NCBI GenBank assembly: GCA_965216875.1
Contig: OZ244207.1
Coordinates: 2,688,001 to 2,752,000, forward strand
Reading direction: 5' to 3'
DNA length: 64,000 bases
Source: Rubripirellula sp.
GTDB lineage: Bacteria > Planctomycetota > Planctomycetia > Pirellulales > Pirellulaceae
Shown here: piece after piece, positions 1 through 64,000 of the stretch
Layout of the letters: every line of letters begins with the position of its first letter
Position numbering within the stretch: the first letter of the stretch is position 1
The notes under the pieces: generated by a model
What the model saw: only the letters and a program-made list of their open reading frames with translations
Databases searched by the model: none
What the model was told of the DNA's origin: nothing
Made by a program: the position numbers and the translations under genes

Positions 1-610
1 GGGTGTCTTCAAAAGACATATTGAAGTCGCGCGCAACCGGCCCGGCATAGCTCAGCGCTTCGCCAATCTGATCGACCGTGTTAAACGACATATTGGCCGC
101 GGCCGTCAGTCCGTCCGCGACTCGAGTCGCTTCGTCAGCATCGAGGCCAAACTGACGAATCGAGGCGCTCATGATTCCCGACGCTGCCACCGCTTCGGTA
201 CCGGTTGCTCGAGCCAGGCTAAGAACCGATCCCGTCATCGCGTCAATTTGCGTCGGATCGAATCCGGCACGGCCGAGCTCCGTCATCAGGCCGCCGACTT
301 CGGTCGCGGTAAAACTTGTGGTTCGACCGAGCTCTGCAGCTAACGAGCTCATATCTTCGAATTCTTCGGCCGTTGCCCGTGTCACGGCGCGAGTTTGCAG
401 CATCGCATCGTCGAAACTTGCAAACGTCGCGACAGCGAGTGCGAGGGGCGCAGCTGCAGCAGCTCCGGATCCGAGAATCCCTGCGCCGATCGCCGTTGCC
501 GAACGGCCGAACGCTCGCAGCTTTCGTGTTGCCGCCTTGATGCCCTTGTCGAGCTTGGCACGTAGACCAAGTTCAACGTATGCGTTGCCGGCTCTGACTT
601 GCTTCGTCAT
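1..610 (-). CDS. Phage tail tape measure protein (TP901/PhageMin_Tail type), N-terminal part, truncated by the window edge
   Basis: Not in the ORF track. Manual translation from ATG 610: MTKQVRAGNAYVELGL...FASFDDAM...AAELGRTTSFTATEVGGLMTELGRAGF...GEALSYAGPVA. TGATG overlap with the upstream gene. Confidence 0.92.
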   Translation of the reverse strand, partial: MTKQVRAGNAYVELGLRAKLDKGIKAATRKLRAFGRSATAIGAGILGSGAAAAAPLALAVATFASFDDAMLQTRAVTRATAEEFEDMSSLAAELGRTTSFTATEVGGLMTELGRAGFDPTQIDAMTGSVLSLARATGTEAVAASGIMSASIRQFGLDADEATRVADGLTAAANMSFNTVDQIGEALSYAGPVARDFNMSFEDT

Positions 611-1149
611 CAGCTACCCCTTACGGCGTTGCGCCAAGAGGTTGCGATCGTGCCGGCTGCGATCTCTTGATCGAGCGCCTTGCTCATAAAGGGTCGAGCC
701 GGGTAGATCGCAACGCGTTTGCGTTGCTGCAGTGCTTTGCCAGGTCGATGGAATCGGTTGGTCTGATACCACTGACCGCGCCGCCGGTAACGCACCTCGG
801 TGATAGGAACGGCGCCGCCAAATTCGTGGAGCTGGGGAATAGTCAACCGACCACCGGACCGCCTCACACGGTTCAGCCGGACTGGCCCAACGACAACGCT
901 TTGACTTTGCTTGTCGTAGAAAAACAGGATCGTTCGCAGCGACGCCCCTGAGTCGGTGTGTGTGCTCGGGGCCTGGTCAGGTCGCGCAACCCCTTTGCGT
1001 GGACGAAGAATTCGCCGCCGCGCTCTTGTGCGAATGAACGCTCCCTGGCGCGACAGAACGCGAACGCGAGCCTGGTCGACGCGCCGCATGACTTCGGCAC
1101 GGTCGAAGAACAGTTTCGAAACGCTGTAGGTTGGAGCGAGCGCGACCAT
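610..1149 (-). CDS. Phage tail/neck completion protein (HK97 gp10-like)
   Basis: C-terminal YPARPFMSKAL and HEFGG motifs; position in the tail operon. Confidence 0.7.
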   Translation of the reverse strand: MVALAPTYSVSKLFFDRAEVMRRVDQARVRVLSRQGAFIRTRARRRILRPRKGVARPDQAPSTHTDSGASLRTILFFYDKQSQSVVVGPVRLNRVRRSGGRLTIPQLHEFGGAVPITEVRYRRRGQWYQTNRFHRPGKALQQRKRVAIYPARPFMSKALDQEIAAGTIATSWRNAVRGS

Positions 1150-1168
1150 GTTTCCGCGGAAACGTTTC

Positions 1169-1551
1169 TCAGGCGTCCCGCACTTGATCCGGTGTTACGT
1201 GAAGGATCGAAACGGGCCGCTTTTGGGCCAGCTTCTTAAATTCACCGGATACAAAGTCAGAGTCGAACTTGGTCGGCCGGCGACGTCGCTGTCGCTTCAT
1301 TGGGTTCCACTCGTCGGGCCTGGTCGCTGACGCTCCGGATCCCCGGTTTGCGTTGTAGACCAAACTCAACAGAGCGGCGGTGTGCTCCCACTGGTCGGAG
1401 CGTTTTGCGTTTGCCGCGTCGACCAGCTGCCCAAACGTCATGCGCTGGGCAAAAGGATCAACGCCGGCGATCGCACTTAGCTGGGCGACGATTGACCAGC
1501 CGTCGGCTGATCTTCTTCGTCGCCTTCGCCTACCAACTTGGCGAGTGCCTT
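1169..1551 (-). CDS. Tail assembly chaperone C-terminal (gpT-like) segment, probably reached by a -1 frameshift
   Basis: WSIVAQLSAIAGVDP...W-HTA-LL...N..R...P.EWNP segment in the -1 frame overlapping the end of 1477..1989, with no good start of its own. Confidence 0.6.
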
Positions 1552-1989
1552 TCGTCGCTTCGACGCGCTCTTGCGGAGTTGATTCTTTGCGATTCGATCG
1601 GCCTGGGCCCGATCGACCAGACGGTTTGCTTCCTTGCGATCGTCTCGATCGGCGGCGACCATTGCTCTTGCGAGCTCGGCCTGCGCAGAGCGACCGATCG
1701 AATCGGAAAAAGACGCGTAGGCTCGCAGCCAGCAATCCGAAACCTCGTCGAGCTTCGGTGTGATCTCGCGAATGAACTGATCTTCGTCGACGTCGCGGTT
1801 TTCGGCCTGCGGTCGAATCGAATGCCACACGTAGTGAGCAAAGTCGATCGGGTTGCCGATCACCTGTTGCATGCCCTCGTTCGTGACGATGTCGACACCG
1901 ATCTCGGCTCGAATGTCACGGACTCGGGGAAGGTCGTAGGCGATCTCGTAGTCGTGATCGCCCGCTGTGAAGGTGGTTTTGTTTGACAT
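1477..1989 (-). CDS. Tail assembly chaperone (gpG-like)
   Basis: 170 aa ORF between the tail tube and tape measure genes, with an overlapping -1 frame ORF. Confidence 0.7.
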   Translation of the reverse strand: MSNKTTFTAGDHDYEIAYDLPRVRDIRAEIGVDIVTNEGMQQVIGNPIDFAHYVWHSIRPQAENRDVDEDQFIREITPKLDEVSDCWLRAYASFSDSIGRSAQAELARAMVAADRDDRKEANRLVDRAQADRIAKNQLRKSASKRRKALAKLVGEGDEEDQPTAGQSSPS

Positions 1990-2105
1990 GGTTCTCGGAA
2001 TTTACGTTTTGACGGAAAAGCGAATTTCGCTAAGCTGACAGACGCTACAGGTGCACTAATGAGGTCGGCAAACCTTTCGGTTTGCCGGCCTCACGCCTTT
2101 TGGGC

Positions 2106-2738
2106 CTAGAGCTTGCGTTTGCCTTTTGGGTCCGGCTTTTCGGTTTCGGCTTCCGCTTCGTCAGCTTCCGCTTCATCCTTTGCACGCTGCTCGAGCTCGG
2201 CTTGCTCGGCCTCTTCCCGCTCGGCTTGTTCGGCAGCTTCACGATCAGCCTTTTCCTTGGCTTCGCGTTTCTTTTTCGCTTCGGCCTTCTTTCTCGCTTC
2301 GCGATCGGCCTTTTCTTTGGCCTTACGCTGGGCCTCTTCGGCGAGCTTCTGCTTTTGTCGCTCTTTCTCGTCGGCTGCCTTGCGCGCTTGCTCGGCCTCG
2401 GCTTTTGCTTTGGCTTTGGATTCATCCGCTGCGGTGGCCGCATCCGCAGCGTCGCCCCGGTGCTCTTGCTCGAGCTTCTCGACAATTGCGTCGACGTGTT
2501 CGCTGTCGATCGATTCGTGATCACCGATCAGCTTTTCGAGCGTCACTCGCTGAACAGTCGTCACCATCGATGGTGGGAAACTCTCGAGCTTCTTGAGCGC
2601 TCGGATACTGGCGTCGGGATGCTCTGCGGCGAGCTTGATCAGTGGCAAGATGTCGGCCACGCGGATTTGAACGTTGACCGAGGCGCTGAGGAGCTCACGA
2701 ATCTTCTCGATCGTGGCTTTGGGCGTTAGTTTCTGCAT
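2106..2738 (-). CDS. Phage hypothetical protein with K/E/A-rich helical C-terminus
   Basis: 210 aa ORF with AAGGA RBS, in the tail operon. Confidence 0.75.
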   Translation of the reverse strand: MQKLTPKATIEKIRELLSASVNVQIRVADILPLIKLAAEHPDASIRALKKLESFPPSMVTTVQRVTLEKLIGDHESIDSEHVDAIVEKLEQEHRGDAADAATAADESKAKAKAEAEQARKAADEKERQKQKLAEEAQRKAKEKADREARKKAEAKKKREAKEKADREAAEQAEREEAEQAELEQRAKDEAEADEAEAETEKPDPKGKRKL

Positions 2739-2805
2739 CGTTTCGATCCTTCGTGTGGATGCTTGGTTTGAGAGTGGATTGGTTAAGAGGGTTGCCAGCG
2801 ATCGA

Positions 2806-3300
2806 CTATGGAACGCTGATCAAGACCGGCTCGATCTCCCAAGGATCAGGAGCGTCGACCGGATGCTCGGCGTCGGCGAACTTGAGCAGCACGTCGACTT
2901 CGACAACGCCCTCAAAGGGACGCGATTCGTCGAACTTCTCGACGTTGAACGGACCGCGGAAACCGTTGGCACCATCGAGCGTGATGTCACGATCGACCGC
3001 GGTGTAGTCGACGCACATATCATCGCCCTCGTAGGCTGCCTTCAGCTCAGCGAAGATCAGGTCCGTACCTCGTTTGCGGCGATACTTGAAACCGATCGTT
3101 TTGGTTCGCACGCCGCGGATATTGCGGGTGAACCCTGAACCTTTGATCTTGAAATCGTTGCCGCCTCGGCTGTCGGGTAGATCGACGTCTTCGGTGCGAG
3201 TGATTCGAGTCCAAACCGGGTTTTGAAAGTCACCCGATAGGTTCAAGTACTCGAACGTGCTGTGGCCGGGGAATGCCCCTTTGTCGTCGGTAACTGGCAT
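2806..3300 (-). CDS. Major tail tube protein
   Basis: 164 aa, beta-rich; NGFRGPFNVEKFDESRPFEGVVEVDV pattern; follows the tail terminator. Confidence 0.7.
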   Translation of the reverse strand: MPVTDDKGAFPGHSTFEYLNLSGDFQNPVWTRITRTEDVDLPDSRGGNDFKIKGSGFTRNIRGVRTKTIGFKYRRKRGTDLIFAELKAAYEGDDMCVDYTAVDRDITLDGANGFRGPFNVEKFDESRPFEGVVEVDVLLKFADAEHPVDAPDPWEIEPVLISVP

Positions 3301-3303
3301 CGC

Positions 3304-3852
3304 TTACTCCATGCGTTGGAAGGGGACAGTGATCACCGTCAGAAAGATTTGGTCAGAGTCGAGCAGCTCGTTGTCGAGCGTGGCCGGCTGTGTTGGTGTG
3401 CGGGCATAAAAGCCCTCGAATTGGCGATTGGCAAACATGCCTGCGTGCGACTCGTCTGGGCCGTCGTAGACGTCCGAGTCGACGCGACAAAATGAGTCAA
3501 AGATCTTCTCTGCGATCGTGTCGAGCGGATCGATCAGATCGACGTCATTGATCGCTTCGCCGTCGATGTTCGGCGGCAGTTTCCAAACCACTCCGATCTC
3601 GATCGACACATCGCGTGCGGAAACGCGGCCCTCTTCGCCGTTTCGGCCGCGACTTGCCGGCCGCACCGTCACGATCGGCTTGTCGAGCTCTTTCTTGGTC
3701 GCGAATGACGGGTGCCAAAGCGGACGCACGCCGACGGCCGCCGAGATCTCTTCATCGTTTCGATCGGTGTAGGTCACAGCCTCACCATCGAGAAGTTCAT
3801 CGGCGAGCCATGTGGCGACTTGGTTTGCGAGTCGTTTTGCGCGGCTTGTCAC
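3304..3852 (-). CDS. Tail terminator / neck protein (putative)
   Basis: 182 aa acidic protein between the head-closure and tail tube genes; coupled to the upstream stop. Confidence 0.55.
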   Translation of the reverse strand: MTSRAKRLANQVATWLADELLDGEAVTYTDRNDEEISAAVGVRPLWHPSFATKKELDKPIVTVRPASRGRNGEEGRVSARDVSIEIGVVWKLPPNIDGEAINDVDLIDPLDTIAEKIFDSFCRVDSDVYDGPDESHAGMFANRQFEGFYARTPTQPATLDNELLDSDQIFLTVITVPFQRME

Positions 3853-4220
3853 GGATCAATCTTGTCGGTGTGGATTCGCATTCGAACCTCGCGAGCGTCG
3901 GTGTATCGAAACGCCGCGCCTCGAGGTCCTTTGCAAAGTTCGTAAACGTGTCCCGTATCTTCGAGCGTGATCGTCGCACCTGGTCGCGGTTCGACTTGCT
4001 CGCCTTTGTGCACCATGTCGGCCGACTCACAAAGGAAGTCGTTCGTGTTGGTGCCGATCTCAACCTCGCCCTCGCCTCTGGCTTCGGACGATTGACTATT
4101 GGCCGGTGTGACTTCTAGCCGGATCTTCACCGCGCCGTCTTGGTAGACGGCCCATCCACCAGCGACGCGGTTAAGCGTTCGCTGGTGCAATCGCAGTGCG
4201 GTCCGGAAGATGTCGACCAT
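3849..4220 (-). CDS. Head closure / head-tail joining protein
   Basis: 123 aa; PRPGATI...YE...FRYTD...MRIHT pattern typical of gpFII-like proteins; directly after the capsid gene. Confidence 0.65.
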   Translation of the reverse strand: MVDIFRTALRLHQRTLNRVAGGWAVYQDGAVKIRLEVTPANSQSSEARGEGEVEIGTNTNDFLCESADMVHKGEQVEPRPGATITLEDTGHVYELCKGPRGAAFRYTDAREVRMRIHTDKIDP

Positions 4221-4223
4221 GGA

Positions 4224-5150
4224 CTAGGCGGGTACAACCGCCTCCGTTTTTCGGACGCTCGATGTCGTCAGAATCGGCACGTTGTGAGCATCGTCTGGGT
4301 ACGGTGCCGGTGTGCCTGTTGAGTTGGTCGCGGTACGACTCTTGCGAAGAAGCCCACGGGCTTTCTTGTTCATCACGAGGTGCGTCGCCGGCGCTTCCTC
4401 AGGGAACAAGTCAAGCAGGTCGCTGATCATGTCGTCATCAAGCGAGTTTTGGATGTTCGCGAGACGGGCGACAGACTTGGTTGTGGCGATCTGCAATCCA
4501 AGCCAGCCGGCAATCGGCTGCGCGTAACACGGGAAGAGGTTGCCGCTGGCGTCCTCCATGAACTGCTCAAAGTACTCGGAGATCTCGATGTTACCGTTTC
4601 CAAGCACAACACTGACACCGGTTTCATCTGGCACCGTTCGGACAGCCCACACCGAGGTTTGTTGGTTCGCAGTGGCACCACCTGCACCGATCACCATCTC
4701 CTCGGATAGAGCGTTGAAGATGTCAGCAAGGCCTTCAAAGCCCTTGTTGTCATCTGCAACGCCATAGAGTGACTGCTCTTCCGCCTTTCGGAACGCAGCC
4801 CGAAGGTGGCGGTTTCCTTCGCGTGCCATGTGCCCCGACACGCCGCGTCTCTTGTCGATCTCGGCGACCATCTTGTCGACGTGGAATGATGCGTCGAGGA
4901 TCTTCAGGCTCAAGGTGACAAGTTCGTCGCCAGACTTGTCGTGTTCGCGACCTTGGTTTACTTCGCGGAAACCAACGACGGGCGCCTCAGTCTCTTTTAG
5001 AAACGAGTGCGATTGACCGTTGGTAGACTCGATCGCGTGCATCGCAGAGAACCACGGCGCGCCATTGAAGATCTCCGTCGCACCCGCATCGCGAGCGTTC
5101 ATGTCGTTGATTTTGGCCATGTCGGCCAATGTCTGCAGATCGTCTGGCAT
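4224..5150 (-). CDS. Major capsid protein
   Basis: 308 aa after the protease; VGFREVNQG, KGFEGL, SVARLANI and HLVMNKK segments fit an HK97-fold capsid. Confidence 0.85.
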   Translation of the reverse strand: MPDDLQTLADMAKINDMNARDAGATEIFNGAPWFSAMHAIESTNGQSHSFLKETEAPVVGFREVNQGREHDKSGDELVTLSLKILDASFHVDKMVAEIDKRRGVSGHMAREGNRHLRAAFRKAEEQSLYGVADDNKGFEGLADIFNALSEEMVIGAGGATANQQTSVWAVRTVPDETGVSVVLGNGNIEISEYFEQFMEDASGNLFPCYAQPIAGWLGLQIATTKSVARLANIQNSLDDDMISDLLDLFPEEAPATHLVMNKKARGLLRKSRTATNSTGTPAPYPDDAHNVPILTTSSVRKTEAVVPA

Positions 5151-5307
5151 CTTCGCTTCCTTGCGGTTGGTGGACGGTCTCGATTGCTAAAAAAGGGTAG
5201 TCCTTCACTGCCGCAAGCCCGTCCCAGCAAACTGGGTACGGGCTCACAACTTGCTCATTCGACGGACGAAACCGGCAAACAAGCTCACCTGCTTGATCGT
5301 TGTCGCG

Positions 5308-6633
5308 CTAGCTCGCTGCGGATGCCCCCCGTTCCTTGAACAAGCTTGCCCATCCGCCCCCGCTGCTCGACTTGTCGCCGGAGCTGCCCTTGGCTGGTGC
5401 ACCGGTGGCAATTTCCTCCTCTTCACCGAGTGCAAGCGATTCGAGCTTCGCTTCCGCTTCGTCGGCCCGCTTGGTTTCGGCTTGCAGCTTCTCATCGAGA
5501 GCGACAATGTGAGTCTCGCAAGCGTCGCCCCAGTTCAGGCCGTCGGAGAAGTACTTCGCGCCGGTTTCGGTACCGAAGGCCTTCATGTATCGCTGCAGCT
5601 CGGCACGCGTTTCGAGCGCACCAGGCTTGCCCGCGTTCGATTCGCTGGCCTTTGGCTTATCCGATTCGTTGGTCGAATCGCTGGCCGTTTCCTTGGCGGG
5701 GGTTTCCGTCGACATGATCACCGTCCTTTTGGAGTTGGTGGATTGTTTGAGTGCCTCGAGGCTTTCAGAGAACGATTCGACTGAGTCGATCAGTGAGAGA
5801 TCTTTCGCGCGTTCCGCGACGTGCACGCGTCCATCGTTGAGCGACTTCACCGTCGACTCCGAGAGTCCGCGGCCGTTTTGAACCGCTTCCAGGAAGAAGG
5901 AATTCAGGCTGTCGATCAGCTTCTGTCGTTCCTCGAGCTGCGCGTCGGTCACTTCGGTGCCAGGTTGAAACGAACCTTTGAACTCGCCAGCTTTGACGAC
6001 GTGCACCTTCACGCCGAGCATTTCGGCCGCTTTGCTGTAGTCGTCGATCACCGCAAACGTTCCGATCGATCCGACCAGCGCCGTTGCGTTGGCCGATACT
6101 CGGGCTGCTTGCGATCCGAACCAGTAGGCGGCCGATGCGCCGAGATCTTCAAAGTGAGCGTGAACCGGTTTTTTCTTGGCTGCATTGGCGACTTCGTTGC
6201 CGAGCTCGCGCGTGCCAGCAACCGTTCCACCTGGTGACTCGATCCGCAGCATGATCGCGGAAACGTTTGGATCCTTTGCGGCCGTGCGAATCGATTGCCG
6301 CAGCATGACCGTCGACGCATTGCTCGAGAAACTTGCGCGGTGCTTCATCATCGCCCCGCGGCAGGAGACGATCGCCGTCCCGTCGCTGATTCGCGTGTAG
6401 GGGCTGTAGTAGTCGCCGGCACCAATATCACAGTCAGGGTGAGCAGCTTCGAGATCCTCGAGGCCGTTGGCTTCCACCTGTTGCAGATGCGATCGCAAGT
6501 TGAGCGATCGAATCGATTCGGTGAGTGCCTGCAGGTGGTCCGGTAAAATCGCCCACGGTCCGACCCACTGCTGAAAGTGTGGGACGTTTGCGACAGCTGC
6601 AGCGTCGAATTGAAGTTCGATCGGCTTGGTCAC
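5308..6633 (-). CDS. S49 (SppA/gpC-like) head maturation protease with C-terminal scaffold region
   Basis: IESPGG, ASAAYW, GSIG and AGEFK motifs; GTG start at 6633 overlaps the portal stop (GTGA), AGGAGG RBS. Confidence 0.92.
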   Translation of the reverse strand: MTKPIELQFDAAAVANVPHFQQWVGPWAILPDHLQALTESIRSLNLRSHLQQVEANGLEDLEAAHPDCDIGAGDYYSPYTRISDGTAIVSCRGAMMKHRASFSSNASTVMLRQSIRTAAKDPNVSAIMLRIESPGGTVAGTRELGNEVANAAKKKPVHAHFEDLGASAAYWFGSQAARVSANATALVGSIGTFAVIDDYSKAAEMLGVKVHVVKAGEFKGSFQPGTEVTDAQLEERQKLIDSLNSFFLEAVQNGRGLSESTVKSLNDGRVHVAERAKDLSLIDSVESFSESLEALKQSTNSKRTVIMSTETPAKETASDSTNESDKPKASESNAGKPGALETRAELQRYMKAFGTETGAKYFSDGLNWGDACETHIVALDEKLQAETKRADEAEAKLESLALGEEEEIATGAPAKGSSGDKSSSGGGWASLFKERGASAAS

Positions 6634-8225
6634 GCGTCGCCCTCCTGTGGCACTGCCACATTGATCTCGGGATAAATCGCGTAATCGAGTTTCATCGCAT
6701 CCTCGTCGCCAAGAATCTCTTTCGAGATTTTGCGACACTCAGCGATCACGCGAGCGGTGGTGCGCATGTTGTCGTACACACTGCCTTTGCCTCGTTGCTT
6801 GCAGATTCGCTCCGGATTGTCGAAACCGGCGCCAACCGCTTCTTTGTCGCCTCGAATCTCTTTGGTTGGATCCCACCACGGCATTCCGCGGGGCACCCAT
6901 TCCGTCTCGACGTCGGTCACGATCATGCCAGGCGGCAATTGCAGGCGGCCGGCTTGAACGAACTGCCGCATCTTCCAGAGTCCGTAGTCCTCACGCATCT
7001 GGATCTGATCGTCGCGTTTGTCCAACGCCGCGCGGTCGTAGTGCATCCAAGCGGCGCGGCTGCCGAAAAAGTTCGTGTGAGACTCGTCGTAGAACGAGTA
7101 GGGGATATCGAGCGACTTCAGAGCGACACCGATCACCAGGCTGCAGAATTGCTGCATCTCGGTCGACGGTGTCTTACTCTCGAGGAACTCGGCGCGATCC
7201 TTGCCATCGAGCTCGAGGTGAACGGGACCGAGGCCAAAGTTAACCTCGTACCGCTTACCCTCTGGGCCATCTTCGTCGTCGCCTTCGTCGATCTCGGTGT
7301 ATTCACCCGCGCCATTCTTGGCGTCTGAGAAGATCGACAGCGCGAACAGCTGCGAGACTTTCATCTTCGCGAGTGCGTAGTCGATCCCGCTGTAGACGTC
7401 GCGCAGGTTATTGAGCGCGGCAACGATCGGCGAAACACCTCGCACCTGGTCCGATGCATATCGCAGAAAATGGCCGTAGTGGATCAGGTTGCGAGCAGGA
7501 ACGATTCGCTCGAGCTCGTAGCCACTGCCACCGCGGCCGCGGCGATGCAGTGCAAAGTCGAGGGCTCGGCCGGCGGGCCCAAGTCGCACGCCCGATTCCC
7601 ATTCACTGATGTCACCGTTTCCGCGGAAACGCTTGTCGCGGAGATCTTTGTCGGTGAGATTGCGAATCAGATCGCTTTCGATTCCCTGCATTCGGCCGTT
7701 TCGAAGCAACGCCAAACCGGTATCGCCGTCGATCGTCCGACGCAGCTCGGCCATGCGAAACATCTTTTCGCGAGTGAACCGGCCGCCGGCGTCACACTTG
7801 CCCGCTTTCGAGTCGATCATCATCTCGCGTTCGAGATCGTTGTCGAGTTTCTCGAGCTGCTCGGGTGTGAATCGCTGCAGCAACCTCTCCGAGTTGCGGT
7901 TGCGGCCGTGGAAGTCGAACAAAGCGACGTAGTCGAGGTGGCGACGAATCATCCAGCCGGCAATCGCAAAATTGCGCACCAGGTCTTGAGAGGCCGCGGT
8001 GAGTTTGGTTCGGCGGCCGTGATGCAACAATCGATCTTCGCGGACGATCGTCGAGGGGCCTTTTTTCCGTCGGCCTTTCGATTCGAGCGCGTCGTATCCG
8101 CCACCCGTGCCGACAACACCGCCCATCGATGAAGCTGCGACGGTCGTACCGGTAGCGATCGCCAACTGGTCGGTGCAGGCGTCGGCAGCGGTAAGCATGA
8201 GCAGGAATCCAATCAGGCGAATCAT
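6630..8225 (-). CDS. Lambda-family portal protein
   Basis: GYDA, QVRGVS, NFFGSRAA and WWDPTKE motifs of lambda gpB-type portals. Confidence 0.93.
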   Translation of the reverse strand: MIRLIGFLLMLTAADACTDQLAIATGTTVAASSMGGVVGTGGGYDALESKGRRKKGPSTIVREDRLLHHGRRTKLTAASQDLVRNFAIAGWMIRRHLDYVALFDFHGRNRNSERLLQRFTPEQLEKLDNDLEREMMIDSKAGKCDAGGRFTREKMFRMAELRRTIDGDTGLALLRNGRMQGIESDLIRNLTDKDLRDKRFRGNGDISEWESGVRLGPAGRALDFALHRRGRGGSGYELERIVPARNLIHYGHFLRYASDQVRGVSPIVAALNNLRDVYSGIDYALAKMKVSQLFALSIFSDAKNGAGEYTEIDEGDDEDGPEGKRYEVNFGLGPVHLELDGKDRAEFLESKTPSTEMQQFCSLVIGVALKSLDIPYSFYDESHTNFFGSRAAWMHYDRAALDKRDDQIQMREDYGLWKMRQFVQAGRLQLPPGMIVTDVETEWVPRGMPWWDPTKEIRGDKEAVGAGFDNPERICKQRGKGSVYDNMRTTARVIAECRKISKEILGDEDAMKLDYAIYPEINVAVPQEGDA

Positions 8226-8434
8226 TAGCCATCCAGGCGATAGGTGGACGCGCGAGGCCGTAGATTTCGAAACTCTGGTAGCTGAGATTCGAGGTGCTTT
8301 AGCTGCCGGCGAAGTTCGTCGAGATCCAGAACGGTCGTCGTGCCATCGTCGGTGATGGACTTCACGCCGCTTTCGAGGATCTCGCGGATCTCGTTGGCTT
8401 TGGCTCGAATTTCAGAGATTTGTCGTTTGGCCAT
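8225..8434 (-). CDS. Head completion protein (lambda gpW-like)
   Basis: 69 aa helix-hairpin-helix (SGVKSITDDGTTT...DELRRQLKHLE) just upstream of the portal. Confidence 0.75.
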   Translation of the reverse strand: MAKRQISEIRAKANEIREILESGVKSITDDGTTTVLDLDELRRQLKHLESQLPEFRNLRPRASTYRLDG

Positions 8435-8472
8435 GAGGGCGACGTTACGTCACCGCAGGACGGGCCAGAATG

Positions 8473-8499
8473 CAGGAAATGCGGATCCCGCATTTCCTG
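8473..8499. promoter_or_regulatory. Perfect 12-bp inverted repeat upstream of the head operon (candidate activator/operator site)
   Basis: CAGGAAATGCGG-ATC-CCGCATTTCCTG. Confidence 0.5.
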
Positions 8500-8517
8500 T
8501 CAGATTTTTTTGCGCAT

Positions 8518-8556
8518 AAAAAAGCACCCGACGCAGGGGTAGATTCCGTCGGGTGC
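8518..8556 (-). terminator. Intrinsic terminator between the terminase module and the head operon
   Basis: 10-bp perfect stem GCACCCGACG/CGTCGGGTGC followed by T6 on the minus strand. Confidence 0.8.
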
Positions 8557-8740
8557 GAATCGATGAGGCAGCATCGATGTCGTCAATGTACCCATTCGCT
8601 AGGCAAAGTCAACCGAGCCGCGACGATGCCGAGCCGCGCAGCGTGTTCGGCTTCGGAGCGGCTCACCAAAGGCCATGACGGAGGTCGATCAAGTACGGAA
8701 GCGCAGCGGAGCAAGGTTCTTGAGCGACCGGAGGCCGCAG

Positions 8741-8974
8741 TTACCGTCGCGAACGAATCAGCGAATTCACCGCTTCGCTGGCCTTCCGCCAACATGCGTT
8801 CGAATCACAGAACCAGGCACCGCGGTAGATCTCACGTGTTGCCAGCTTCCCGCACACGCAACACGTTCGCGACTGCGACTTCATCTGCTCGATCTGATCG
8901 AGTGCGTCGTCGATCACTTCCTCGTCTGACGAACTTCCCAACCATCGCCAGAGACATTTCAGCTTTCCAAGCAT
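8741..8974 (-). CDS. Small Cys-rich phage hypothetical protein
   Basis: 77 aa with CCVC and C-x3-C; starts 7 nt after the upstream stop. Confidence 0.5.
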   Translation of the reverse strand: MLGKLKCLWRWLGSSSDEEVIDDALDQIEQMKSQSRTCCVCGKLATREIYRGAWFCDSNACWRKASEAVNSLIRSRR

Positions 8975-8980
8975 GGCGAA

Positions 8981-9364
8981 TCAAACCTCGTTTACGAGCT
9001 CGCGATCAACGCGTGACTGTCCGCAGTTCTCGCACGTTGTGTTGCGAAACATCACAGCGGTGTAAGGTCCAAACATCGGATCGTTACCAGCACACTCGAC
9101 GCGCCGAGTGTTGCTGTAGGGAGTGCGTTTGGTCGACTGGCACTTGCCGCACTTAGGCGGGTACCCTTCGCTCGATTGGCCGCTCGTTTTGCTGCCGGCC
9201 GGCCGCCCAGCTTTCTTTGCCGGCTTCGCGGGCGTTTTCTTCTTTGCCGGCTTCGAGGCGACCGGTTTCTTTTTGCGCGGCACCTTCTTGGTCGCCTTTT
9301 TCTTGGCGGCCTTCTTTCGCGGTCGAATCGGTTCAACCGGCTTTTTCTTTCTCGTGTTGCCCAC
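8981..9364 (-). CDS. Lys-rich N-terminus + C4 zinc ribbon protein (possible Ogr/Delta-like late regulator)
   Basis: CGKC...CENC; AAGGAG RBS; directly after the terminase. Confidence 0.7.
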   Translation of the reverse strand: MGNTRKKKPVEPIRPRKKAAKKKATKKVPRKKKPVASKPAKKKTPAKPAKKAGRPAGSKTSGQSSEGYPPKCGKCQSTKRTPYSNTRRVECAGNDPMFGPYTAVMFRNTTCENCGQSRVDRELVNEV

Positions 9365-9381
9365 GTTGCAGACTCCTTTTG

Positions 9382-11619
9382 CTAGGCGGCAAGTGATCCC
9401 GCGTAGCCGCGGCGTTTCTTCTTTTTCTTTGGCGGCTTCGGTAGCTCAACCAAGGTTGCACCTTCAATCGACGCGAGAACGGCGCAGTGCACCAGACAAT
9501 CGAAAAGGTGATTGTCCTTTCCTTTTTCTTCGGCCCAGATGTCGCCGCGTCGCTTCTCGCCAATGACGTGCGTTCGCTTCTCTGATCGGCAGTGCTCTGC
9601 GACCATGCGATGCTCGGTCTTGTATCGCGGTCGCGGCTTTGGAAGGCACAGAGATCCCTTGTCGCCGTCGCGAACGCCAAACCGGTTGTGGATGAACGTT
9701 TTCCAATAGTTCACGTCTGAGAGAACGTGACGGCCGCCTCCCTTTGTGCGGCGAACGATCCAGTGGTGGCCTTTCTTTTCGCCCTCGTGCTTTTTCCACG
9801 CCTCCATGGGCGCGTTGGTTGGCTTGATGCCTTGTCCGAATGTGGGCATCACGTTGGCAGCGTGGTCGCTGATCCTTCCAACCTCCTGGACGACGGTTGT
9901 CACTGGTCCCCATGCGGCATCGATTCCGATTCGTCGCACTCGATGGATGTCGCCGCCGGGCGTTTTGAATTCGCGATCGGCGAGCAGCTTGACCAAGTCG
10001 ATCAGCCCCGCCTTGGTTCGCCCCTCGAGCCCAGCGCCTTTGTACTTCTTGGCGAGCGTATGTCGAACTCCCGAAAGTTGGAAGTGTGCGACCTTCTGAT
10101 CGGGATAGGCACCGTAGTCGATGATCCAACCAGAGAAGTCCGAGCTACGCCATGCAACGACCATCCAATACAGGCATTTGCCTTGGATATCGACGAACGC
10201 TGTGAGCGTGTCGGCTGCCGGCGGGACGACACCACGCAGATAGCCGCTTTGCTTGGCGATCAATTCGTCGACGGTGAGCAGCTCGGTATCCTCGTGCGGA
10301 TCCCGCGGCTCATTCATGTACTCACACCAAAACGCGTTCTCGTCGCGCAGGAGCAAGTTGTAAGCGTGCTGAATCGCTGACAGCTCGCCTTTGCCTTTGC
10401 GGTAGCGTTCCTCCCAGCCGACGCGCGCACCGCGGTCCATCTTCTTGCGATGCTTGCGATAGAACTCGGTCGCTGCGTCGAGCCCGCGGCCGGATGCGAG
10501 CTCCTCGGCCAAGATCTCGGCGTATTGATCCCACAGCTCTTCGTTCTCGGGCCAATCGTAAACGAGTTTGAATCGTTCGCCCTGCCAATCGGGATACTCT
10601 TCGTGATCGAGCAGTCGATCGGCGACGTCACCTTTTCGAATGACGGTACAGAGCAAGAATCCGGCAATGTCTTTGCCGGGCCCAGCCAGGCCAAGAATGT
10701 CACCTTGAATCGTCTCGAGGCGATCGTCGCACTGCGTGTCGCTCTTGGCCGACTTCTTGGTTTGCGGATCGTCAATGATCACGATGTCCGGACGCAGCGT
10801 CTCGCCAGTGGGCGCCGCGTGCTGCATCCCGCGGATCGATCCGGTCATGCCAGCGATCTCGATGATCGCACCGCTGCAGGGTGCCTTTGGCACCGTCGCC
10901 AAAACGAGCGACGTTTTGGTCCATTCGATGTGCGTTCGCTCGCCACCGATCGTTTGACCGCGGCAACGGTTGGCGATTCCCTCGAGCCGGCGAACTGGAT
11001 AGCAGGCCTCGGGATAGAGCTCGAGCAGGCGATCGTTCGTTTCGAATGCGACTTTGATCGTCCGCAGGAGCTTTTTCGCGTGGCCGGCCGTCGGACCGAT
11101 CAAAGCGACGTAGCGACGTCGGCCGGTGACCATCGCCCAGATCACAGCGCAGATGATCAGCGTCGTTTTTCCGGATCCACGGGGCATCGACAGCGCAAAA
11201 AGCAGGCCGTCGACGATCGACGCCTCCATCTTGGCGATCGCCTTTTCGTGGTCGGGCGAAAAGTCCTTGTCGAACTTCTCGGGGAAGATCTCGAGGCAGA
11301 AGTACTTCAGCGACGCGTCGCACTTCTTTCGAATCGGTTTGTTCTCGGCAGTGATCGCCGGCATACCCGATTCGATGTCGCGACCCTCGGCCGACTGATC
11401 GGCTTGTCGCTGACGCTCGCGTTCTTTGCGAGCCTCGTATTTGTTGGCTGCGTCGTCGCTACTTGGCTTTTTGGGCGCCGAACGTTTGGCCGGCGAGCCT
11501 TCAGCTTTCTTCGATTTGGGCGCGGACCGTTTTGACGGCCGCGACTTGGCGACACTCTTTTCGGCCGGTTTCGATCGCCCGCGACGACTAGGCGCCTTCG
11601 TGGCTTTCTTTTTCGGCAT
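9382..11619 (-). CDS. Terminase large subunit (lambda gpA family)
   Basis: Walker A MPRGSGKTT, Walker B IVIIDD, nuclease AFVDIQ and NHLFDC; start taken at MPKKKAT. Confidence 0.95.
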   Translation of the reverse strand: MPKKKATKAPSRRGRSKPAEKSVAKSRPSKRSAPKSKKAEGSPAKRSAPKKPSSDDAANKYEARKERERQRQADQSAEGRDIESGMPAITAENKPIRKKCDASLKYFCLEIFPEKFDKDFSPDHEKAIAKMEASIVDGLLFALSMPRGSGKTTLIICAVIWAMVTGRRRYVALIGPTAGHAKKLLRTIKVAFETNDRLLELYPEACYPVRRLEGIANRCRGQTIGGERTHIEWTKTSLVLATVPKAPCSGAIIEIAGMTGSIRGMQHAAPTGETLRPDIVIIDDPQTKKSAKSDTQCDDRLETIQGDILGLAGPGKDIAGFLLCTVIRKGDVADRLLDHEEYPDWQGERFKLVYDWPENEELWDQYAEILAEELASGRGLDAATEFYRKHRKKMDRGARVGWEERYRKGKGELSAIQHAYNLLLRDENAFWCEYMNEPRDPHEDTELLTVDELIAKQSGYLRGVVPPAADTLTAFVDIQGKCLYWMVVAWRSSDFSGWIIDYGAYPDQKVAHFQLSGVRHTLAKKYKGAGLEGRTKAGLIDLVKLLADREFKTPGGDIHRVRRIGIDAAWGPVTTVVQEVGRISDHAANVMPTFGQGIKPTNAPMEAWKKHEGEKKGHHWIVRRTKGGGRHVLSDVNYWKTFIHNRFGVRDGDKGSLCLPKPRPRYKTEHRMVAEHCRSEKRTHVIGEKRRGDIWAEEKGKDNHLFDCLVHCAVLASIEGATLVELPKPPKKKKKRRGYAGSLAA

Positions 11620-11839
11620 AGGTCCTGCGAAGTTCGGGCCCAGAGATCCCTTTCGATTCCGCAATCGCACACCACAGGCGTTCGCGATCTTCCTCGCAAT
11701 CTTCGAGCTTGGCTTTGGTGGCTTTGTGGTCAGCCAGGTGCATGCGCCACAGATAGCCAACCGCCGACGTGCAGGCGATCGCGTAGACTTCCGGTCTAAC
11801 GCCGGCGAGCATTTCGCCGGCGAGCATTAGCATTGTCAC
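11588..11839 (-). CDS. Small membrane protein with coiled coil (holin-like, putative)
   Basis: One hydrophobic segment (VYAIACTSAVGYLW) followed by a charged coil; lysis-cassette position. Confidence 0.5.
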   Translation of the reverse strand: MTMLMLAGEMLAGVRPEVYAIACTSAVGYLWRMHLADHKATKAKLEDCEEDRERLWCAIAESKGISGPELRRTYAEKESHEGA

Positions 11840-11878
11840 GGTGCCCCCCGGTACCGTTATCGAACGCTGTCGCGCGTC

Positions 11879-12739
11879 CTAGAGTTGCGGTCGATTGTGC
11901 GGCTGCCCCGTTCCGCCGATCAACGAACCATCGCGAGTGCCGACAGCTGGCGCACCATCGGGCAGCGCCTGCCCTTGGCGTGCGAGCTCCGCATCATCGA
12001 CCGGATAGGCTGCCAGGTTCGTCACGATCTCGTTTGCTGGGATCCCGCGGAACAACGGCCGCAGATCATCTTCGGTCGTTCGCGAGTGAATGGGGCCCGG
12101 TGTGTCGAGCGCCTCGAGGTTCATTGCGAACGGCGAGATATCGTAGGCGTTGTAGTGAGCCGTCTCGAATTTGAAACCTTCGGCAACTACCGTCTCGCGA
12201 GGCAACTGCAGCAGCTCGACGCCAATCAGGATCCGGATCTCCTGGAAGTACTTCCAGATGTCTTGGGCAAACTGTTGGGTGATCGTCAGCGCGAGATTGT
12301 TGTCCGAGTGCTGGTAGATGTTCGTTAGCGCGATCATCGTCAGCGTGTTGTATTCGATCAACCAATGGTTCCGAACTGCCGGCCCATGGAAGAACGGCAC
12401 AGGGTGAATGTTCCACGGCTTCGAATCCGCGGTTGCGTGGCCCTCCTCGAGCCGGATGTCGCTATCGACCTTCATACGGCTTTGCAGCTTCGTGTGAATC
12501 CGATTGTTCATCTGGCAGAGTCGCTCGACGGTGTTGCGGCTCGGCGGCTGCGTGCGCTGCGCGTCGATGTGCGTCATCACAAACAGCTGACCCTTCGAGA
12601 TCTCATCAGCCAGGCCGTGAATCGGCGTCGACAACGTTCCGTAATTATTGCCGAAGTTGGGCACCGCGAATCCCATCTCTGCCCACGGTGCGACGTTGTA
12701 GAGTTGCGGTCGATCGGATCCGAAAATCGTTCTGCTCAT
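11879..12739 (-). CDS. Phage hypothetical protein
   Basis: 286 aa ORF with AGGAGG RBS; no recognisable motif. Confidence 0.8.
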   Translation of the reverse strand: MSRTIFGSDRPQLYNVAPWAEMGFAVPNFGNNYGTLSTPIHGLADEISKGQLFVMTHIDAQRTQPPSRNTVERLCQMNNRIHTKLQSRMKVDSDIRLEEGHATADSKPWNIHPVPFFHGPAVRNHWLIEYNTLTMIALTNIYQHSDNNLALTITQQFAQDIWKYFQEIRILIGVELLQLPRETVVAEGFKFETAHYNAYDISPFAMNLEALDTPGPIHSRTTEDDLRPLFRGIPANEIVTNLAAYPVDDAELARQGQALPDGAPAVGTRDGSLIGGTGQPHNRPQL

Positions 12740-12751
12740 GGATTGGCCCTC

Positions 12752-14380
12752 CTAGGCCTGCTGGTTTTCGTCGGTCCAACCGACGGTCAACGGCTTTTCT
12801 GCTGGTACTTCGCCGGCGGCACGTTTGCCGGCGGTGATTTGCTCAGTCACCGAGCGCAGTCGCTTGATAATCGGCGAATGCTGTGGGAACCGTTCTTGCT
12901 CGCGTCGCATCGCCTCTTTCATGGCCTCAGCTTCCTGATCCACAACTGGGACGCGAACGGTTCGCACGGCCGGTTCCGCGGAAACGGCGCTCGGTGTCTC
13001 TCGGGGTGGGGGTGGCGGCGGCGCAGGTGGCGGCGGTGGATCACTTGCCGGATGCCAATCGTCAAAAGGGCGGCGGCGGGGTTCCTCCTCAGGATCCAGA
13101 TCACGCCGCCGGCGTCGATTCCAATACGCTTTCAGGGCCGAGAGCCCGATCATTCCGAACGCACCACCAGGCACAGCAAGGTTCAAACCGTAGGCGGCCG
13201 AGATCCTCGTCGCTGCTTCCACCCAACTAAAGCGGCCGCTCGCTTTCTTGTCGACCGATTCGATCGAGGCCTCGGCCGTTGTGAGTTTGGTTGTGAATTG
13301 ATCGAGACGCGACGCGATCGATCCCTGCAGCGAGTCGAGATTCGTGTTGGCCGCTGCGATCGCGTTCTTGGTGGCCATCAGATCGTGAGTCGTCGCATAG
13401 CCACTAAGCGAGTCGACCGGTGCCAGGTTGGTGACGATCTTTTCGAGCTCATCGCGTTTGACGAATTGCTCGAGCTCGTCGCGCGTAACGTAGCCCGATA
13501 GATCAGGTTGCTTGGCCGGAATCGATGCAGCTGGTAGCGACGGCGTTGCCATTGGCGAGCGATCGCCCCGGATCGGGCCGGCCGACGGGATGCTCCCGCC
13601 GGCCGGATTCACAGTCCGTCCCCCCCTAGGAATTGGACTTTGAATGATCTGCCCTCTGTAGACCGGTTGAGCGTTAGAGCAGTTTCCGAAGCTGTCGCAT
13701 TGGCCGTAGACGCTTTGAGCTTCGCGAGCGTCTCGTCGCTGTGACAGTCGTGGAAAGACGCGACGGAGTGCGTTGCGGATCCGCGACATTGGCACCGCCA
13801 GACAACCACGTTCACGAACAAGTGAGCTGTGCATCAGGCCGGCAACCTTGCCCGCATGATAGACCGGTCCGCCTGACATTCCCTGCGGAATCGTCTCTGA
13901 GAACTCGAGATGCCCTTGGTTGTAGGACGAGTGGCGAAGCTGAGCGTTTAGCACTCGCATCTCTCTGCCGTACGGATACCCGATCAGATTCACTGCGGCA
14001 CCTGGTGTCAGATCTGAATCGAGCAAAGGCACGGCCGGCGGCGGGTTGGCTGCGAGTCCGGAGATCACCGCAACATCGTCGCCAGCATCGGGATTGCCGA
14101 CGTAGTGCAGCTGATCGATCGAGACGGGCGCGTGACTCGGAAAGTAGCAAGTGCACGAATCACGCTCACGCACGAAGTCGCGGAAGTTGTGCGCGTTGGT
14201 GAGCACATAGACGCGATTGCCGTCGACGGCCACAGCGACCCCGGATCCAAAACCCGAACCACTTGGTTCGGCGCATTGGACTCGCGCGACAGAGTCAGTG
14301 AAGTTTGGTGGCGACGCGCCGGCTTTTGCCGCGACAGCAAAACAAAGCACTAGCGCGCCGCCGAGGGAATGACGATGCAT
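12752..14380 (-). CDS. Exported trypsin-like serine protease with coiled coil and C-terminal hydrophobic anchor
   Basis: Signal-peptide-like N-terminus; catalytic triad motifs LTNAH, DDVAVI, GMSGGP; hydrophobic segment followed by RRRRR. Confidence 0.88.
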   Translation of the reverse strand: MHRHSLGGALVLCFAVAAKAGASPPNFTDSVARVQCAEPSGSGFGSGVAVAVDGNRVYVLTNAHNFRDFVRERDSCTCYFPSHAPVSIDQLHYVGNPDAGDDVAVISGLAANPPPAVPLLDSDLTPGAAVNLIGYPYGREMRVLNAQLRHSSYNQGHLEFSETIPQGMSGGPVYHAGKVAGLMHSSLVRERGCLAVPMSRIRNALRRVFPRLSQRRDAREAQSVYGQCDSFGNCSNAQPVYRGQIIQSPIPRGGRTVNPAGGSIPSAGPIRGDRSPMATPSLPAASIPAKQPDLSGYVTRDELEQFVKRDELEKIVTNLAPVDSLSGYATTHDLMATKNAIAAANTNLDSLQGSIASRLDQFTTKLTTAEASIESVDKKASGRFSWVEAATRISAAYGLNLAVPGGAFGMIGLSALKAYWNRRRRRDLDPEEEPRRRPFDDWHPASDPPPPPAPPPPPPRETPSAVSAEPAVRTVRVPVVDQEAEAMKEAMRREQERFPQHSPIIKRLRSVTEQITAGKRAAGEVPAEKPLTVGWTDENQQA

Positions 14381-14386
14381 AGCGAC

Positions 14387-14836
14387 CTACTTCTCGCTAA
14401 TGAACGAAACCGATCCCGCTTTCTTGGACGGTTTCATGCCGCGAATGGACTTGAGCCAGGCGTCAGCCTCAGCACGAGCCAGCTCGCTGACGCCTAGCGT
14501 TTGTTCCAGTTGATATCGCTGTCGCAGCTTATACAGGAGCTTCTGACGCTTGGCCTTGGGCATCTCCTGCAGAACGGCTCCGAGGATCTCCGCGGCCGGA
14601 GCTGCTGAGTTTGCGGAGCCTTCCCAAGACGTGCCCACATTCAGATTGCCGCAGATTGGCACGTTGATTTTGAAGCGGCCGAATGTCCCGAGCAGCGCCC
14701 CTTTGATCGGGTACTGCTTGCCCTCTTGAATGTCGACGCGAACGAACTGCTTCTCGCAGAACTTCATCGCTGCAGCGAAGAGCTGATTCTTGTAATCGTT
14801 TCGCTGCAGGTCACGACTTACTGCCTTCGTGGCCAT
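14387..14836 (-). CDS. Phage hypothetical protein, first gene of the late operon
   Basis: Start at MATKAVSRD after a GGGGGA RBS; the longer ORF start runs through the structured leader. Confidence 0.75.
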   Translation of the reverse strand: MATKAVSRDLQRNDYKNQLFAAAMKFCEKQFVRVDIQEGKQYPIKGALLGTFGRFKINVPICGNLNVGTSWEGSANSAAPAAEILGAVLQEMPKAKRQKLLYKLRQRYQLEQTLGVSELARAEADAWLKSIRGMKPSKKAGSVSFISEK

Positions 14837-14851
14837 GCCAATTCCCCCCAC

Positions 14852-14930
14852 GTGCGCCAACACGCTGCGAGTCCGCATCCGTGCGAACCAGGACCGTCGA
14901 TCCATCGACACTCGCAGCGCGTTGGCGCAC
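14852..14930 (-). promoter_or_regulatory. Structured late-leader RNA: 21-bp stem enclosing two GGA-loop hairpins (CsrA-type sites)
   Basis: Arms 14852-14872 and 14910-14930 (the single mismatch is G-U on the minus strand); internal GUCGA-UGGA-UCGAC and CGCA-CGGA-UGCG. Confidence 0.7.
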
Positions 14931-14983
14931 AAAAAAACCCAAGGTCTTATGTCGGCGCATATTGCGCCACAAATGGCCCTGGG
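14931..14983 (-). terminator. Leader terminator upstream of the late operon
   Basis: Long imperfect hairpin CCCAGGG...GGCGCA-AUA-UGCGCC...CCUUGGG followed by U7. Confidence 0.65.
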
Positions 14984-14994
14984 AATTGAACCGC

Positions 14995-15024
14995 ACCTTA
15001 CTGTACAGTCCGAAAACGCCGCAA
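14995..15024 (-). promoter_or_regulatory. Candidate sigma70-like late promoter
   Basis: TTGCGG-N18-TAAGGT on the minus strand, just upstream of the leader terminator. Confidence 0.4.
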
Positions 15025-15045
15025 TAGGAATCAGGGAGGGGGACT

Positions 15046-15576
15046 ATGTTGGTGGAATTGATCGCTTTGATCGATTCGATTCCCGATTGGGAATCAAAGT
15101 CGATCGAAGACCTTCACGAATTGATCACGCGCGAAGATCCGCGGCGACTTCCAAAGGACGTCGCCCATCTCGATCTCGCGAATCTCGCTGATCGAATCGA
15201 CGTCGAAGTTGCCGAGACGTTGGTGGTTAAGATCACTGAGGCCGGAATGCCGGCAATGGCTCAATCACTCGTCGCGCGCGGTCTGGACTTTGGAAGTCCC
15301 AAGATCCAAAAGAAACTCGATGAACTTGCCGGCGCCGGTGTGCTGCCTGGTTCGTTAGCCGAAAAGCTAAGGAGCTTTGGTGTCGATCGTCGCTCCCAAT
15401 GGCAACGGATCAGCGACAAGCCTGATCCGAGTGTCGACGATGTCGAGGCGGCCGTCTTCTCGCTTCGCATGAATCGTCAGCTCGAGAACGCCAAGGCAAT
15501 CTTTGCACAGCGGATGGGCGTTGGCGATGATCCCGCCACGGTTTGGTCAGGCGCCTGGAAGGATGCCGAGCACTGA
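15046..15576 (+). CDS. Phage hypothetical protein (first gene of the divergent cassette)
   Basis: 176 aa; GGAGG RBS; TGATG coupling to the next gene. Confidence 0.8.
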   Translation: MLVELIALIDSIPDWESKSIEDLHELITREDPRRLPKDVAHLDLANLADRIDVEVAETLVVKITEAGMPAMAQSLVARGLDFGSPKIQKKLDELAGAGVLPGSLAEKLRSFGVDRRSQWQRISDKPDPSVDDVEAAVFSLRMNRQLENAKAIFAQRMGVGDDPATVWSGAWKDAEH

Positions 15577-16685
15577 TGCCATACGCGCACTATTATGTCG
15601 ACGCATCGATTGGCAACGATGATCTAGCCACAGGTCGCGGTGAGTCACCGGGTGACCCATGGGCAACCTACGAACATGCGGTAACTGCGTTGGGAACTCT
15701 ATCCCAGACGACGCAAGTGAACATCAAGGGAACGCAGAGTATCACCGCAACGCAACCGATGCCGGGTGGTATGTCCTTTAGTCGCGTCTTCGCGATCCGA
15801 GGCTACACGAGCGTTGCAAATGACGGCGGACTGTTCACCTTCGACATGCAAGGAAACAGCAACCCGATTATCGACACCACCGCAACAGGTTTGCACATTG
15901 CTGACGGTGATTTCTTAAACACTGGAGCAGCCGCATACGCCGTCAGGTTCCAGCAGTACAGCGCGGCGGCAAACATCTACGTCGCTGGTGGCGATGGCGA
16001 TGGCATTCGGCTTGGTGGTTCTTCTAGTGCGATTTGCTGCGGTGTTGAAAACATGGGCGGCTACGGGATCTACGCTGACTCAAGCAACGGCAGGGTTATG
16101 GGCTGTTGGCTGAAGAACGGAGCGAGCAACAAGTTCTCCTACGCAATTGGACTTGGCGGATCTGGTAGCCTCGCAGTCGGCAACATGGTTGCGATCGACG
16201 GGAGCTCAGTTGGAATCTGGCAATACTCATTCCCCGGTTACGTTGAAGGAAACAGCATTATCGGGATGGGTACAGGCACGCCAACAGGCATCCTGTGGAA
16301 CAACAACGCACTCGGCGGGATTTTGGCAAGCAACGTTCTCGATGGATTGAACATTGGAATCAATTCAAGCATCTCTAACCGATACGGCATCCTCTACGGA
16401 CACAATGCATTCGGAAACAATACGACCGATGTCAGCGGAGCCGTTTCCGATGTCTTCACAGTCGAAAAATCCAACGAGTTCCTCGGCGCAACGGCGATCA
16501 TCGGCCGAACGGGATCCAATGCATTCCGCAGTCACGAAGGCTATTGGGGGCTGAACGACGTCGGCACCGTCCGCACAAATGGTTACGGGCCAGGGCGAAG
16601 CATTGGGGCTGTTCATCATCAAGGTAGCGGCGGCGGTGGTAGTCCTTCTGTTTCTGGTTACTCACTCGCGAGACTTGTGCAATGA
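15576..16685 (+). CDS. Right-handed beta-helix (pectin-lyase-like) protein; possible tailspike/virion appendage
   Basis: YYVDASIGND N-terminus; G/N/S-rich repeated GI-x motifs (DGIRL, YGIYA, VGIWQ, TGILW, IGINS). Confidence 0.75.
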   Translation: MPYAHYYVDASIGNDDLATGRGESPGDPWATYEHAVTALGTLSQTTQVNIKGTQSITATQPMPGGMSFSRVFAIRGYTSVANDGGLFTFDMQGNSNPIIDTTATGLHIADGDFLNTGAAAYAVRFQQYSAAANIYVAGGDGDGIRLGGSSSAICCGVENMGGYGIYADSSNGRVMGCWLKNGASNKFSYAIGLGGSGSLAVGNMVAIDGSSVGIWQYSFPGYVEGNSIIGMGTGTPTGILWNNNALGGILASNVLDGLNIGINSSISNRYGILYGHNAFGNNTTDVSGAVSDVFTVEKSNEFLGATAIIGRTGSNAFRSHEGYWGLNDVGTVRTNGYGPGRSIGAVHHQGSGGGGSPSVSGYSLARLVQ

Positions 16686-18238
16686 GCGAAGTAGTTCAAA
16701 ACAGCACGCGAAAGTTCAAAGTGTTCATGGTCGACGCTACGACCAAAGAACCAATAGACGATCTCCTGCCAAGCGACTTTACGGTCTATCTCAACAAACC
16801 AGGCCTCTCCGATGCAACGACCATTCCGTCGATCGCAAATCGCGGACATGGTTGGTATGAGATCACCCCGATTGCGGCCGATCGCGATACGATCGGCGAG
16901 TCAGGTTGGACGTTCACTGCAACCGGTGCCGATCCCTACCCGCGGCTCGAGAACGTGATCGCGATCGATAAAGATGATCCTCAGCGCGCTGGATTGGGCG
17001 CACTGCCGGAAACTGACGTCGCCTCGACCGTTCCTGCGATGCAGGCCGTCGCTGACGACTTCAAAGCGACGGGGTTTGCGGAACCAGGCGACGCGATGAG
17101 TTTGATCGACGATGCAGTCGGCCGCGACCAAATCGAAGATGGCGCGATCAATGAAGACAAGATCGCTCCAAATGCGATCGGAGCTTCGCAGGTCTCAAAC
17201 GGGGCGGTCGCGAAATTCGAAGGTGCGCTGCTTAACGATGGCGACGGCTCTGCGCTATTGGCCGCGATTGTTGCGGCGATCGATGCGGCCGACATTGATG
17301 CAGATTTGCTTCCCGGCTTGATCGTCAATGCGTTGTTTGATCGCGTGCTCGCAGGCAACCACGAAACGGCCGGCACGTTTGGGCGAATCGTCCAAGACGT
17401 GCTGCAGCATACCGGCACCGCGATCCCCACGTCGATCAATGATGTTCCGAGTTTGGTCGTCGCTGCAATGCAGGCTGTTGCGGACAGCTTCAAGGCGGAC
17501 ACTGCAGGCCTCTCGACGCACTCAGCTGCCGATGTGTGGGCTGTTGTCGAAAGGACGCTCACCGAGGGCACACGGGACGCTCAGATCGACGCTGTGAAGC
17601 TAAAGTCAGATCAGATGCAGTTCTCCGGTGGATTGCTCGAGGTGATCGTTCACGACTTCCTGACGGCTGCTCTGCAGCAATTCATCACCGTTGACACCGG
17701 TTTCAGCTCGGCCGGCACGCGAAGCGTCGCAGCAATCAGCCAAGGATCCGGAGGCGGTGGAGGTGGCGGCGGACCGGTCACGATCGACTATGGGGAGATT
17801 TCCGCATCGCTCGCACTCACCCTCTCACGCCTGGTTGTGAAAGCGTCAACGCTGTCGAGCGTCGATCATGTCGTCGCGCGTGGCACAACTTGGCGGATCC
17901 CGATAGAAGAGTTGCCCGCCGCTTGGACAAAGGTCGAGATCACAGCGCGATCCAATCCCGACGCGTCGCAATCGTCGAGCCTCTTTCACGTGCGACTCAG
18001 CAATCCGACGGACGCCGAAGATGGTCTGCAAGTTTTCGCAGGATCCGGCGACGTCAACGCGTCCGATGGCGAGATCGACACGCTTGTCGATCCGCCGGTC
18101 TGTAACATCGCCGCGGCACTCACAGCAGACGCCGAGTCGTGCGAGTACTGCTACGACGTGAAAGTCTGGGAGGGTGAAGCGATCACTCGAACTTCCTACG
18201 GATTGATCACGGTTGAGAAGGACGTTACCCGGACATAA
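16682..18238 (+). CDS. Virion-associated fibre/baseplate-like protein with Ig-like end domains
   Basis: Acidic, Ala-rich, Gly linker; C-terminal YCYDVKV...G.ITVEKDVTR resembles BppU-like phage domains; ATGA coupling. Confidence 0.65.
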   Translation: MSEVVQNSTRKFKVFMVDATTKEPIDDLLPSDFTVYLNKPGLSDATTIPSIANRGHGWYEITPIAADRDTIGESGWTFTATGADPYPRLENVIAIDKDDPQRAGLGALPETDVASTVPAMQAVADDFKATGFAEPGDAMSLIDDAVGRDQIEDGAINEDKIAPNAIGASQVSNGAVAKFEGALLNDGDGSALLAAIVAAIDAADIDADLLPGLIVNALFDRVLAGNHETAGTFGRIVQDVLQHTGTAIPTSINDVPSLVVAAMQAVADSFKADTAGLSTHSAADVWAVVERTLTEGTRDAQIDAVKLKSDQMQFSGGLLEVIVHDFLTAALQQFITVDTGFSSAGTRSVAAISQGSGGGGGGGGPVTIDYGEISASLALTLSRLVVKASTLSSVDHVVARGTTWRIPIEELPAAWTKVEITARSNPDASQSSSLFHVRLSNPTDAEDGLQVFAGSGDVNASDGEIDTLVDPPVCNIAAALTADAESCEYCYDVKVWEGEAITRTSYGLITVEKDVTRT

Positions 18239-18457
18239 ATCTCAGGACCGTGACTATACTCTTGGCGTCAAATGAGGTACCTGCGGACAAAGATTCAAAG
18301 CTGCTGTCTGAAGCCGATGAGGCAACACCTGCGAGCCCCAACGACTCTTCCTCTACACGTGGACGATCTTCCACTGTTTCGCGCCGCGAATCCAAACTAA
18401 ATTTACCACTACCGCGTGTTCTCGGCCGTCGGTTTCTTCGTCGCTTCCCACGCTTAT

Positions 18458-18688
18458 TCATGGCACCAACAATACTTCCCTTTCCACGCCACGGTGGCGT
18501 ATGAATACTTCACCACCCTGTTGGCTCTTTGAAATAAGTTTGTCGTAAACCGCAAGAGCACGCCGAATCACTTCGGTAACTGATTCGGCATCCGTTTCGT
18601 CCCGCAAAGTCTCAATGCGATCTCGCACGTCTTCCGACACCGCAAGATTAAGGCGGGTCATCTTCCGATTTGTTGATCGTCTTGGCAT
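18458..18688 (-). CDS. Ribbon-helix-helix (CopG-like) DNA-binding protein
   Basis: TRLNLAVS-EDVRDRIETL...SVTEVIRRAL. Confidence 0.8.
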   Translation of the reverse strand: MPRRSTNRKMTRLNLAVSEDVRDRIETLRDETDAESVTEVIRRALAVYDKLISKSQQGGEVFIRHRGVEREVLLVP

Positions 18689-18944
18689 GGCCTCTGTGGA
18701 CCATGATTGAATGGACAAATGATACGCAGACTAGGCCAACCACTATTCCTATTCGCTCCAATCCCGCCAGCTCACACCAAGGTGAAATAGCAAAGATTGA
18801 AATCGCAGAGCAGGAAAGATTGAGCGACAAGGTTGCAAACTGAGGGGGGGCAATTCGGCTCAACCCTCGACCAACACGATCAGCATCAATCAGATCACGG
18901 TAGCTTTCAAAATCTGGACGTTCAGGTTCGTTTGGCTGCGTCAT
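18648..18944 (-). CDS. Small membrane hypothetical protein
   Basis: 98 aa ORF with two hydrophobic segments, in an AT-richer stretch. Confidence 0.4.
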   Translation of the reverse strand: MTQPNEPERPDFESYRDLIDADRVGRGLSRIAPPQFATLSLNLSCSAISIFAISPWCELAGLERIGIVVGLVCVSFVHSIMVHRGHAKTINKSEDDPP

Positions 18945-19227
18945 AGCCCACTGTCACCTTTCCAGGGTGCCAGCGGACAAAACGCAAAGCTGGCGAAAGT
19001 CCAATCATCATGGACACTTCTCCCTGCTGCGTTCAGTCCCATGATTCGCCGCATCCCTCTACGCCGTGCGACTATGGAAACAGAACAGGTTAGTCTTGTG
19101 TAACACAGTCCGACTGGACACGAGAGACGCAAATAGCAGTGCGATCAGTCGGGAGTCGCCAGCTCCTCTGGCTAAACCCATGTGTGTATTATAGGTGTAT
19201 CGCATCGGCTGTCAAGCAGTTGGCCAG

Positions 19228-19434
19228 TCACCTACTCAGAAACGCTAAGGCCGCGATCGTGGTGATTGCCCCGGCGAAAACTGGCACGCCGATCACCACG
19301 GGAACAAACAGAATCAGCCCGGCGACGTTCGGTCCGCCGGCCGGGCTCCCTCCCCAACTCACGTTGATCAGCAACGCGAAAATCATCAGAGCGACGATCA
19401 TCCCGATGATCATCGACATTAGAACTCTGAACAC
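19228..19434 (-). CDS. Small two-TM membrane protein
   Basis: 68 aa with two long hydrophobic helices; AGGAGG upstream of the GTG start. Confidence 0.6.
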   Translation of the reverse strand: MFRVLMSMIIGMIVALMIFALLINVSWGGSPAGGPNVAGLILFVPVVIGVPVFAGAITTIAALAFLSR

Positions 19435-19560
19435 AATTCAATTCCTCCTGATCGAACTCTTCGATAAGTGGTGCGACTTTGAACAAGTGGATCAATACCA
19501 CCGCGCACACCACGTGACACCAAATGATCCCGACGCAAGTCAAAAACCCAGTCAACACGA

Positions 19561-19863
19561 TCAAACCTCGTGACTAAATGGATTGTGCGCGTAGCGAAAG
19601 AACGCCGACTTATGTGCGGAGTCCCAGTGATTCAGCGCTGCAACGACGTTGAACGTGTTGCCGTCTTCAACGAGATCGCAAACGAAACAGCGCGCGTAGA
19701 TCGCGGCCGGCTCCGTCGTTTCGAACGCCTTCAGCTCTTCAATGCTGAACGGCCGTTGCACGCGATCCTTATCGCAGAACGCTGCAAGCGTTGGAAACCG
19801 GCTGATCAGGTCGAACACTCTCGAATCGAACAGACTGATCGGCTCGCGTTTTTCTTCTTTCAT
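19561..19863 (-). CDS. Phage hypothetical protein
   Basis: 100 aa; GAGG RBS; packed in the early operon. Confidence 0.65.
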   Translation of the reverse strand: MKEEKREPISLFDSRVFDLISRFPTLAAFCDKDRVQRPFSIEELKAFETTEPAAIYARCFVCDLVEDGNTFNVVAALNHWDSAHKSAFFRYAHNPFSHEV

Positions 19864-19865
19864 GG

Positions 19866-20078
19866 CTACCTCGCTCCCATTTCGTCTGCGATGCGAATCG
19901 AATCACTCAGCAGCCGCTCGAGAGCAGCTGCGTCGTCGGTTGTGAGCGTGACCGCTCCTGTGATCGCACTAAGCGCGATCGCACGGGCCAAGTGATCGCG
20001 AAGCTGGCGAGCTTCCTCGAGCTGGCTGGTATGTCCGCGACTGACTCGCGAATAGGTTTGTTCAACAACTGCGTTCAT
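19866..20078 (-). CDS. Phage hypothetical protein
   Basis: 70 aa; ATGA overlap with the ParB gene. Confidence 0.6.
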   Translation of the reverse strand: MNAVVEQTYSRVSRGHTSQLEEARQLRDHLARAIALSAITGAVTLTTDDAAALERLLSDSIRIADEMGAR

Positions 20079-21841
20079 CTTGCCCTACGCTTTTTGGTGG
20101 TTCGCTTTTTCTTTGGCTTCAACACGTCGGGAACGGGAAGCGGTTTCTTTTCGGTGTGAGCTGCGACGATCGATTCGACCTTCGCACGCTTCGTTTTGGC
20201 GTGCGAAACGTCGACGCTCCATTGTTTTGCCAGGTCGTCGAGCTGATCGTTTGTGTGAAAACGAACGTATTCGGCGACGAGCGAAGATTCGCCTTCATTG
20301 GCGATCTCTGCCCAATGGCCGCTCAGTGAGCAATCGGCAAACTTGAGCATCGTGTCGATATCGCTATCGTTGCCGCTCCATTGAACGCTCGACGCAAGAT
20401 CAGAGGGCGGTATTGGCGTGACGCGTTCCGGCATTTCGCGAGCGATCGAGCCGCATGGCCAGCAGGTTGCCTGGTTCCAAACGAGAACACGCCAAAGCCG
20501 GTCGACCACGGTGTACCCGTGCGGGACGCTGGCCGTGTTGGAAAGTGCGCCGAGGTGATCGGATCCATTCACGAAGGTGTCGTCGCTTGCCGCGATCATT
20601 CCGCCGAGTAGATCGAATGACCGCGGGTTGCCCGTAATGCCGAGCGTTTCAAGTGCCGCCTCGATCCACACCTCGCGATCGCGAGTCTGGCAGAGCCACC
20701 AAGCAAGGCTCGTCAAAATGACGGGGTGCATTGCTGGAGTCTGGCGTGCCAGGCATGAGCGCCGAAAACGCCGCGCCCAGATCTCGCTTCGTTTTGCGAG
20801 TTGCTTTTTGGCCTCTGCCTTTTTGCGTCGCTCCTCGGCTGCGGCCTCTTTGCCGGTAAGAGGCTTGCCGGATTTCGATTGCGATGTGCTCGACGCGTAG
20901 GCACTCTTTTTGACCAAGTGCGTCTCGTTCAATGAGTCGAAGAGCTCAGTGTTTTGAGCGACTTCGATCATGGCTCCGTCTTTTCCAAGTGGTAGCTCGA
21001 CGATCTGCAGACTTGCTCGAGTCTTGTCGTCTAGCTCGAATTTCCTCTTGGCCGGTTTGAACGAGTAGCCGGGTCTATAGGTTGTCTTGCCGTCAACCGG
21101 ACGCACGTCATTGTCGAGGTCCAGACTAAAGAATCCGCTGGGATTGTCGATCATGTCCCGCAGTGCCCAGCTGTCCTCGGCGAGCGCCTCGGCCCACTCG
21201 TCGACGATCACGGTCGCCTCAGCAAACGGCACGACGTAGCGAGCTGCTCGAGCCGGCACGGTCCCATCGGCGACGAGCTTTCGCATCGACTCGGGAAGCT
21301 TCAAGAGTCGCAGCGTGTTTTTCACCCCGCTTTCGCTTTCGAGTCCAAGCATGCGACCGGCCTCTGCGCGATCGATTCCCTCATCGATCATTCGCTCGAG
21401 CAGCTCGGCCCGCTCGATTGGGTTAAGGCCCTTACGCTCTGCGTTGCCGAGAAGTACATCACGCAAGGCCTCAGCGTCGCTGCACTCAACCACCTCGCAG
21501 CGGGCCGGCCGTTTCAGTTGACGCAGTGCTGCAGAGCGACGGTGGCCGCTTAGCACCTGGTACTTTCGCTCGGCAAGTTTGCGAACGCGAATCACTTCGC
21601 GTTGACCAAACTCTTTGATCAATGCGACCAGATCACGAATCGCTTCACGCTTGACGCGTTCCTTTGGGTTGGCCGGATGATCGCTCAACTGTGCGATCGG
21701 GATCTCGATAACCGTGTCGCTTCGATCGATCGTTTCCGCGGAAACCTTTTGCCGCGGTGTCTTACTCGCAGCGGCCGACGCACGCTGCAGGGCAGATCGC
21801 TTTTTGCGTGCCCTTCGGTCTGCTGTCGCTGTTGCAGTCAC
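20075..21841 (-). CDS. ParB/RepB/Spo0J-family protein with long C-terminal extension
   Basis: YQVLSGHRR, NAERKGLNPIERA, HTH and LRLLKLPE motifs. Confidence 0.9.
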   Translation of the reverse strand: MTATATADRRARKKRSALQRASAAASKTPRQKVSAETIDRSDTVIEIPIAQLSDHPANPKERVKREAIRDLVALIKEFGQREVIRVRKLAERKYQVLSGHRRSAALRQLKRPARCEVVECSDAEALRDVLLGNAERKGLNPIERAELLERMIDEGIDRAEAGRMLGLESESGVKNTLRLLKLPESMRKLVADGTVPARAARYVVPFAEATVIVDEWAEALAEDSWALRDMIDNPSGFFSLDLDNDVRPVDGKTTYRPGYSFKPAKRKFELDDKTRASLQIVELPLGKDGAMIEVAQNTELFDSLNETHLVKKSAYASSTSQSKSGKPLTGKEAAAEERRKKAEAKKQLAKRSEIWARRFRRSCLARQTPAMHPVILTSLAWWLCQTRDREVWIEAALETLGITGNPRSFDLLGGMIAASDDTFVNGSDHLGALSNTASVPHGYTVVDRLWRVLVWNQATCWPCGSIAREMPERVTPIPPSDLASSVQWSGNDSDIDTMLKFADCSLSGHWAEIANEGESSLVAEYVRFHTNDQLDDLAKQWSVDVSHAKTKRAKVESIVAAHTEKKPLPVPDVLKPKKKRTTKKRRAR

Positions 21842-22056
21842 GGGAGTAGAAACCTCAGATCAACGGGTGTATTTGGCGGTGGCAATTGCTCGAACAGTTC
21901 ACGTTGGAACTGAGAGCTGTCGTTGTCTTTGTGCACTGCGATGCGGTGCACGAACACCTCGCATTCTGTGCCTTCAGCCGTGACGCCTTTCCATCGCCGG
22001 CAGTGCACGCCGTCGATGATTGCGATGTCGGCCGTCGATTCAATCTGAACCTGCAT
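21838..22056 (-). CDS. Phage hypothetical protein
   Basis: 72 aa; GAGGTG RBS; GTGA overlap with the ParB gene. Confidence 0.65.
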   Translation of the reverse strand: MQVQIESTADIAIIDGVHCRRWKGVTAEGTECEVFVHRIAVHKDNDSSQFQRELFEQLPPPNTPVDLRFLLP

Positions 22057-23155
22057 GAATCACCTCTTGGTTGGCAGAAAGCAGGCGATCGCCAGCCTCA
22101 CTGATCATTCGATCGAGCTCGGTGCGTGCCTGCGGTAGATACTTCAAGACACGACGCAATTCGCGCCGGCGCAACGTGTGAACGAAGACACCGACGCGGC
22201 TGCGTCTGACTTCACGATCGGGCATCTTTGCCGCGTAAGTCGCCACGGCCATCACCGTGATCAAGTGCGCCTCCGTGGAACCAGTCACGACCGGTTCAGG
22301 TGCACTCAACTGACGACGAAACCAAAGCACCATGGCCTTTGAGGAGCCGAGGTGTTCGTTCGTCAGCGCGGCAAACGCCCCCCTTATCAGCTCGCCTGCC
22401 GGCAGTGGATCGACCGAGCGAGTCAGCGACTCGGGGATCTCCGGCTGTGCGAGCAAGTAGTCGGGCAGTCCATCTCCCAAGAAAACCGGACCCTTCCCGG
22501 CTCCGGATACGGTGTCGGCCTCGGCTCCGGAGCTGCCGTGCGAACGTTCGTCCGCGGGGCGGACGCGCTCCGGTACCGGTACCGAGTCAGTTGTTAGAGA
22601 GTTAGATATATAAGAGGGAATCCGCGGGGCATACGAATCCGTCCGCCCCGCGGACGGTTCTGTGTGCGGGGCATACAGTGAGCTGTCTTCCCCGCGGACA
22701 GACTCGTCCGTGCGGCGGACGGTTCGCCTCCTTTTTCCCTTCGATCGATTGCCCAAGTAGGCCTGCTCGATCATCTGCTTTGTGAGTGCCGTCGGCTCTT
22801 CGCCAGCAACCCACCTAACGAGGCCTTCAACATCGATCACCAGCTGACCGAACTGGCCACGAATCGCACCGGCTTCGTGAGCCATTTTGAGGACCTTGTA
22901 ACAGCTCGATCGACCACACCAAAGTTGCTTGGCCCATTCGTCGACAGACCACTCAACAGGATCCAGGCCGTCTGGATAGGAGCGGGACGTTGAAAGCCTT
23001 GCAACGGCTCGGATCATCTCCTGCAGCTGCAGAGAGAGCTTGTTGTTTGCCACCGCGGCAATTTCATGGCTCACCTGCATCACATAAGTGATCAGCTTGT
23101 CGCGGTTCTGTTCAATCGCCGCGACTTGGTTGATTAGATCGAGCTGCCTTGTCAT
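22040..23155 (-). CDS. Putative replication initiator (N-terminal winged HTH, iteron-bearing linker)
   Basis: WSVDEWAKQLWCGRSSCYKVLK HTH; low-complexity linker containing tandem 17-bp repeats; AAGGAGG RBS. Confidence 0.7.
   Translation of the reverse strand: MTRQLDLINQVAAIEQNRDKLITYVMQVSHEIAAVANNKLSLQLQEMIRAVARLSTSRSYPDGLDPVEWSVDEWAKQLWCGRSSCYKVLKMAHEAGAIRGQFGQLVIDVEGLVRWVAGEEPTALTKQMIEQAYLGNRSKGKRRRTVRRTDESVRGEDSSLYAPHTEPSAGRTDSYAPRIPSYISNSLTTDSVPVPERVRPADERSHGSSGAEADTVSGAGKGPVFLGDGLPDYLLAQPEIPESLTRSVDPLPAGELIRGAFAALTNEHLGSSKAMVLWFRRQLSAPEPVVTGSTEAHLITVMAVATYAAKMPDREVRRSRVGVFVHTLRRRELRRVLKYLPQARTELDRMISEAGDRLLSANQEVIHAGSD
22549..22721. repeat. Iteron array and AT-rich segment: putative phage replication origin
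   Basis: 17-bp units of consensus CGTCCG-N5-CGGACG at 22549, 22619, 22640, 22661, 22684 and 22705; AT-rich 22591-22613. Confidence 0.7.
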
Positions 23156-23194
23156 CGTTGCCTCCTTGCGCTACCCATCGCGAATGCCAGCTGT

Positions 23195-23473
23195 TCATTC
23201 ATCGCAGCTGATCTCCTCTTCGATTTCGTTGGCAAATCGAACGAGCTCGCAGTAGGTCTCGATCCTTATGTATTTGCCCTCCTTCATCGGCCAGCGCACT
23301 TCGAGCCGTTGGCGCATGAAGCCGCAAATCGCCTTCACCAGACGGCGTTTGTACTCTTCATGCTCACGACGATAGCGACGTCGCTGCCCGAACCACTCAA
23401 CGAAAGCAGCAACGATCGTGAACAACAATGCTGCGATCCAGATTGACCGCTCGATCCATTCGAGGTCGTGCAT
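23195..23473 (-). CDS. Small membrane-anchored phage protein
   Basis: 92 aa; one TM helix then a basic patch; GGAGG RBS. Confidence 0.65.
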   Translation of the reverse strand: MHDLEWIERSIWIAALLFTIVAAFVEWFGQRRRYRREHEEYKRRLVKAICGFMRQRLEVRWPMKEGKYIRIETYCELVRFANEIEEEISCDE

Positions 23474-23475
23474 CG

Positions 23476-24060
23476 TTACACCTCCACCAACGGGACGCGA
23501 ACCTTCTTTGAGTAGTCAGGGGTGAAGTAGTGGACCGCGCACTTCTCATTGAAGGCGTCGACGTGCTTCATCAGCTTGTCGACTTCGGTCTTTGATGGCC
23601 AATCGACGTCCTCGTAGGTGTCGTCGAGCATGCACTCAATCGCTTGATCGAGGTCGAGTCCCTTCACGTGGTGTTCGCAGGTGTGGACGAACACAGGCTG
23701 CTCGATCGTTTCACCATCCTTGATGGCCCAGTAGATCGCATCGGCCACGTCATCAAGATCGTCGTAGTACCCATCACGACCGCCCGGTGCCAATTCGCTG
23801 TAGAGCATGCCGGTTGGTTCTTCGACCTCTTCGGCTTCCTCAAGCCACTGCTCGGATTGAGCTCGTCTCTGCTCGCTCCACTGTCGCTGCAGGCATTCTT
23901 GGCAGAGGGTGTGACCGGGCTTCTTTTCCTTTCCGCACTCAACACAACTAAGGCAGCATCGCCCAGCGACGTCTTTATCTCTGTGGACGCGCAAGCAACT
24001 GGAACATGCCCAGCCGTGCACGGGCGAGCCGCATGGGAGTCGTAACTGCATTGGCGTCAT
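23476..24060 (-). CDS. Phage hypothetical protein with Cys-rich (Zn-binding) N-terminus
   Basis: CSSC, CC, CVEC and CQEC motifs; acidic C-terminus. Confidence 0.75.
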   Translation of the reverse strand: MTPMQLRLPCGSPVHGWACSSCLRVHRDKDVAGRCCLSCVECGKEKKPGHTLCQECLQRQWSEQRRAQSEQWLEEAEEVEEPTGMLYSELAPGGRDGYYDDLDDVADAIYWAIKDGETIEQPVFVHTCEHHVKGLDLDQAIECMLDDTYEDVDWPSKTEVDKLMKHVDAFNEKCAVHYFTPDYSKKVRVPLVEV

Positions 24061-24063
24061 TGG

Positions 24064-24498
24064 TTAGACCTCATCTTCGAGGGTGATATCGCTCGGGTGG
24101 ACATTCAATTTCTGACCAGCAAAACGCGGAGCGTCGTCGTCAAAGAGGACGTCGAAATTTGCACTCGCGTTGTGGCCGACAATGATGCCGTGACTTCGAC
24201 CAACGATGACGCGTTGGCCACACTTGAGCGTTGGCATTCCGCGGTAGGCTGCGGTTCGCTGAAAGCCCTCGGGCGTGTGACAGCGTCCGACGCATCGAAC
24301 GCGTAGGTCTGTGAAGCGATAATCCCAACCAGCGTCGAGCAGATCGTTCAAGAACTCAGCTTTGGCTTTGCCCGCGGTTCGCGCGTTGATCGTCTTTCGA
24401 AACTCGGGTCGATCAGCGACCCAAACGTGATAGGCAAAACACTGGTTGAACGGTGTCGTTTTGCACGCTTCGACGATTCTCGACATTGCATCAGCCAT
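24064..24498 (-). CDS. Phage hypothetical protein
   Basis: 144 aa; C-terminal GIIVGHNASANFDVLF...NVHP segment. Confidence 0.75.
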   Translation of the reverse strand: MADAMSRIVEACKTTPFNQCFAYHVWVADRPEFRKTINARTAGKAKAEFLNDLLDAGWDYRFTDLRVRCVGRCHTPEGFQRTAAYRGMPTLKCGQRVIVGRSHGIIVGHNASANFDVLFDDDAPRFAGQKLNVHPSDITLEDEV

Positions 24499-24835
24499 TC
24501 CAACACCCCGATCTCGCGTCGAACGATCTAAGCTGCGACTTCAACTTCTTGAGACGCTGACGATTTGCCCACGTGTTACCAAGCGTCTTGACGCATGCTG
24601 TCACCAGCTCAAGTGACTGCTCGAGCGATCGCTGCTTTGCGTCCGCAGCCTGTTGAACAACTGAGGGACGATGAAAGGAAACGATGCAGCCTCGGGGCAC
24701 CTTCGCGACGAAAGTGTTTTTGTTTTCGTCCGCGTAGATCGTCGCGATGTAGTCTCGCGAGCTGTCCCACACGATGTATGCACCGCGCGGGTACTCGGCG
24801 ACGACTCCGGTTTCGGTCACGATGTAAGCGGCCAT
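24491..24835 (-). CDS. Phage hypothetical protein
   Basis: 114 aa; packed in the early operon. Confidence 0.7.
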   Translation of the reverse strand: MAAYIVTETGVVAEYPRGAYIVWDSSRDYIATIYADENKNTFVAKVPRGCIVSFHRPSVVQQAADAKQRSLEQSLELVTACVKTLGNTWANRQRLKKLKSQLRSFDARSGCWNG

Positions 24836-24839
24836 TCAC

Positions 24840-26591
24840 TCACCCAAACTCAAAGAAGGTCTGTGTTTGCCCAGAGGGGGCGGTTTGAAATTGCGCGGGC
24901 ACTTGCACAAGCGGAGCCGCCTCGATCAGTGACGGCTCGGCTCGCATGTAATGGGCGTCGTTGACGTCGCGCGCAGCATGACCGAGAACCCAGCGGCCGA
25001 GGTCCTCACCCATCCCCGCACGCGTCCAACGAATGTTGGCGGTCGATCGAAGATGTTGTCGCCTAACATGCTCGAGGCCTGCTTGTGAGACGATCTTGGA
25101 CCACTCGTCGCGAAACCGATGCCCTTTGCTGTCCGTCCATTGAAAGAGGTTGCCACCGCGGCGACGAAGCAGCTCGTCGACGTGGATCCGGACGCATGGC
25201 GGAAGCGGCACGATCAAACGCGATCGCTTTTTGCGTTTCGTCTTGGTTGGCTGATAGATGAGCCAACCGTGATCGCTCGATCGGACACTGCGAGCCACTG
25301 GCGATTCAGGCTGCAGCCGAAAGTTGTCGGCCGACAACGTCGCGCAGTCGTTTACCCGTGGACCAAGCACCGAGCCGATCACCAGGAAGGTGCGCCACTG
25401 CAGTTGGGGCACCTCGCTTGGCCAGGCTGCCACCTCGCACGCGTCGTAGATGCGGCCGATCTGCTCATCGGTGACGTCCGCCGGCCCGCCGGCATCTTCG
25501 TCGCCGAGCTGCTCGACCAGGTCGCTTAGAGGCGACATGGCCGGCACGCGTGGAAGCAAGCAGAGTGCGGACGGGTTGCCCGATTCACGGGGACCAACCT
25601 TTCGCAGAATTGCTCTGATCTTCTTCCACTGCTTGCCGGCCGAGTCGATCGACAATTGCGCCCCATTGTCCGCCATTAACCAGACGCCGAACTCATTCAG
25701 GATCGAGTCCGAAATCTGAGAAACTGGGAGGGTTGCGGCGGTTTGCTGGGGCAAAGTTTGCGCGCGAGTACTTCTAGTACTCGCGCGCTGCTCAAGGAAT
25801 CGTTCCCAGTGATCAAGCGCTGTGAAGTACTGCGTTGTCGTAGATCTCGCCCTTGCGCGAAAGATGAGAGGGTGCAAGTGTTCGAGGAAACAATCACGTA
25901 GCGTGATGTCCATCGGATCGGACTCGTCGCCCGGGTCATACATTCGAAGTGCGGCGGTCACGTTGGGATCCTCCCAGCTCGAGGCAATCGCGTCGGATGC
26001 TGGGACCATCCAACTAAACAGAAACAACAGTGCTGCCGCGCGGGTGAGAGCTTGCAGACGCTTGATTGCGTCGCGTCGATCAGATTGCCTGTTGGTTTCG
26101 CTGATAGCGACCGAGACGCGAGATTCGCTGACTTTGAGTTGCTTGCCGACGTCTTTCATCGAGTGGCCTTCGCACCGCAATAGGATTGCCCGAACTGCCA
26201 ACGATTCGGTTGCACACTTCCGCTTCAGTTCTTCCCATTCGATTGCGCCAAGATCATCGTGGCTATCTTCGATCTGAACGCAGTGCCTACCGTTCTCGTC
26301 AACCATTGAGTCGAGAGACCCAGCGAAGTCATCGACCCGTCTCGGCTTGCCGTGTCGCGTATCGTGTCCGTGCTTTCTCCAGAGATCCTTCGCTCGCAGT
26401 GGCAATACGCGCCAGATGTACGTTTTCCATTGAGCTTTGTCGGGGTCGAATCGCAATGCCAACCGCCAAACCTCCATCCTTAGTTCTTGCTCGATGTCGT
26501 GGATATCCAGGGCACCGATCTTCCGCGCTCGCGAGGCCAAGGTCAGCACGCACTTTTCAGCCTGCGCCAACAACTCGTCGACGTCGTTCAT
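24840..26591 (-). CDS. Sigma70/ECF-like domain fused in frame to a tyrosine recombinase
   Basis: Sigma region 2 (DIEQE...RFDP...WKTYI...DLWRK) and region 4 HTH (SMKDVGKQLKVSESRVS); recombinase GPRVND, KTK, QHLR, LGH and HY motifs. Confidence 0.85.
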   Translation of the reverse strand: MNDVDELLAQAEKCVLTLASRARKIGALDIHDIEQELRMEVWRLALRFDPDKAQWKTYIWRVLPLRAKDLWRKHGHDTRHGKPRRVDDFAGSLDSMVDENGRHCVQIEDSHDDLGAIEWEELKRKCATESLAVRAILLRCEGHSMKDVGKQLKVSESRVSVAISETNRQSDRRDAIKRLQALTRAAALLFLFSWMVPASDAIASSWEDPNVTAALRMYDPGDESDPMDITLRDCFLEHLHPLIFRARARSTTTQYFTALDHWERFLEQRASTRSTRAQTLPQQTAATLPVSQISDSILNEFGVWLMADNGAQLSIDSAGKQWKKIRAILRKVGPRESGNPSALCLLPRVPAMSPLSDLVEQLGDEDAGGPADVTDEQIGRIYDACEVAAWPSEVPQLQWRTFLVIGSVLGPRVNDCATLSADNFRLQPESPVARSVRSSDHGWLIYQPTKTKRKKRSRLIVPLPPCVRIHVDELLRRRGGNLFQWTDSKGHRFRDEWSKIVSQAGLEHVRRQHLRSTANIRWTRAGMGEDLGRWVLGHAARDVNDAHYMRAEPSLIEAAPLVQVPAQFQTAPSGQTQTFFEFG

Positions 26592-26866
26592 CGCTTGGCA
26601 CCTCGCAGAACGGCCGAAACGATCGCCTTTGCCTCGGCCGGGTTTCCGTGGAAACGATCGCCAAGCGCTTCGACGATCTCCGCTGCGACTTTGTCGACGT
26701 GGTTACTCGCCGCGTTCACGCCGATCGGCTGATTTCCACGCGATCGCAATACCAGCACGTTCTTTGGGGCAAATACCCCAATCCGTGCTCGGTCGAAAAA
26801 GAGCACTCTTGTATCGTGTCCGATATGAACGAAATGGCCGGCCTGACCCGTAAGGCGTAACATCAT
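26588..26866 (-). CDS. Divergent phage-encoded CsrA/RsmA-family protein with C-terminal helical extension
   Basis: MLRLTGQAGHFVHIGHDTRVLFFDRARIGVFAPKNVLVLR aligns with the CsrA ML.LTR..GE...IG...RIG..AP..V.V.R pattern. Confidence 0.7.
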   Translation of the reverse strand: MMLRLTGQAGHFVHIGHDTRVLFFDRARIGVFAPKNVLVLRSRGNQPIGVNAASNHVDKVAAEIVEALGDRFHGNPAEAKAIVSAVLRGAKR

Positions 26867-26940
26867 CTCTCCTTGATGGGCCGCCGGCCGCTCACTCCTG
26901 CGGGGCACTAGCAGGAGCGAGCAAGCCGGAGGCTACGCGG

Positions 26941-27192
26941 TTAGAAATACTGCGTGACACCTTCCATTGATGGCCGGCGTCGGTTCCGTTTGGTTGCTGG
27001 AGCAGGTGTTCTCCGCTCCATAAACCGTTCGATCTCTTTTCGATCGATCCTGTACCGGGCGACTTTCTTTCCGCGCCCAACGTTGCTCGCTTTCAGAGAG
27101 CGATCCATGATCAATGCGCGAACGTGGTCAACGCTCATGCCCATGATCAAAGCTGCTTCCTTCGGCGTGACATACCTCTTTGATTCCAACAT
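26941..27192 (-). CDS. Excisionase-family (HTH_17/MerR-like) DNA-binding protein
   Basis: YVTPKEAALIMGMSVDHVRALI...LKA...YRIDRKEIERF; adjacent to att. Confidence 0.85.
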   Translation of the reverse strand: MLESKRYVTPKEAALIMGMSVDHVRALIMDRSLKASNVGRGKKVARYRIDRKEIERFMERRTPAPATKRNRRRPSMEGVTQYF

Positions 27193-27207
27193 CACCTGTC
27201 TCCCAAT

Positions 27208-27251
27208 AAAAAAGACCGACAGCCTGCGATGCGACGCGCAAGCTGCCGGTC
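27208..27251 (-). terminator. Leader terminator directly upstream of the first early gene
   Basis: 15-bp stem GACCGGCAGCUUGCG/CGCAGGCUGUCGGUC (two G-U pairs) followed by U6, ending about 15 nt before the ATG. Confidence 0.8.
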
Positions 27252-27301
27252 TCTCGGTCGAGGTGACCAATGCTGGAATTGTGTGTCGCATTTCGGCGTG
27301 A

Positions 27302-27329
27302 ATCCTAGGCCTGAAAAGGACTCACGCAA
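27302..27329 (-). promoter_or_regulatory. Candidate sigma70-like early promoter
   Basis: TTGCGT-N16-TAGGAT on the minus strand. Confidence 0.4.
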
Positions 27330-27606
27330 CAAGCTTTTCAACGATCAAAAACGGATTGTGCTGACACAGCACTAGCACGACATTGAAACAGCATTCGCAC
27401 GACAGAAAAACTAATTTGCCAGAACCCAGATTGGGTCAAGCCGGATGAACTAGCAACGATTGGAGCCGGTGAACTCAACTGGAGTTGGTCACACTCCTGG
27501 TCACAAAACCGACATTGAATCGTTAACAACGACGCGCAGTACGAATCGCAAAAACAGCTGGCGCTTTGAAACGACATCGCCAGCGCATCGCCACGACAAA
27601 GCAGCT

Positions 27607-27652
27607 GGATTGTGGTTCCGAAAGTCGGGGGTTCGAATCCCCTCAGCCACCC
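27607..27652 (+). pseudogene. 3' half of tRNA-His(GUG) = prophage attR core
   Basis: GGA-TTGTGGT-TCC anticodon arm, T-arm GGGGG-TTCGAAT-CCCCT, acceptor 3' strand CAGCCAC-C; no GTGGCTG 5' strand or D-arm upstream. Confidence 0.88.
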
Positions 27653-27668
27653 TTGGATTTACCTAATT

Positions 27669-27699
27669 CCGCCCATTCACCCGAGTGGGCGGTTTTTTT
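27669..27699 (+). terminator. Host tRNA terminator left behind at attR
   Basis: CCGCCCATTC-ACCC-GAGTGGGCGG followed by T7. Confidence 0.85.
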
Positions 27700-27746
27700 A
27701 TGCGCCGCGCTGATCTTCTGAAAACGCGGCGCGGCTGTTCACTCGG

Positions 27747-28268
27747 TTAGCCATCGACGCTGTACTCGATTTGGGTGAACCCACCCAGCTCCGTGGCTGA
27801 CGTCTGGGTGAGGTAAAGATGCTTCGGCAAGACATCGACCAGCGGGCAACCTTCGAACAGGAGGATCGGCATCACCGCGACGCTCAAATGAGTCAGACGA
27901 CCAGCCTGAATCAACGCGTTCACCAACTTGCCACCGCCGACAACCCAGAGTTTCTGCAGGCCCATCTGCTCAGCCGCCTCAATCGCCTTGACCAAGTCTT
28001 GCTCTGGCTGCAAGTCGCATCCTTCCATCAACGGAACTTCTTGACGGCTGCAAACCCAAGTGGGCTTGTTTTCGTAAGGCCATTGTCCGTAGTCAAACAC
28101 AAAATCGAAGGTCTTTCGCCCCATCAGCAATCCGTCGACGCTGTTGAAAAACGACTGGTAGCTTGCGGTGTCGGGTCTGATTCGAATCTTCTCCAACCAA
28201 TCAACGCCGTCATCCGAGTCCGCGATGAATCCATCCAAGCTCGAGGCAACGTAGTAAACGATCTTCAT
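27747..28268 (-). CDS. Dihydrofolate reductase / RibD C-terminal family protein
   Basis: YVASSLDGFIA, LMGRKTF and WVVGGG motifs. Confidence 0.9.
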   Translation of the reverse strand: MKIVYYVASSLDGFIADSDDGVDWLEKIRIRPDTASYQSFFNSVDGLLMGRKTFDFVFDYGQWPYENKPTWVCSRQEVPLMEGCDLQPEQDLVKAIEAAEQMGLQKLWVVGGGKLVNALIQAGRLTHLSVAVMPILLFEGCPLVDVLPKHLYLTQTSATELGGFTQIEYSVDG

Positions 28269-28431
28269 ACTGTCGCGAATCCTTTGTCGTGAGCCGAATG
28301 CGCTAGCATTGGGTCCTACAGCATTTCGGGGCCCTAAAACACATCGGGCCCCACAGCGTTTCTGACCCTACACGGGCGATGTCTTGAATTGTCTGCGGCT
28401 AGCGGCTTGCCGCTCACCTGTGGGACCATCT

Positions 28432-28842
28432 CTATTCCAGCAGCCATTTCATCGCTTCTTCGCTGCTGTTGAAGACTCGAAAATTGAATCCTCGGTTCTT
28501 CGAATAGGTTTCCCAAAACCTTGCAGCGTCCGGGCGTGAAGTGCCATCTACAATTGCGACTTGAAGCGTGCGGATGTCTCCGCTCGCCTCATCGGCTCCC
28601 ATTTCAGAGTCATACATATTGACGACTTCAACTTGGTCAAACGTCCCGGTGGGAAAGGTGAGCTTGCGAACGTCAATCAACACACGTGGCTTTTTCTCGG
28701 CGACGATTTGCTCGTAATAGCGATGTTGAAGCTGTCGGTACTCGTCGCGTGATTGGAGATTGCCGCTTGCAACGATGTGACAGATCAATTCGTGCGGAAG
28801 AATCTGTAGTTGCAAGTCCACGGAAATCTCCCCGTCTATCAA
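28432..28842 (-). CDS. Hypothetical protein (STAS/SEC14-like)
   Basis: RVLIDVR...NRGFNFRVFNSSEEAMKWL; overlaps the tsaD stop. Confidence 0.65.
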   Translation of the reverse strand: MIDGEISVDLQLQILPHELICHIVASGNLQSRDEYRQLQHRYYEQIVAEKKPRVLIDVRKLTFPTGTFDQVEVVNMYDSEMGADEASGDIRTLQVAIVDGTSRPDAARFWETYSKNRGFNFRVFNSSEEAMKWLLE

Positions 28843-29861
28843 AACCCGCGTTGCAGTCCGGGAGTGATGTCGAGATCCAACGGTGCAAATTCGTTGCGTT
28901 TGATCTTTTCCAACGCAATCGCTCCCATCACAGCGTTGTCGGTGCAGAGATTCATTGGAGCGATCACAAGCTCAAAACCGTTTCTCTCGGCCTCTTTCTC
29001 TAGTTCGCCACGAAAGTAGCGATTCGCAGCAACACCGCCGCCAACGATCAAACGCCCACTGCTGTATTGGTTGACAGCCCGAACGCTCTTTCCAACCAAG
29101 ACGTCGACGACCGCTGCTTCGAACGAAGCGCACAGATCGGCCTTTTCCTGGTCTGGCATCTCCACTTTCGAAAAGTCCTGCTGGCCGGGACCGACGATGG
29201 CGTAGCGCACGGCAGTCTTGAGACCGCTGAAACTGAAATCGAAGTGATCCTCGTGAAGCATCGAGCGAGGGAACGCGTGAGCTTTTCGGTCGCCGCCCGC
29301 AGCCAGCTTCGAAACGGCCGGCCCGCCGGGAAATCCAAGCTGGAGCATCGCCGCGACCTTATCGAATGCTTCGCCGGCAGCATCGTCGATCGTCCCGCCG
29401 AGGTATTCCAAATCAAGTGGCGACACACAGTGATACAAGCTGGTGTGCCCACCGGATACCACCAGCCCAGTACAGGGGTAGACCGGGTGATCGCTGGCAA
29501 GCTGACAAGCATAAAGATGAGCGTGCAAATGGTTCACGGCGACGAGAGGTTTTTGCCAAGCGATCGCGAGCGTTTTGGCCGCGACCAAACCGACCAACAG
29601 TGAACCAGCCAACCCCGGACGGTCCGCGACCGCGATGGCACTCAAGTCGTCACGTCCGATCTGTGCCTTTTCAATCGCCGTATCGATCACGGGAAGGATT
29701 CTCTCGAGGTGGGCGCGAGCGGCTACCTCGGGGACAACGCCACGGAATTGTTCGTGCAAAGACTCCTGAGTCGCAACGCATTGGCCCAAAACAGCACCAT
29801 CTTCGCTAATTACGGCAGCTGCAGTCTCGTCGCAGGTCGATTCGATAGTTAGTATTGGCAT
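28839..29861 (-). CDS. tsaD: tRNA N6-adenosine threonylcarbamoyltransferase
   Basis: IESTCDET, GVVPEVAARAH, NHLHAH, SGGHT, DDAAGEAFDK, FSFSGLKT and TDNA motifs. Confidence 0.97.
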   Translation of the reverse strand: MPILTIESTCDETAAAVISEDGAVLGQCVATQESLHEQFRGVVPEVAARAHLERILPVIDTAIEKAQIGRDDLSAIAVADRPGLAGSLLVGLVAAKTLAIAWQKPLVAVNHLHAHLYACQLASDHPVYPCTGLVVSGGHTSLYHCVSPLDLEYLGGTIDDAAGEAFDKVAAMLQLGFPGGPAVSKLAAGGDRKAHAFPRSMLHEDHFDFSFSGLKTAVRYAIVGPGQQDFSKVEMPDQEKADLCASFEAAVVDVLVGKSVRAVNQYSSGRLIVGGGVAANRYFRGELEKEAERNGFELVIAPMNLCTDNAVMGAIALEKIKRNEFAPLDLDITPGLQRGF

Positions 29862-30101
29862 CGCCTGACTTTGCCCTATTTTGCTGCCGAGCAAAAGGGC
29901 GGGCCTATTCCATCATTCGATTTTTCGGCCAATCGCCGGCAACCAATCCTCCGCTCCATTCCATCCTCCCGTTGAAGCGTCCGACGCGTTGACCGCACAG
30001 TCGTCATTCAACTCAGACATTGGAAAGTGCGAAGGGCAAGGTGCTGTGGCGGGCCCCCATCCGAGATGCCGACCTTCCATTCGAGCTTTCCCGACCTTCG
30101 C

Positions 30102-32660
30102 ATGATCTCGAGCCCTCCTCGACTCGCAATTGTGGTCCTATTGGTAGCCGCAACGATCGCGGCGTCTTCCCTCGCCGGTGCCCAGCCGCCAAACGCCGCG
30201 GATGATCAAGCCGAACCCCCACCCAGCACGTCGGTTGGAGTCGTTCCGACTGGTGTGGGGCGGTTCAACCGCGGCCGTTGGGCAGCACTCGCAGTCAACG
30301 GCACCAATCCCACGGCGTCCGACACCGAAGAAGTCATCGCGGTCTACATGGGCGACGACTCGAACCTTCAGTTCTCCAAGACCTTCTGGTTGCCAGCTGG
30401 CGCGAAGCGAAAAACTTGGATGCCAATTCTCGTCCCAGATTCGCTTTCGTCGGATGAGAAATCGGTCATCGCATCGACCATGCGATTACAGCAGACCAAC
30501 GGAACGGAATCATTCACCAACAACAAAGTTGGCATGCCCATCTCGAAGCGTCCCCTGATGCTAACGGACGGCGAAGCCAACACGGCGGTGATCGGCGATT
30601 ACGTACGTCCCAACGATGTCGAGCAAGCGTCGGCCAACAACAAGGCCGTCTCCAAAATGCTTCTGATCGGTCGCGACAAGGTTGTGCGTTCGCCAATCGA
30701 TCTCGGCTTGATTGACTTGCGTCAAGACTTTCTTCCGCCCACGCCCTATGCACTCGATGGGTTGCACCAACTGATCATCGCGAGTGATCGTATCCGCCAA
30801 GACTCAAGCGGGATCGCGAGAATCCGGTCCTGGATTCATCAGGGCGGCCGTGCTTGGATCATGCTCGACCAAGTCGATCCTACGTTCGTTCGGGAGCTGC
30901 TTGGCGATTCGGCCAGCTACACACCGATTGATACGGTCGAGCTAAACGAGTTCACCATCAAGAACCACGCCTCACTGTCGACGCCGGCAAACGAGGAAGT
31001 GTGGAGTCAAGAAGAACCGGCGACGCTCCACCGCGTGATTGTCGAGTCAGCTGAAGTCACTTCATCCGTCGACGGTTGGCCGATTGCCTTCTGGAAACGA
31101 GTTGGAAAAGGTGAAGTCGTCTTCACAACGCTCTCGCATTCCGGATGGGTCGCCGACAACGGTTTCCCCACCGATGCCCATTACCGCTTGGCGGTGCGGT
31201 TCTATCAGGAAGCTGACCCGGTCGAGCGTCAAGCGTGGAAACTCAAGCCAATCCTGGACGACCAAATCGGCTACACCATTCCTGGCCGCGGATTTGCAAC
31301 CGCAGTTCTTGGACTCAACGCAGCCTTGATCTTGCTGGCAGGTATCTGGTGGGCCCGTTCGCGACGGCTCGAACGGATGGCAGCTCTCCTTCCAGTGACA
31401 GCTTTGTTGACCGGAGGCATTCTGATCGGCGCAGGCAACCGGCAAGTCAAAGCCGTTCCGTCCACCGCAGCCACCGGTCAAATCATCCGTGTTGATGGCT
31501 CCATTGGCGAGGTTCACACTTCAAGCGTGTCGGCAATGTACCGGCAATCCGAAGGTGACATGCCAATGGATTCCGCTTATGGCACGATCACGATTCCCGA
31601 AGGTGCCGACGAAGGCAGCCAGCTCAAGCGGCTTCGCTGGAGTGATGAGGGTACGAGCCAATGGTCGGGACTCAAGCAACCGCCGGGCGCCATCCGCTAT
31701 TTCTTCTCCGAGTCGGTCGCGGCGCTCGAAAGCCCCATGAACGTTCGTGGCACATTCACCGAAGCGGGCTTCACCGGCAGCCTCTTCGGCATGAATGGCG
31801 CCGAGTTGTCGGATGCCTTGGTCCTTTCCGTCCCAGGTATTCCTTCGGCTGCATCGATCAGCACCAACGGTAACTCAACCACCATCCAATCGGGCAATGA
31901 CGATCGTCTCGCCCAAGGTCAATTCGTTCCTGGCGCATTGGTTTCCGACGACCAACGGCTCCGTCAAGAGTTTCTTCGCCAAGTCATCTCGGACCCGGAA
32001 AGCAGCCCCTTCAGCTCCGAAACCATGATGCTGGTCTGGACCAATCCGACCGACATTGGTGTCCAACCGGGCGACGACTTCACTCATCGTGGCACGGCGT
32101 TGGCAGCGCTGCCGATCAAACTCGACCGCCCCAGTTCGCCTGAGTTTGTGATTCCAGCGAGTTTCATTGGCCTGGGTACCTACACAGGCACGCGAGGGGT
32201 TTCGTCGATTTTTCACCCACCGACCGGCCGCTGGCTGCAAGATGTTACCAAGGCCGCCGATGTCGAACTTCGACTTGAATTCCCCAAGTCGATCCTGCCA
32301 ATCCAGCTAAAGCAAATCAACGTTCACTTGAAGGTCGCGGCACCCTCGCGCGAGCTGGTCGTGACGGCATTCAATGGTGACTCTCCGGTCGAAGTCTATC
32401 GACAATCGAGCCCGAACGGAGAAGTCCATTTCTCGATTGACGACGCAAGCTTGCTCGAGCTTGATGACAACGGCGACTTGAAACTCAATGTTGCCGTCAC
32501 CCGATCAGAAAACGAACCCGAAGTCGACCCTGGCATCATCGAAGTCAACACGCAGAAGATCAGCGACACTTGGCAGATTGATCGCTTCTTTGTCGACGCA
32601 ATTGGAACCACTTCATCGCAAGCCCCTATCAACGCCCAAGCATCTACAGCAGGTAAGTAG
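30102..32660 (+). CDS. Large membrane/exported protein associated with the ABC transporter
   Basis: N-terminal signal-like segment, two internal TM helices; coupled to the ATPase gene. Confidence 0.75.
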   Translation: MISSPPRLAIVVLLVAATIAASSLAGAQPPNAADDQAEPPPSTSVGVVPTGVGRFNRGRWAALAVNGTNPTASDTEEVIAVYMGDDSNLQFSKTFWLPAGAKRKTWMPILVPDSLSSDEKSVIASTMRLQQTNGTESFTNNKVGMPISKRPLMLTDGEANTAVIGDYVRPNDVEQASANNKAVSKMLLIGRDKVVRSPIDLGLIDLRQDFLPPTPYALDGLHQLIIASDRIRQDSSGIARIRSWIHQGGRAWIMLDQVDPTFVRELLGDSASYTPIDTVELNEFTIKNHASLSTPANEEVWSQEEPATLHRVIVESAEVTSSVDGWPIAFWKRVGKGEVVFTTLSHSGWVADNGFPTDAHYRLAVRFYQEADPVERQAWKLKPILDDQIGYTIPGRGFATAVLGLNAALILLAGIWWARSRRLERMAALLPVTALLTGGILIGAGNRQVKAVPSTAATGQIIRVDGSIGEVHTSSVSAMYRQSEGDMPMDSAYGTITIPEGADEGSQLKRLRWSDEGTSQWSGLKQPPGAIRYFFSESVAALESPMNVRGTFTEAGFTGSLFGMNGAELSDALVLSVPGIPSAASISTNGNSTTIQSGNDDRLAQGQFVPGALVSDDQRLRQEFLRQVISDPESSPFSSETMMLVWTNPTDIGVQPGDDFTHRGTALAALPIKLDRPSSPEFVIPASFIGLGTYTGTRGVSSIFHPPTGRWLQDVTKAADVELRLEFPKSILPIQLKQINVHLKVAAPSRELVVTAFNGDSPVEVYRQSSPNGEVHFSIDDASLLELDDNGDLKLNVAVTRSENEPEVDPGIIEVNTQKISDTWQIDRFFVDAIGTTSSQAPINAQASTAGK

Positions 32661-33727
32661 TGACAGATTTGGAGCCCATGGTCGTAACGACCGACCTGAC
32701 CAAAAGGTACGATGAATTCACCGCCCTTGATTCCTTGTCGATCACGGTCGGCAAGGGACAAATCCTTGGATTCATCGGCCCCAACGGCGCAGGCAAAACG
32801 ACAACGATTCGCATTTTGGTCGGCTTGTCCAAACCCACGAGCGGCTCGGCGCACATCGCCGGGGCCGACTGTTTGACCGAGTCTCGCAAGATCAAGCGAC
32901 TTGTCGGTTACATGCCCGACGACTTTGGCAAGTACGACAACATGCGCGTCGCCGAATACTTGGATTTCTTTGGCGCCGCCTATGGGATCGGACGCAGCGA
33001 CCGCGTCAAACGCATCGACGAGACCTTAGAGCTTGCCGGTGCAACGCATATGAAAGACTTGTTCGTCGATGCCCTCAGTCGCGGGATGCAACAACGGGTG
33101 GCGATCGCGCGCACGCTGATGCACGACCCCAAGGTGATCATCCTTGACGAACCAGCCAATGGACTCGACCCACAAGCGCGGATCGACATGCGAATCATGT
33201 TGCTGCGACTTGCCGAAATGGGTAAGACGCTGATCGTGACCAGCCATATCCTTCCCGAACTTGCTCGGGTATGTGACTTGGTCGCCATGATCACGCGCGG
33301 CAAGCTTCGAGCCTTTGGCACGCTTGATGACATCATGCGAGACATTCAACAGCGCCGCACGTTCGAGATCCAACTTGTTGACTCCGAACAGATTGACCAA
33401 ACGGCATCATTGGTTTCGTCTTGGTTGAAATCGGGTGACCATGAGGCCGAAGTCAACGCGGCGCCTGCCGAATCGATGGTGCGGTTCACGACCAGCCTTT
33501 CCGATCGCGACATCACACCACTTCTGGCGCACTTGGTCTCACACAACCAGCCAGTCGCTCAATTCCGCGAAGTCCCAACGGACCTGGAAGACGCATTCCT
33601 GTCGGTCGCCAATCAGGGCAAAGAGGACGACAAAGCGAGCGAAGTGGTAGCAGCGGAAGAACCTGCCGAGCCGCTTAGCACTGATACGGATGTCGATGAT
33701 GCAGCATCGGAGACGGCCGCATCATGA
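32660..33727 (+). CDS. ABC transporter ATP-binding protein
   Basis: GPNGAGKTT, LSRGM, ILDEP and TSH motifs. Confidence 0.96.
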   Translation: MTDLEPMVVTTDLTKRYDEFTALDSLSITVGKGQILGFIGPNGAGKTTTIRILVGLSKPTSGSAHIAGADCLTESRKIKRLVGYMPDDFGKYDNMRVAEYLDFFGAAYGIGRSDRVKRIDETLELAGATHMKDLFVDALSRGMQQRVAIARTLMHDPKVIILDEPANGLDPQARIDMRIMLLRLAEMGKTLIVTSHILPELARVCDLVAMITRGKLRAFGTLDDIMRDIQQRRTFEIQLVDSEQIDQTASLVSSWLKSGDHEAEVNAAPAESMVRFTTSLSDRDITPLLAHLVSHNQPVAQFREVPTDLEDAFLSVANQGKEDDKASEVVAAEEPAEPLSTDTDVDDAASETAAS

Positions 33728-35388
33728 ATGTCATGGCAAACCCTGTTGTGCGTCGCGAGTTCTTCGGGATTCTGCGATCGCCCAAAGCCTTCGGAACGCT
33801 GCTTGCGCTGACAATCGTTTTTTCACTCGCTGTCCTGATGCGCTGGCCAGCCGACGCGACGGTCGACCTCAGTGGCAAACAATCTCTCGAAGTCTTTCGG
33901 ATCTTTGGCTACGGACTGTTGGGCGGAATCATCTTCTTGGTACCCGCCTTTCCCGCAACCTCGATCGTTAATGAAAAGTCAAGCGGCACGTTGGCGTTGC
34001 TGCTGAATTCGCCGCTCGGTGCCTTTTCCATCTACTTTGGCAAGCTTGCTGGCGTTCTGTTGTTTGCCATGCTTGTGTTGCTGGCGAGTCTGCCCGCGGC
34101 CGCCGCTTGCTACGCCATGGGCGGCATCGACCTCTGGAGCGGGCTTGGCCTGCTCTATTTCGTGCTCATGCTGTTGGTGCTGCAATACGCGACGCTCGGA
34201 ATGCTGGTCAGCAGTTACGTGCACACAGCCGATGCGGGTGTTCGAATCACCTACGCCGCCGTTCTTGGATTGGTCTTTCTGACACTCTTGCCCGACGCGT
34301 TTTTCCCTGGTGCCAGTGGCGTGATCGGAATGGTCGCTTCTGCGGTTCGATGCCTCTCACCGATTCCAGTGATTACAGGCATCATGGGACAAGGTGGTTT
34401 GACCACCAAGGGCCTGATGGAAGCCGATGCCACGATGCCATTTGTCTTGGCGACGTTGGTGAGCAGCATCGCTTTCGCGGCGATCACAATCTCGCGACTG
34501 AACTACCGGATCTTTGATCGGTCGCGTTCACAGGGCGTGATCACTGACGACCAAGCCAAAGGCACACGATTGGCGCGTCGATTCCTGTTCATCATCGATC
34601 CCCAGCGTCGCAAAAAGGGGATTCCCTGGTACCTCAATCCTGTGATGGTCAAAGAGTTTCGCTCGCGGCGATTCGGTCGATCACAGTGGCTCTTTCGGCT
34701 GGTTGCCGTCTGTGCTGTTGTCTCGATGGTGTTGACGTTCGCGGCCGCGACCAGCGTGACCAGCTGGGGTGTCGAAACGATCGGCGGGTTGATGGTGATC
34801 TTGCAGGTCATCCTGGTGATCGTGATGACGCCAAGCCTGACCTCGGGTTTGATTAGTGGCGAGCGCGACGGTGGCGGCTGGGCATTGCTACGGCTGACGC
34901 CACTTTCGGCCTCGAAGATTGTCCGCGGGAAACTACTCAGCGTCGTTTGGACCCTGCTGTTGGTCTTGATGGCGACCCTGCCAGGCTACCTGGTGATGAT
35001 CTACATCCGTCCCCAAATGTTTGTGCAAGTCAATCTGGTCTTGATTTGCCTGGCATGGACGGTTCTGTACACGGTTGCCGTGAGTGCGGCGATCGGCAGT
35101 CTGTTTCGATACACCGCTGTCGCAACGACCGTTTCGTACGTCACCGTGATCATCATCTTCATGACGCCAATGCTGATTTGGCTCGGGCGTGATGCTCCGT
35201 TTGGACACGATACGGTCGAGCGGGCGCTCACGGTCACCCCTGTGGGTGCCGCACTGAACGTGATTAAAACGCCTGGCTTCGAAAACTACACGTTGCTGCC
35301 TACCGCATGGTGGGTTGCCGCGAGTGTCTCGGTCGCCATGTTTGGCATCCTTGGAATCAAAGTTTGGCGACTGTGCCGTCCCGTTTGA
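33724..35388 (+). CDS. ABC-2 type permease (duplicated)
   Basis: Two NPV..REF/KEF halves with multiple TM helices. Confidence 0.9.
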   Translation: MNVMANPVVRREFFGILRSPKAFGTLLALTIVFSLAVLMRWPADATVDLSGKQSLEVFRIFGYGLLGGIIFLVPAFPATSIVNEKSSGTLALLLNSPLGAFSIYFGKLAGVLLFAMLVLLASLPAAAACYAMGGIDLWSGLGLLYFVLMLLVLQYATLGMLVSSYVHTADAGVRITYAAVLGLVFLTLLPDAFFPGASGVIGMVASAVRCLSPIPVITGIMGQGGLTTKGLMEADATMPFVLATLVSSIAFAAITISRLNYRIFDRSRSQGVITDDQAKGTRLARRFLFIIDPQRRKKGIPWYLNPVMVKEFRSRRFGRSQWLFRLVAVCAVVSMVLTFAAATSVTSWGVETIGGLMVILQVILVIVMTPSLTSGLISGERDGGGWALLRLTPLSASKIVRGKLLSVVWTLLLVLMATLPGYLVMIYIRPQMFVQVNLVLICLAWTVLYTVAVSAAIGSLFRYTAVATTVSYVTVIIIFMTPMLIWLGRDAPFGHDTVERALTVTPVGAALNVIKTPGFENYTLLPTAWWVAASVSVAMFGILGIKVWRLCRPV

Positions 35389-35408
35389 GTTGTATGCAAG
35401 AAATCAAC

Positions 35409-37196
35409 ATGTTTCATTTGATAACCCAACCACGTACGGCACTGTTGGCACTGGTTGCGTTGTGCACCGTGCCGACAACTACGGTTGCCCAAAGCTTGCA
35501 AACCGTCGACCTCTACATGTATGCCGACCCGGTGTTGACGGGGCCAACCACCCAGTGGCAAGTCCCTAACGCACCAGTGCCGCTTTGGTTCAAAGCACTC
35601 GAACGCAACGATGCTCAACTGCAACGCGTGACCGTTGACACCTTTGCCCTGGCAAAAAAACGTGGCATGGAAGGCCTGGACGATGTCGTGCCCAAACTGG
35701 CCGAGCTGGTCAGTAACGATGCGACTGACGCAGAAGTTCGACAGGCTGCCGTTCGCGCATTGATCGAATTCGACGCGCGCGATCAATCGGCGCTCTTGGC
35801 CGAGGCTGCATCAACACGTGGCCTGGCCGTTGCACGGATTGTGGAACCTGCCCTCGTGCAGTGGAAATCGCCAGTGATGCAACAAGTGTGGCTTGATCGG
35901 GTCAACCAGAAAGCAGGCCTGAAGCCGAATGAGGGGCCAGGCGACACCGATGCCCAAATCATCGTTGCGATCGAAGGGCTCTTGGCTGTCAGTGCAGATG
36001 AAGCCGCCGAGGCACTTTGGGAGCTCGTTCGCAGGAGCGAACTGAAGTCGGTGATCCGCCTGGCCGCCGCCGACACGCTTGGCAAACTCACGTCGCCCGA
36101 CCTCTCCGCGCATGCCGCCGAATTGGTCGCATCCCAGGACTCGGATCCGCTCGCAGCGCTGTTGGCGCTGCGGCTGTTGGTCAACCAGCAGGATGCTTCG
36201 GCCGTCGCGACACTCCAAACGCTCGCCAAAAATCCAATCTCCGCCGTGCAATCCGGCGCGCTCGACCGACTCTTCCGGATCGACCATCAGCTTGTCCTTC
36301 CCTATTGCGAAGAGGCGATCAAAAGCAGTGACGTCAATGTTCGCCGTACGGTCGCCAAGACATTGACCAAAGAGGCGAAGGTTGAATTGATTGCCTCACT
36401 CGCGATGCTGCTTGACGATGTGAACCCGAAGCTCCGTCGCCAGATGGCTGGGGCCATGGTTCATCTCGCAAAACGCCCCGCGCTCAAGGACGAAGTGATC
36501 GCCCAAAGCCATGCCGTGCTTTCCGAAAATTCGTGGCGTGGTTGTGAGCAGGCCACGACCGTGCTGGTCAGCCTCGACCACAAGCCAGCGGGGGACCGTT
36601 TGGTTGAATTGCTGGATCATCCACGGCCCGAGGTCATGTCAACGGCCGCCTGGGGGTTGCGCAAGCTCGCCATTCCGCGTCACCTTCCGGCCATGCTCGA
36701 GCAGGGACAGCAGCAATTCGAAGCCTTCAACAATGGCAGTATTGGCGACCTGAGAAAGGGCGCCGTGCAACAGCTGGCTCAACTCTTCATGGCTTTCGGG
36801 CAAATGCGGTACTTCGAGGCCGATGGGTTGCTTCGGGCCTACATCCCAAAAAACCACTCGCTTGGTGAAGATTCCCGGGCCGCTGCGGCCTATGCGCTCG
36901 GTTTCCTGCATGAAGGCAAGGCGACCGGCGATTTGACCGGGCTCATGGTGCAGCGTCTCAATGACACCGAAGCCGACTTTCCCGAGAGTGACAAAGTGCG
37001 CCGCAATGTCGCGATTGCTCTGGGACGAATGAAATCGGAATCAGCGTTGCCGGACCTGCGAAAATACGGCAGCTATTTCGGTGAGGTTGGCTTGGCCAGT
37101 GCCTGGTCGATCCATTTGATGACGGGCGAGCCGCGGCCGACGCCGGGGGTCACCTCGCAGGTCATCGATGATTGGTTCCTCTCGCCGATCAAGTGA
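35409..37196 (+). CDS. Exported HEAT-repeat protein
   Basis: Signal-like N-terminus; repeated LLDD..P.VR..AA.AL units. Confidence 0.85.
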   Translation: MFHLITQPRTALLALVALCTVPTTTVAQSLQTVDLYMYADPVLTGPTTQWQVPNAPVPLWFKALERNDAQLQRVTVDTFALAKKRGMEGLDDVVPKLAELVSNDATDAEVRQAAVRALIEFDARDQSALLAEAASTRGLAVARIVEPALVQWKSPVMQQVWLDRVNQKAGLKPNEGPGDTDAQIIVAIEGLLAVSADEAAEALWELVRRSELKSVIRLAAADTLGKLTSPDLSAHAAELVASQDSDPLAALLALRLLVNQQDASAVATLQTLAKNPISAVQSGALDRLFRIDHQLVLPYCEEAIKSSDVNVRRTVAKTLTKEAKVELIASLAMLLDDVNPKLRRQMAGAMVHLAKRPALKDEVIAQSHAVLSENSWRGCEQATTVLVSLDHKPAGDRLVELLDHPRPEVMSTAAWGLRKLAIPRHLPAMLEQGQQQFEAFNNGSIGDLRKGAVQQLAQLFMAFGQMRYFEADGLLRAYIPKNHSLGEDSRAAAAYALGFLHEGKATGDLTGLMVQRLNDTEADFPESDKVRRNVAIALGRMKSESALPDLRKYGSYFGEVGLASAWSIHLMTGEPRPTPGVTSQVIDDWFLSPIK

Positions 37197-37557
37197 GGTC
37201 GCCCGCCGGGTGAGGTAGCGGGTCGGGTGTGGAGAAGCCTCCACAGGGCTGTCTGCCGTCCCGCCATGTGCCGGATGCGTCGAGATTCCGGCAAATGGAG
37301 GGACGAGAAGCCGGTTTCATTGCTAGAAAAGCCGGTCATTGTGGATCGACGCTCTTGACAGGATTTTTCCGGTGGAGATACTTTCCGGTTTGGTAGCAGA
37401 AAAAGCCGGGAAAAATCCGAGTGCCTCCATCTGAATGGCGCTCCCGTAACCCGTATTTTTCCCGCGAAGACGCTCCCTGCGTCTTCCCTCGTTGATCCCC
37501 AATTTGGACGGGGGTGGCGAGTATGTGAAGTTGGTCAAACCCCAAACACGACGTTCG

Positions 37558-37923
37558 ATGCCCACAATCAATCAACTGGTCCGTAAGCGACGCAAGCTGA
37601 AGAAGAGCCAAAGCAAGTCGCCTGTTCTTGAGAAATGCCCGCAAAAGCAGGGTGTTTGTTTGCAAGTTCGTACGATGACCCCCAAGAAGCCAAACTCGGC
37701 ACTGCGAAAAATCTCGCGTGTTCGCTTGAGCAACGGCAAAGAAGTCACCGTCTACATTCCTGGCGAAGGCCACAACCTGCAAGAGCACTCGATCGTGCTC
37801 GTTCGCGGTGGTCGTGTCCGTGACCTCCCAGGTGTTCGCTACCAAGTGGTCCGTGGCTCGCGTGACGCCCTTGGCGTCGAAGGCCGTAAGCAATCCCGCA
37901 GCCGTTACGGTGCCAAGAAATAG
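37558..37923 (+). CDS. rpsL: 30S ribosomal protein S12
   Basis: [21 protein letters not shown] and DLPGVRY motifs. Confidence 0.99.
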
Positions 37924-37990
37924 TGACCGTGGCGTCTTTTTGACACCACGCACCTCGAAACAACTCAATCAAAGCTAACGAAGATTTCAA

Positions 37991-38467
37991 ATGGGACGAA
38001 TCACTTCCAGCAAGACGCAGTTGAAGGGCGATCCTCGGCACAATTCGCTGTTGGCCGGAAAGTTCATCAATTGCCTGATGCTCGACGGCAAAAAGACCGT
38101 CGCTACCAAAGTTTTCTACGACGCACTTGAAGAGATCGGACGCCGTGGCGTCGAAGGTGGCGGTGAGCCCATCGAAGTCTTCGAGACGGCGATCGAGAAC
38201 GTCAAACCTTACATCGAAGTTCGCAGCAAGCGTGTTGGTGGTGCAAGCTACCAAGTGCCAATGCAGGTCAACCGTGCTCGCCAACAAAGCTTGGCGATCC
38301 GCTGGTTGCTTGCCGCTGTTCGCGAAAAGAAGGGCCGCCCAATGCACCTGAAGCTCGCTGACGAACTGTTGGCCGCTTACAAGAAAGAAGGCGTCGCTTA
38401 CACCAAGCGTGAAAACACGCACCGTATGGCCGACGCCAACAAAGCGTTCGCTCACTTCGCTTGGTAG
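37991..38467 (+). CDS. rpsG: 30S ribosomal protein S7
   Basis: [10 protein letters not shown] and [13 protein letters not shown] motifs. Confidence 0.99.
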
Positions 38468-38494
38468 TCGATTACCAAAGACTTTCACAAAATT

Positions 38495-38532
38495 CCGCGA
38501 CTCGGTTGCCAGAAACCGTGTCGCGGTTTTTT
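38495..38532 (+). terminator. Terminator between rpsG and fusA
   Basis: 13-bp stem CCGCGACTCGGTT/AACCGTGTCGCGG (one mismatch) followed by T6. Confidence 0.75.
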
Positions 38533-38541
38533 ATGCGCCCG

Positions 38542-38598
38542 GTTAACCTACCGGCGCTGAGTTAACCAACCGGCGCTGAGTTAACCAACCGGCACTGG
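38542..38598. repeat. 19-bp tandem repeat x3
   Basis: GTTAACCTACCGGCGCTGA / GTTAACCAACCGGCGCTGA / GTTAACCAACCGGCACTGG. Confidence 0.9.
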
Positions 38599-38642
38599 AC
38601 AAGGATTGAACCAAAGCAGATCTCGACGCTCTGACGACCGCC

Positions 38643-40736
38643 ATGGCTACTGACATCTCCAAGATTCGCAACATCGGAATCATCGCACACATCGACGCTG
38701 GAAAAACGACCGTCACCGAACGGATGCTTTTTCTAAGCGGCGCCAAGCACCGCGTCGGTCGCGTCGACCATGGCACGACCGACACCGACGACGACCCCGA
38801 AGAACAAGAACGTGGCATCACGATCTTTAGCGCTTGTGTGAAATACAACTGGCACGATTACAACATCAACCTGCTCGACACCCCGGGCCATGTTGACTTT
38901 ACCGCCGAAGTCGAGCGCTGCTTGCGAGTCCTCGACGGCGCCGTGACCGTCTTTTCAGCGCGTGAGGGTGTCGAGGCACAAAGCGAAACCGTTTGGCGAC
39001 AAGCCGATCGCTACAACGTTCCTCGAATCGTCTTCATCAATAAGATGGACCGTGAAGGTGCCAACTTTGAAGCGGTCTACAACGACATCGAACCACGCCT
39101 TGGCGGTCGCCCTATCGCTGTCGAATTGCCTGTTGGCCAAGGTCCCGCTCACGTCGCCGATCCCTTTCGAGGCGTGATCGATCTGGTCGACATGAAGCTG
39201 CTTCAGTTCGACCCGGAAACCGAAGGCAAAGAAGTCACCGAAACCGAGGTGCCGGAAGAGCTGCAAGAAGAAGCACTGCTGTGGCGCGAACAGATGCTCG
39301 AAACGGTTTACGACCTTAGCGAAGAGGCCGCGATGCTGGCGATGGAGGAACAAGAGGTTCCTCGAGACCTGATCATCAAGACGCTGCGACAAGGTTGTCT
39401 CGAAATGAAGATCCAGCCTGTCCTTTGCGGCTCGGCCCTTCACGGCATCGGCGTTCAACCCCTGATGACCGCGGTTGGCAATTTCTTGCCCAGCCCACTC
39501 GATCGCCCACCGGTTGAAGGAGTCGATCCCAAGAAGCCCGAAAAAAGCCTGTCGCGAAAACCCGACACCAAGGATCCGTTCTGTGGCTTGGTCTTCAAGA
39601 TCCTTCCCGCCAAAACTGGCGACAACTACTGGATCCGAGTCTACAGCGGCGAACTGAAACAAAACACGCGCGTCCACTGTCCCAACCGCGACAAGAAAGA
39701 GAACATCGCCCAGATTTGGCAGATCCATGCGACCAAGAAAGATCGCGACGGGCAAACCGAGGTCGTCAGCGCGGGTGACATCTGCTGCGTGATCGGTCCG
39801 CGTTTTTCGATCACTGGCGATACCCTTTGCGACACCAAGCAACTGGTCGAATTGCCTAGCATCAAGTTCGCCGAGACGGTGCTGTCGATGGCGATCGAAC
39901 CCGAGAACACCGGCGACCGCAAGAAACTCGAAGAAACGCTCGACATGCTTCGTCGCCAAGACCCGACGTTCCGCGCCGTCGAAAACGAAGAACTCGGACA
40001 GACGATCATTAGCGGAATGGGTGAACTTCACCTCGAGGTGATCCAACACCGCCTCACACGTGACTTTGGATTGAACGTCAAGTTCTATAAGCCGCGTGTG
40101 AATTACCGCGAAACGATCGGGGGCGCCGCCGAAATCGTCGGGCAGTGCAATCGCCAGATCGGTGCCCAGCAGATGTTTGCTCGGTTGAACGTCCGCGTTT
40201 CGGCACTCGAAGACACTTCCGCTCCCGTTCAAGTCTTTGATCGCTTGCCGCCAGACACAACGCTCCCGCCAGCGATGCGACAAGCCGCGATCGAAGAGAT
40301 GCGTGAACGTGCTCTTGGCGGCGGCATGCTCGCTGGTTTTCCGCTTTCGGGTGTTCGCATCGAAGTCAACGATGCCGAGTTCCAAGAAGAAAACAGCGAC
40401 GAAGTGGCCTTCCGAATTGCTGCCGGCGATGCCTTTGACAAAGGACTCGAACAAGCCGAACCGGTGTTGCTTGAACCAGTCATGAAGGTCGAAGTCACAA
40501 CCCCCGATGACTACATGGGCGAGCTTGTGGGCGACCTGCAACAACGTCGTGCCATCATTGCCGCGACCGAAACACGCGGTGCCATGACGGTGATCACGGC
40601 CCACGCTCCACTCAAAGAGTTGTTCGGCTACTCGGGTGCGGTACGAAGCCTTTCCCAGGGCCGCGCTGCAAGCAGCATGGAGCCGCTCGATTACCGCCCG
40701 GCTCCCAAAGCCGATGCCGACGCCTTCTTGCATTGA
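38643..40736 (+). CDS. fusA: Elongation factor G (divergent, EF-G2-like)
   Basis: AHIDAGKTT, RGITI, DTPGHVDF, NKMD, GMGELHLE and LLEPVM motifs; position in the str operon. Confidence 0.93.
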   Translation: MATDISKIRNIGIIAHIDAGKTTVTERMLFLSGAKHRVGRVDHGTTDTDDDPEEQERGITIFSACVKYNWHDYNINLLDTPGHVDFTAEVERCLRVLDGAVTVFSAREGVEAQSETVWRQADRYNVPRIVFINKMDREGANFEAVYNDIEPRLGGRPIAVELPVGQGPAHVADPFRGVIDLVDMKLLQFDPETEGKEVTETEVPEELQEEALLWREQMLETVYDLSEEAAMLAMEEQEVPRDLIIKTLRQGCLEMKIQPVLCGSALHGIGVQPLMTAVGNFLPSPLDRPPVEGVDPKKPEKSLSRKPDTKDPFCGLVFKILPAKTGDNYWIRVYSGELKQNTRVHCPNRDKKENIAQIWQIHATKKDRDGQTEVVSAGDICCVIGPRFSITGDTLCDTKQLVELPSIKFAETVLSMAIEPENTGDRKKLEETLDMLRRQDPTFRAVENEELGQTIISGMGELHLEVIQHRLTRDFGLNVKFYKPRVNYRETIGGAAEIVGQCNRQIGAQQMFARLNVRVSALEDTSAPVQVFDRLPPDTTLPPAMRQAAIEEMRERALGGGMLAGFPLSGVRIEVNDAEFQEENSDEVAFRIAAGDAFDKGLEQAEPVLLEPVMKVEVTTPDDYMGELVGDLQQRRAIIAATETRGAMTVITAHAPLKELFGYSGAVRSLSQGRAASSMEPLDYRPAPKADADAFLH

Positions 40737-40754
40737 TACCGGTGGACTTGCTCA

Positions 40755-41783
40755 ATGACCAGTGCTCCTGAGACGCTCGCGTTCGAGGGTGGTGTCTTGC
40801 GTTTGATCGATCAAACCAAGCTGCCTGGCCAACTCGTCAATTTCGATTGTGAAACGATTGAACAAGCGCACGATGCGATCTCGCGGCTAGTCGTTCGCGG
40901 CGCGCCCGCCATCGGTATCGCCGCGGCATACGGGGTCTGCTTGGCCAAAGACGATTCGGGGACGCTGACCCGCGAAGCTTGCTTGCACGCGATCGATTAC
41001 CTCGCCACCAGTCGGCCGACCGCCGTGAACCTGTTCTGGGCACTCGATCGAATGAAGCAGGTCGTCGTAGCGACAGAGCAGGGGAGTCTCTACGAGTCGC
41101 TTGTCACCGAAGCGCGTGCGATCCACGACGAAGACCGACAAATGTGTCGCTCCATTGGTAAGCACGGCGCTGGCTTGTTGAAAACATGCAACGCCGTCCT
41201 GACTCACTGCAACGCAGGTGGTCTGGCAACGTCGGTGTGGGGAACCGCCCTCGCACCGATCTATCACTTGCATGACGAGGGCCACGACATTTCGGTCTAC
41301 GCAGACGAGACCCGGCCACTGCTGCAAGGCGCTCGATTGACCGCCTGGGAATTGAGCCAAGCGGGTGTGCCTGTGACGGTCTTGACCGATTCGATGTCTG
41401 GCAGTTTGATGCGCGACGGCAAAGTCGACGCCATCATCGTCGGTTCGGATCGCATCGTCGCCAATGGAGACTTCGCCAACAAGATTGGAACCTACCCGCT
41501 CGCGGTGCTGGCCAAGCACCACGGTATCGCGTTCTATGTTGCGGCGCCGACCAGCACCGTCGACATGTCAATTGCCAGCGGCGATCAAATCCCAATCGAA
41601 CAGCGCGCCCGCGATGAAGTCGCCTGTCCCCACGGCACTCGCATCGCACCCGACGAAGCGGGCGTGATCAACCCGGCGTTCGACTGGACCCCAGCCGAAC
41701 TCGTCACCGCCCTGATCACCGAGCGTGGCGTCGTCGAATCGCCAAGTCTCGAGAAGATGACAAAGCACCTCGCAAATAAGTGA
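40755..41783 (+). CDS. mtnA: Methylthioribose-1-phosphate isomerase
   Basis: VRGAPAIG, SRPTAVNL, THCNAG, DETRPLLQGARLT, ANKIGT and NPAFD motifs. Confidence 0.96.
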   Translation: MTSAPETLAFEGGVLRLIDQTKLPGQLVNFDCETIEQAHDAISRLVVRGAPAIGIAAAYGVCLAKDDSGTLTREACLHAIDYLATSRPTAVNLFWALDRMKQVVVATEQGSLYESLVTEARAIHDEDRQMCRSIGKHGAGLLKTCNAVLTHCNAGGLATSVWGTALAPIYHLHDEGHDISVYADETRPLLQGARLTAWELSQAGVPVTVLTDSMSGSLMRDGKVDAIIVGSDRIVANGDFANKIGTYPLAVLAKHHGIAFYVAAPTSTVDMSIASGDQIPIEQRARDEVACPHGTRIAPDEAGVINPAFDWTPAELVTALITERGVVESPSLEKMTKHLANK

Positions 41784-41851
41784 GCCGCGACTCGCGCACG
41801 CGACCGCAGAGACGAGGGCCCTTTCCTCGCGGCGGATTGGAATAACGGAGC

Positions 41852-41962
41852 AAACCCCCTCCCGCTTGCGGGAGGGTCGGACGCAAAGTCCGGGGAGGGC
41901 ATGGCTCTTGCAGACAATCCCTCTCCGGGCCTGAGAGCCCGACTCTCCCAAGGGAGAGTGTC
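41852..41962. repeat. ~110-bp REP-like palindromic intergenic repeat, copy 1
   Basis: CCCTCCC..GGGAGGG-TCGGACGCAAAGTCCGGGGAGGG...CCCTCTCCGGGCC...GGAGAGTGTC; closely similar to 46095-46206. Confidence 0.85.
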
Positions 41963-42290
41963 AAGGCGGGCAGCTTTTCGAAGCCTGATATTTCCCCCCA
42001 TCCGCCACCATTCCCCAACGCCCCGCTAGCAAATCTTCATCGATTTCTCACGCGCAGACCAAACGTGTCACACGTTAACGCGATAGTTCTATTGTCGCGG
42101 GGATCAAACCGAGATCGCAAAACGAGACGGATTGATCAAATCGCGCAAGATGAGACAGCGGGTGCTGGCTGATTCAAATAAGACAGCTGGGCCAAACGGA
42201 AAAAGACTTTGTGAAAAATCGGGACGAATACCCGACATTCGCTCAAGTTTATGCACGGCTGGCCGCTGACTGACGCTTTTGGGCATCGAT

Positions 42291-42305
42291 TGGCACGTCA
42301 TTTGT
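42291..42305 (+). promoter_or_regulatory. Candidate sigma54 promoter for csrA
   Basis: TGGCAC-GTCAT-TTGT (canonical TGGCAC-N5-TTGC; -12 C changed to T). Confidence 0.45.
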
Positions 42306-42355
42306 TGTTTTAGGGACTCGAAAACGAAACTCCAAACTATTCAGGGAAGTCAAAA

Positions 42356-42580
42356 ATGTTGGTACTAAGTCGCAAAGAGGGTGAGCAACTGTTGATCGGC
42401 GATAACATCGTGTTGACGATCAATCGCATTTCAGGAAATCGAGTTGCTATCGGAATCGACGCCCCTCGCGATGTTCGGATTGTGCGAGGCGAACTACAGC
42501 GTCACGAAACGGTTGCCGGAGGATCGGCTCCGATGGCGCTCGAAGAAACCAACGTCGCGGTTGCCAGCAAACCTCACTAG
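42356..42580 (+). CDS. csrA: Carbon storage regulator CsrA-family protein
   Basis: MLVLSRKEGEQLLIGDNIVLTINRISGNRVAIGIDAPRDVRIVRGEL. Confidence 0.93.
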   Translation: MLVLSRKEGEQLLIGDNIVLTINRISGNRVAIGIDAPRDVRIVRGELQRHETVAGGSAPMALEETNVAVASKPH

Positions 42581-42655
42581 TTTCGAAGACATTCCACCAA
42601 GTGGCGATTCGTGTTTTGGCGTGCCAACCAAAATCGATCGCCGCGAGAAGTGGCC

Positions 42656-43732
42656 TCACTTTCGGAAGCGATTGATGTCTGCAATCGTGTCGTCCCAATT
42701 CCCTTTGAACGGGATCGCGCGATCGTCGACGTAAACGATCGCCGGAGGTTTGGTTTGGCAAACGTCGTCGACCACGATGTCATGTTTCGCCAACCAATCA
42801 CGCACTGCTTGGCAACCCAAATCGGTTGCGGTCCGAGCCGAATGAATCACGACTCGGTAGTTCTTTCGTAGATGCTTGATCGCCTCGCGTACACCATGAA
42901 TGGGCGGATCAGCAATCACCGCTTCTCCCTGCCAGCCCGAACGGTAGGAATGGATCACGCCATCAAAATCGAGACAAATGGTTTTGACCGAGCGTTCAAT
43001 CCCAAGACCAACAAGCGTCTCTTCGCTCGCAGGTCGTGTCGCTAGGATCCTGTCGATCGCATCATGCCCTTCGAGCCAGGGTTGATCGTCCCACGTTCGG
43101 TCGTTGTAGACACGACTGTAGTGTTCGAGCGTATGGTGTCGGCCAGGCAATCGCAGCCAACTGCCCAAATGATTCGAACCAAGTGTCCCCGGAAAAAGAT
43201 CAGGAATGGCATCGAGGCCACGCTGCGAAAAGTCTTTGACGATGTTTTCGGCAAAAGCGCGAACACTTGACGTTCGCATCGGACGCTCGAAGACCACCCA
43301 GAGATGGAAACCACCGCGGCCGTTGGAATCGATAAGCAGTGGGTCGAGCCCCATTGTTTGCAGCTGGTGATACCATTCCCGCGCGGCAACAAAATTCCCC
43401 TCCGGCGTGATCGACAAATCATCTTCGTCGTGACGATCGATGTCGATCGCAAACCATCGCGACGAACCATCCGAAGAACTGCTGTGGATTCCAAGCACAC
43501 CGCCGTCGGTCGCCTTGAAATGCTTTTCCAGCGAGCTGACACCGAGGAAGACTTTGCCACGTTCATCGCGAAAGGGAGCAGTGATTGCGTTCCCTTTGAA
43601 ACCCTTTGCATCGGAATCATGTTTCCGATTTCGTTTTGGAAGGTAGCGTCCCCAAACGTCCTTTCGATTGATCAAGTGAGATTCAATCCATCGCGCGAGC
43701 TCCGGGCCGCGTTCGCGCCATTCGTCAAACAT
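42656..43732 (-). CDS. Archaeo-eukaryotic primase (AEP)-like domain fused to a small HAD phosphatase domain
   Basis: AIDID, SNGRGGFHLW and LRLPG (AEP motifs); CLDFDGVIH, KP and YVDDRA (HAD motifs). Confidence 0.8.
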   Translation of the reverse strand: MFDEWRERGPELARWIESHLINRKDVWGRYLPKRNRKHDSDAKGFKGNAITAPFRDERGKVFLGVSSLEKHFKATDGGVLGIHSSSSDGSSRWFAIDIDRHDEDDLSITPEGNFVAAREWYHQLQTMGLDPLLIDSNGRGGFHLWVVFERPMRTSSVRAFAENIVKDFSQRGLDAIPDLFPGTLGSNHLGSWLRLPGRHHTLEHYSRVYNDRTWDDQPWLEGHDAIDRILATRPASEETLVGLGIERSVKTICLDFDGVIHSYRSGWQGEAVIADPPIHGVREAIKHLRKNYRVVIHSARTATDLGCQAVRDWLAKHDIVVDDVCQTKPPAIVYVDDRAIPFKGNWDDTIADINRFRK

Positions 43733-43909
43733 CCGTTCGATGTAGGGAGAATCAGGCAATGTATCGTTGCAACGTATCGGGAAGCTGGCGTTGGGCCATC
43801 CTAAGCCGACCGCGCAAGCGTTGGGCATTACACTCCATTCAACCGCGCCGCACCTGCGTCGCCATCGCTCTTTGACTCAGCGTACGGTTGGTGTCATGCA
43901 CAGCATGAC

Positions 43910-44611
43910 CTACCGTTTTACCAGTTTCCACAATCGCTCGTCCAAGAGCGAATCGGCGATTAGCTTTGCGCCGGAAAAATCTTGATCTCGCGTGTGTTCA
44001 CTTGGGATCGCGATGGTGTAGGCTCCCGCAGCGACAGCCGACGCGCAACCGTTGCCGGAATCCTCGAGCACCAACATGGTTGCCGGTTCGACACCCAGGC
44101 GTTCTGCAGCCTTGAGGTACATCTCCGGATTGGGTTTTCCCTGGGTGACATCGTCGCCGGTCAATTGAAACGCAAGGGAATCGCCCCAGTCGACCGATTC
44201 GAAAATGATCTCGACAAACTTCCGCCGGCTGCTCGTTGCCAATCCGAAGGGTATTTTCAACGACTGCAGCAGCCCGATCCACTCGGCCAGTCCAGGCATT
44301 GGCTGCAGACCATCGCGCAGCAAGTTCCCGTAGATCTCATCCGACTCATCCAGTAGTTGCTGAGGCTCATCGTCGAGGCGATGAAATTCGATCATTTGGC
44401 CCACAGCATCGAGACCAATGCGCCCCATCATTCGCTGCTGAAGCTCGGCGCTGTAGCGGTACCCACGGCGCTGCAATACCGCGTCGCCGACTTGCCAGTA
44501 CAATTTCTCGGTATCAAACAACAAACCATCCATATCCAATGCCACGCCAACAAGGGTGGGTCGAGTTGGCGCAGAGGATGGCTCGGAGCTATTTGTGGCA
44601 GATTCACTCAT
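43910..44611 (-). CDS. HAD-family phosphatase (beta-PGM-like, IA variant)
   Basis: DMDGLLFDTE, ATSS, GKPNPEMY and LEDSGNG motifs. Confidence 0.92.
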   Translation of the reverse strand: MSESATNSSEPSSAPTRPTLVGVALDMDGLLFDTEKLYWQVGDAVLQRRGYRYSAELQQRMMGRIGLDAVGQMIEFHRLDDEPQQLLDESDEIYGNLLRDGLQPMPGLAEWIGLLQSLKIPFGLATSSRRKFVEIIFESVDWGDSLAFQLTGDDVTQGKPNPEMYLKAAERLGVEPATMLVLEDSGNGCASAVAAGAYTIAIPSEHTRDQDFSGAKLIADSLLDERLWKLVKR

Positions 44612-46025
44612 CGATCGATACGTCACCAGTTGGTCATTGGATGGTCGCGGCGCGATCACCAGATCGATTGGTGATGCCGCGACGTCGGGCTTTATCCGCG
44701 ACGGGGCAGCTCATTGGTCGATCGAATCGTACATTCCGATCCATACGCACCCATTGATCGATCACCTTCTCGAAAGGGAGGAAACGACCGACGAGATCGC
44801 CGCCGCACTGAAGCTGGCTGCTCCGCAGATCGAATCCATTGTGCGCGAGCAGACTGGTTTCTTCCATGGCAGGTTCAGCGAGCATTACCATCGCGTCGAC
44901 CCTGACAACGACAGCTACGACCCAAACGAGGATGAAGCCAACGAAAACGATACCGCGACCAGCGGATCAAGCAACGGCGAATCAAGTGACGGCGGGTCCG
45001 AAGCGGCGACGCTTCAATCGGCGGCCAAGTCGACTGGCGATGCGTCAAAGAGCGGCCCCAACCAGAACGGTCCGAGTCCCTGCCCTTCCGAGCACGAGGA
45101 CGTCGGTGACATCGACGATGCGGGACCACGAGCCGATGCATCGGGCGCCGCATCCGAGAAACTCCTCGAGGTCTGCAAAGAGGCACTCGAACTGGCTGGG
45201 TACCGCCAACTGAGCCGCGAGGATGTTGAAAAGTGCGTCGGTGTCGCCAGCGGCTGGGGCGTGCCGCTGCACGTTGATTTTGATCTATTCGACCAACTCT
45301 TGATCTACGCGCGTGGTGATATCGTTGGCACTCGATTGCGTCGCCGTCTTCGACGACTCTACCGCGCCGAAACCGTCAATGTCCCGATCTACCAGAGAAT
45401 GTTCATTCTCTTCCGCCTCAAGAATGATGTGCTTTCGCAAGAAGAGCTCAATGCGTCGAAGCTCCATCTTCGAATGTTCAAGAACATCCCCAAGCAGGAT
45501 GTCGACATGTTGCTTCCGGGCACAACGGTCAAGATCACGAAGATCGATCGTGTGAAGATCATTGTGCCAAGTTTGGGCGGCATGCTCATGACGATTCGGA
45601 AAATTGCTCAGTTCATGCTGATCTTTGCCGCGTTGACGCTCTATTCCACCGCGATCCTGGCCGGCTTGATCATTGCCACGATCGGTTACATCGTGAAGAG
45701 CGTGCTGAGCTATTTTCAAACCAAGAACCGCTACCTGCTGAATCTGACACGCAATCTCTATTTCCAGAAGCTCGACACCAACGCAGGTGCCGCTTACCGA
45801 TTGTTCCAACAAACGCATCGACAGCGAGTGAACGAACACATCCTTGCTTATTATGCGTTGATCACAAGCGAGCAACCCGCAAGTGCGCGCCGCCTGCGGC
45901 GAAAGTGCGAACGCATTGTCCGCGAAGCGATCGGCGTTGAGATCGATTTCCAAATGGACCGCGCCATCGAGAATCTGCAGACAGTAGGCCTGGTGACTCA
46001 GTCGGAAGACCGCTGGACAACGTAA
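44556..46025 (+). CDS. DUF3754/TMEM143-like membrane protein (true start probably downstream of 44556)
   Basis: Y...DPD, FKNIP..D.DMLLP and LYFQKLD.N motifs; two C-terminal TM helices. Confidence 0.75.
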   Translation: MGRVGAEDGSELFVADSLIDRYVTSWSLDGRGAITRSIGDAATSGFIRDGAAHWSIESYIPIHTHPLIDHLLEREETTDEIAAALKLAAPQIESIVREQTGFFHGRFSEHYHRVDPDNDSYDPNEDEANENDTATSGSSNGESSDGGSEAATLQSAAKSTGDASKSGPNQNGPSPCPSEHEDVGDIDDAGPRADASGAASEKLLEVCKEALELAGYRQLSREDVEKCVGVASGWGVPLHVDFDLFDQLLIYARGDIVGTRLRRRLRRLYRAETVNVPIYQRMFILFRLKNDVLSQEELNASKLHLRMFKNIPKQDVDMLLPGTTVKITKIDRVKIIVPSLGGMLMTIRKIAQFMLIFAALTLYSTAILAGLIIATIGYIVKSVLSYFQTKNRYLLNLTRNLYFQKLDTNAGAAYRLFQQTHRQRVNEHILAYYALITSEQPASARRLRRKCERIVREAIGVEIDFQMDRAIENLQTVGLVTQSEDRWTT

Positions 46026-46094
46026 GCGGTGCGAAGCGGCAACGGCTGGCGTTCGTCGTACCGATCTTTAGTCGGGACTACCAACGACAGCGCT

Positions 46095-46206
46095 AAACAC
46101 CCTCCCGCCTGTGGGAGGGTCGGACGCAAAGTCCGGGGAGGGCATGGTTCCTCAAAAACAAACCCTCTCCGGGCCTTAGAGCCCGACTCTGCAAACGGAG
46201 AGTGTC
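46095..46206. repeat. ~110-bp REP-like palindromic intergenic repeat, copy 2
   Basis: Closely similar to 41852-41962. Confidence 0.85.
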
Positions 46207-46253
46207 TATGAAAGGCGCTATTTAGAAGCCTGGTGAAAGCGCGACTGCAATCT

Positions 46254-46646
46254 CTATCGCGTTGCAGCGATTGCCATCGCGGCTTCCATCGCCTGGACCA
46301 ACTTGGTTGGACTGAATGGCTTTACAAAGACGCCCGTCAATCGCAGGCTGTTGGTCAACTGCGAGAAATCCATCTCGTACGCTTTTGCGGTGACCATGAT
46401 GATCGGTATTTCAGCGTGGCATGGTTGGCCGCGCATCAACTCGCACAGTTCCGATCCCTGCATGCCGGGCATCTGTTGATCGGTGATGACAGCGTCAAAC
46501 TCAAAGTTCTGGGCTGCCTGCCATGCTTCGGCTCCGTTTTTTGCAACGGTCACCTTATATCCGGCGGCCTGGAAGGCTCGTCGAATGATGAGCGCAAGGA
46601 CAGCGGTGTCCTCGGCGACCAAAAGATGACGTTGGGGCTGGTTCAT
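46254..46646 (-). CDS. Single-domain response regulator (CheY-like)
   Basis: VAED, TDQQMPGMQG, VTA and KPF motifs. Confidence 0.93.
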   Translation of the reverse strand: MNQPQRHLLVAEDTAVLALIIRRAFQAAGYKVTVAKNGAEAWQAAQNFEFDAVITDQQMPGMQGSELCELMRGQPCHAEIPIIMVTAKAYEMDFSQLTNSLRLTGVFVKPFSPTKLVQAMEAAMAIAATR

Positions 46647-46889
46647 GGCGAAAGTTCTCCGCCAAAACTCTAGCTCAAGATTCGTGCAAGGCTTCAAAAG
46701 TCGAGAATTCGCACGCGGGTGTTGCGGTAACGTTCAGGTTGTGACGGCTGTCCATCTTGTATCGACGCACCGACCAACCACCTTCGCCATGCCCCGAATT
46801 TTCCCAGCGAAGTCATTTTGATCGGCCCTAGGTTTCTATGAGTCCCTCACGCACGAACGCACTCCCTATACCCTCAACAAACGCCAGCA

Positions 46890-48734
46890 ATGAATCAACG
46901 CACTGCCAAGACCGCTCTGACGCGATGGTTCTGCTGCGGTGTACTGCTTGGTCTGGCATCATCGGTGCAATCGGCCCATGCGGTCGAATCGGAAATGGCG
47001 CTCAACCGCGACGCTCATCGCGTGCTTGAGAGCTTCTGCTATCGATGCCATGGCGTCACCCAAAAGGTTCCCGACTTTGACGTCCTCGATCGCGAGAGCC
47101 TGACCAAGGGCCGTGGATCGGACGGCGGATCACCCTTTGTCGTTCCTGGGGACGCCGATTCGTCAGAGATGTGGCATTTCATGGAAGGCGACGATGCCTA
47201 CATGCCGCTCACGGGATCTCCCGAGGCAGACAAAATGACGGCGGCCGATCGCGAGACGCTGCGAAGATGGATTGATGCCGGCGCGCACTTTCCGGAACGA
47301 GTCCAGCGGCCACTGCGAAAGCCCGCGGATGATCTCGAAGCAATCCGCGACTACCTGCTCGACCTCGATCCCGACGCTCGGCGGAACACCCGTTTCTTTA
47401 CGCTTAGCCATCTGTCGAATCACAACGCACGCTACAGCGAGCAGGACCTGCGGTTGGTGAGAGCCGCCGTCGCGAAGCTGATCAACAGCCTTTCCTGGCA
47501 AGACGCAATCGTTGTGCCTGAAATTGTGCCCAATAGCCAAGACACCGTATTGGCAATCGATCTTCGCGACCTGAAATGGACTGGCGGCAACCACTGGCTC
47601 CAAATCATCAACCACTATCCCTACGGACTCAAATTCAACTACGTCCCGGATCAGCGTTTGAAACAAGTTGCCGACGATGTCCAGCAACTCTCCGGTGCCG
47701 AGATGGCGGTGATACGCGCCGACTGGTTTGTCTTCAATGCCGCACAAGGCACGCTCTACCACGACCTGCTCGGCCTTCCCAATCATGTTGACGAGCTCGA
47801 ACGGATGGTTGGCGTCGATGTCAAGGAGAACATCCTGTCAGGAAACGCAGCACGTTCCGCATTCGGACGCAGCGGCGTTTCAAGACAAAACCGAATGGTC
47901 GAGCGACACGATTCAAAATATGGCGCCTATTGGATCAGTTACGATTTCCTTCCCAGACGCGGTCGTGGTGACTTGATTCGATTTCCACTGGGCCCGAGGT
48001 TCGATGGCAACCGGTTTAATCGGCTCGCCTTTTCCCATGATGGCGGGGAGGCGATTTTTCATTTGCCCAATGGGCTCCAAGGCTACTTTTTAGTCACCGC
48101 CGAAGGCGATCGACTTGATGGCCCCGCCCCGGCGGATGTGGTGTTCGACTCAGCCGCAATCGCGGGTACGCCCGCGATCGTGAACGGCATCTCGTGCATG
48201 AACTGTCATCGCGAGGGGATGATCACCGGGTTTCGCGATGAGATTCGCGACTCCGATGCGTTAGCGGGCGCTCCGCTGGAAAAGGTACGCCAGCTCTACG
48301 TACCCGCCGAACAAATGGAGCGGTTGGTTGAGCGCGACCGGACACAGTTTCTTACCGCACTCCGCGCCACGATCGGTCCCTTCCTACTCGTCGCTGAAGA
48401 CGCCCATAAGTCAGTCACTGACTTCCCAGAGCCGATTGGAAGGGTCGCACAAAACTATCTCGCCGACCTTGGGCCGAGCGATGTCGCTTTTGAGCTGGGC
48501 TTGGCCTCCCTCGACGAAATCGAAAGCCAGATCAAACACGACCGCGACCTCCGCAAACTGGGACTCGGAACGCTCATCCAGGAAAAACCCGGCACGATCA
48601 AGCGCGTTCGCTGGGAAGCCATCGACGGAACCTCCTTCTTTCAGGATGTCGCGGTCGAACTTTCGTTAGGCACACCGATCCTGCCCGGAACACAACACAA
48701 CTTTCAACGATTGATCAACGCCCCAGGCAACTAG
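46890..48734 (+). CDS. Exported planctomycete-type cytochrome c domain protein
   Basis: Signal peptide; CYRCH followed by VVPGD...MP...RWIDAG; second heme motif CMNCH. Confidence 0.85.
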   Translation: MNQRTAKTALTRWFCCGVLLGLASSVQSAHAVESEMALNRDAHRVLESFCYRCHGVTQKVPDFDVLDRESLTKGRGSDGGSPFVVPGDADSSEMWHFMEGDDAYMPLTGSPEADKMTAADRETLRRWIDAGAHFPERVQRPLRKPADDLEAIRDYLLDLDPDARRNTRFFTLSHLSNHNARYSEQDLRLVRAAVAKLINSLSWQDAIVVPEIVPNSQDTVLAIDLRDLKWTGGNHWLQIINHYPYGLKFNYVPDQRLKQVADDVQQLSGAEMAVIRADWFVFNAAQGTLYHDLLGLPNHVDELERMVGVDVKENILSGNAARSAFGRSGVSRQNRMVERHDSKYGAYWISYDFLPRRGRGDLIRFPLGPRFDGNRFNRLAFSHDGGEAIFHLPNGLQGYFLVTAEGDRLDGPAPADVVFDSAAIAGTPAIVNGISCMNCHREGMITGFRDEIRDSDALAGAPLEKVRQLYVPAEQMERLVERDRTQFLTALRATIGPFLLVAEDAHKSVTDFPEPIGRVAQNYLADLGPSDVAFELGLASLDEIESQIKHDRDLRKLGLGTLIQEKPGTIKRVRWEAIDGTSFFQDVAVELSLGTPILPGTQHNFQRLINAPGN

Positions 48735-48762
48735 CCGATCGCAACCAAGTGAACTCATCATC

Positions 48763-49893
48763 ATGCTTCAACACACTCTGACTCGACCGCTCGTTTGCGT
48801 ATTCGCGTTCGCCTTTTGCCTGTCAAATGCAACCGCCGAAGACGCGCTCGTGCAAGAACTACGAGCGATGGCCTCGAGCCATATCATGCCTTTGCTCGAA
48901 AAACGCGGCGGCGGTTCGGTTGCAGTCGGCGGCTTCACAGCAGCGGCGAGCGTCAAAGGGGGCGCAGGCCCTGAGATTCAAATGAAGCTCTCCAAGATCC
49001 TGCAGGAGATGGGGGCCAACGTCGACGCGGATGACTATCGCTATGAGATCACAGGCAATTACTTGCCCTACAACGATCGCGAGTCTGATCTGCAAGGCGT
49101 CAAACTGGTTGGTCGACTCGTCGATGCCGAAGATGGCACAACGCTCGGCGAATTCCCTCGGTTTGTTTTCGGCCCCGAAGCCGTTCCTCGAATGCTAGGG
49201 CTGAGCGTCGCGAGCAAAGGCAGTCTCGATCCGCAGGTCCAATCGGTTGCCTTTCGCAAGGCCATCAAAAAGCCGAAGACGTTCTTGCAGGGACCTCAGG
49301 TCTTGGCTTCGCCCGTGTCTCAGTATTCAGTCGAAATTCTCGTGCGCCGCGGGAATCGGTATGTTCCGCAAACCGCGCGCATCGACGGAAAATCACGTCC
49401 GTTTGTCGACCTTGCGCGCAACGACGTCTACGCCGTTCGTTTGGTCAATCACTCCGACCACGAAGCGGCCGTCAAGCTAACCATCGATGGCGTCAATGTC
49501 TTCGCCTTTAGCCAACAATCGCCACAACCAAAGTATTGGGTCGTTCCGCCCAAACGTAACGGGCAACCTGGCACGACGATTGTCCGCGGCTGGGACAAGA
49601 ACGACGGTGTTTCACTTGAATTCAAAATCGTCGACTTTCCCGACAGTGCCGCTGCTCGAGTCAACCTGCGACCGTCCCAATCGATCGGAATGCTCACCGC
49701 GACGTTCGCAGCTTGTTGGAGTGACGATAAAGACCGGCCGCGTAGTGAAGGCCGAACCCGCGCGACCGGTTTCGGCAAAGAAATCGTCGACAAGAAAACG
49801 AGAGTCAAACGCAACATCGGAGCGGTTCGCGATGTCGTTTCGATTCGTTACGAACGACCACAAACCAGCGGCGATCCGCTTGCATTGAAATAG
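48763..49893 (+). CDS. Exported hypothetical protein (alpha/beta N-domain + beta-sandwich C-domain)
   Basis: Signal peptide; LTIDGVN and RATGFG segments; co-oriented in the cluster. Confidence 0.8.
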   Translation: MLQHTLTRPLVCVFAFAFCLSNATAEDALVQELRAMASSHIMPLLEKRGGGSVAVGGFTAAASVKGGAGPEIQMKLSKILQEMGANVDADDYRYEITGNYLPYNDRESDLQGVKLVGRLVDAEDGTTLGEFPRFVFGPEAVPRMLGLSVASKGSLDPQVQSVAFRKAIKKPKTFLQGPQVLASPVSQYSVEILVRRGNRYVPQTARIDGKSRPFVDLARNDVYAVRLVNHSDHEAAVKLTIDGVNVFAFSQQSPQPKYWVVPPKRNGQPGTTIVRGWDKNDGVSLEFKIVDFPDSAAARVNLRPSQSIGMLTATFAACWSDDKDRPRSEGRTRATGFGKEIVDKKTRVKRNIGAVRDVVSIRYERPQTSGDPLALK

Positions 49894-49901
49894 GGCCGCA
49901 C

Positions 49902-51722
49902 ATGCGCATCATCATCGTCCTAACCGCAATGGCACTGCTCGTCGTTTGCAACGCTGCTGTCGACGCGGGCGACCGATGCGCGATCCTTGTCGGAGTCGGA
50001 AAATACCAAGAAGAGAGTTTTCCTGATCTTCCGGGCGCCGAACCGGACGTGAAAGGGCTCGCCGACGTGCTCATTCAAGGAGGCTTTCAAAAGGACGCCG
50101 TGACGGTGATGAGCGCAACCGAAGGTGCGGTCGATCCACGCAAACTGCCCACCGCTTCTCGCATTCGCAAGCAGTTGCGACGACTCGCCAAGATCGATGC
50201 TCCCGATAGCACGGTGGTGATCGCACTCGCTGGCCATGGCGTGCAACCGATTCACAACAACAGTCAAGACTACTTTTTTTGTCCGCTCGATGCAGAGCTT
50301 GGCAATGAACGCACACTGATTTCCGTCGACGAAATCTACTCGGCTCTGGACCAATGCCAAGCGGAATTCAAGTTGCTCTTGGTCGACGCCTGCCGCGAAG
50401 ACACGTCCCAATTGAATATTGGGAGATCTGCGTCCGGGGAATCTGGTGGGATCCAAAGCGTTACGCGGCGCACCTCATTTTCGAAGGTCGTCTTGCCAGA
50501 ACCACCCCGCAACACAGCGGCGTTCTTTAGCTGCTCGCCGGGCGAGTTAGCCTACGAACGACAGGGCACGCACAACAGTGGCGGAGTCTTCTTTCACGCC
50601 GTCATTCGTGGCATCGCTGGCGCGGCCGCTGACCAGGGCAATTCGGTGACGCTGCCCGGCCTTGAGCGATTCGTGAAGAAGGACGTCGAGGCCTATGTAC
50701 GCGGAACGTATTCGGCAGCTCAGCATCCTGTCATGCGTAACGCAACGAGCGGACTTCGACAGATCGTGCGAATCTGCCCAACTCGCAAGCACGTCCAACG
50801 CGCTCGGGATCTTTGGATTCGCGGCCACCGTGACGCCGCAAACGAGATCATCGATGACGTGCTCACCGAGGCCCCCGAGGACGCCATTGCACTTGCGGCG
50901 AAGGCCCGCATGATGCTGGAGCTCGCTGAGAATAGCGTCGACGAAAGCATTCGACACCAAGCCTGGGCCAACGCGAACGCTGCAACCTCCGCACAACCCG
51001 CCATCGCTGACGGACACGTCGCACAAGCCGACCTGCTTCGCTCGGATGGCAAAATGCAAGATGCGCTAGCAGCTTGTGATCGAGCCCTTCAATGTGATGC
51101 CAATTCGGTCGACGCTCTGGTCATGCGGGCAGCCGTCTATCAACAGCTTGATGATAAACGATTGATGCTCCGAGATATTGAGCGGGCGATTGAACTTGAC
51201 CCTGTCGATCCAATGGCTGTTTCGATCTACGCAGCCATCTTGTTTTACGTCGACCGAGCCGATCAAGGCTTCGAGATCCTCGATGAAGCAATCGGGCTCA
51301 TGCCAGACGTTCCCATGTTGCATTTCATGCGTGGTTATGGACTCGACAGTCAGGGCCGCTATGACAAAGCGATCCTTGCCTACACCGCCGCGATCCGGGT
51401 CGACCCAAATGATGCCGACCTTTTGTGTCGACGCGCCGTGAGCCTGGCCAATGCCGGTGACTTTCCCGGCGCCATCGACGACATCAACACTGCCAATCGC
51501 ATCAGTCCCAACAACCCGAACATCACGGGCGCCCATGTCGTCCTGTTGAACCACCAACAGAAATACCATCAAGCGATCAGCGTGCTTGACAAGGCTGTTG
51601 CACGCTTCCCTGACGAGCTTCAGTTCTATCAAGCACGCGCGGCGCTTTTAACACGCGTCGGCCGAAACGGTGATGCTGCGCGCGATCGCGAGACCATCAA
51701 CCGACTCAGTCAATCTCAATAG
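49902..51722 (+). CDS. Exported caspase-family (C14) protease with TPR repeats, intact dyad
   Basis: Signal peptide, AILVGVGKY, AGHG and DACR; C-terminal TPRs. Confidence 0.92.
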   Translation: MRIIIVLTAMALLVVCNAAVDAGDRCAILVGVGKYQEESFPDLPGAEPDVKGLADVLIQGGFQKDAVTVMSATEGAVDPRKLPTASRIRKQLRRLAKIDAPDSTVVIALAGHGVQPIHNNSQDYFFCPLDAELGNERTLISVDEIYSALDQCQAEFKLLLVDACREDTSQLNIGRSASGESGGIQSVTRRTSFSKVVLPEPPRNTAAFFSCSPGELAYERQGTHNSGGVFFHAVIRGIAGAAADQGNSVTLPGLERFVKKDVEAYVRGTYSAAQHPVMRNATSGLRQIVRICPTRKHVQRARDLWIRGHRDAANEIIDDVLTEAPEDAIALAAKARMMLELAENSVDESIRHQAWANANAATSAQPAIADGHVAQADLLRSDGKMQDALAACDRALQCDANSVDALVMRAAVYQQLDDKRLMLRDIERAIELDPVDPMAVSIYAAILFYVDRADQGFEILDEAIGLMPDVPMLHFMRGYGLDSQGRYDKAILAYTAAIRVDPNDADLLCRRAVSLANAGDFPGAIDDINTANRISPNNPNITGAHVVLLNHQQKYHQAISVLDKAVARFPDELQFYQARAALLTRVGRNGDAARDRETINRLSQSQ

Positions 51723-51754
51723 ATAAACCGAACCATTTCCCTGGGCACAACATC

Positions 51755-54094
51755 ATGATTCTCCGCTCGATCTTCAGCGCGGCCATTGCATCCGTAGTGA
51801 TTGCCATCTCCACAACAAACGCTGTTGCAGACGACAGTGGTTCTCAACATGCTCTGATCGTCGGAATCAAGAACTTTGATCCCGATCAGCTTCGCGACCT
51901 CCCTGCGGCCCAGCAAAATGCGAAGCAACTCGCCGAATTGTTGAAGCGCAGCGGATACGCCGACGCAAACGTTGACGTCCTCTCCAATGCCGAGGGGGCC
52001 ATCTCGCCGCGTCAACTTCCGACACGCAGCAACATCCTCGAACGGCTCTCCGATATCTCTGAGCTCGAGCGTGAAGACACGCTCCTGATCGCCATCGCCG
52101 GGCACGGGCTCACAGGCCCCGACGGTGAATTCCTGCTTTGCCCTTTCGATGGTGATTTGGAAGATACGGACACACTGATTTCCGTCCAAACTCTGTATGC
52201 AGCTGTCGACGAGTGTCCCGCGAAACGCAAATTGATCATCCTCGATGCAATCCAAGCGTCGCCATTCGCGTCCGGTATCGAACCAAGCGTTTCGAAACGC
52301 TATCGGCCAGCGCTACCCCAGCTGCCGCCATCACCACGAGACACCGCTGTCTTCATCGCGTGTGCTCAAGGTCAAGCGGTTGCCCCAGCTTCTCGCGCGA
52401 TCAAGAAACGTGGTGGTTTCCTGGGTGTGATTGCAAAGGCGATCCAAGGTGAAGCGGCCGGCGCCGATGGATCCGTCACGTTACCCGATGTCGAAGGGTA
52501 TGTGAGAAAGGAGTTTGAATCGGCGAGCTTTCATCCCACGCTTTCGAACAACTGCAAAGGGCTATTCACGATCGTCACTCATTCGCTTGGCGATGACGAT
52601 CTCGAGAAAATCCAGAAACTCATTCGGGGCGATCGCTATGACGAAGCCGATGCCATCGTCGCAAGACGATTGGCGACTCACCCTAACGACGCGATCGCTC
52701 TGGCCCAACGTGCGAGGCTGATTGGATACCATGCCGAGCAATTCCGTGACTACTCGCGAATCGACGAGGCGCTGCAAGCCGCTGAAATGTCGGTCTCATT
52801 GGCACCAAACGAGGCTCTGCCCTACATCGCACGATCCAACGTTTATCGGATCCAGAAGAAATACGAAAAGTCGTTGGCCGACGCGTCAAAGGCTGTCCAG
52901 CGCGATCCCAACAACGCGATGGCGCACGTGATCAAGGCGTTCGCCATGCACCACCTTCATGACCTCGAAGGGATGAAGCGGGAAGCCAAGAAGGCGATGG
53001 AAGTCGATCCCGAAAGCCCCGAGGCCCGCGGTACTTACGTTGCTTACCTTTTCGCCAAAGGAAAACTCAACGAAGGGCTTGCCGAGCTCGATCGTGCGAT
53101 CGCGATCACACCCTACATGCCTTCACTCTATTTCCTGAAAGGCTACGGGCTCGAAAAGCAAAAGAAACACCACGATGCCGTCGCTGCATACAACAAAGCG
53201 ATCGAACTCAACGACCAGATTCCCGGCTACTTTTGTCGGCGTGCGATCAGTTTGTCGAGCATCGGAAAATACGATGCCGCGATGGCGGACATCGCCGCGG
53301 CCGAAAAGGTCTACCCCGAGTATTTTGACATTGCCTCAGCGCGATCAATGGTCATCCAATCGCGCCGTGGCTACGGCCATGCCGAAGCAGTGATCGCCGA
53401 AGGACTGAAGGCAAATCCTCAATCGGCCGATCTTTGGCAGGGACGAGGCTTCAACCATTTCAATCGGCGTGAATTCACCAAAGCGCTCGAAGCCTTCAAC
53501 AAGGTGCTCGAAATCAACCCCGGTTACGCCGAAGCGCATATGGGCATTGGCATGACCCACTTTGAACGGAACCGGCTCGACGATGCGTTGGTGCACCTCA
53601 ACCGCGCGACGCGTCACAAAGAACATCTCAGCCGGGCCTACTACGAGAAGTACCGGGTTCACGTTCGTCGCCGCGACTACAACAGCGCGCTGGTCGAACT
53701 TGAAAAAGCAATCAAATATGAGCCAGGCAATGCGATGATGGAAAAGCAACGTCGCCAGCTCGTCGCACGCGGAGCGAAGTCGACTGGGGCCAAGAGTGCG
53801 ACCAAGACCGCCTCGCGGCCACCTCAAGCTCTGCCAGCCGATCAAGCGAGAAAGAAGGCGTCGGTTGACGGCAAGTATTCACAGTTACTCGCTGTGTTGA
53901 CCGTGCGTGGTGACGTTCAGCAATATGGTGAATTTCATGACTACGGTCGCTGGGACGAAACCAACTATGCCGGACGTCGAAATCTGCCTCCAGGGTATTG
54001 GGTTTACGTCTACCCGAACTGGTACATCTGGAAAACGCAGGGGCCAACGGTCAGTCGTCGGCCCGGCTCGCTTGTCAGCACGGCAGCCGAGTGA
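51755..54094 (+). CDS. Exported caspase-like protein lacking the catalytic Cys, with TPRs and a Trp/Tyr-rich C-terminal domain
   Basis: AGHG retained but DAIQ replaces DACR; many TPRs; terminal GYWVYVYPNWYIW domain. Confidence 0.9.
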   Translation: MILRSIFSAAIASVVIAISTTNAVADDSGSQHALIVGIKNFDPDQLRDLPAAQQNAKQLAELLKRSGYADANVDVLSNAEGAISPRQLPTRSNILERLSDISELEREDTLLIAIAGHGLTGPDGEFLLCPFDGDLEDTDTLISVQTLYAAVDECPAKRKLIILDAIQASPFASGIEPSVSKRYRPALPQLPPSPRDTAVFIACAQGQAVAPASRAIKKRGGFLGVIAKAIQGEAAGADGSVTLPDVEGYVRKEFESASFHPTLSNNCKGLFTIVTHSLGDDDLEKIQKLIRGDRYDEADAIVARRLATHPNDAIALAQRARLIGYHAEQFRDYSRIDEALQAAEMSVSLAPNEALPYIARSNVYRIQKKYEKSLADASKAVQRDPNNAMAHVIKAFAMHHLHDLEGMKREAKKAMEVDPESPEARGTYVAYLFAKGKLNEGLAELDRAIAITPYMPSLYFLKGYGLEKQKKHHDAVAAYNKAIELNDQIPGYFCRRAISLSSIGKYDAAMADIAAAEKVYPEYFDIASARSMVIQSRRGYGHAEAVIAEGLKANPQSADLWQGRGFNHFNRREFTKALEAFNKVLEINPGYAEAHMGIGMTHFERNRLDDALVHLNRATRHKEHLSRAYYEKYRVHVRRRDYNSALVELEKAIKYEPGNAMMEKQRRQLVARGAKSTGAKSATKTASRPPQALPADQARKKASVDGKYSQLLAVLTVRGDVQQYGEFHDYGRWDETNYAGRRNLPPGYWVYVYPNWYIWKTQGPTVSRRPGSLVSTAAE

Positions 54095-54261
54095 TTGACA
54101 TAACCAGCACAAGTGGTGCCAACAACTCGTCGTGCGATCGCTCACACCCAAAACTGGTGGGATCGACCTGAGTCGATCAGCACTGCGAGCAACCCTTCAG
54201 ACGGCAGCTTCCTTTCACCGAGCCCCGATCACCCAGCCCCCAATCCGCAGAAGCAATCATC

Positions 54262-55149
<888 letters not shown>

Positions 55150-55162
55150 ACCCGATGCAACG

Positions 55163-58100
55163 ATGGCGGGTTTCGTCCCGCAAAGCACGAATCCAAATGA
55201 GGCGACTCAAGCCGGCTTTGTCTCGGGAACGCCTCACGCAGATGAATCCGGGCCGGCTCAAGCGGATCGTTCTGGGTCAGACCTTGAAACCGGCGTCGAC
55301 ACCGAAACGCCAACACAGCGGACACCCCCTGAGGCTCACGCTTCTGAAAACGATCCCGCCATCGGTACGCGGATCGGCGACTTTCTCATCACCTCGGTGA
55401 TCGCCAGTGGCGGAATGGGCACGGTCTACAAAGCCGACCAACAGGAGCCCGTTCGGCGCACCGTCGCGCTGAAAATGATCCGCAGCGGCATGGCCGACGA
55501 AGCGACGACAAAACGTTTCTTTGTCGAACGTCAAACACTCGCTCTGATGGATCATCCCGACATCGCTCGCGTCTACGATGCCGGAACGACCGCATGTGGC
55601 AATCCTTATTTCGCAATGGAGTATTGCGAAGGAAAACCGATCGACGAATATTGCTGCGATCGCAAGCTCGACGTCCCTATGCGTATCGAGCTTGTCGTCC
55701 GAATCGCGCGAGCTCTGCAACGGGCTCACGCCGCCGGTATCGTGCATCGCGACCTTAAACCGGGCAACATTCTCGTTTCTGATTGCGAGGGCCGACCAAA
55801 TCTGAAAGTGATTGATTTCGGGATCGCCAAATTCACCGACACCGATCAATATGATGAACTGTTCGCTTGTGGCGACAACCACGAGACACGAGTGGGCGAA
55901 CTGGTTGGCACGCCTGCCTACATGAGCCCCGAACAAGCCGCGGGCGCATCCATCGACGCTCGGACCGATGTCTTCGCCATCGGCGCCATCCTCTACAAAC
56001 TACTCACTGGCACGACGCCACTTCCGCCCCCGCCGAAGGGATGCGAAAGCCTGGCTGATGTCATCCAGCACATTCAATCGTTCGTGCCGGTGTCGCCAAG
56101 TCGACGTCTCGCAGCACAGGCTGTCGAGGCAGAGCAGCATGCAACAGGCGCTAATTGCGATCGCGTTTCGCAATTGCGTGCGTCCATCAAAGGCGACCTC
56201 GACTGGGTCACCCTCCGCGCAATCGACCCCGACAAGCTTCGGCGGTACGCAACCGCGGACGACTTTGCCGATGATCTTGAACGGTTTCTCAATCACCAGC
56301 CGGTCGTCGCCGCAGCACCAAGTCACCTCTATCGGTTCAAGAAGTTTTACCAGCGCCGACGTCCAACCGTCCTGGCAACCGCGATCGTTAGCGCCACCCT
56401 CCTTTTATCGCTGGCCTACGGAGGATTCAGCTGGTGGAAAACAAGGTCTGAATTGCTTGCCGATTTCGCGCAGACGACAAACGAGGTCACAACCCTGCTT
56501 TGCCAAGCCGACTCCGCACGCGTTCGCGCCGGCAAAGGCGGCCCCCATTCCGCACAAGCCTTCACCGAGGCACAGACTTCGCTTGCCAAAGCCGAATCAC
56601 GCTTAGCCAGCCTGGACGCGCTCGCACTGTCCGACGCACTGCAGAGCGAACTCAATTCGTTCCATGCCCAATTGAAAAACGCTGATCAAACCATCACCGC
56701 CGATCAGTCGGCGATGGACTTGGTCAAACGGCTAAACGATGCTCGCGAACGGGCGACACAGGTCGACCCTGCTCATGGCAGTGATGCGTTTGGCAAAACG
56801 GCTGGCTTACAAATGTTGGTGGATGCATTTGCTTCATTCGGCATTTGCCCTGACCAAGCCAGCCCTGAACAAGCAGCGCGAATCATCTTGGCCTGCCCAC
56901 CAGCCGTTCAACCGAAACTGATCGAATCGCTCGACTTTTTGGTAAACGAAGATCCGATTGGCGCAGGGATCTACATCCATCAGCAAGGCGGGCGTGTCAC
57001 GGTGGCTGAGATCACCAATGGGTCGGCGACAGATGGCGTCGACTTGCGCGCCGGTGATCGTATCATGGCCATCAACGGAGTCGATTTGCTCGATTCTTTC
57101 ACGACGAATCATTTGCGTGCAGAGACTTACCGCCTACTGTCGGCCGCGCCGGGCACCACCGTTACATTGTCGATTGTCCGAGACTTGGGACAACCGATTC
57201 AACGCGAATTAGTCTGCGGCGGCCAACGAGCCCACTGGGCGGCGAAGGTGCTCGAGCGCGTTGACCGTGATCCCTGGCGCAACCAGCTTCGACGAGCAAC
57301 GCTGACCGCTGACCTGGCATCACTCAGGAAATTGTCAGAATCGAAGGAGGTTGAAACGCAATCACCCTTCTCCTTGATACAACTGGCCGGCACGCTCTTT
57401 CTCTTGGAACGCAGCAACGCGTCGATTCGGTTTCTGAAGATCGCCCAGCAAAGACACCCGGCGAACTTTTGGGCCAACCATTACCTCGGCACAGCGTTAG
57501 CCGTCGCGCATGATCCACCCAAGCCGCGCGAAGCACTTCCCTACTTCACAGCGGCTGTTTCGTTGCGGCCCAAGAGCGTTGGAGCTCGGATGAATTTAGT
57601 CGAAGGCCTCGTGCGCGTCGGCGAAAAGGAAACGGCGCGGTTGCACGCGAGCGTCGCAGCCAAGCTGGCACCCGACTATGCACCACTTCAACAGATCGTC
57701 GCATCCCTTTCGAATTCGGCTGAGGGTGCGGACGCGGTCTCCGCCTCTGAACCTGCTGTTGCCTCTTTGCCAAGACGGTCAACGCCGACGGAAGCACTCG
57801 AATCCGATGACATCGAATCGCTCGAAGGCGTCGCGCGCGAGCTTGCCATTGTCGGTTTACGGGACGAGGCGTTTAAGCTCATCAAACAGGCTGCCGAACA
57901 ATTCCCAGGCGATCCCCGAATCCGACGGATGAAGGGAGCCGTGCTGATCGATCTACGCGATTATGTTGCGGCGCGGGTCGCTCTGTCCGATGCTGCGCGG
58001 CGAATGCCAAACGATGCTGCAACGCGTTTCTATCACGGTGTTGCACTGCAGTATTCCGGCGATAGCGATGCAGCCATCCACGAATACGAAGCGGCGTTAC

Positions 58101-58168
58101 AGATTCGCCCCGACTACAATGCGGCGCGCCGCTACTTGGAATCGCTCAAGCCGAAGCGTCAGGATTAG
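55163..58168 (+). CDS. Membrane Ser/Thr kinase with extracytoplasmic PDZ and TPR domains
   Basis: [22 protein letters not shown] and [12 protein letters not shown] helix; PDZ (GAGIY...[12 protein letters not shown]); TPRs. Confidence 0.93.
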
Positions 58169-58185
58169 GTCGAACCATCAAAACG

Positions 58186-58227
58186 AAAAAAGGCCGGGCG
58201 TGCTTCGACTCGTCGCACGTCCGGCCT
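58186..58227 (-). terminator. Intrinsic terminator (possibly bidirectional)
   Basis: 13-bp stem AGGCCGGACGTGC/GCACGCCCGGCCT with one mismatch, followed by a U-tract on the minus strand. Confidence 0.75.
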
Positions 58228-58575
58228 CAAAGTCAATCCTGACTTTTCAGTTAGCTGGCTTGTTCATCGTGGTTGAATCCATCCAACCGTCCGAGTCATC
58301 CTGACCTCGGGATTCTGGCAAAGGTTTCTTTTCCGCCGTGAGGCATCTTGCCTGTGGGTGCGCCAATCCGTGCGCCGGCGGTGTTTGAAACCCATCACCA
58401 AATTCGACGATGGTTCAGCCGGCTAATCCCACATCCCTGTGAACTGATCATTCACTCCCCTTGTGAACGGGCTGCCGTAACGCATGTGACTTACAAAATT
58501 GCGTGACGGCCAAATGACACTCTTCAACCTATCCAATCGAGCGTCGTAAGACAACGCAGAATCCTGCGAGCGAAG
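58186..58575 (-). ncRNA. Candidate CsrB/RsmZ-like CsrA-sequestering small RNA (5' end uncertain)
   Basis: 13 GGA on the minus strand vs 1 on the plus; several lie in hairpin loops matching ANGGA; ends in a GC stem + U6. Confidence 0.65.
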
Positions 58576-58741
58576 CCGCCGAGGGTAACGGTTAGTTTTT
58601 GCAGACATGTCTTTTTGAATCTGATTGAGCTCGATCTGCCAACGTCAACGACCAACCGACAAGACAGAGCAACAGCAACGATCTGAAAAAACGTTTCCGA
58701 ACCCCCGACGTTTCGCAAGCGGAGGAAACTCGCGTCGTATG

Positions 58742-59491
58742 TTAGGCAACCAAGCGATACTCTTGGTCGACTCGCTGTGTCACACCTTCGACGAACTCTT
58801 CGAAGATGCGAATGTCGAGCGCCGAAGCGGCACCACATTCAGGATGGAATTGAGTGCCCAATGCGAACCAATCCATCATTTCACTCTCGATCGCTTCGAT
58901 CACACCATCGGGGCATCGCGCGGTGACGCGGAAGCCTGGTGCAACTTCATCGATCGCCATGTGGTGACGACTGCTGACCCGAATCTCGCCATCACCGTAA
59001 ACACGTCCAACAAGCGAATCGCTTTCGACTTCGAGCGTGTGACGATGGTTGGGGTCTTGAGGATCGTGGTGAGGCACAGCCGATGGCATGTCCTCTTTAA
59101 GATGTAGGAACAGGTTTCCGCCCTGCTGGACGTTCAAGAGCTGCATTCCGGTTCCGATACCGAGCAGTGGCATGCGTCGCTCAGCAATTTCTGAGATCAA
59201 CATGCGGTCGCTCGCTTCGCGAACAGGATCAAGTGGTCGCACGCTGGGGTGCAACATAAAACCGTCGTTTCGCGGATCAAGGTCCGCCCCTCCGATCATG
59301 ATGAATCCATGCAGTTGGTCGAGCGTGGCTCGAATCGAGTCAGCGTCTTCCAACGGCGGAATCACCACTGGGATGCCTCCAGCTGCGATCACAGACTGAA
59401 AATAACCGGCGGCGATGTAGCTGTATGCGGGTGTATTGCGAGCAGCTGCACGGTAGTCGGCGTTCATCCCGATCAGTGGTTTACACGTCAT
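58742..59491 (-). CDS. Peptidase C26 / PuuD-like class I amidotransferase homologue lacking the nucleophile Cys
   Basis: IGGADLDP, LGIGTGMQ (vs LGICRG.Q), PDGVIEAIE and QFHPE. Confidence 0.88.
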   Translation of the reverse strand: MTCKPLIGMNADYRAAARNTPAYSYIAAGYFQSVIAAGGIPVVIPPLEDADSIRATLDQLHGFIMIGGADLDPRNDGFMLHPSVRPLDPVREASDRMLISEIAERRMPLLGIGTGMQLLNVQQGGNLFLHLKEDMPSAVPHHDPQDPNHRHTLEVESDSLVGRVYGDGEIRVSSRHHMAIDEVAPGFRVTARCPDGVIEAIESEMMDWFALGTQFHPECGAASALDIRIFEEFVEGVTQRVDQEYRLVA

Positions 59492-59933
59492 CCGAAAGTT
59501 CCTCTTCGGTTTCGCGAATAAAAATGTGACGCAGAGTCTTGCCGCGTCGCCCAACTGGTTGACGTCAATCAGCAACCAATCGTTTCTACGGAACCGAGTC
59601 GCTCAGCAGCACAGCCTTGGCCGTTTGCATCCGACTCGAAACAGACAAGTGAAAAGGAAGGTTTGATAAGGAGGGCCACTTTGGCGATGAGCCGGATTGT
59701 TTGCCGGTTGAGTACTTCGGCGTTCCGTTCTCGTTGTTCCAAAGTGTTTATCGACACTCTTCGCAACCTTGCAATCCCTTGCGTTGTTTTCGTCCTCGAA
59801 GCGGTCGTCTTGATGATTGGGGGTCGAAGTTGGGTTGGAAGGCACAACGGTATGCCCTCCGCGTTCGAGAGAAAATTAGCGGGAAAACTCCCAAAGACCA
59901 AAGAGCTTCCACATATTGGGGCACCTCGAGGTC

Positions 59934-59977
59934 GCTAGCACTACCGGGAGTGCTAGCATTCTGCGAGAATGCTAGCA
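59934..59977. promoter_or_regulatory. Three (T)GCTAGCA palindromes forming overlapping inverted repeats
   Basis: GCTAGCA at 59934, 59952 and 59971; TGCTAGCATTCT-GCG-AGAATGCTAGCA is a perfect 12-bp inverted repeat. Confidence 0.5.
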
Positions 59978-60135
59978 ACTCGCGGCCAGCCGCAGGTTTT
60001 GCGGTCATTTCTGGGGACACGCGAAGGGACAGGCCGGTCTAACGAGAGGCTCTTTGCCAGATCGGTTTGTCACAGCCTAAAATGCGCTTTTCCCAGCGTT
60101 CTTGCCCCACTCTCCCTTTGCCCAACGACACCAGC

Positions 60136-61230
60136 GTGCACTTCGACAACGTTTGCCTTGAAGGTATCGGCGCCACCCTGCCAGAAGAAGTTTGGTCGAG
60201 CGACCAAATTGAACAGCGACTCGAACCGCTGTACGAGCGTTTGAAATTGCCTCAGGGTCGCTTGGAATTGATGAGCGGCATCACGGAGCGACGCGTCTGG
60301 GATGAAGGGACGGTGCCAAGCGGCCCCAGTATCGAAAGCGGGCGCCGCGCGATCGAAGCGGCTGACATCGATCCGTCCGAGATCGGCTGCCTGATCCACG
60401 CGAGTGTTTGTCGCGACTTCCTTGAACCGGCCACGGCCTCTCGAGTCCACCATGGCCTCGGGCTTCCTCGCGACTGCTGGGTCTACGACGTTTCCAACGC
60501 CTGCTTGGGGCTCATCAACGGAGCCGTCCAAATTGGTTCGCTGATCGAAGCGGGTGTGATCCGTGCGGGAATCGTGGTTGGCACAGAAAACAGCCGCCCG
60601 CTGCTTCAGCAGACCATCGAGACGCTCAACGCTGACACAACGCTCACGCGTAAGAGCGTCAAACCAGCTTTCGCCTCACTGACCATCGGGTCGGGAAGCT
60701 GCGCGTTGCTGCTGGTTCACCGCAGCCTTTCGAAGCAGGGCAGCCAAATCGACTGTGCCATCGCCGAAGCAAGGACTGAATTCCACAATCTCTGCCGAAG
60801 CGATGATGACGCTGGCGCGGGAATGCAGCCACTGATGGACACCGATTCCGAAAAACTGATGGCCGAGGGAATTGAGACTGGCGCGTCGGCCCTCGAAAAA
60901 CTGCTCAGCGAAACGGGCTGGAACCGCGACGACATTGTCCATTCAATCTGCCACCAAGTGGGATCCCGCCATCGCGTTTCGATGCTGGAGCGACTTGGAC
61001 TCCCCATCGAACGGGACTTCGCAACCTTCCCGCATCTCGGAAACACCGGCTCGGTGGCCTTGCCGCTCACTCTCGCCACTGCAGCCGCCCAGGGCACGCT
61101 TTCGCCTGGTGAAAAGGTCGCCCTGCTGGGCATCGGCTCGGGCATCAACAGCGTGATGATGGGCACCACCTGGGGAGAGACCCAAGTGGTCGGAAATTTG
61201 GTAAATCAGCGAGAAGCGGCAACCGCGTGA
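60136..61230 (+). CDS. oleA: OleA-like thiolase / 3-oxoacyl-ACP synthase III
   Basis: LEPLYERL, FLEPATA (Glu), SNACLG, CHQVG, LGNTGS and GIGSG motifs; GTG start. Confidence 0.8.
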   Translation: MHFDNVCLEGIGATLPEEVWSSDQIEQRLEPLYERLKLPQGRLELMSGITERRVWDEGTVPSGPSIESGRRAIEAADIDPSEIGCLIHASVCRDFLEPATASRVHHGLGLPRDCWVYDVSNACLGLINGAVQIGSLIEAGVIRAGIVVGTENSRPLLQQTIETLNADTTLTRKSVKPAFASLTIGSGSCALLLVHRSLSKQGSQIDCAIAEARTEFHNLCRSDDDAGAGMQPLMDTDSEKLMAEGIETGASALEKLLSETGWNRDDIVHSICHQVGSRHRVSMLERLGLPIERDFATFPHLGNTGSVALPLTLATAAAQGTLSPGEKVALLGIGSGINSVMMGTTWGETQVVGNLVNQREAATA

Positions 61231-61235
61231 ATCGC

Positions 61236-61417
61236 TTGAGCCGTGATCGCGTAGGCGGCCGGGCATCGATCACAGCTGCACTCGTCCAAAACACGGGCAA
61301 GTAAGGGCCCGAGGCCTCACGGCCAGCGGCTCACGGTGATTGAGCCGTGATCGCGTAAGCGGCCGGGCATTGATCACTACTGGCCTGAGACAAGGAGAAG
61401 GGGCCGGCGGCTCATGG
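61236..61417. repeat. Tandem REP-like units
   Basis: 38-bp TTGAGCCGTGATCGCGTA(G/A)GCGGCCGGGCAT(C/T)GATCAC at 61236 and 61340, each followed by GGCC(A/G)GCGGCTCA, which is complementary to the unit start. Confidence 0.8.
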
Positions 61418-61424
61418 GCACGGA

Positions 61425-61658
61425 CTAGACGGTCGCCGATGGCTTGTCAGTCGCCTGTAGCAATTGGTCGGCGCGTGCCAGTAGATCATCCGATGAATCC
61501 ATCTCGGCGATCTCCTCTTTCCCACCGCCTTGAAAACCAGGCTCAGCAATAAACTCCGCTTTGCAATGCTGGCAGCCAACCGTACGCCCCAACAACGCAG
61601 CTCGAATCTCGATACGACGACCACAGGTCGGGCAAGACTGAGTGAAGCGGACGATCAT
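61425..61658 (-). CDS. Small zinc-ribbon protein
   Basis: CPTC...CQHC; GGAG RBS. Confidence 0.8.
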   Translation of the reverse strand: MIVRFTQSCPTCGRRIEIRAALLGRTVGCQHCKAEFIAEPGFQGGGKEEIAEMDSSDDLLARADQLLQATDKPSATV

Positions 61659-62176
61659 ACCAGGCTCCGTTTGGTAGACGATGAGAAGGATCCTTCAAGA
61701 AGGGAAGATGTTATCCCTTGTGGGCGAATAAGGCAAGCTGCTGCGCCGCAACTGACGTCTCGATAAAGGACGCATTTACCCGCAATTTGGTTCGGGTAAC
61801 CCTGGTTTTGCGAGAAAAACTGACGACACCACACCCAGAAGAGGTACGCTAAAATTCCCCTGAAAATTCCCGGAATGTGATTTCGCGCACCACAAAACGG
61901 CACATTCGGGCACCCGAACCGGCAATCGGCCAATTTCGCCAACGACCGGTGCCGGGTGCCGCGCTTGCATGCACCACACTCAGATCGATCGGTGCATGCG
62001 AGGAGCAACCTCCCGATTGCCTCCGATACCGAATGCGACGCAAAAACGCCCCGGCTGGGGGAGCATGCGTGACAGATCGACATCAAAAGTGCTTAAATAC
62101 GCACGATACGACAAACACAGGGGGTCTCCACTCAAACGGACTTTCTGAACACCCTCGAACCAATTGATGATTTGAA

Positions 62177-62674
62177 ATGACCAAGCGCGTCCTGTTCGTC
62201 TGCATGGGCAATATCTGTCGCTCACCGGCGGGCGAAGCTGTGATGGCCCGGTTTGCCGAGGAGTTCCGCGTCGATGTTGATGTCGACTCGGCGGGCACCC
62301 ATGGCTACCACGTTGGCGAACCGGCTGACAAACGGATGCAAGCAGCGGCCGAATTACGCGGCTACGAATTGACCAGTCGCGGTCGTCAGGTGACGGTTGA
62401 GGATCTCGACCCAGACCGATTCGATTTGGTCCTCGCAATGGACACCGAGAACTACGATGCGCTTCAAGCGCTCGCAGGGGGTCCCAACACGCACATTCGC
62501 ATGTTCAGCGACTACCTTGACGACAACTGGCCCATCGATGTGCCAGATCCCTACTACGGTGAAGAAGACGGCTTTGACCAAGTCCTCGACATGCTCGAAG
62601 AAGGTTGCCCCATCATTCTGCAAACGCTGATGGGCGAAGACATCTTCGAAGGCGAGTTCGAAGAAGAACCTTAG
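62177..62674 (+). CDS. Low-molecular-weight protein-tyrosine phosphatase
   Basis: CMGNICRS and DVPDPYY motifs. Confidence 0.96.
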   Translation: MTKRVLFVCMGNICRSPAGEAVMARFAEEFRVDVDVDSAGTHGYHVGEPADKRMQAAAELRGYELTSRGRQVTVEDLDPDRFDLVLAMDTENYDALQALAGGPNTHIRMFSDYLDDNWPIDVPDPYYGEEDGFDQVLDMLEEGCPIILQTLMGEDIFEGEFEEEP

Positions 62675-62692
62675 GCCGAACGAGATTTTGCG

Positions 62693-63202
62693 TTAGGCCG
62701 CTTCATTGAACAACATCCCGTCACCGCCGGACGCCTGCTGGTTGCCGCTACTGTCGTAGGTTGGTGGCGCTGTGGCGCCCGACATCAACCGCAGGATCTC
62801 GCCGGTCAGATCGGCCAAATGATATTGGCACACAAACAGCGACACAGCGCGGTGGTTGGCCATGTCAACGGCGTGCCCAATCGCCTCGCCTCGATCGGCC
62901 AATTCGAATTGGGCATCCGAGCGAAGCTTTTCCACCAGGGTTGCCCCCACCTGCGGTGCGTCCTCGGCGGTCAACAGATCTTCGCGTTCGGCAATTCGAA
63001 GTTGAAGCTGGTCGATCGCAAGCGCCAACTCGACATTGGCCTCGTCAACGCCGCCAGCATCGCCGGCTTGCGTGTCCACCTTGGTCTTTTCGAGGACGTC
63101 GTTCAGCTTGGAAACGCTCTCTTCAAGAAGTCCAAAGTAGCTCGTCACGCGTTGCTCCCAACGCAGATTCGATGCCTCTTGTTCCGCTGGCTGATTCATC
63201 AT
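62693..63202 (-). CDS. FlgN-like flagellar export chaperone
   Basis: All-helical; C-terminal PTY...G..F.EAA; follows the FlgJ-like gene. Confidence 0.6.
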   Translation of the reverse strand: MMNQPAEQEASNLRWEQRVTSYFGLLEESVSKLNDVLEKTKVDTQAGDAGGVDEANVELALAIDQLQLRIAEREDLLTAEDAPQVGATLVEKLRSDAQFELADRGEAIGHAVDMANHRAVSLFVCQYHLADLTGEILRLMSGATAPPTYDSSGNQQASGGDGMLFNEAA

Positions 63203-63648
63203 TGCCTCCGGTGCAACTGATACAGTTCATCTGGCGTCGAAAGCTCGTGCAACTCTTTCAAGCCACCAAGCTCGTGCTCAACTTCAACAGGCTCGTGATT
63301 GCTCAAACCTCGTTGAGCCATGAACAAGTCGTACATCGGGTCGGAAATCGTTCCCGAGGACGCTTCGGTTAGCTCTTCAACAAGCACTTGATCGAGCTGC
63401 TTCTGAAATACTTCTTCGGTGCGACCACCATGCATGTAAGCGGCTTGCCCAGTCGACTTTCGCATGGTGGAGAGCATGCCACCGAACAACGCTTGCCCGA
63501 CGAACTTGGTGAATTGCTCGCGGGCTTCATCCGATTCCTGGATCGGTGCGTTCGGCTCGAGCTGTTGGTCGGCCAAGTTTCTCGACGCGAGCTGTTGATC
63601 AGCCAATGTCTTGGGCATCATTGTCGGCAGATGAGGGCGAATGGTCAT
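63199..63648 (-). CDS. Flagellar rod-binding (FlgJ N-terminal-like) protein
   Basis: FVGQALFGGMLSTMRKS...EEVFQKQLD; downstream of flgI. Confidence 0.8.
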   Translation of the reverse strand: MTIRPHLPTMMPKTLADQQLASRNLADQQLEPNAPIQESDEAREQFTKFVGQALFGGMLSTMRKSTGQAAYMHGGRTEEVFQKQLDQVLVEELTEASSGTISDPMYDLFMAQRGLSNHEPVEVEHELGGLKELHELSTPDELYQLHRRQ

Positions 63649-63700
63649 CGCTTGTTTCCTAACATCAGCGTTCTCTCAGGATTGCGCTGTCATCCATTGG

Positions 63701-64000
63701 CTATTGAAAAACAACCTCGCCGTACAAATCACCCTTCCGCTTGAGCGTCTTGATGATGGCGATCAGGTCCTCGGTGGGAACATCGAGCGCGTTCAAAGCA
63801 TCCGCAAGGCTCTTGAGCTTTGCATTGCCCACGTCATCCGTTTTCTCCGCGACAGGAACGAGTTCGTTGCCGCCACCTGCTTCGATGCGCAGATTCCGAT
63901 GAGTGACCAACACGGGTGCGATTTCGACGTCTTTGCCGATCAACACAACACCTTCGCGCTCATTGATCACGACACGTGACGAATGGCTTGAGATCTGGAT
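63701..64000 (-). CDS. flgI: Flagellar P-ring protein, C-terminal part (runs off the right edge)
   Basis: RVVINEREGVVLIG...LADALNAL...DLIAIIKTLKRKGDL. Confidence 0.88.
   Translation of the reverse strand: MQISSHSSRVVINEREGVVLIGKDVEIAPVLVTHRNLRIEAGGGNELVPVAEKTDDVGNAKLKSLADALNALDVPTEDLIAIIKTLKRKGDLYGEVVFQ

Follow-up and report, generated by a model that had tools for sequence, protein, structure and literature searches.

The question raised by this locus is whether an RNA in which two GGA-bearing hairpins stand on one long stem, transcribed from the minus strand just ahead of the virion genes of a prophage, serves as a binding site for CsrA-family proteins and, if so, what that binding would do to late gene expression. 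In the window (the whole stretch of 64,000 nt that was analysed), positions 14930-14910 are complementary to positions 14872-14852 over 21 pairs, one of them a G-U pair (14920/14862). The 5′ arm of this outer stem (14910-14930) opens into a three-way junction that carries hairpin 1 (14896-14909, with the hexamer AUGGAU at 14905-14900) and hairpin 2 (14874-14885, with ACGGAU at 14882-14877), and the 3′ arm (14852-14872) partly overlaps the ribosome footprint of the gene that follows. The GGA loops lie 23 nt apart, start to start, and both GGAs are predicted to be unpaired (probabilities of 0.95 and 0.8). The minimum free energy of the element is -54.7 kcal/mol (z -6.0), a stability that none of 200 shuffled sequences equalled, and in a comparison of strands the minus strand folded better than the plus strand (-53.2 versus -47.7). 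The 21-bp inverted repeat with its single G-U and the two hairpins inside it are thus present where the original prediction had placed them, and the fold prediction agrees with them. Two of its descriptions need adjustment. The stem does comprise 21 complementary positions, but the predicted helix is 17-19 bp long, because hairpin 2 can be extended by 3-4 pairs at the expense of the outer stem and this extension competes with the top 2-4 pairs of the latter. The loops had been called tetraloops; the GGA hairpins are there, but an A-U pair closes each of them, and the same ACGGAU forms a hexaloop, bound by RsmE, in the RsmE-hcnA complex as described in PMC4005645.

The genomic background against which such a fold has to be judged is not empty. 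Long stems are commonplace in this genome, with 94 loci having at least 20 of 21 pairs, and most of the 40 long-stem loci listed are repeated palindromes that include several REP-like families. Twin ANGGAN hairpins occur three times in 8.26 Mb, about two being expected, and the pair in the element is the only one of the three that lies within a long stem. A descriptor search of the host genome for a CsrB-like cluster of at least three ANGGAN hairpins found none, and contigs from sequencing runs contained no variants; the partial contigs among them end at GATC- or GANTC-type junctions and resemble ligation chimeras. Since long stems are common and twin ANGGAN hairpins are close to chance, the window alone is no proof of function, and it is conservation that has to carry the argument against chance. 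A REP-like palindrome or a chance fold without RNA function would be in keeping with the many long palindromes of the genome and with the TwoAYGGAY RNAs of Pseudomonas, which are described as multi-copy and REP-associated (bioRxiv 10.64898/2026.09.22.753630). Against it, the element is single-copy, does not resemble these repeats and is the sole strong match of model R1 in the genome; together with the positional conservation of the GGA loops and the strict test for twin GGA hairpins presented below, this largely refutes the explanation and makes it very improbable.

The surroundings of the element suggest a late leader. Immediately upstream lies a predicted terminator (14931-14983), an interrupted stem followed by seven U residues with a folding energy of -24.4 kcal/mol; it was missed by a consensus scan (14983-14931), and the same layout is found at two related loci, L207 and L250. 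Further upstream, a weak hexamer at 15000-15005 is, judging from its position, a possible -10 element of a late promoter; the consensus scan did not call it, and L207 and L250 carry a better -10 sequence at the equivalent position. Divergent from this leader runs a three-gene cassette (15046-18238, plus strand) that encodes proteins of 176, 369 and 518 aa without Pfam or PHROG family, the gene for the 518-aa protein having a divergent homologue in L207. On the downstream side, a gap of 2 nt separates the 3′ arm of the outer stem from the G-rich Shine-Dalgarno sequence (14842-14849) of a conserved phage gene of 149 aa (14387-14836), which opens a co-directional run of terminase, portal, protease and capsid genes. 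The proposed position of the element, between a leader terminator and the ribosome-binding site of the first late gene and ending 2 nt short of it, is therefore confirmed, with the terminator being a predicted one. The suggestion that the element might control read-through fails for the leader terminator in cis within the window, because transcription reaches the element only once it has passed the U-tract.

The AUG of the 149-aa gene is at 14836, and its homologues begin at the equivalent position. Each GGA loop contains an AUG in frame with this gene (14905 and 14878), the first of which is chosen as the start by gene callers; a leader peptide starting at these loop codons was considered and rejected, as it is unconserved in L207 or L250. 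The 149-aa protein is modelled with a pLDDT of 95.7, and it has no match among Pfam and PHROG families, solved and viral folds, Atlas entries or the proteins of annotated phages. Homologues also sit behind promoter-like sequences in loci without a nearby terminase. The 286-aa protein encoded at 11879-12739 (minus strand) has no family, and it is widely conserved just upstream of planctomycete-type phage terminases, a neighbourhood seen at 43 viral and 45 metagenome loci.

Proximity of the stem to the ribosome-binding site raises the possibility that the long stem is the functional part, either as an RNase III site or as a block of the ribosome-binding site, the GGA loops being a relic or the site of another protein. 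In the window, the outer stem doubles the energy needed to open the region from -20 to +12 (24.8 kcal/mol, versus 12.6 once the stem is removed), RNase III is present in the host and the CsrA-like copy of the phage is degenerate, all of which would suit such a role. This effect on the ribosome footprint is absent in L207 and L250, however, and among relatives the stem ranges from 6 to more than 20 bp in length while the GGA persists, which leaves this explanation improbable. Two alternative pairings were also tried and rejected. Pairing of 8-10 bp between the 5′ arm of the terminator and the linker between the hairpins can be drawn in the window, L207 and L250, but the duplex was not above shuffled sequences (fractions 0.27, 0.12 and 0.17, respectively), and a pattern search for it returned only L207 itself and four loci without the 149-aa gene. 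Pairing of the 5′ end of the leader (14988-14981) with the Shine-Dalgarno sequence is isoenergetic with the terminator fold, in the window only, and a complement as long was found in one of 22 control genes.

Conservation was addressed by gathering homologues of the 149-aa gene and of its neighbouring genes and grouping 45 loci by protein context, after exclusion of three duplicates (L240, L256 and L282), of L371, which has fewer than 100 nt upstream, and of two weak matches (G232 and G1052). The hairpin loops of the minimum free energy fold were then counted in the 300 nt upstream of the gene, in a grouping that was not blind, as several leaders had been viewed beforehand. In the 20 loci with the terminase downstream, GGA was present in 31 of 96 loops, versus 3.2 ± 1.8 in 30 sets of shuffled sequences (maximum 8), and half of these loci (10/20) had two or more GGA loops; up to six GGA loop motifs occur in the 300 nt of L033. 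The count was 1 of 52 loops in the 15 loci of other contexts and 4 of 41 in the ten whose context was not resolved. When one locus per cluster was retained and the window dropped (n=16, with one of four close genomes kept), 20 GGA loops remained versus 2.2 in shuffled sequences. At least two of the 31 GGA loops overlap or adjoin a ribosome-binding site, and in several the A that should precede GGA is missing.

The branched shape is conserved as well as the loops. Twelve branched RNAs from nine lineages were compared, of which nine expose two GGA arms and three expose one. Their stems share little sequence; in an alignment of six of them, 12 of 17 pairs have changed on both sides, a count that leans towards structure because the RNAs were chosen by eye, and RNAalifold recovers the same junction. 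The loops of most relatives read AAGGAN, AGGGAU or AGGAN (for example AAGGAU, AGGAU and AAGGAC), and the spacing between GGAs is 18-25 nt. The model built on the six sequences detects two loci outside its training set, L358 and L361, at the same position and weakly (E values of 0.07 and 0.8). Searched against 150 genomes of the family, model R1 gave seven weak matches, all of which turned out on inspection to lack twin GGA loops and to be either palindromic repeats or chance matches, and against 87 distant terminase loci it gave four weak matches, none of them at the leader. The expectation of covarying stems with fixed GGA loops in related prophages was thus borne out in that the stems vary and the GGA persists, but not as regards the loop, which is not fixed as AYGGAY. 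The element is real and conserved.

Two layouts of the junction can be distinguished, and they bear differently on what it might do. The first is that of the window, L207 and L250, where a long-stemmed junction ending near the ribosome-binding site comes after a short terminated leader; the junctions of L207 and L250 have three arms. In these two loci (L207 7778-7866 and L250 954-1060), a motif of the CCCCAG/CUGGGG type is repeated four to five times through terminator and junction; such repeats could allow alternative pairings during transcription, and a DNA-binding site is also possible. In the second layout, found in the g73 genus, L040, L361 and L217, a stem of 6-12 bp is followed by a U-tract, and between the junction and the gene lie the U-tract and roughly 35-90 nt; the g73 genus has two or three additional free GGA hairpins upstream of the junction. 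Overall, the junction lies directly behind a terminator in six of the nine lineages, and in L034 the order is reversed, with the junction before the terminator. The U-tract directly after the junction in the second layout would be compatible with CsrA-dependent attenuation, in which binding clamps the junction so that a branched intrinsic terminator works or fails. As no U-tract follows the junction in the window, L207 and L250, attenuation would be confined to the other layout; in those three loci the junction also lies downstream of the terminator and would be transcribed too late to influence it. As a general explanation, attenuation is accordingly improbable.

More speaks for the alternative in which CsrA, once recruited by the loops, obstructs in cis the ribosome-binding site from which the 149-aa gene is translated. 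The stem ends 2 nt before the Shine-Dalgarno sequence, a GGA-loop hairpin lies over the ribosome-binding site or start region in L207, L250 and L217, and the tether-and-bridge repression described for glgC of E. coli provides a precedent (PMC7652899). Several features speak against such a cis-acting operator: the two loops would by themselves occupy both pockets of the dimer, a helix of 17-21 bp would hold them away from the Shine-Dalgarno sequence, the GGA which this sequence contains in the window (14849-14842) lacks the upstream A of the CsrA consensus, and in the four lineages with a U-tract the gene is well removed from the junction. This operator reading comes close behind the favoured one given below, though on balance it is rather unlikely as the main function.

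Strict twin GGA hairpins were scored in 94 loci having at least 6 kb of sequence upstream of this type of terminase and were present in five of the seven loci with csrA in range, versus one of the 87 without; none was found in the 81 loci that had neither csrA nor the 149-aa gene, and ten control triplets scored in 0-1 of the seven csrA loci. Reassignment of L207 and L346, whose csrA is further off, changed the figures to 5/9 versus 1/85. In a separate observation, the twin GGA hairpins of the window, L033, L036, L217 and L361 lie 3.19-3.29 kb upstream of the terminase match with different genes in between, which may be coincidence. A csrA-like gene is present in seven of the nine junction lineages; of the other two, L250 is represented by a contig of 4,960 nt, and L358, which has a one-arm junction, showed no csrA in about 28 kb upstream. 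The association has exceptions, for L037, L039 and L041 have csrA and the 149-aa gene with no junction before the gene, and the close relatives G1040, G1041 and G1042 have csrA with neither the 149-aa gene nor a model match. In addition, a triplet-blind scan for junctions in 248 terminase or p286 loci, mostly of distant phages, gave no excess of GGA (6 loci, versus a mean of 2.3 and a maximum of 11 for other triplets). The motif is therefore restricted to a clade, and its link with csrA is confounded with descent.

The element lies in a prophage of about 38.3 kb, partly inside the window, that is bounded by a 49-bp direct repeat (27607-27655, the other copy being at genome positions 2677278-2677326). 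On the plus strand, this att-like repeat resembles part of a tRNA gene; no tRNA in the window was called by ARAGORN. Judging from a Planctomycete cytochrome domain and from how homologous proteins are named, the host is a planctomycete. Its genome has seven CsrA genes above the cut-off, FliW and RNase III, and one of the seven paralogues is at 42356-42580 of the window (plus strand), outside the prophage. The early operon of the prophage holds a degenerate CsrA-like gene (26588-26863, minus strand; phrog_5527). Its product scores 20 bits with Pfam PF02599, under the cut-off of 27, and phmmer without an alignment ranks RsmE first (E 0.1); the 11 top Foldseek rows are all CsrA, RsmA or RsmE (E 0.07 or worse), a result that is partly circular because CsrA proteins made up the alignment behind the query model. 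In the alignment, the protein retains Leu2, Leu4 and the Arg matching R44 and lacks the near-invariant Arg6, the Glu that follows it and four residues of the beta3-beta4 turn. Because this copy is degenerate, the ligand in this prophage may be one of the seven host paralogues; across the clade, it is probably the phage's own CsrA. Elsewhere in prophage-like regions, tandem two-domain CsrA genes were noticed (L034 6448-6849 and L292 1101-1403), whose products could form single-chain dimers. A 583-aa protein (24840-26591, minus strand) combines an N-terminal sigma-70 region 2 with a C-terminal part that weakly resembles a tyrosine integrase of L035, and it is conserved (46% over residues 210-582) in G1038, a provirus whose CsrA is intact; it is a possible sigma-integrase fusion and candidate late activator.

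Several known systems resemble the element. In canonical TwoAYGGAY RNAs, one basal stem carries two hairpins whose loops read AYGGAY (bioRxiv 10.64898/2026.09.22.753630); they were first listed as not cis-regulatory (Weinberg 2010, PMC2864571) and have been proposed to bind CsrA (PMC4333381). The window element shares the two hairpins on a basal stem and AYGGAY in both loops. In contrast to that family (RF01731), described from Pseudomonadota and Bacillota as multi-copy and repeat-associated, it is a single-copy element of a planctomycete prophage with a fixed place ahead of the virion genes, and among relatives the loop loosens to ANGGAN or AGGAN. The main text of the preprint does not mention Planctomycetes; hits are broken down by order in its supplements, which may be relevant here. 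The RF01731 model (gathering score 43 bits) gave no match at E≤10 in 201 nt of the window, in 11 loci from relatives or in the genome, where 150 of 240 candidates were scored. The element is thus a TwoAYGGAY look-alike whose membership of the family is unsupported by the model. Rfam scans of the window yielded no family at cut-off, with generic hairpin matches to miRNA models only; the models of clan CL00106 had no match in the window, and the relative L021 scored 21 bits with PrrB_RsmZ, under the cut-off of 44. As in the decoy sRNAs CsrB, RsmY and RsmZ, the GGAs are presented in short hairpin loops and paired for a dimer, and some relatives have four to six GGA loops ending in a U-tract, like the Rsm RNAs. 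Unlike these sRNAs, the element has two loops only, lies within an mRNA leader and is phage-borne. The decoy sRNAs have been described mainly from Gammaproteobacteria that lack FliW (PMC7652899), whereas this host has FliW. With the hcnA operator, the element shares the ACGGAU loop of hairpin 2, and a GGA hairpin over the ribosome-binding site, as in hcnA and glgC, recurs in some relatives; unlike in those CsrA/RsmE operators, neither loop of the element overlaps the Shine-Dalgarno sequence and both top a long helix. A CsrA dimer bridges sites 10-63 nt apart, with an optimum above 18 nt (PMC7652899), and the 23 nt between the ANGGAN loops of the element fall within this range; the 18-25 nt seen among the junctions are likewise compatible with bridging.

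Genes for csrA have been reported in about 1% of phages (30/2517; PMC7366521), and knockdown of one of them, gp28 of PTXU04, shrinks plaques (PMC11879866). Phage-encoded CsrA, whether of the RsmM type, of PTXU04 or of PHROG 9500 and 5527, is likewise phage-borne; the accessible parts of those reports (PMC7366521; PMC11879866) name no RNA target, whereas here a candidate RNA travels with the csrA gene. In a literature search that was thin on subscription journals, neither a GGA junction in a phage late leader nor Csr RNAs in planctomycete phages were found to be reported. The order of promoter, short terminated leader and late operon is shared with the pR′-tR′ late leader of phage lambda. Lambda is not known to have a GGA junction behind its terminator, and in contrast to lambda no Q-like antiterminator was identified in this prophage.

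Taken together, these observations suggest that the element is probably bound by a CsrA-family protein. The original idea of a bidentate site for one CsrA dimer gains from the conservation of GGA on changing stems, from the 23-nt spacing and from the presence of csrA in related prophages, but fits less well with the one-armed form of three of the 12 junctions. The favoured, still tentative reading is that the three-way junction binds one dimer by both loops and so acts as a sink for CsrA on the late transcript, titration being perhaps its main effect. This reading is preferred because a single dimer would have both of its pockets taken up by the two loops, because the loops stand far from the Shine-Dalgarno sequence on a rigid helix and because elsewhere the junction is closed by a U-tract and accompanied by extra loops, like an Rsm sRNA. 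Transcription from a late promoter would end at the U-tract and give a short leader of about 60 nt; since the junction lies just behind the terminator in most lineages, it would be made only on read-through and then in the amounts of late mRNA. Each junction would fill both RNA pockets of a dimer, so that CsrA would leave ribosome-binding sites that contain GGA, such as those under the GGA hairpin over the start in L207, L250 and L217, and late translation would thereby acquire a threshold. Stability of the sink would come from the long stem or, in other lineages, from the closing U-tract, and RNase III may cut the stem and release it. Titration by the sink is compatible with action on the adjacent gene, and both can hold. 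A wider proposal, put forward with some doubt, is that the clade has a private Csr circuit in which an early csrA restrains late translation until a decoy on the late RNA, made only upon antitermination, flips the switch.

An important consequence of these findings is that this family of loci offers a 79-nt candidate CsrA target at the early-to-late boundary. It bears on two points stated as open in the literature, namely whether CsrA is really bound by RNAs of the TwoAYGGAY type (PMC4333381) and whether one bacterium can have both FliW and RNA antagonists (PMC7652899). If the private Csr circuit is true, phage-encoded CsrA would acquire a defined RNA partner, and a host with FliW would be shown to harbour an RNA antagonist of CsrA as well.

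What the first reader, a model, noticed from the sequence alone, without database searches (positions are those of the whole stretch)
24840..26591. Sigma factor fused to a tyrosine recombinase, with a hidden GGA-hairpin-gated internal start
Seen: one 583-aa ORF has sigma regions 2 and 4 (aa ~1-180), a hydrophobic linker (AAALLFLFSWMV), then core-binding and catalytic recombinase domains. R, K, LGH and Y are present; HxxR reads QHLR. An in-frame GTG at 25961 (Val211) has GGAGG 8 nt upstream, and that RBS lies in a perfect UGGGA-GGA-UCCCA hairpin (25964-25976). Inference: two products, a sigma-recombinase fusion and a stand-alone 373-aa recombinase whose translation may be CsrA-controlled; the CsrA-like gene is coupled directly upstream. 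I know of no described sigma-recombinase fusion.
Basis: partly seen in the sequence, partly recalled or inferred. Interest (0 to 1): 0.82.

Follow-up and report, generated by a model that had tools for sequence, protein, structure and literature searches.

The report
Prophage sigma gene merged with recombinase
In one planctomycete prophage, a sigma-factor gene runs without a stop into a neighbouring DNA recombinase gene that keeps its own start. The merge looks like a one-off, but the recombinase belongs to an apparently undescribed phage family with a sliding-clamp-type tail and, often, a membrane-type leader.

Summary
The 583-aa frame is real; contigs show no difference across the junction. 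It lies in the early operon of a 38.4-kb prophage whose att-linked integrase is a different gene. It has three parts: a phage sigma (aa 1-184), a hydrophobic leader (185-210) and a tyrosine recombinase from Val211.

Val211 is probably a true start: it aligns with the starts of short homologues, and such a GGAGG precedes only 71 of 61,791 internal host ATG/GTG codons.

The sigma-recombinase join was found only here: 0 of 154 relatives carry sigma, and the 3 closest sigmas are separate genes behind tyrosine recombinases. What recurs is the leader: all 13 extended proteins among the 20 closest have a hydrophobic segment, some behind CsrA, and elsewhere a similar leader is fused to sigma.

The CsrA gate is not supported: the triloop has P<0.02 in context, the loop is not ANGGAN, and it is not conserved. 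A longer stem buries the RBS instead.

The parts
26040..26591 (-). Phage-type minimal sigma factor (regions 2 and 4), aa 1-184, with no stop after its last helix
   Evidence: Pfam/NCBIfam/PHROG; look-alike clusters are 174-207-aa sigma-like proteins, several viral; 32-34% identity to three prophage sigmas that end 6-22 residues after the column of L182
25962..26039 (-). Leader, aa 185-210: 12-residue hydrophobic segment (26004-26039) plus acidic spacer; same design as the signal-like leaders of relatives
   Evidence: Mean hydropathy 2.23 over 12 aa, charge +3 before and -3 after; 13 of 13 extended proteins among the 20 closest have such a segment
25962..26014 (-). Predicted RNA stem that pairs the first three SD bases and outcompetes the triloop
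   Evidence: stability no better than shuffles (z 0.11)
25959..25974 (-). Internal start: GGAGG, 8 nt, GTG (Val211)
   Evidence: aligns with homologue starts; 71 of 61,791 internal host ATG/GTG have this SD
24840..25961 (-). 373-aa accessory tyrosine recombinase: core-binding plus catalytic domain, no arm-binding domain; R412, K450, Q512, R515, H538, Y548
   Evidence: Model pLDDT 83.9; fold matches; residue conservation
24846..24863 (-). C-terminal QTFFEF, a degenerate copy of the family's Q-x-F-L-F / QLxLF clamp-binding-like tail
26588..26863 (-). Divergent CsrA-like gene whose stop overlaps the sigma ATG; holds one parS-like site (26642-26655)
26941..27291 (-). HTH_17 excisionase-like gene, first ORF of the early operon (start may be the ATG near 27192)
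27607..27655 (+). attR: 49-bp perfect copy of the tRNA-His 3' part; attL lies at G000:C1:2677278-2677326, outside the window, beside a 401-aa integrase
20075..21841 (-). ParB-like gene of the same operon; holds a parS-like palindrome at 21732

Best explanation
Three neighbouring cassettes of a planctomycete temperate-phage early operon (sigma, a small hydrophobic-leader gene, an accessory tyrosine recombinase) have merged into one frame in this lineage, because the sigma's stop was lost or replaced where the leader begins. Shown: the open frame, the domain order and the unfused state of relatives. Inferred (strong): the working recombinase is made from GTG 25961 as a 373-aa soluble protein, and the sigma can only be made as the long form. 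Inferred (moderate): the RBS is buried in a longer stem that ribosomes coming from the sigma frame open, so translational coupling rather than CsrA sets the level of the short form. Inferred (weaker): the long form is a sigma with a membrane-type anchor and a passenger tail, predicted N-in. The recombinase is not the att integrase. It is most likely an active cut-and-rejoin enzyme brought to replicating DNA by the host beta clamp; my single best guess (about 35%) is resolution of multimers or replication intermediates of the excised phage circle, which also carries ParB and parS-like sites.
For: Frame verified. Sigma homology ends at about aa 182-184, where the leader starts. The closest sigmas are separate genes: two lie directly behind a family recombinase, one about 500 bp behind another tyrosine recombinase. 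G333 has csrA, a hydrophobic small gene, a recombinase, another hydrophobic small gene and sigma as separate ORFs, the first four with SD-like sites. Other merges in the same operon type: CsrA-leader-recombinase (P0060 E 5.6e-9, P0005 E 9e-4), leader-recombinase (L002, L061, L062, L060) and leader-sigma (G314). A separate integrase sits at attL. Across 155 proteins: R 144, K 153, R 154, H 145, Y 154. Clamp-like tail, loose pattern 80 of 155 versus 27 of 3,545 host ORFs; canonical pattern 39 of 155 versus 4 of 3,545. Tail versus host DnaN scored 0.39, best control 0.02; contacts agree in at least 55%, partner pLDDT at least 44; that mark was reached by 116 of 157 solved and 2 of 215 mismatched pairs, weak at this level and possibly from likeness to solved clamp-peptide complexes. 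Precedent: planctomycete ECF sigmas gain C-terminal extensions by capturing in-frame downstream genes (PMC7671368, passages).
Against: The leader stays in frame with the recombinase in 15 of 22 rows of the close clade and carries shared motifs (DPRD..P, EPV); that is more than neutral accidents should give and hints at selection for the long form. Several long members lack an obvious Met-x-L-R start. This copy's tail is non-canonical and Q512 replaces the K/R seen in 18 of 19 close relatives, so it may be weakened. The long stem is not unusually stable (z 0.11). The hydrophobic segment is short (12 aa; 1.62 over 19 aa). No recombination site was identified. No expression data.
Confidence: 0.6

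Rival explanations
1. The hydrophobic leader is a selected regulatory module. It tethers whatever it is joined to (recombinase, CsrA, sigma) to the membrane as an inactive pro-form, and release comes by proteolysis or by switching to the internal start. The sigma fusion here would be one working instance.
For: 13 of 13 extended close relatives are hydrophobic, against 5-16% of random frames at a similar threshold. Leaders recur in distant branches (P0046, P0060, P0031, P0120, P0126; 5 of 28 extended distant proteins) and share motifs. A leader-sigma fusion exists in G314. P0046 has the same junction peptide as P0001.
Against: Charge bias is mostly neutral or N-in, which would put the recombinase outside the cytoplasm. 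Similarity of P0001's leader to other leaders is not significant by shuffling, except P0060 at 0.01 among 10 tests. The G314 motif match is weak (E 0.37).
Confidence: 0.2
2. The full-length protein is a soluble functional unit: the recombinase half and its tail hold the sigma on the sliding clamp or on phage DNA and couple late transcription to replication, as in T4 and Mu.
For: Clamp-like tail on the same chain as a sigma. MuC uses two clamp motifs for late transcription, and T4 gp33/gp55 need the T4 clamp (PMC12867686, passages). Sigma and recombinase are neighbours in related prophages.
Against: Join seen once; a hydrophobic segment lies between the halves; the tail of this copy is degenerate; the full-length model gives no confident sigma half or interface (pTM 0.41).
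Confidence: 0.08
3. One reading: the internal start is gated by CsrA binding to the GGA triloop.
For: The letters are present, and only 19 of 1,261 host GGAGG-start sites have such a 5-bp GGA-loop stem. The host has 7 CsrA genes. csrA lies near the recombinase in 7 of 17 related loci (two of these were in the profile's training set).
Against: Triloop P<=0.02 in contexts of 50 nt or more. The loop is 3 nt and the sequence GAGGAU, whereas CsrA prefers ANGGAN hexaloops (PMC7652899). The L002 internal start has no GGA. The phage CsrA-like protein is divergent (below Pfam cut-off).
Confidence: 0.1
4. The recombinase half is a repressor or DNA-binding regulator with a recombinase fold, like MrpR or SroF of SPbeta-type phages.
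For: It sits among regulators in the early operon, has no att role, and SroF and MrpR appear among the fold matches (Z 13.4 and 9.2). The first His is not conserved.
Against: MrpR lost the Arg and His residues (PMC10516654, passages), whereas this family keeps R, K, R, H and Y in 144-154 of 155.
Confidence: 0.1

Closest known systems
Planctomycete ECF sigma factors with captured C-terminal extensions (PMC7671368)
   Same: A minimal sigma2-sigma4 protein reads in frame into a downstream gene in a planctomycete, giving a lineage-specific extension.
   Different: Here the sigma is phage-type inside a prophage, and the captured gene is a tyrosine recombinase that keeps its own start. 'Recombinase' and 'integrase' do not occur in that paper's main text; supplements not seen.
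Simple tyrosine recombinases: XerA/XerH, Cre, Brujita Int, lambda Int 75-356
   Same: Core-binding plus catalytic fold, no arm-binding domain, R-K-x-R-H-Y active site. Cre as a second, circle-resolving recombinase of a temperate phage is recalled, not from a call.
   Different: First His mostly K/R; clamp-like C-terminal tail; optional hydrophobic leader; 10-19% identity in structural alignments; no XerC/XerD model matched.
Clamp-binding proteins of mobile elements: IS and Tn3 transposases, MuC, T4 gp33/gp55
   Same: Short terminal QLxLF-like motif in a disordered tail.
   Different: None is a tyrosine recombinase. Searches for 'tyrosine recombinase' + 'clamp-binding motif' gave 0 papers, and 'beta clamp' + integrase + phage + 'clamp binding' gave 2 unrelated ones. 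Transposase papers were seen as search listings only.
MrpR and SroF (SPbeta-type repressors with a recombinase fold)
   Same: Non-integrating tyrosine-recombinase fold in a temperate phage.
   Different: MrpR lost catalytic residues and activity; this family keeps them.
Membrane-tethered pro-sigma factors (pro-sigmaK, pro-sigmaE; recalled) and ECF groups with transmembrane extensions (ECF263, PMC7826278 passage)
   Same: A sigma joined to a hydrophobic segment.
   Different: Single short segment, followed by a recombinase; no protease or cleavage shown.

Membership tests
Sigma-70 family, minimal sigma2+sigma4 | Region 2 and region 4 domains | tested here: met
   Pfam r2 above cut-off, r4 weak; TIGR02937 aa 5-165; three full-length prophage relatives
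Sigma-70 family, minimal sigma2+sigma4 | Binds core RNA polymerase and directs transcription | not testable with these tools
   Needs in vitro transcription
Tyrosine recombinase superfamily | Core-binding plus catalytic fold | tested here: met
Tyrosine recombinase superfamily | Catalytic R, K, R, H/W and Y | tested here: met
   R412, K450, R515, H538, Y548, conserved in 144-154 of 155
Tyrosine recombinase superfamily | His of HxxR | tested here: not met
   Gln here; K or R in 18 of 19 close relatives
Tyrosine recombinase superfamily | Cognate site and strand exchange | tested here: inconclusive
   A scan for 11-13-bp arms with 6-8-bp spacers gave many candidates, none singled out
Prophage integrase (att-linked) | Gene beside an att site, serving integration | tested here: not met
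   A different 401-aa integrase abuts attL; this gene is inside the early operon
Beta-clamp-binding proteins | Canonical Q-aliphatic-x-[LM]-[FL] motif | tested here: inconclusive
   Met by 39 of 155 family members (host 4 of 3,545) but not by this copy (QTFFEF)
Beta-clamp-binding proteins | Binding to DnaN | tested here: inconclusive
   Predicted complex 0.39 versus best control 0.02, graded weak
CsrA-gated ribosome-binding site | GGA in an ANGGAN hexaloop of the favoured structure | tested here: not met
   Triloop, GAGGAU, P<=0.02 in context
Conserved sigma-recombinase fusion family | Same join in independent genomes | tested here: not met
   1 of 155 proteins; 0 of 3 full-length sigma relatives. 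Word-seeded searches are insensitive, so rare copies may be missed
Membrane-anchored or exported pro-protein | Hydrophobic segment that inserts in the membrane or is cleaved | tested here: inconclusive
   Hydropathy and charge only; no signal-peptide or topology predictor was available
MrpR/SroF-type dead-recombinase repressors | Loss of catalytic Arg/His | tested here: not met

The most novel reading that the evidence does not exclude
Planctomycete temperate phages use a hydrophobic leader as a reusable in-frame module that makes membrane-tethered long forms of CsrA, sigma and a clamp-binding tyrosine recombinase, alongside soluble short forms from internal starts. In this prophage one polyprotein holds the sigma at the membrane until release, while the nested recombinase acts at the replication clamp.
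Probability: 0.2. Interest if true: 0.8.

Novelty: new variant of a known kind. Interest (0 to 1): 0.48.

Why it matters
The sigma-recombinase join itself is probably a lineage-specific merge of a kind already described for planctomycete sigmas. The family under it matters more: 118 clusters at E<=1e-30 of catalytically intact, non-integrating phage tyrosine recombinases, about half with a clamp-type tail. If the tail binds DnaN, it would link tyrosine recombination directly to the replication clamp, which my literature searches did not find described. The recurring in-frame hydrophobic leader gives a simple test of whether phages use nested membrane-tethered isoforms as a control device.

Tried and rejected
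Assembly error or frameshift: rejected (X1 and X4 may be the genome's source sample, X5 is another study but may be the same strain). Role as the prophage's integrase: rejected. Topoisomerase IB or protelomerase, suggested by the K-x-x-R motif: lower fold scores (Z 5-9 versus 12-16 for recombinases); not excluded, not favoured. PDB sequence search gave only a weak ECF hit. GenBank phages: no match. Extra viral-contig scans gave no new loci. Order-level genome search added no close-clade locus. No sigma-70 consensus promoter in 24000-28000. No RNA holder listed. GC3 does not mark the junction (0.66, 0.63, 0.68). Leader versus core substitutions between two near-identical copies (8 synonymous/6 non-synonymous versus 28/9) are too few to call. 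The shared first four residues of P0001 and P0046 could mean the sigma inserted into a leader gene, but may be chance. Prophage depth is only 6-11% above the right flank, no evidence of induction. Literature: 10 searches found no sigma-tyrosine-recombinase fusion or this family; the library lacks most subscription papers and no supplements were read. The tree is the quick one.

Full report
Observation. The window holds one stop-free frame at 24840-26591 on the minus strand, 583 aa. Residues 5-165 match sigma-70 models: Pfam region 2 at E 1.6e-5, region 4 weakly, TIGR02937 at E 4.5e-8. The part from Val211 folds with pLDDT 83.9 and matches Xer, Brujita, Tn1549 and lambda integrases (Z 14-16). 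The GTG at 25961, the GGAGG 8 nt before it and the hairpin letters are as described. Contigs of two runs of one sample match 22000-27636 letter for letter, and a 282-bp contig from another study spans the junction unchanged. The frame is not an assembly error.

Setting. The gene lies in a 38.4-kb prophage bounded by a perfect 49-bp repeat of tRNA-His (attR at window 27607-27655; attL at G000:C1:2677278-2677326). Terminase, portal, S49 protease and capsid genes are present. A separate 401-aa integrase abuts attL. This recombinase is therefore a second one, in the early operon after an excisionase-like gene and a CsrA-like gene, and before a probable initiator and ParB. Named relatives of the recombinase are mostly planctomycete.

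The internal start. Short homologues of 371-386 aa begin with M-x(0-3)-[AE]-L-[RK]-[IV], which aligns with V211-T-A-A-L-R-M-Y. Of 61,791 internal in-frame ATG/GTG codons in long host ORFs, 71 have GGAGG 5-9 nt upstream. The aligned start carrying this signal is unlikely to be chance. It remains an inference until initiation is measured.

The hairpin. The triloop is rare by letters (19 of 1,261 host SD-like sites) and forms when only 30 nt of upstream RNA are folded. With 50, 80, 120 or 200 nt its pairs have P<=0.02. A longer stem, 26014-25962, pairs the first three SD bases instead; the region folds no better than shuffles (z 0.11). CsrA prefers GGA in ANGGAN hexaloops (PMC7652899, passages read); this site reads GAGGAU. 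The internal start of L002 has no GGA. I rate CsrA gating at about 10%. csrA does lie near the recombinase in 7 of 17 distinct related loci (duplicates and the window's own locus dropped, two loci in the training set), and the host has 7 CsrA genes.

Is the join conserved? No second case was found. Of the 155 family proteins in hand (of 961 at E<=0.001), only this one has a sigma domain. Two word-seeded searches with the N-terminal 200 residues found only itself. A search of 400 related genomes with the sigma matched 18; three matched over the full length. In G337 and G314 that sigma lies directly behind a recombinase of this family, as a separate gene; in G333 it lies about 500 bp behind another tyrosine recombinase that ends in QLGLF. 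G314 and G337 were picked by the sigma, so their linkage to the family recombinase is independent of how they were found. Homology to these sigmas runs to about aa 182-184 and they stop 6-22 residues later. That is where the hydrophobic segment begins here.

What does recur. Among the 20 closest proteins, 13 have an N-terminal extension and all 13 contain a hydrophobic 12-mer; among more distant ones, 5 of 28 extended proteins do. About 5% of random 35-aa and 16% of 100-aa frames reach a similar hydropathy. Longer leaders share DPRD..P and EPV motifs. Some begin with CsrA (P0060 E 5.6e-9; P0005 E 9e-4; P0012 by eye only). All 4 complete non-self loci of the close clade have the leader in frame; two of them are near-identical copies in one genome. 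In L002 csrA overlaps the leader start as a separate gene. In G333 the hydrophobic pieces are small separate genes on either side of the recombinase. In G314 a leader is fused to the front of the sigma, with a plausible internal start. So these operons shuffle and merge the same few cassettes, and sigma-leader-recombinase is one arrangement among several. Planctomycete ECF sigmas are reported to gain extensions by capturing in-frame downstream genes (PMC7671368, abstract and passages). The persistence of the leader in 15 of 22 rows of the clade (quick tree) is the main fact that a purely neutral reading does not explain.

The recombinase family. R, K, R, H and Y are kept in 144, 153, 154, 145 and 154 of 155 proteins, unlike the dead repressor MrpR (PMC10516654, passages). 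The first His is K or R in 18 of 19 close relatives and Gln here, so this copy may be weakened. A Q-x(1-2)-[LMF]-[FL] tail ends 80 of 155 proteins and 19 of the 20 closest, against 27 of 3,545 long host ORFs; I wrote that pattern after seeing the family. The published canonical motif (PMC11139829, passages) fits 39 of 155 against 4 of 3,545, but not this copy. The last 34 residues scored 0.39 against host DnaN, best control 0.02; the tool grades this weak (116 of 157 solved and 2 of 215 mismatched pairs reach the mark; contacts agree in at least 55%; partner pLDDT at least 44; likeness to solved clamp-peptide complexes may help). The prophage also has ParB and a 14-bp palindrome whose 5 perfect copies in the genome all lie inside it (8 of 10 with one mismatch); calling it parS-like rests on recalled consensus.

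How it most likely works. Ribosomes coupled from the CsrA-like gene make the 583-aa form and, in passing, open the stem over the internal RBS; initiation at GTG gives the soluble 373-aa recombinase (inferred). The sigma exists only as the long form; charges of +3 before and -3 after the hydrophobic segment suggest sigma inside and tail outside if it inserts at all (inferred, weak). The recombinase most likely acts on replicating phage DNA through the clamp, with multimer resolution as my best single guess (about 35%); no site was identified. I put 0.6 on the lineage-specific merge with a retained start, 0.2 on a selected tethering module, 0.1 on CsrA gating, 0.1 on a repressor role and 0.08 on a clamp-tethered sigma like the Mu and T4 late systems (PMC12867686, passages); these are not all exclusive.

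Novelty. Ten literature searches found no sigma-tyrosine-recombinase fusion and no description of this family; the library is incomplete and no supplements were read. PMC7826278 was read as passages and does not mention recombinases in its main text. Earlier scan notes report other sigma-recombinase joins in other genomes; I did not test them. Verdict: a real but apparently single join, a new variant of a known kind, sitting on an uncharacterised recombinase family that is the better lead. Interest 0.48.

Noticed in passing
window 1150, 7617, 12972, 21732, 26642 and G000:C1 at about 2680274, 2680829, 2684647: 14-bp palindrome GTTTCCGCGGAAAC: all 5 perfect copies in the 8.26-Mb genome, and 8 of 10 with one mismatch, lie in the 38-kb prophage, which encodes ParB; probably phage parS sites.
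   Followed up: partly
L091:6887-7885 (G314): 332-aa ORF in which a hydrophobic leader is fused to the front of the related phage sigma, directly behind a family recombinase; resembles a pro-sigma layout.
   Followed up: partly
P0060, P0005, P0012: CsrA-hydrophobic segment-recombinase fusions in at least two branches of the family.
   Followed up: partly
N-termini of family proteins P0001-P0155: An [LIF][RK][LIV][FYHVWI] motif lies in the first 25 residues of 62 of 155 (host 2%) and sometimes reads QLRLF, like the C-terminal tail; it may be a second clamp motif, as in MuC.
   Followed up: partly
window 22619-22722: Long imperfect inverted and direct repeats inside the probable replication initiator gene (22040-23155), a candidate origin; the protein starts MTRQLDL, a clamp-like motif.
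   Followed up: no
window 27490-27520 and G000:C1 about 2677360-2677385: Paired TGGTCACA repeats just inside both att sites, probably arm-type sites of the 401-aa integrase.
   Followed up: no
G000:C1:591000-632638: Large tRNA arrays, about 48 genes in three clusters on one strand.
   Followed up: no
window 12752-18238: Plus-strand block inside the prophage, opposite to the structural genes: a 542-aa secreted protease-like protein and 380- and 518-aa proteins, not annotated here.
   Followed up: no
L061 and L062 (G077): Two near-identical copies of a leader-recombinase gene in one genome, with palindromic-repeat-like peptide insertions of different length inside the core-binding domain.
   Followed up: no
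window 25758-25790: Perfect 11-bp inverted repeat with a 7-bp spacer inside the recombinase gene, in the disordered loop of the core-binding domain.
   Followed up: no

What the first reader, a model, noticed from the sequence alone, without database searches (positions are those of the whole stretch)
58186..58575. Candidate CsrB/RsmZ-like CsrA-sponge sRNA in a planctomycete
Seen: this intergenic stretch has no credible ORF. The minus strand carries 13 GGA triplets against 1 on the plus strand, and many sit in short hairpin loops. Examples: CGCAGGAUUCUGCG (58555-58568), UUCAC-AAGGGGA-GUGAA (58451-58467), CACA-GGGA-UGUG (58430-58441), CCGAG(G)UCA-GGA-UGACUCGG (58291-58310), GGUUGGA-UGGA-UUCAACC (58271-58288, with a G-U pair only on this strand) and AAAGUCA-GGAU-UGACUUU (58229-58246). 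A GC stem plus U6 follows. Known: CsrA/RsmA bind A(N)GGA in hairpin loops, and CsrB/RsmY/RsmZ are multi-GGA-hairpin RNAs ending in a terminator, mostly described in Gammaproteobacteria. Inference: this is a CsrA-titrating sRNA, or a CsrA-binding 3' UTR of the C26 gene, in a phylum where I know of no such RNA. A host csrA lies 16 kb away.
Basis: partly seen in the sequence, partly recalled or inferred. Interest (0 to 1): 0.88.

Follow-up and report, generated by a model that had tools for sequence, protein, structure and literature searches.

The report
Planctomycete RNA studded with CsrA-type sites
Just after a conserved enzyme gene, this planctomycete and many of its relatives keep a folded non-coding RNA whose hairpin loops look like docking sites for the regulator protein CsrA, so it may be a CsrA decoy RNA in a phylum where none has been described.

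Summary
The minus strand of 58186-58575 has 13 GGA against 1 on the plus strand. Seven GGA sit in short hairpin loops and a strong terminator with a U6 tail follows. When only A(N)GGA loops are counted, this is the single densest window on either strand of the 8.26-Mb genome, and the only non-coding one among the six densest.

The RNA is real and conserved. A ~260-nt core (58186-58447) aligns in four more genomes with compensatory base changes. By position (directly after the peptidase-C26 gene, same strand), 13 of 29 sampled Pirellulaceae loci carry two to ten such hairpins plus a strong terminator. Across 15 loci there are 55 sense hairpins against 3.9 expected and 5 antisense. The loops share CA-N-GGA-UG, the core of the published CsrA SELEX consensus.

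The genome has seven CsrA genes and one FliW. All 61 family genomes searched have CsrA, with 2-14 matches each. Rfam has no match and I found no paper on such an RNA in Planctomycetes.

Most likely it is a CsrA-titrating decoy carried on, or cut from, the 3' UTR of the C26 mRNA. Transcription and binding are untested. It is a new RNA family of a known functional kind.

The parts
58742..59575 (-). Peptidase C26 / class-I glutamine amidotransferase gene, the conserved upstream anchor of the RNA. The ORF is given as listed; I used 58742-59491 (249 aa) for searches.
   Evidence: ORF list. Pfam PF07722 E 8e-64. An ortholog is found in 115 of 121 family genomes.
58686..58725 (-). Hairpin directly after the C26 stop codon (CCUCCG...CGGGGG), followed by AAACGU/ACGUUU and U6. 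It looks like a weak terminator. Its 5' arm UUUCCUCC is conserved within the genus.
   Evidence: Sequence, alignments, T-run at offset 50.
58555..58568 (-). Hairpin CGCA-GGAUUC-UGCG in the variable 5' part. It is only loosely kept in G002 and is absent in G001 and in the fourth genome.
58448..58468 (-). Hairpin (CG)UUCAC-AAGGGGA-GUGAA(UG), which lies next to a ~65-nt stretch present only in this genome.
58186..58447 (-). Conserved core of the RNA, including its terminator. Long-range closing helices (UCAG 58444-58447 with CUGA 58247-58250, and further inner helices) enclose the internal hairpins.
   Evidence: Alignments A3 and A5, RNAalifold and pair counts. The covariance model R1 finds a single copy in the genome.
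58429..58442 (-). Hairpin UCACA-GGGA-UGUGG. It reads ACAGGGAUGU, which equals the ACA-R-GGA-UGU core of the CsrA SELEX consensus.
   Evidence: unpaired probability 1.0 in the core fold.
58360..58375 (-). Hairpin GCGC-ACGGAUUG-GCGC. CGCACGGA is invariant in the five aligned sequences.
   Evidence: unpaired probability 0.95.
58342..58352 (-). Conserved hairpin GGCA-AGA-UGCC without a GGA. The stem changes G-C to U-A in one relative, and the loop becomes GGA in G102.
58291..58310 (-). Hairpin CCGAG(G)UCA-GGA-UGACUCGG. The sequence reads UCAGGAUGA, and the lower stem covaries between genomes.
   Evidence: unpaired probability 1.0.
58271..58288 (-). Hairpin GGUUGGA-UGGA-UUCAACC with one G-U pair. 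The sequence varies among relatives, but a GGA is kept near this position.
58229..58246 (-). Last hairpin, AAAGUCA-GGAU-UGACUUU, immediately before the terminator. It can be recognised across genera with changed stems, for example GAAGCC-AGGAAC-GGCUUC and UAGUC-AGGAC-GGCUA.
58186..58228 (-). Intrinsic terminator: a 14-bp GC-rich stem (GAGGCCGGACGUGC...GCACGCCCGGCC) followed by U6. The U-run exists on this strand only. The stem sequence is conserved across genera.
42356..42580 (+). csrA paralog (74 aa), one of seven in the genome. It is a candidate partner, but it is not a conserved neighbour of the RNA.

Best explanation
The stretch is the body of a conserved non-coding RNA on the minus strand. 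It lies directly downstream of the peptidase-C26 gene and ends at a strong intrinsic terminator (58186-58228). Its ~260-nt core folds into a closed multi-helix domain. That domain holds out four to five hairpin loops of the form A(N)GGAU, and this genome adds two or three more in a variable 5' part.

I read it as a protein decoy for CsrA-family regulators. Each CsrA dimer would clamp two GGA loops. One RNA molecule would therefore tie up two to three or more dimers and release mRNAs that CsrA otherwise represses. In most relatives the C26 gene has no other terminator. The RNA is therefore probably made as the 3' UTR of the C26 mRNA, and may then be trimmed to a stable small RNA. Decoy level would then follow C26 transcription.

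Shown here: the motif counts, their exposure in predicted folds, conservation and covariation, the linkage to C26, the match of the loops to the CsrA consensus, and the presence of many CsrA genes.

Inferred: transcription, processing, CsrA binding, which paralog binds, and titration.
For: 1. Genome-wide rank. This is the only window in 8.26 Mb, on either strand, with 6 A(N)GGA hairpin loops per 350 nt. It is also the only non-coding window among the six that have 5 or more.
2. Conservation at this position.
- Of 29 Pirellulaceae loci taken by C26 orthology, 15 have a strong terminator within 650 nt of the C26 stop.
- Between stop and terminator these 15 hold 55 sense A(N)GGA loop hairpins. 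The genome-wide rate predicts 3.9, and the antisense strand has 5.
- Over a fixed 400 nt in all 29 loci, the mean number of GGA-loop hairpins is 3.17 sense, 1.0 antisense, 1.45 in dinucleotide shuffles and 1.14 in the next 400 nt.
3. Loop context. In 75 hairpins from the 19 closest loci the counts are A at -2 in 51, C at -3 in 38, U at +1 in 43 and G at +2 in 42. Among 44,453 GGA-loop hairpins genome-wide the matching fractions are 0.20, 0.24, 0.29 and 0.31. The resulting CA-N-GGA-UG is the core of the SELEX consensus RUACARGGAUGU, as quoted in PMC7652899 section 4.
4. Structure. On five sequences, 85.9% of cells pair. 24 of 70 pairs change on both sides, against 11.3 +/- 2.5 in shuffles (0 of 500 reach the observed value) and 4-8 when the partners are slid. 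The MFE z-score is -4.5.
5. Strand.
- The U-tail is on the minus strand only.
- There are 7 G-U pairs in the core MFE and many G-U variants in the alignment.
- Linkage is to C26, not to the convergent kinase gene, which recurs in 1 of 15 other loci.
6. Partner proteins.
- There are seven PF02599 genes and one FliW in this genome.
- CsrA is found in 61 of 61 family genomes, with 2-14 matches each.
- The window's CsrA aligns with RsmE (2jpp) and E. coli CsrA over residues 1-49, including the MLxLxR start and the R-x-E near position 44.
7. Co-transcription. In 10 of 14 RNA-bearing loci there is no run of 5 or more T between the C26 stop and the terminal terminator. The first GGA hairpin starts 17-60 nt after the stop in G016, G045, G135, G082, G066 and G080.
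Against: - No transcript evidence. No RNA run holds the locus, and nothing could be laid on it.
- No binding data of any kind.
- In four loci a T-run separates C26 from the RNA body: G000, G045, G016 and G101. In G101 it follows a strong hairpin. An independent promoter is therefore possible, yet no sigma-70-like promoter was found in the spacer.
- The covariation rests on five related sequences, and the structure was derived from the same alignment.
- The full-length covariance model recovers only its four training genomes at strong E-values. It misses G016, which looks homologous by eye. Orthology across genera therefore rests on position and architecture, not on alignment.
- G083 (C26 84% identical) has only one such hairpin and no strong terminator.
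- The signal is at background in the 12 loci whose C26 is at most 72% identical and in 15 loci from other families of the order (11 sense against 9 antisense).
- The four flagellin leaders of this genome show AGGG-type Shine-Dalgarno regions and no GGA near the start codon. What these CsrA proteins bind is therefore not established from a known target.
- The core's elaborate closed fold is more than a simple decoy would need.
Confidence: 0.55

Rival explanations
1. A free-standing small-RNA gene with its own promoter, as CsrB and RsmZ are. It would merely be parked next to C26 and would act as a CsrA decoy. This has the same function as my best reading but a different origin of the transcript.
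For: - G101 has a strong hairpin plus U7 between C26 and the RNA body.
- G000 has a weak hairpin plus U6 at 58686-58725.
- G000, G001 and G002 share moderately conserved blocks 130-250 nt upstream of the core that could hold a promoter.
Against: - In 10 of 14 RNA-bearing loci there is no T-run between the C26 stop and the RNA's terminator.
- In six loci the first GGA hairpin begins 17-60 nt after the stop, which leaves no room for an intergenic promoter.
- No sigma-70-like site was found in 58169-58741 on the minus strand.
- The same-strand linkage to C26 holds across 13 or more genera while the other neighbour changes.
Confidence: 0.2
2. A cis-acting 3' UTR. CsrA, or another protein, binds the hairpins to control the stability or 3' processing of the C26 mRNA itself, without any meaningful titration of the regulator.
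For: The linkage to C26 is strict and same-strand, and the terminator is shared. The RNA is single-copy.
Against: - Four to ten high-consensus sites per RNA is far more than one mRNA would need for its own control. G135 carries ten, four of them near-identical tandem copies.
- This multiplicity, and the turnover of hairpins while their number is kept, is what decoy RNAs show.
- The two roles do not exclude each other.
Confidence: 0.12
3. A conserved structured RNA with a different partner or job, for example another RNA-binding protein, an RNase-protective 3' end, or base-pairing through its loops. The GGA loops would then not be CsrA sites.
For: - The core has a closed multi-helix fold with covarying long-range helices.
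- It has a conserved hairpin without GGA, GGCA-AGA-UGCC.
- The terminator stem is conserved in sequence across genera.
- These features are not explained by a plain decoy.
- The flagellin leaders lack GGA.
Against: - The extended loop context CA-N-GGA-UG matches the CsrA consensus well beyond the GGA triplet.
- From my knowledge, no other bacterial RNA-binding protein family is known to prefer A(N)GGA in short hairpin loops.
- CsrA is universal and multi-copy in the family.
Confidence: 0.1
4. Chance, or a repeat element: a GC-rich 3' region whose hairpins happen to carry GGA.
For: Generic GGA-loop density is not unique, since 48 windows reach 7 per 400 nt. Several other non-coding hits are palindromic repeat families.
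Against: - The RNA is single-copy in the genome.
- All its stems differ from one another.
- It ranks first genome-wide for A(N)GGA loops.
- It is conserved with compensatory changes and shows a 55: 5 sense-to-antisense ratio across 15 loci.
Confidence: 0.03

Closest known systems
RsmZ / RsmY / RsmX (Pseudomonas, Legionella) CsrA/RsmA-sequestering sRNAs
   Same: It is non-coding, has several short hairpins with A(N)GGA in the loop, has a last GGA element just before a Rho-independent terminator, and its sequence drifts quickly while the architecture is kept. The window's CsrA aligns best with RsmE, the protein solved in complex with such hairpins (2jpp).
   Different: - There is no sequence or structure match to any Rfam family.
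- The core is about twice as long and is closed by long-range helices.
- It sits directly after a protein gene on the same strand and usually shares that gene's only terminator.
- The host phylum is Planctomycetota, and fliW is present in the same genome.
- A GacA/UvrY-type upstream activating site was not looked for.
CsrB / CsrC (Enterobacteria)
   Same: Similar size class: CsrB has 22 GGA (PMC7652899, passage seen). Both are repeated GGA hairpins that act, in the known case, by competitive sequestration of CsrA dimers. The G135 version here has 22 GGA and ten A(N)GGA loop hairpins, four of them near-identical tandem copies.
   Different: CsrB and CsrC are free-standing genes driven by BarA-UvrY and are described as a family of Gammaproteobacteria (PMC7652899, PMC4682653; passages seen). 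There is no homology here.
mRNA-borne CsrA titration in FliW-type systems (flaA mRNA of Campylobacter jejuni; PMC4894983, abstract seen in the listing)
   Same: In both, a CsrA-binding element is carried on an mRNA rather than on a dedicated sRNA, and the organism also has FliW.
   Different: There the sites are in the 5' leader of the regulated flagellin mRNA, and there are only one or two of them. Here there are four to ten sites in a 3' region of an unrelated metabolic gene.
TwoAYGGAY RNA motif (recalled from memory; not seen in any call)
   Same: Hairpin loops of the form A-Y-GGA-Y. Several loops here read ACGGAU or AUGGAU.
   Different: As I recall it, that motif has two hairpins only and occurs in gut metagenomes, Clostridia and Gammaproteobacteria. 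If it is among the Rfam families searched, it did not match.

Membership tests
CsrB/CsrC/RsmX/RsmY/RsmZ RNA families as curated in Rfam | Significant covariance-model match to one of the curated families | tested here: not met
   cmscan of the whole window at gathering thresholds gave 0 matches. The permissive search of 58100-58800 at E up to 10 gave only an 11.7-bit, E = 6 match to an unrelated Enterococcus sRNA.
CsrA-sequestering (sponge) RNA, as a functional class | Several GGA motifs exposed in hairpin loops or single strands on one non-coding transcript | tested here: met
   There are seven GGA-loop hairpins, six of them A(N)GGA. Five of the 10 core GGA have unpaired probability 0.95 or more. 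No ORF is conserved.
CsrA-sequestering (sponge) RNA, as a functional class | Sites match the CsrA binding consensus beyond the GGA triplet (A(N)GGA; SELEX RUACARGGAUGU) | tested here: met
   The consensus is CA-N-GGA-UG from 75 hairpins in 19 loci, against background frequencies of 0.2-0.3. The published consensus is quoted in PMC7652899. The hairpin at 58429-58442 reads ACAGGGAUGU.
CsrA-sequestering (sponge) RNA, as a functional class | Ends in a Rho-independent terminator | tested here: met
   A 14-bp GC-rich stem plus U6 at 58186-58228. Equivalent terminators occur in 15 of 29 orthologous loci.
CsrA-sequestering (sponge) RNA, as a functional class | A CsrA-family protein is encoded by the same organism | tested here: met
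   Seven PF02599 matches above the cut-off in the genome. 61 of 61 family genomes have CsrA.
CsrA-sequestering (sponge) RNA, as a functional class | Conservation of the GGA loops with changing stems in relatives | tested here: met
CsrA-sequestering (sponge) RNA, as a functional class | Expressed as an abundant discrete RNA | not testable with these tools
   No RNA run is listed as holding the locus. Nothing was laid from four runs guessed to be RNA.
CsrA-sequestering (sponge) RNA, as a functional class | Binds CsrA at several sites and relieves CsrA-mediated repression | not testable with these tools
   No tool here models protein-RNA binding. This needs EMSA, CLIP and genetics.
Gac/Bar-Uvr-controlled sRNA genes | Own promoter with an upstream GacA/UvrY box, under a BarA/GacS-type two-component system | not tested
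   I only ran a sigma-70 consensus scan, which found no site in the spacer on the minus strand. I looked for neither a GacA/UvrY ortholog nor a box.
3'-UTR-borne or 3'-UTR-derived regulatory RNA | Same strand as the upstream gene, directly after it, and sharing its terminator | tested here: met
   Same-strand adjacency holds in all RNA-bearing loci. In 10 of 14 there is no other T-run between stop and terminator. In this genome a weak hairpin plus U6 intervenes (58686-58725), so the test is inconclusive for G000 itself.

The most novel reading that the evidence does not exclude
RNA-based antagonism of CsrA arose independently in Planctomycetota. A fast-evolving decoy, unrelated to CsrB or Rsm RNAs, rides on the 3' UTR of a near-universal single-copy metabolic gene (peptidase C26). 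It would couple that gene's transcription to the free pool of one or more of the 2-14 CsrA paralogs that Pirellulaceae carry. It would work alongside the ancestral FliW protein antagonist, not in its place.
Probability: 0.4. Interest if true: 0.8.

Novelty: new variant of a known kind. Interest (0 to 1): 0.72.

Why it matters
CsrA-titrating RNAs are described as a feature of Gammaproteobacteria. Other phyla, Planctomycetes among them, are thought to control CsrA through the protein FliW (PMC4682653 conclusions; PMC7652899). A recent survey finds CsrA especially prevalent in Planctomycetota, with up to 15 paralogs in some genomes (PMC13443453). That leaves open how so many copies are controlled.

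A conserved RNA with four to ten consensus CsrA sites gives a concrete candidate that can be tested in cultivable Pirellulaceae. If confirmed it would have three consequences:
- it would show a second, independent origin of the decoy mechanism;
- it would show that FliW and RNA decoys can coexist;
- it would provide the first defined entry point into post-transcriptional regulation in this phylum.

It also shows that architecture and position find such RNAs where covariance models fail.

Tried and rejected
- RNA-seq: no RNA holder of the locus is listed. The four holders are DNA-type contig sets from one study. Laying four runs guessed to be RNA on 57900-59700 placed nothing. Neither result bears on expression.
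- Rfam: nothing, either at gathering thresholds or at E up to 10.
- Metagenome scan with a 23-base pattern from the last hairpin: 0 matches. The same pattern in species genomes found three records, two of which I already had.
- Full-length covariance model:
  - The 234-column model R1 found only G000, G001, G002 and G102 at strong E-values among 150 family genomes. It also gave four weak partial matches of 17.6-19.6 bits.
  - It is too specific to trace the family and revealed no second copy in the genome.
- Paralog hunt in the genome by hairpin density: the other non-coding windows rich in GGA loops are palindromic repeat families or tandem repeats, not relatives of this RNA.
- Flagellin leaders as a check on what the local CsrA proteins bind: the four leaders have AGGG-type Shine-Dalgarno regions and no GGA in the last ~100 nt. 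This was uninformative.
- Sigma-54 idea: a paper reports predicted sigma-54 promoters at planctomycete csrA genes (PMC12316311). By eye, the GG and GC in the conserved TGGCAG...GC block upstream of the core are two bases too close, so I dropped the idea.
- Conserved small ORF: rejected.
- Linkage of the RNA to a csrA gene: not conserved. The distance is 16 kb here, 35 kb in G045 and about 524 kb in G002, and the two are on different contigs in G016.
- Weinberg 2010 'Rhodopirellula-1' motif: the supplementary alignment passages show a different, transposase-linked single hairpin.
- Earlier notes of this scan: none for this place or sequence. A word search returned CsrA-type candidates in other genomes only.
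- Literature: five searches found no paper describing a CsrA-binding sRNA in Planctomycetes. The library holds open-access papers and bioRxiv only.
Full report
**What is at the coordinates**

The finding lies in a 573-nt gap (58169-58741) between two convergent genes.
- On the minus strand a peptidase-C26 / class-I glutamine amidotransferase gene ends at 58742.
- On the plus strand a 1031-aa Ser/Thr kinase with PDZ and TPR domains ends at 58168.

The minus strand of 58186-58575 has 13 GGA and the plus strand 1. A mechanical scan adds a seventh, GCGC-ACGGAUUG-GCGC at 58360-58375. A 14-bp GC-rich stem followed by U6 occupies 58186-58228, and the U-run exists on the minus strand only.

**Is it more than chance?**

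Raw GGA counts are unusual but not extreme.
- About 0.6% of 390-nt windows in the 8.26-Mb genome reach 13 GGA.
- 0.27% show a strand difference of 12 or more.

Counting any GGA in a short hairpin loop is not unique either. 48 windows reach 7 per 400 nt. Only seven of these are largely free of long ORFs, and the other six are palindromic or tandem repeat families or a mixed region.

The picture changes when the count is restricted to the CsrA-type context A(N)GGA.
- This locus is then the only window on either strand with 6 such hairpins per 350 nt.
- The five other windows with 5 all lie within long ORFs.

In the partition function of the core, five of ten GGA triplets are unpaired with probability 0.95 or more. 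The mean over GGA triplets is 0.67, against 0.32 for all triplets. Both strands fold better than shuffles (z = -4.5 minus, z = -7.0 plus), so folding energy alone does not identify the strand.

**Which strand, and is it coding?**

Three things point to the minus strand.
- The U-tail is on that strand only.
- The core MFE has 7 G-U pairs, and the alignment has many G-U variants.
- The element stays with the C26 gene while the convergent neighbour changes. The kinase gives a tblastn hit in 1 of 15 other loci.

No reading frame is conserved. Translated frames of 30 residues or more hit relatives only over the terminator, in two frames and on both strands. That is nucleotide conservation, not protein conservation.

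**Relatives by sequence**

BLAST against 41 related genomes found the region once in its own genome. It also found parts of it in two genomes of the same genus and the terminator in another genus. A pattern scan of species genomes added a fourth record. The record titles there read Pirellulaceae and Rubripirellula.

Alignments show islands of conservation in a variable background. The conserved part is a ~260-nt core, 58186-58447 in the window. The 5' part (58448-58741) is variable and includes a ~65-nt stretch found only in this genome.

RNAalifold on five sequences gives a closed fold.
- Long-range helices (UCAG 58444-58447 with CUGA 58247-58250, and inner helices) enclose the internal hairpins.
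- The internal hairpins are UCACA-GGGA-UGUGG, GCGC-ACGGAUUG-GCGC, GGCA-AGA-UGCC, GGUCA-GGA-UGACC and a variable GGA hairpin.
- The last hairpin, AAAGUCA-GGAU-UGACUUU, and the terminator follow.

Pair counts on this structure are:
- 85.9% of cells pair;
- 24 of 70 pairs show changes on both sides, against 11.3 +/- 2.5 in shuffles (0 of 500 reach the observed value);
- 4-8 pairs do so when the partners are slid by one to three columns.

The caveat is that there are five related sequences and the structure was derived from the same alignment.

**Relatives by position**

The C26 gene is found in 115 of 121 sampled genomes of the family. I took the 30 best loci and read the DNA after the stop codon on the gene's strand. 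One was too short, which leaves 29.

Folds of twenty of them show the same architecture in many genera, with quite different sequences: a series of short hairpins with loops such as AAGGAU, AUGGAU, ACGGAU and CAGGAU, then a strong terminator.

Counted mechanically over a fixed 400 nt in all 29 loci, GGA-loop hairpins average as follows:
- 3.17 on the sense strand;
- 1.0 on the antisense strand;
- 1.45 in dinucleotide shuffles;
- 1.14 in the next 400 nt.

Fifteen of the 29 loci have a strong terminator within 650 nt of the C26 stop. Between stop and terminator these 15 hold 55 sense A(N)GGA loop hairpins. The genome-wide rate predicts 3.9, and the antisense strand has 5.

Thirteen of the 29 have at least two such hairpins plus the terminator, and all thirteen have a C26 protein at least 76% identical to the window's.

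The results against are these.
- G083 (84% identical) has one hairpin and no strong terminator.
- G101 has one by the strict scan, although its fold shows more.
- The 12 loci with C26 at most 72% identical are at background.
- Fifteen loci from other families of the order are at background, with 11 sense against 9 antisense.
- A full-length covariance model finds only its own four training genomes among 150, plus four weak partial matches. It misses G016.

The RNA therefore evolves fast. Outside the genus, orthology rests on position and architecture.

**The loops look like CsrA sites**

In 75 GGA-loop hairpins from the 19 closest loci, compared with 44,453 such hairpins genome-wide, the flanking bases are:

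| Position | Base | Count in the 75 | Genome-wide fraction |
|---|---|---|---|
| -2 | A | 51 | 0.20 |
| -3 | C | 38 | 0.24 |
| +1 | U | 43 | 0.29 |
| +2 | G | 42 | 0.31 |

The consensus CA-N-GGA-UG is the core of the CsrA SELEX consensus RUACARGGAUGU. In that consensus ACA and GGA were invariant, and the GGA sat in the loop of a short hairpin (review PMC7652899, section 4, passages read). The first core hairpin here reads ACAGGGAUGU. In G102 and G078 it reads ACAAGGAUGU. The hairpins come from related genomes, so the counts are not independent. Their stems differ widely, however.

**The partner proteins**

- The genome has seven CsrA-domain genes above the Pfam cut-off and a single fliW. The fliW sits beside one of the CsrA genes and a flagellin gene, about 23 kb past the RNA.
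- The window's own CsrA (42356-42580, 74 aa) aligns with RsmE (2jpp) and E. coli CsrA over residues 1-49.
- All seven keep the MLVL(S/T)R start and the AP...R.E segment.
- All 61 family genomes searched have CsrA, with 2 to 14 matches each.
- The csrA 16 kb from the RNA is not a conserved neighbour.

**How it is probably made**

In 10 of the 14 RNA-bearing loci that have a strong terminator, there is no run of five or more T between the C26 stop and that terminator. In six loci the first GGA hairpin starts only 17-60 nt after the stop. The C26 transcript must then run through the RNA, unless Rho stops it. I therefore favour a 3'-UTR-borne RNA, perhaps trimmed to a stable small RNA.

Four loci, this genome among them, do have a T-run in between. 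In G101 it follows a strong hairpin. Here it follows a weak one at 58686-58725. An internal promoter therefore cannot be excluded. A sigma-70 consensus scan found none in the spacer, but planctomycete promoters are poorly known. No public RNA data could be brought to bear.

**Mechanism proposed**

CsrA dimers have two RNA-binding faces and can bridge sites 10-63 nt apart (PMC7652899). The exposed loops of the core lie at 58436, 58369, 58301, 58280 and 58239, which gives spacings of 67, 68, 21 and 41 nt. One RNA could therefore hold two to three dimers, and more with the lineage-specific 5' hairpins.

When the RNA is abundant it would draw CsrA off mRNA leaders. If it is tied to C26 transcription, the decoy level would report whatever controls that gene.

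Everything from transcription onward is inference. I put the decoy reading, in either biogenesis form, at roughly 0.55-0.65. I put the existence of a real, conserved, structured RNA at about 0.9.

**Comparison with what is known**

The RNA works like RsmZ/RsmY and CsrB/CsrC: multiple A(N)GGA hairpins, a terminal terminator, and fast sequence drift with a stable architecture. It is not a member of those families, because no Rfam model matches.

It differs in three ways:
- its closed long-range fold;
- its fixed place after a protein gene;
- its host phylum, and the presence of fliW in the same genome.

Papers I read in part describe CsrB-type RNAs as a gammaproteobacterial feature. They suggest that Planctomycetes use FliW (PMC4682653 conclusions; PMC7652899). 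A 2026 survey reports CsrA as highly prevalent in Planctomycetota, with up to 15 paralogs in some genomes (PMC13443453). Five full-text searches found no description of a planctomycete CsrA-binding RNA. The one planctomycete-named motif of Weinberg 2010 is a different, transposase-linked hairpin. The library covers open-access papers and bioRxiv only.

**Verdict**

The thing is a new, fast-evolving RNA family of a Pirellulaceae subclade with the hallmarks of a CsrA decoy, most likely carried on the C26 3' UTR. It is a new variant of a known kind. It needs a Northern blot and a gel shift.

Noticed in passing
G000:C1:7909558-7910343 (locus L055:159-944), outside the window: One of the seven CsrA paralogs is a 261-aa fusion. 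An N-terminal CsrA domain (PF02599, E 3e-13) is joined to a C-terminal response-regulator receiver domain (PF00072, E 1e-18). That would put a CsrA under direct phosphorylation control. Two other paralogs have long C-terminal extensions (132 and 149 aa).
   Followed up: partly
G000:C1:1640043-1640830, 4259406-4260123, 3439947-3440491 and 5805830-5806534, outside the window: Intergenic arrays of palindromic repeat units, for example GGACGC-GGA-GCGTCC and GTTCCCACGG-AGGA-CCGTGGGAAC. They place GGA or GGAG at the tip of long perfect hairpins. They look like REP or MITE families and are the main false positives in a GGA-loop scan.
   Followed up: no
L027 (G135), first ~140 nt after the C26 stop: This genus's version of the RNA has four near-identical tandem hairpins, GC(C/U)GCAC-A(C/G)GGA(A/C/G)-GUGCGGC, plus six more A(N)GGA hairpins (22 GGA in 430 nt). 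The decoy seems to grow by local duplication, as CsrB-type RNAs do.
   Followed up: partly
window 58702-58728 (-): Directly after the C26 stop the genus keeps UUUCCUCC as the 5' arm of a hairpin whose 3' arm differs between genomes (CGGGGG here, a 10-bp perfect partner in the fourth genome). CCUCC is complementary to GGAGG-type sequences. Its role is unknown.
   Followed up: no
window 58186-58228 (-) and the equivalent terminators in L014-L024: The terminator stem and its loop (GGCCGG(A/G)CGUGC-(A/G)ACGAGU(C/U)GA(A/G)G-CACGCCCGGCC) are conserved in sequence across several genera. That is more than termination alone would require.
   Followed up: no
G000:C1:2770836, 3319561, 2472515 and 3317119 (flagellin genes), outside the window: There are four flagellin genes of about 680-700 aa. 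Three of their four leaders carry AGGG-type Shine-Dalgarno regions, and none has a GGA within about 100 nt of the start. This is unlike the CsrA-controlled hag and flaA leaders of other FliW-bearing bacteria.
   Followed up: partly
G000:C1:2139282-2139884, outside the window: A gene-free stretch built of ~200-nt direct repeats, with an embedded run of a 10-nt tandem unit (CATTTACGTT).
   Followed up: no
window 55073-58168 (+): The convergent neighbour is a 1031-aa Ser/Thr protein kinase with PDZ and TPR domains. It is not a conserved neighbour of the RNA.
   Followed up: partly
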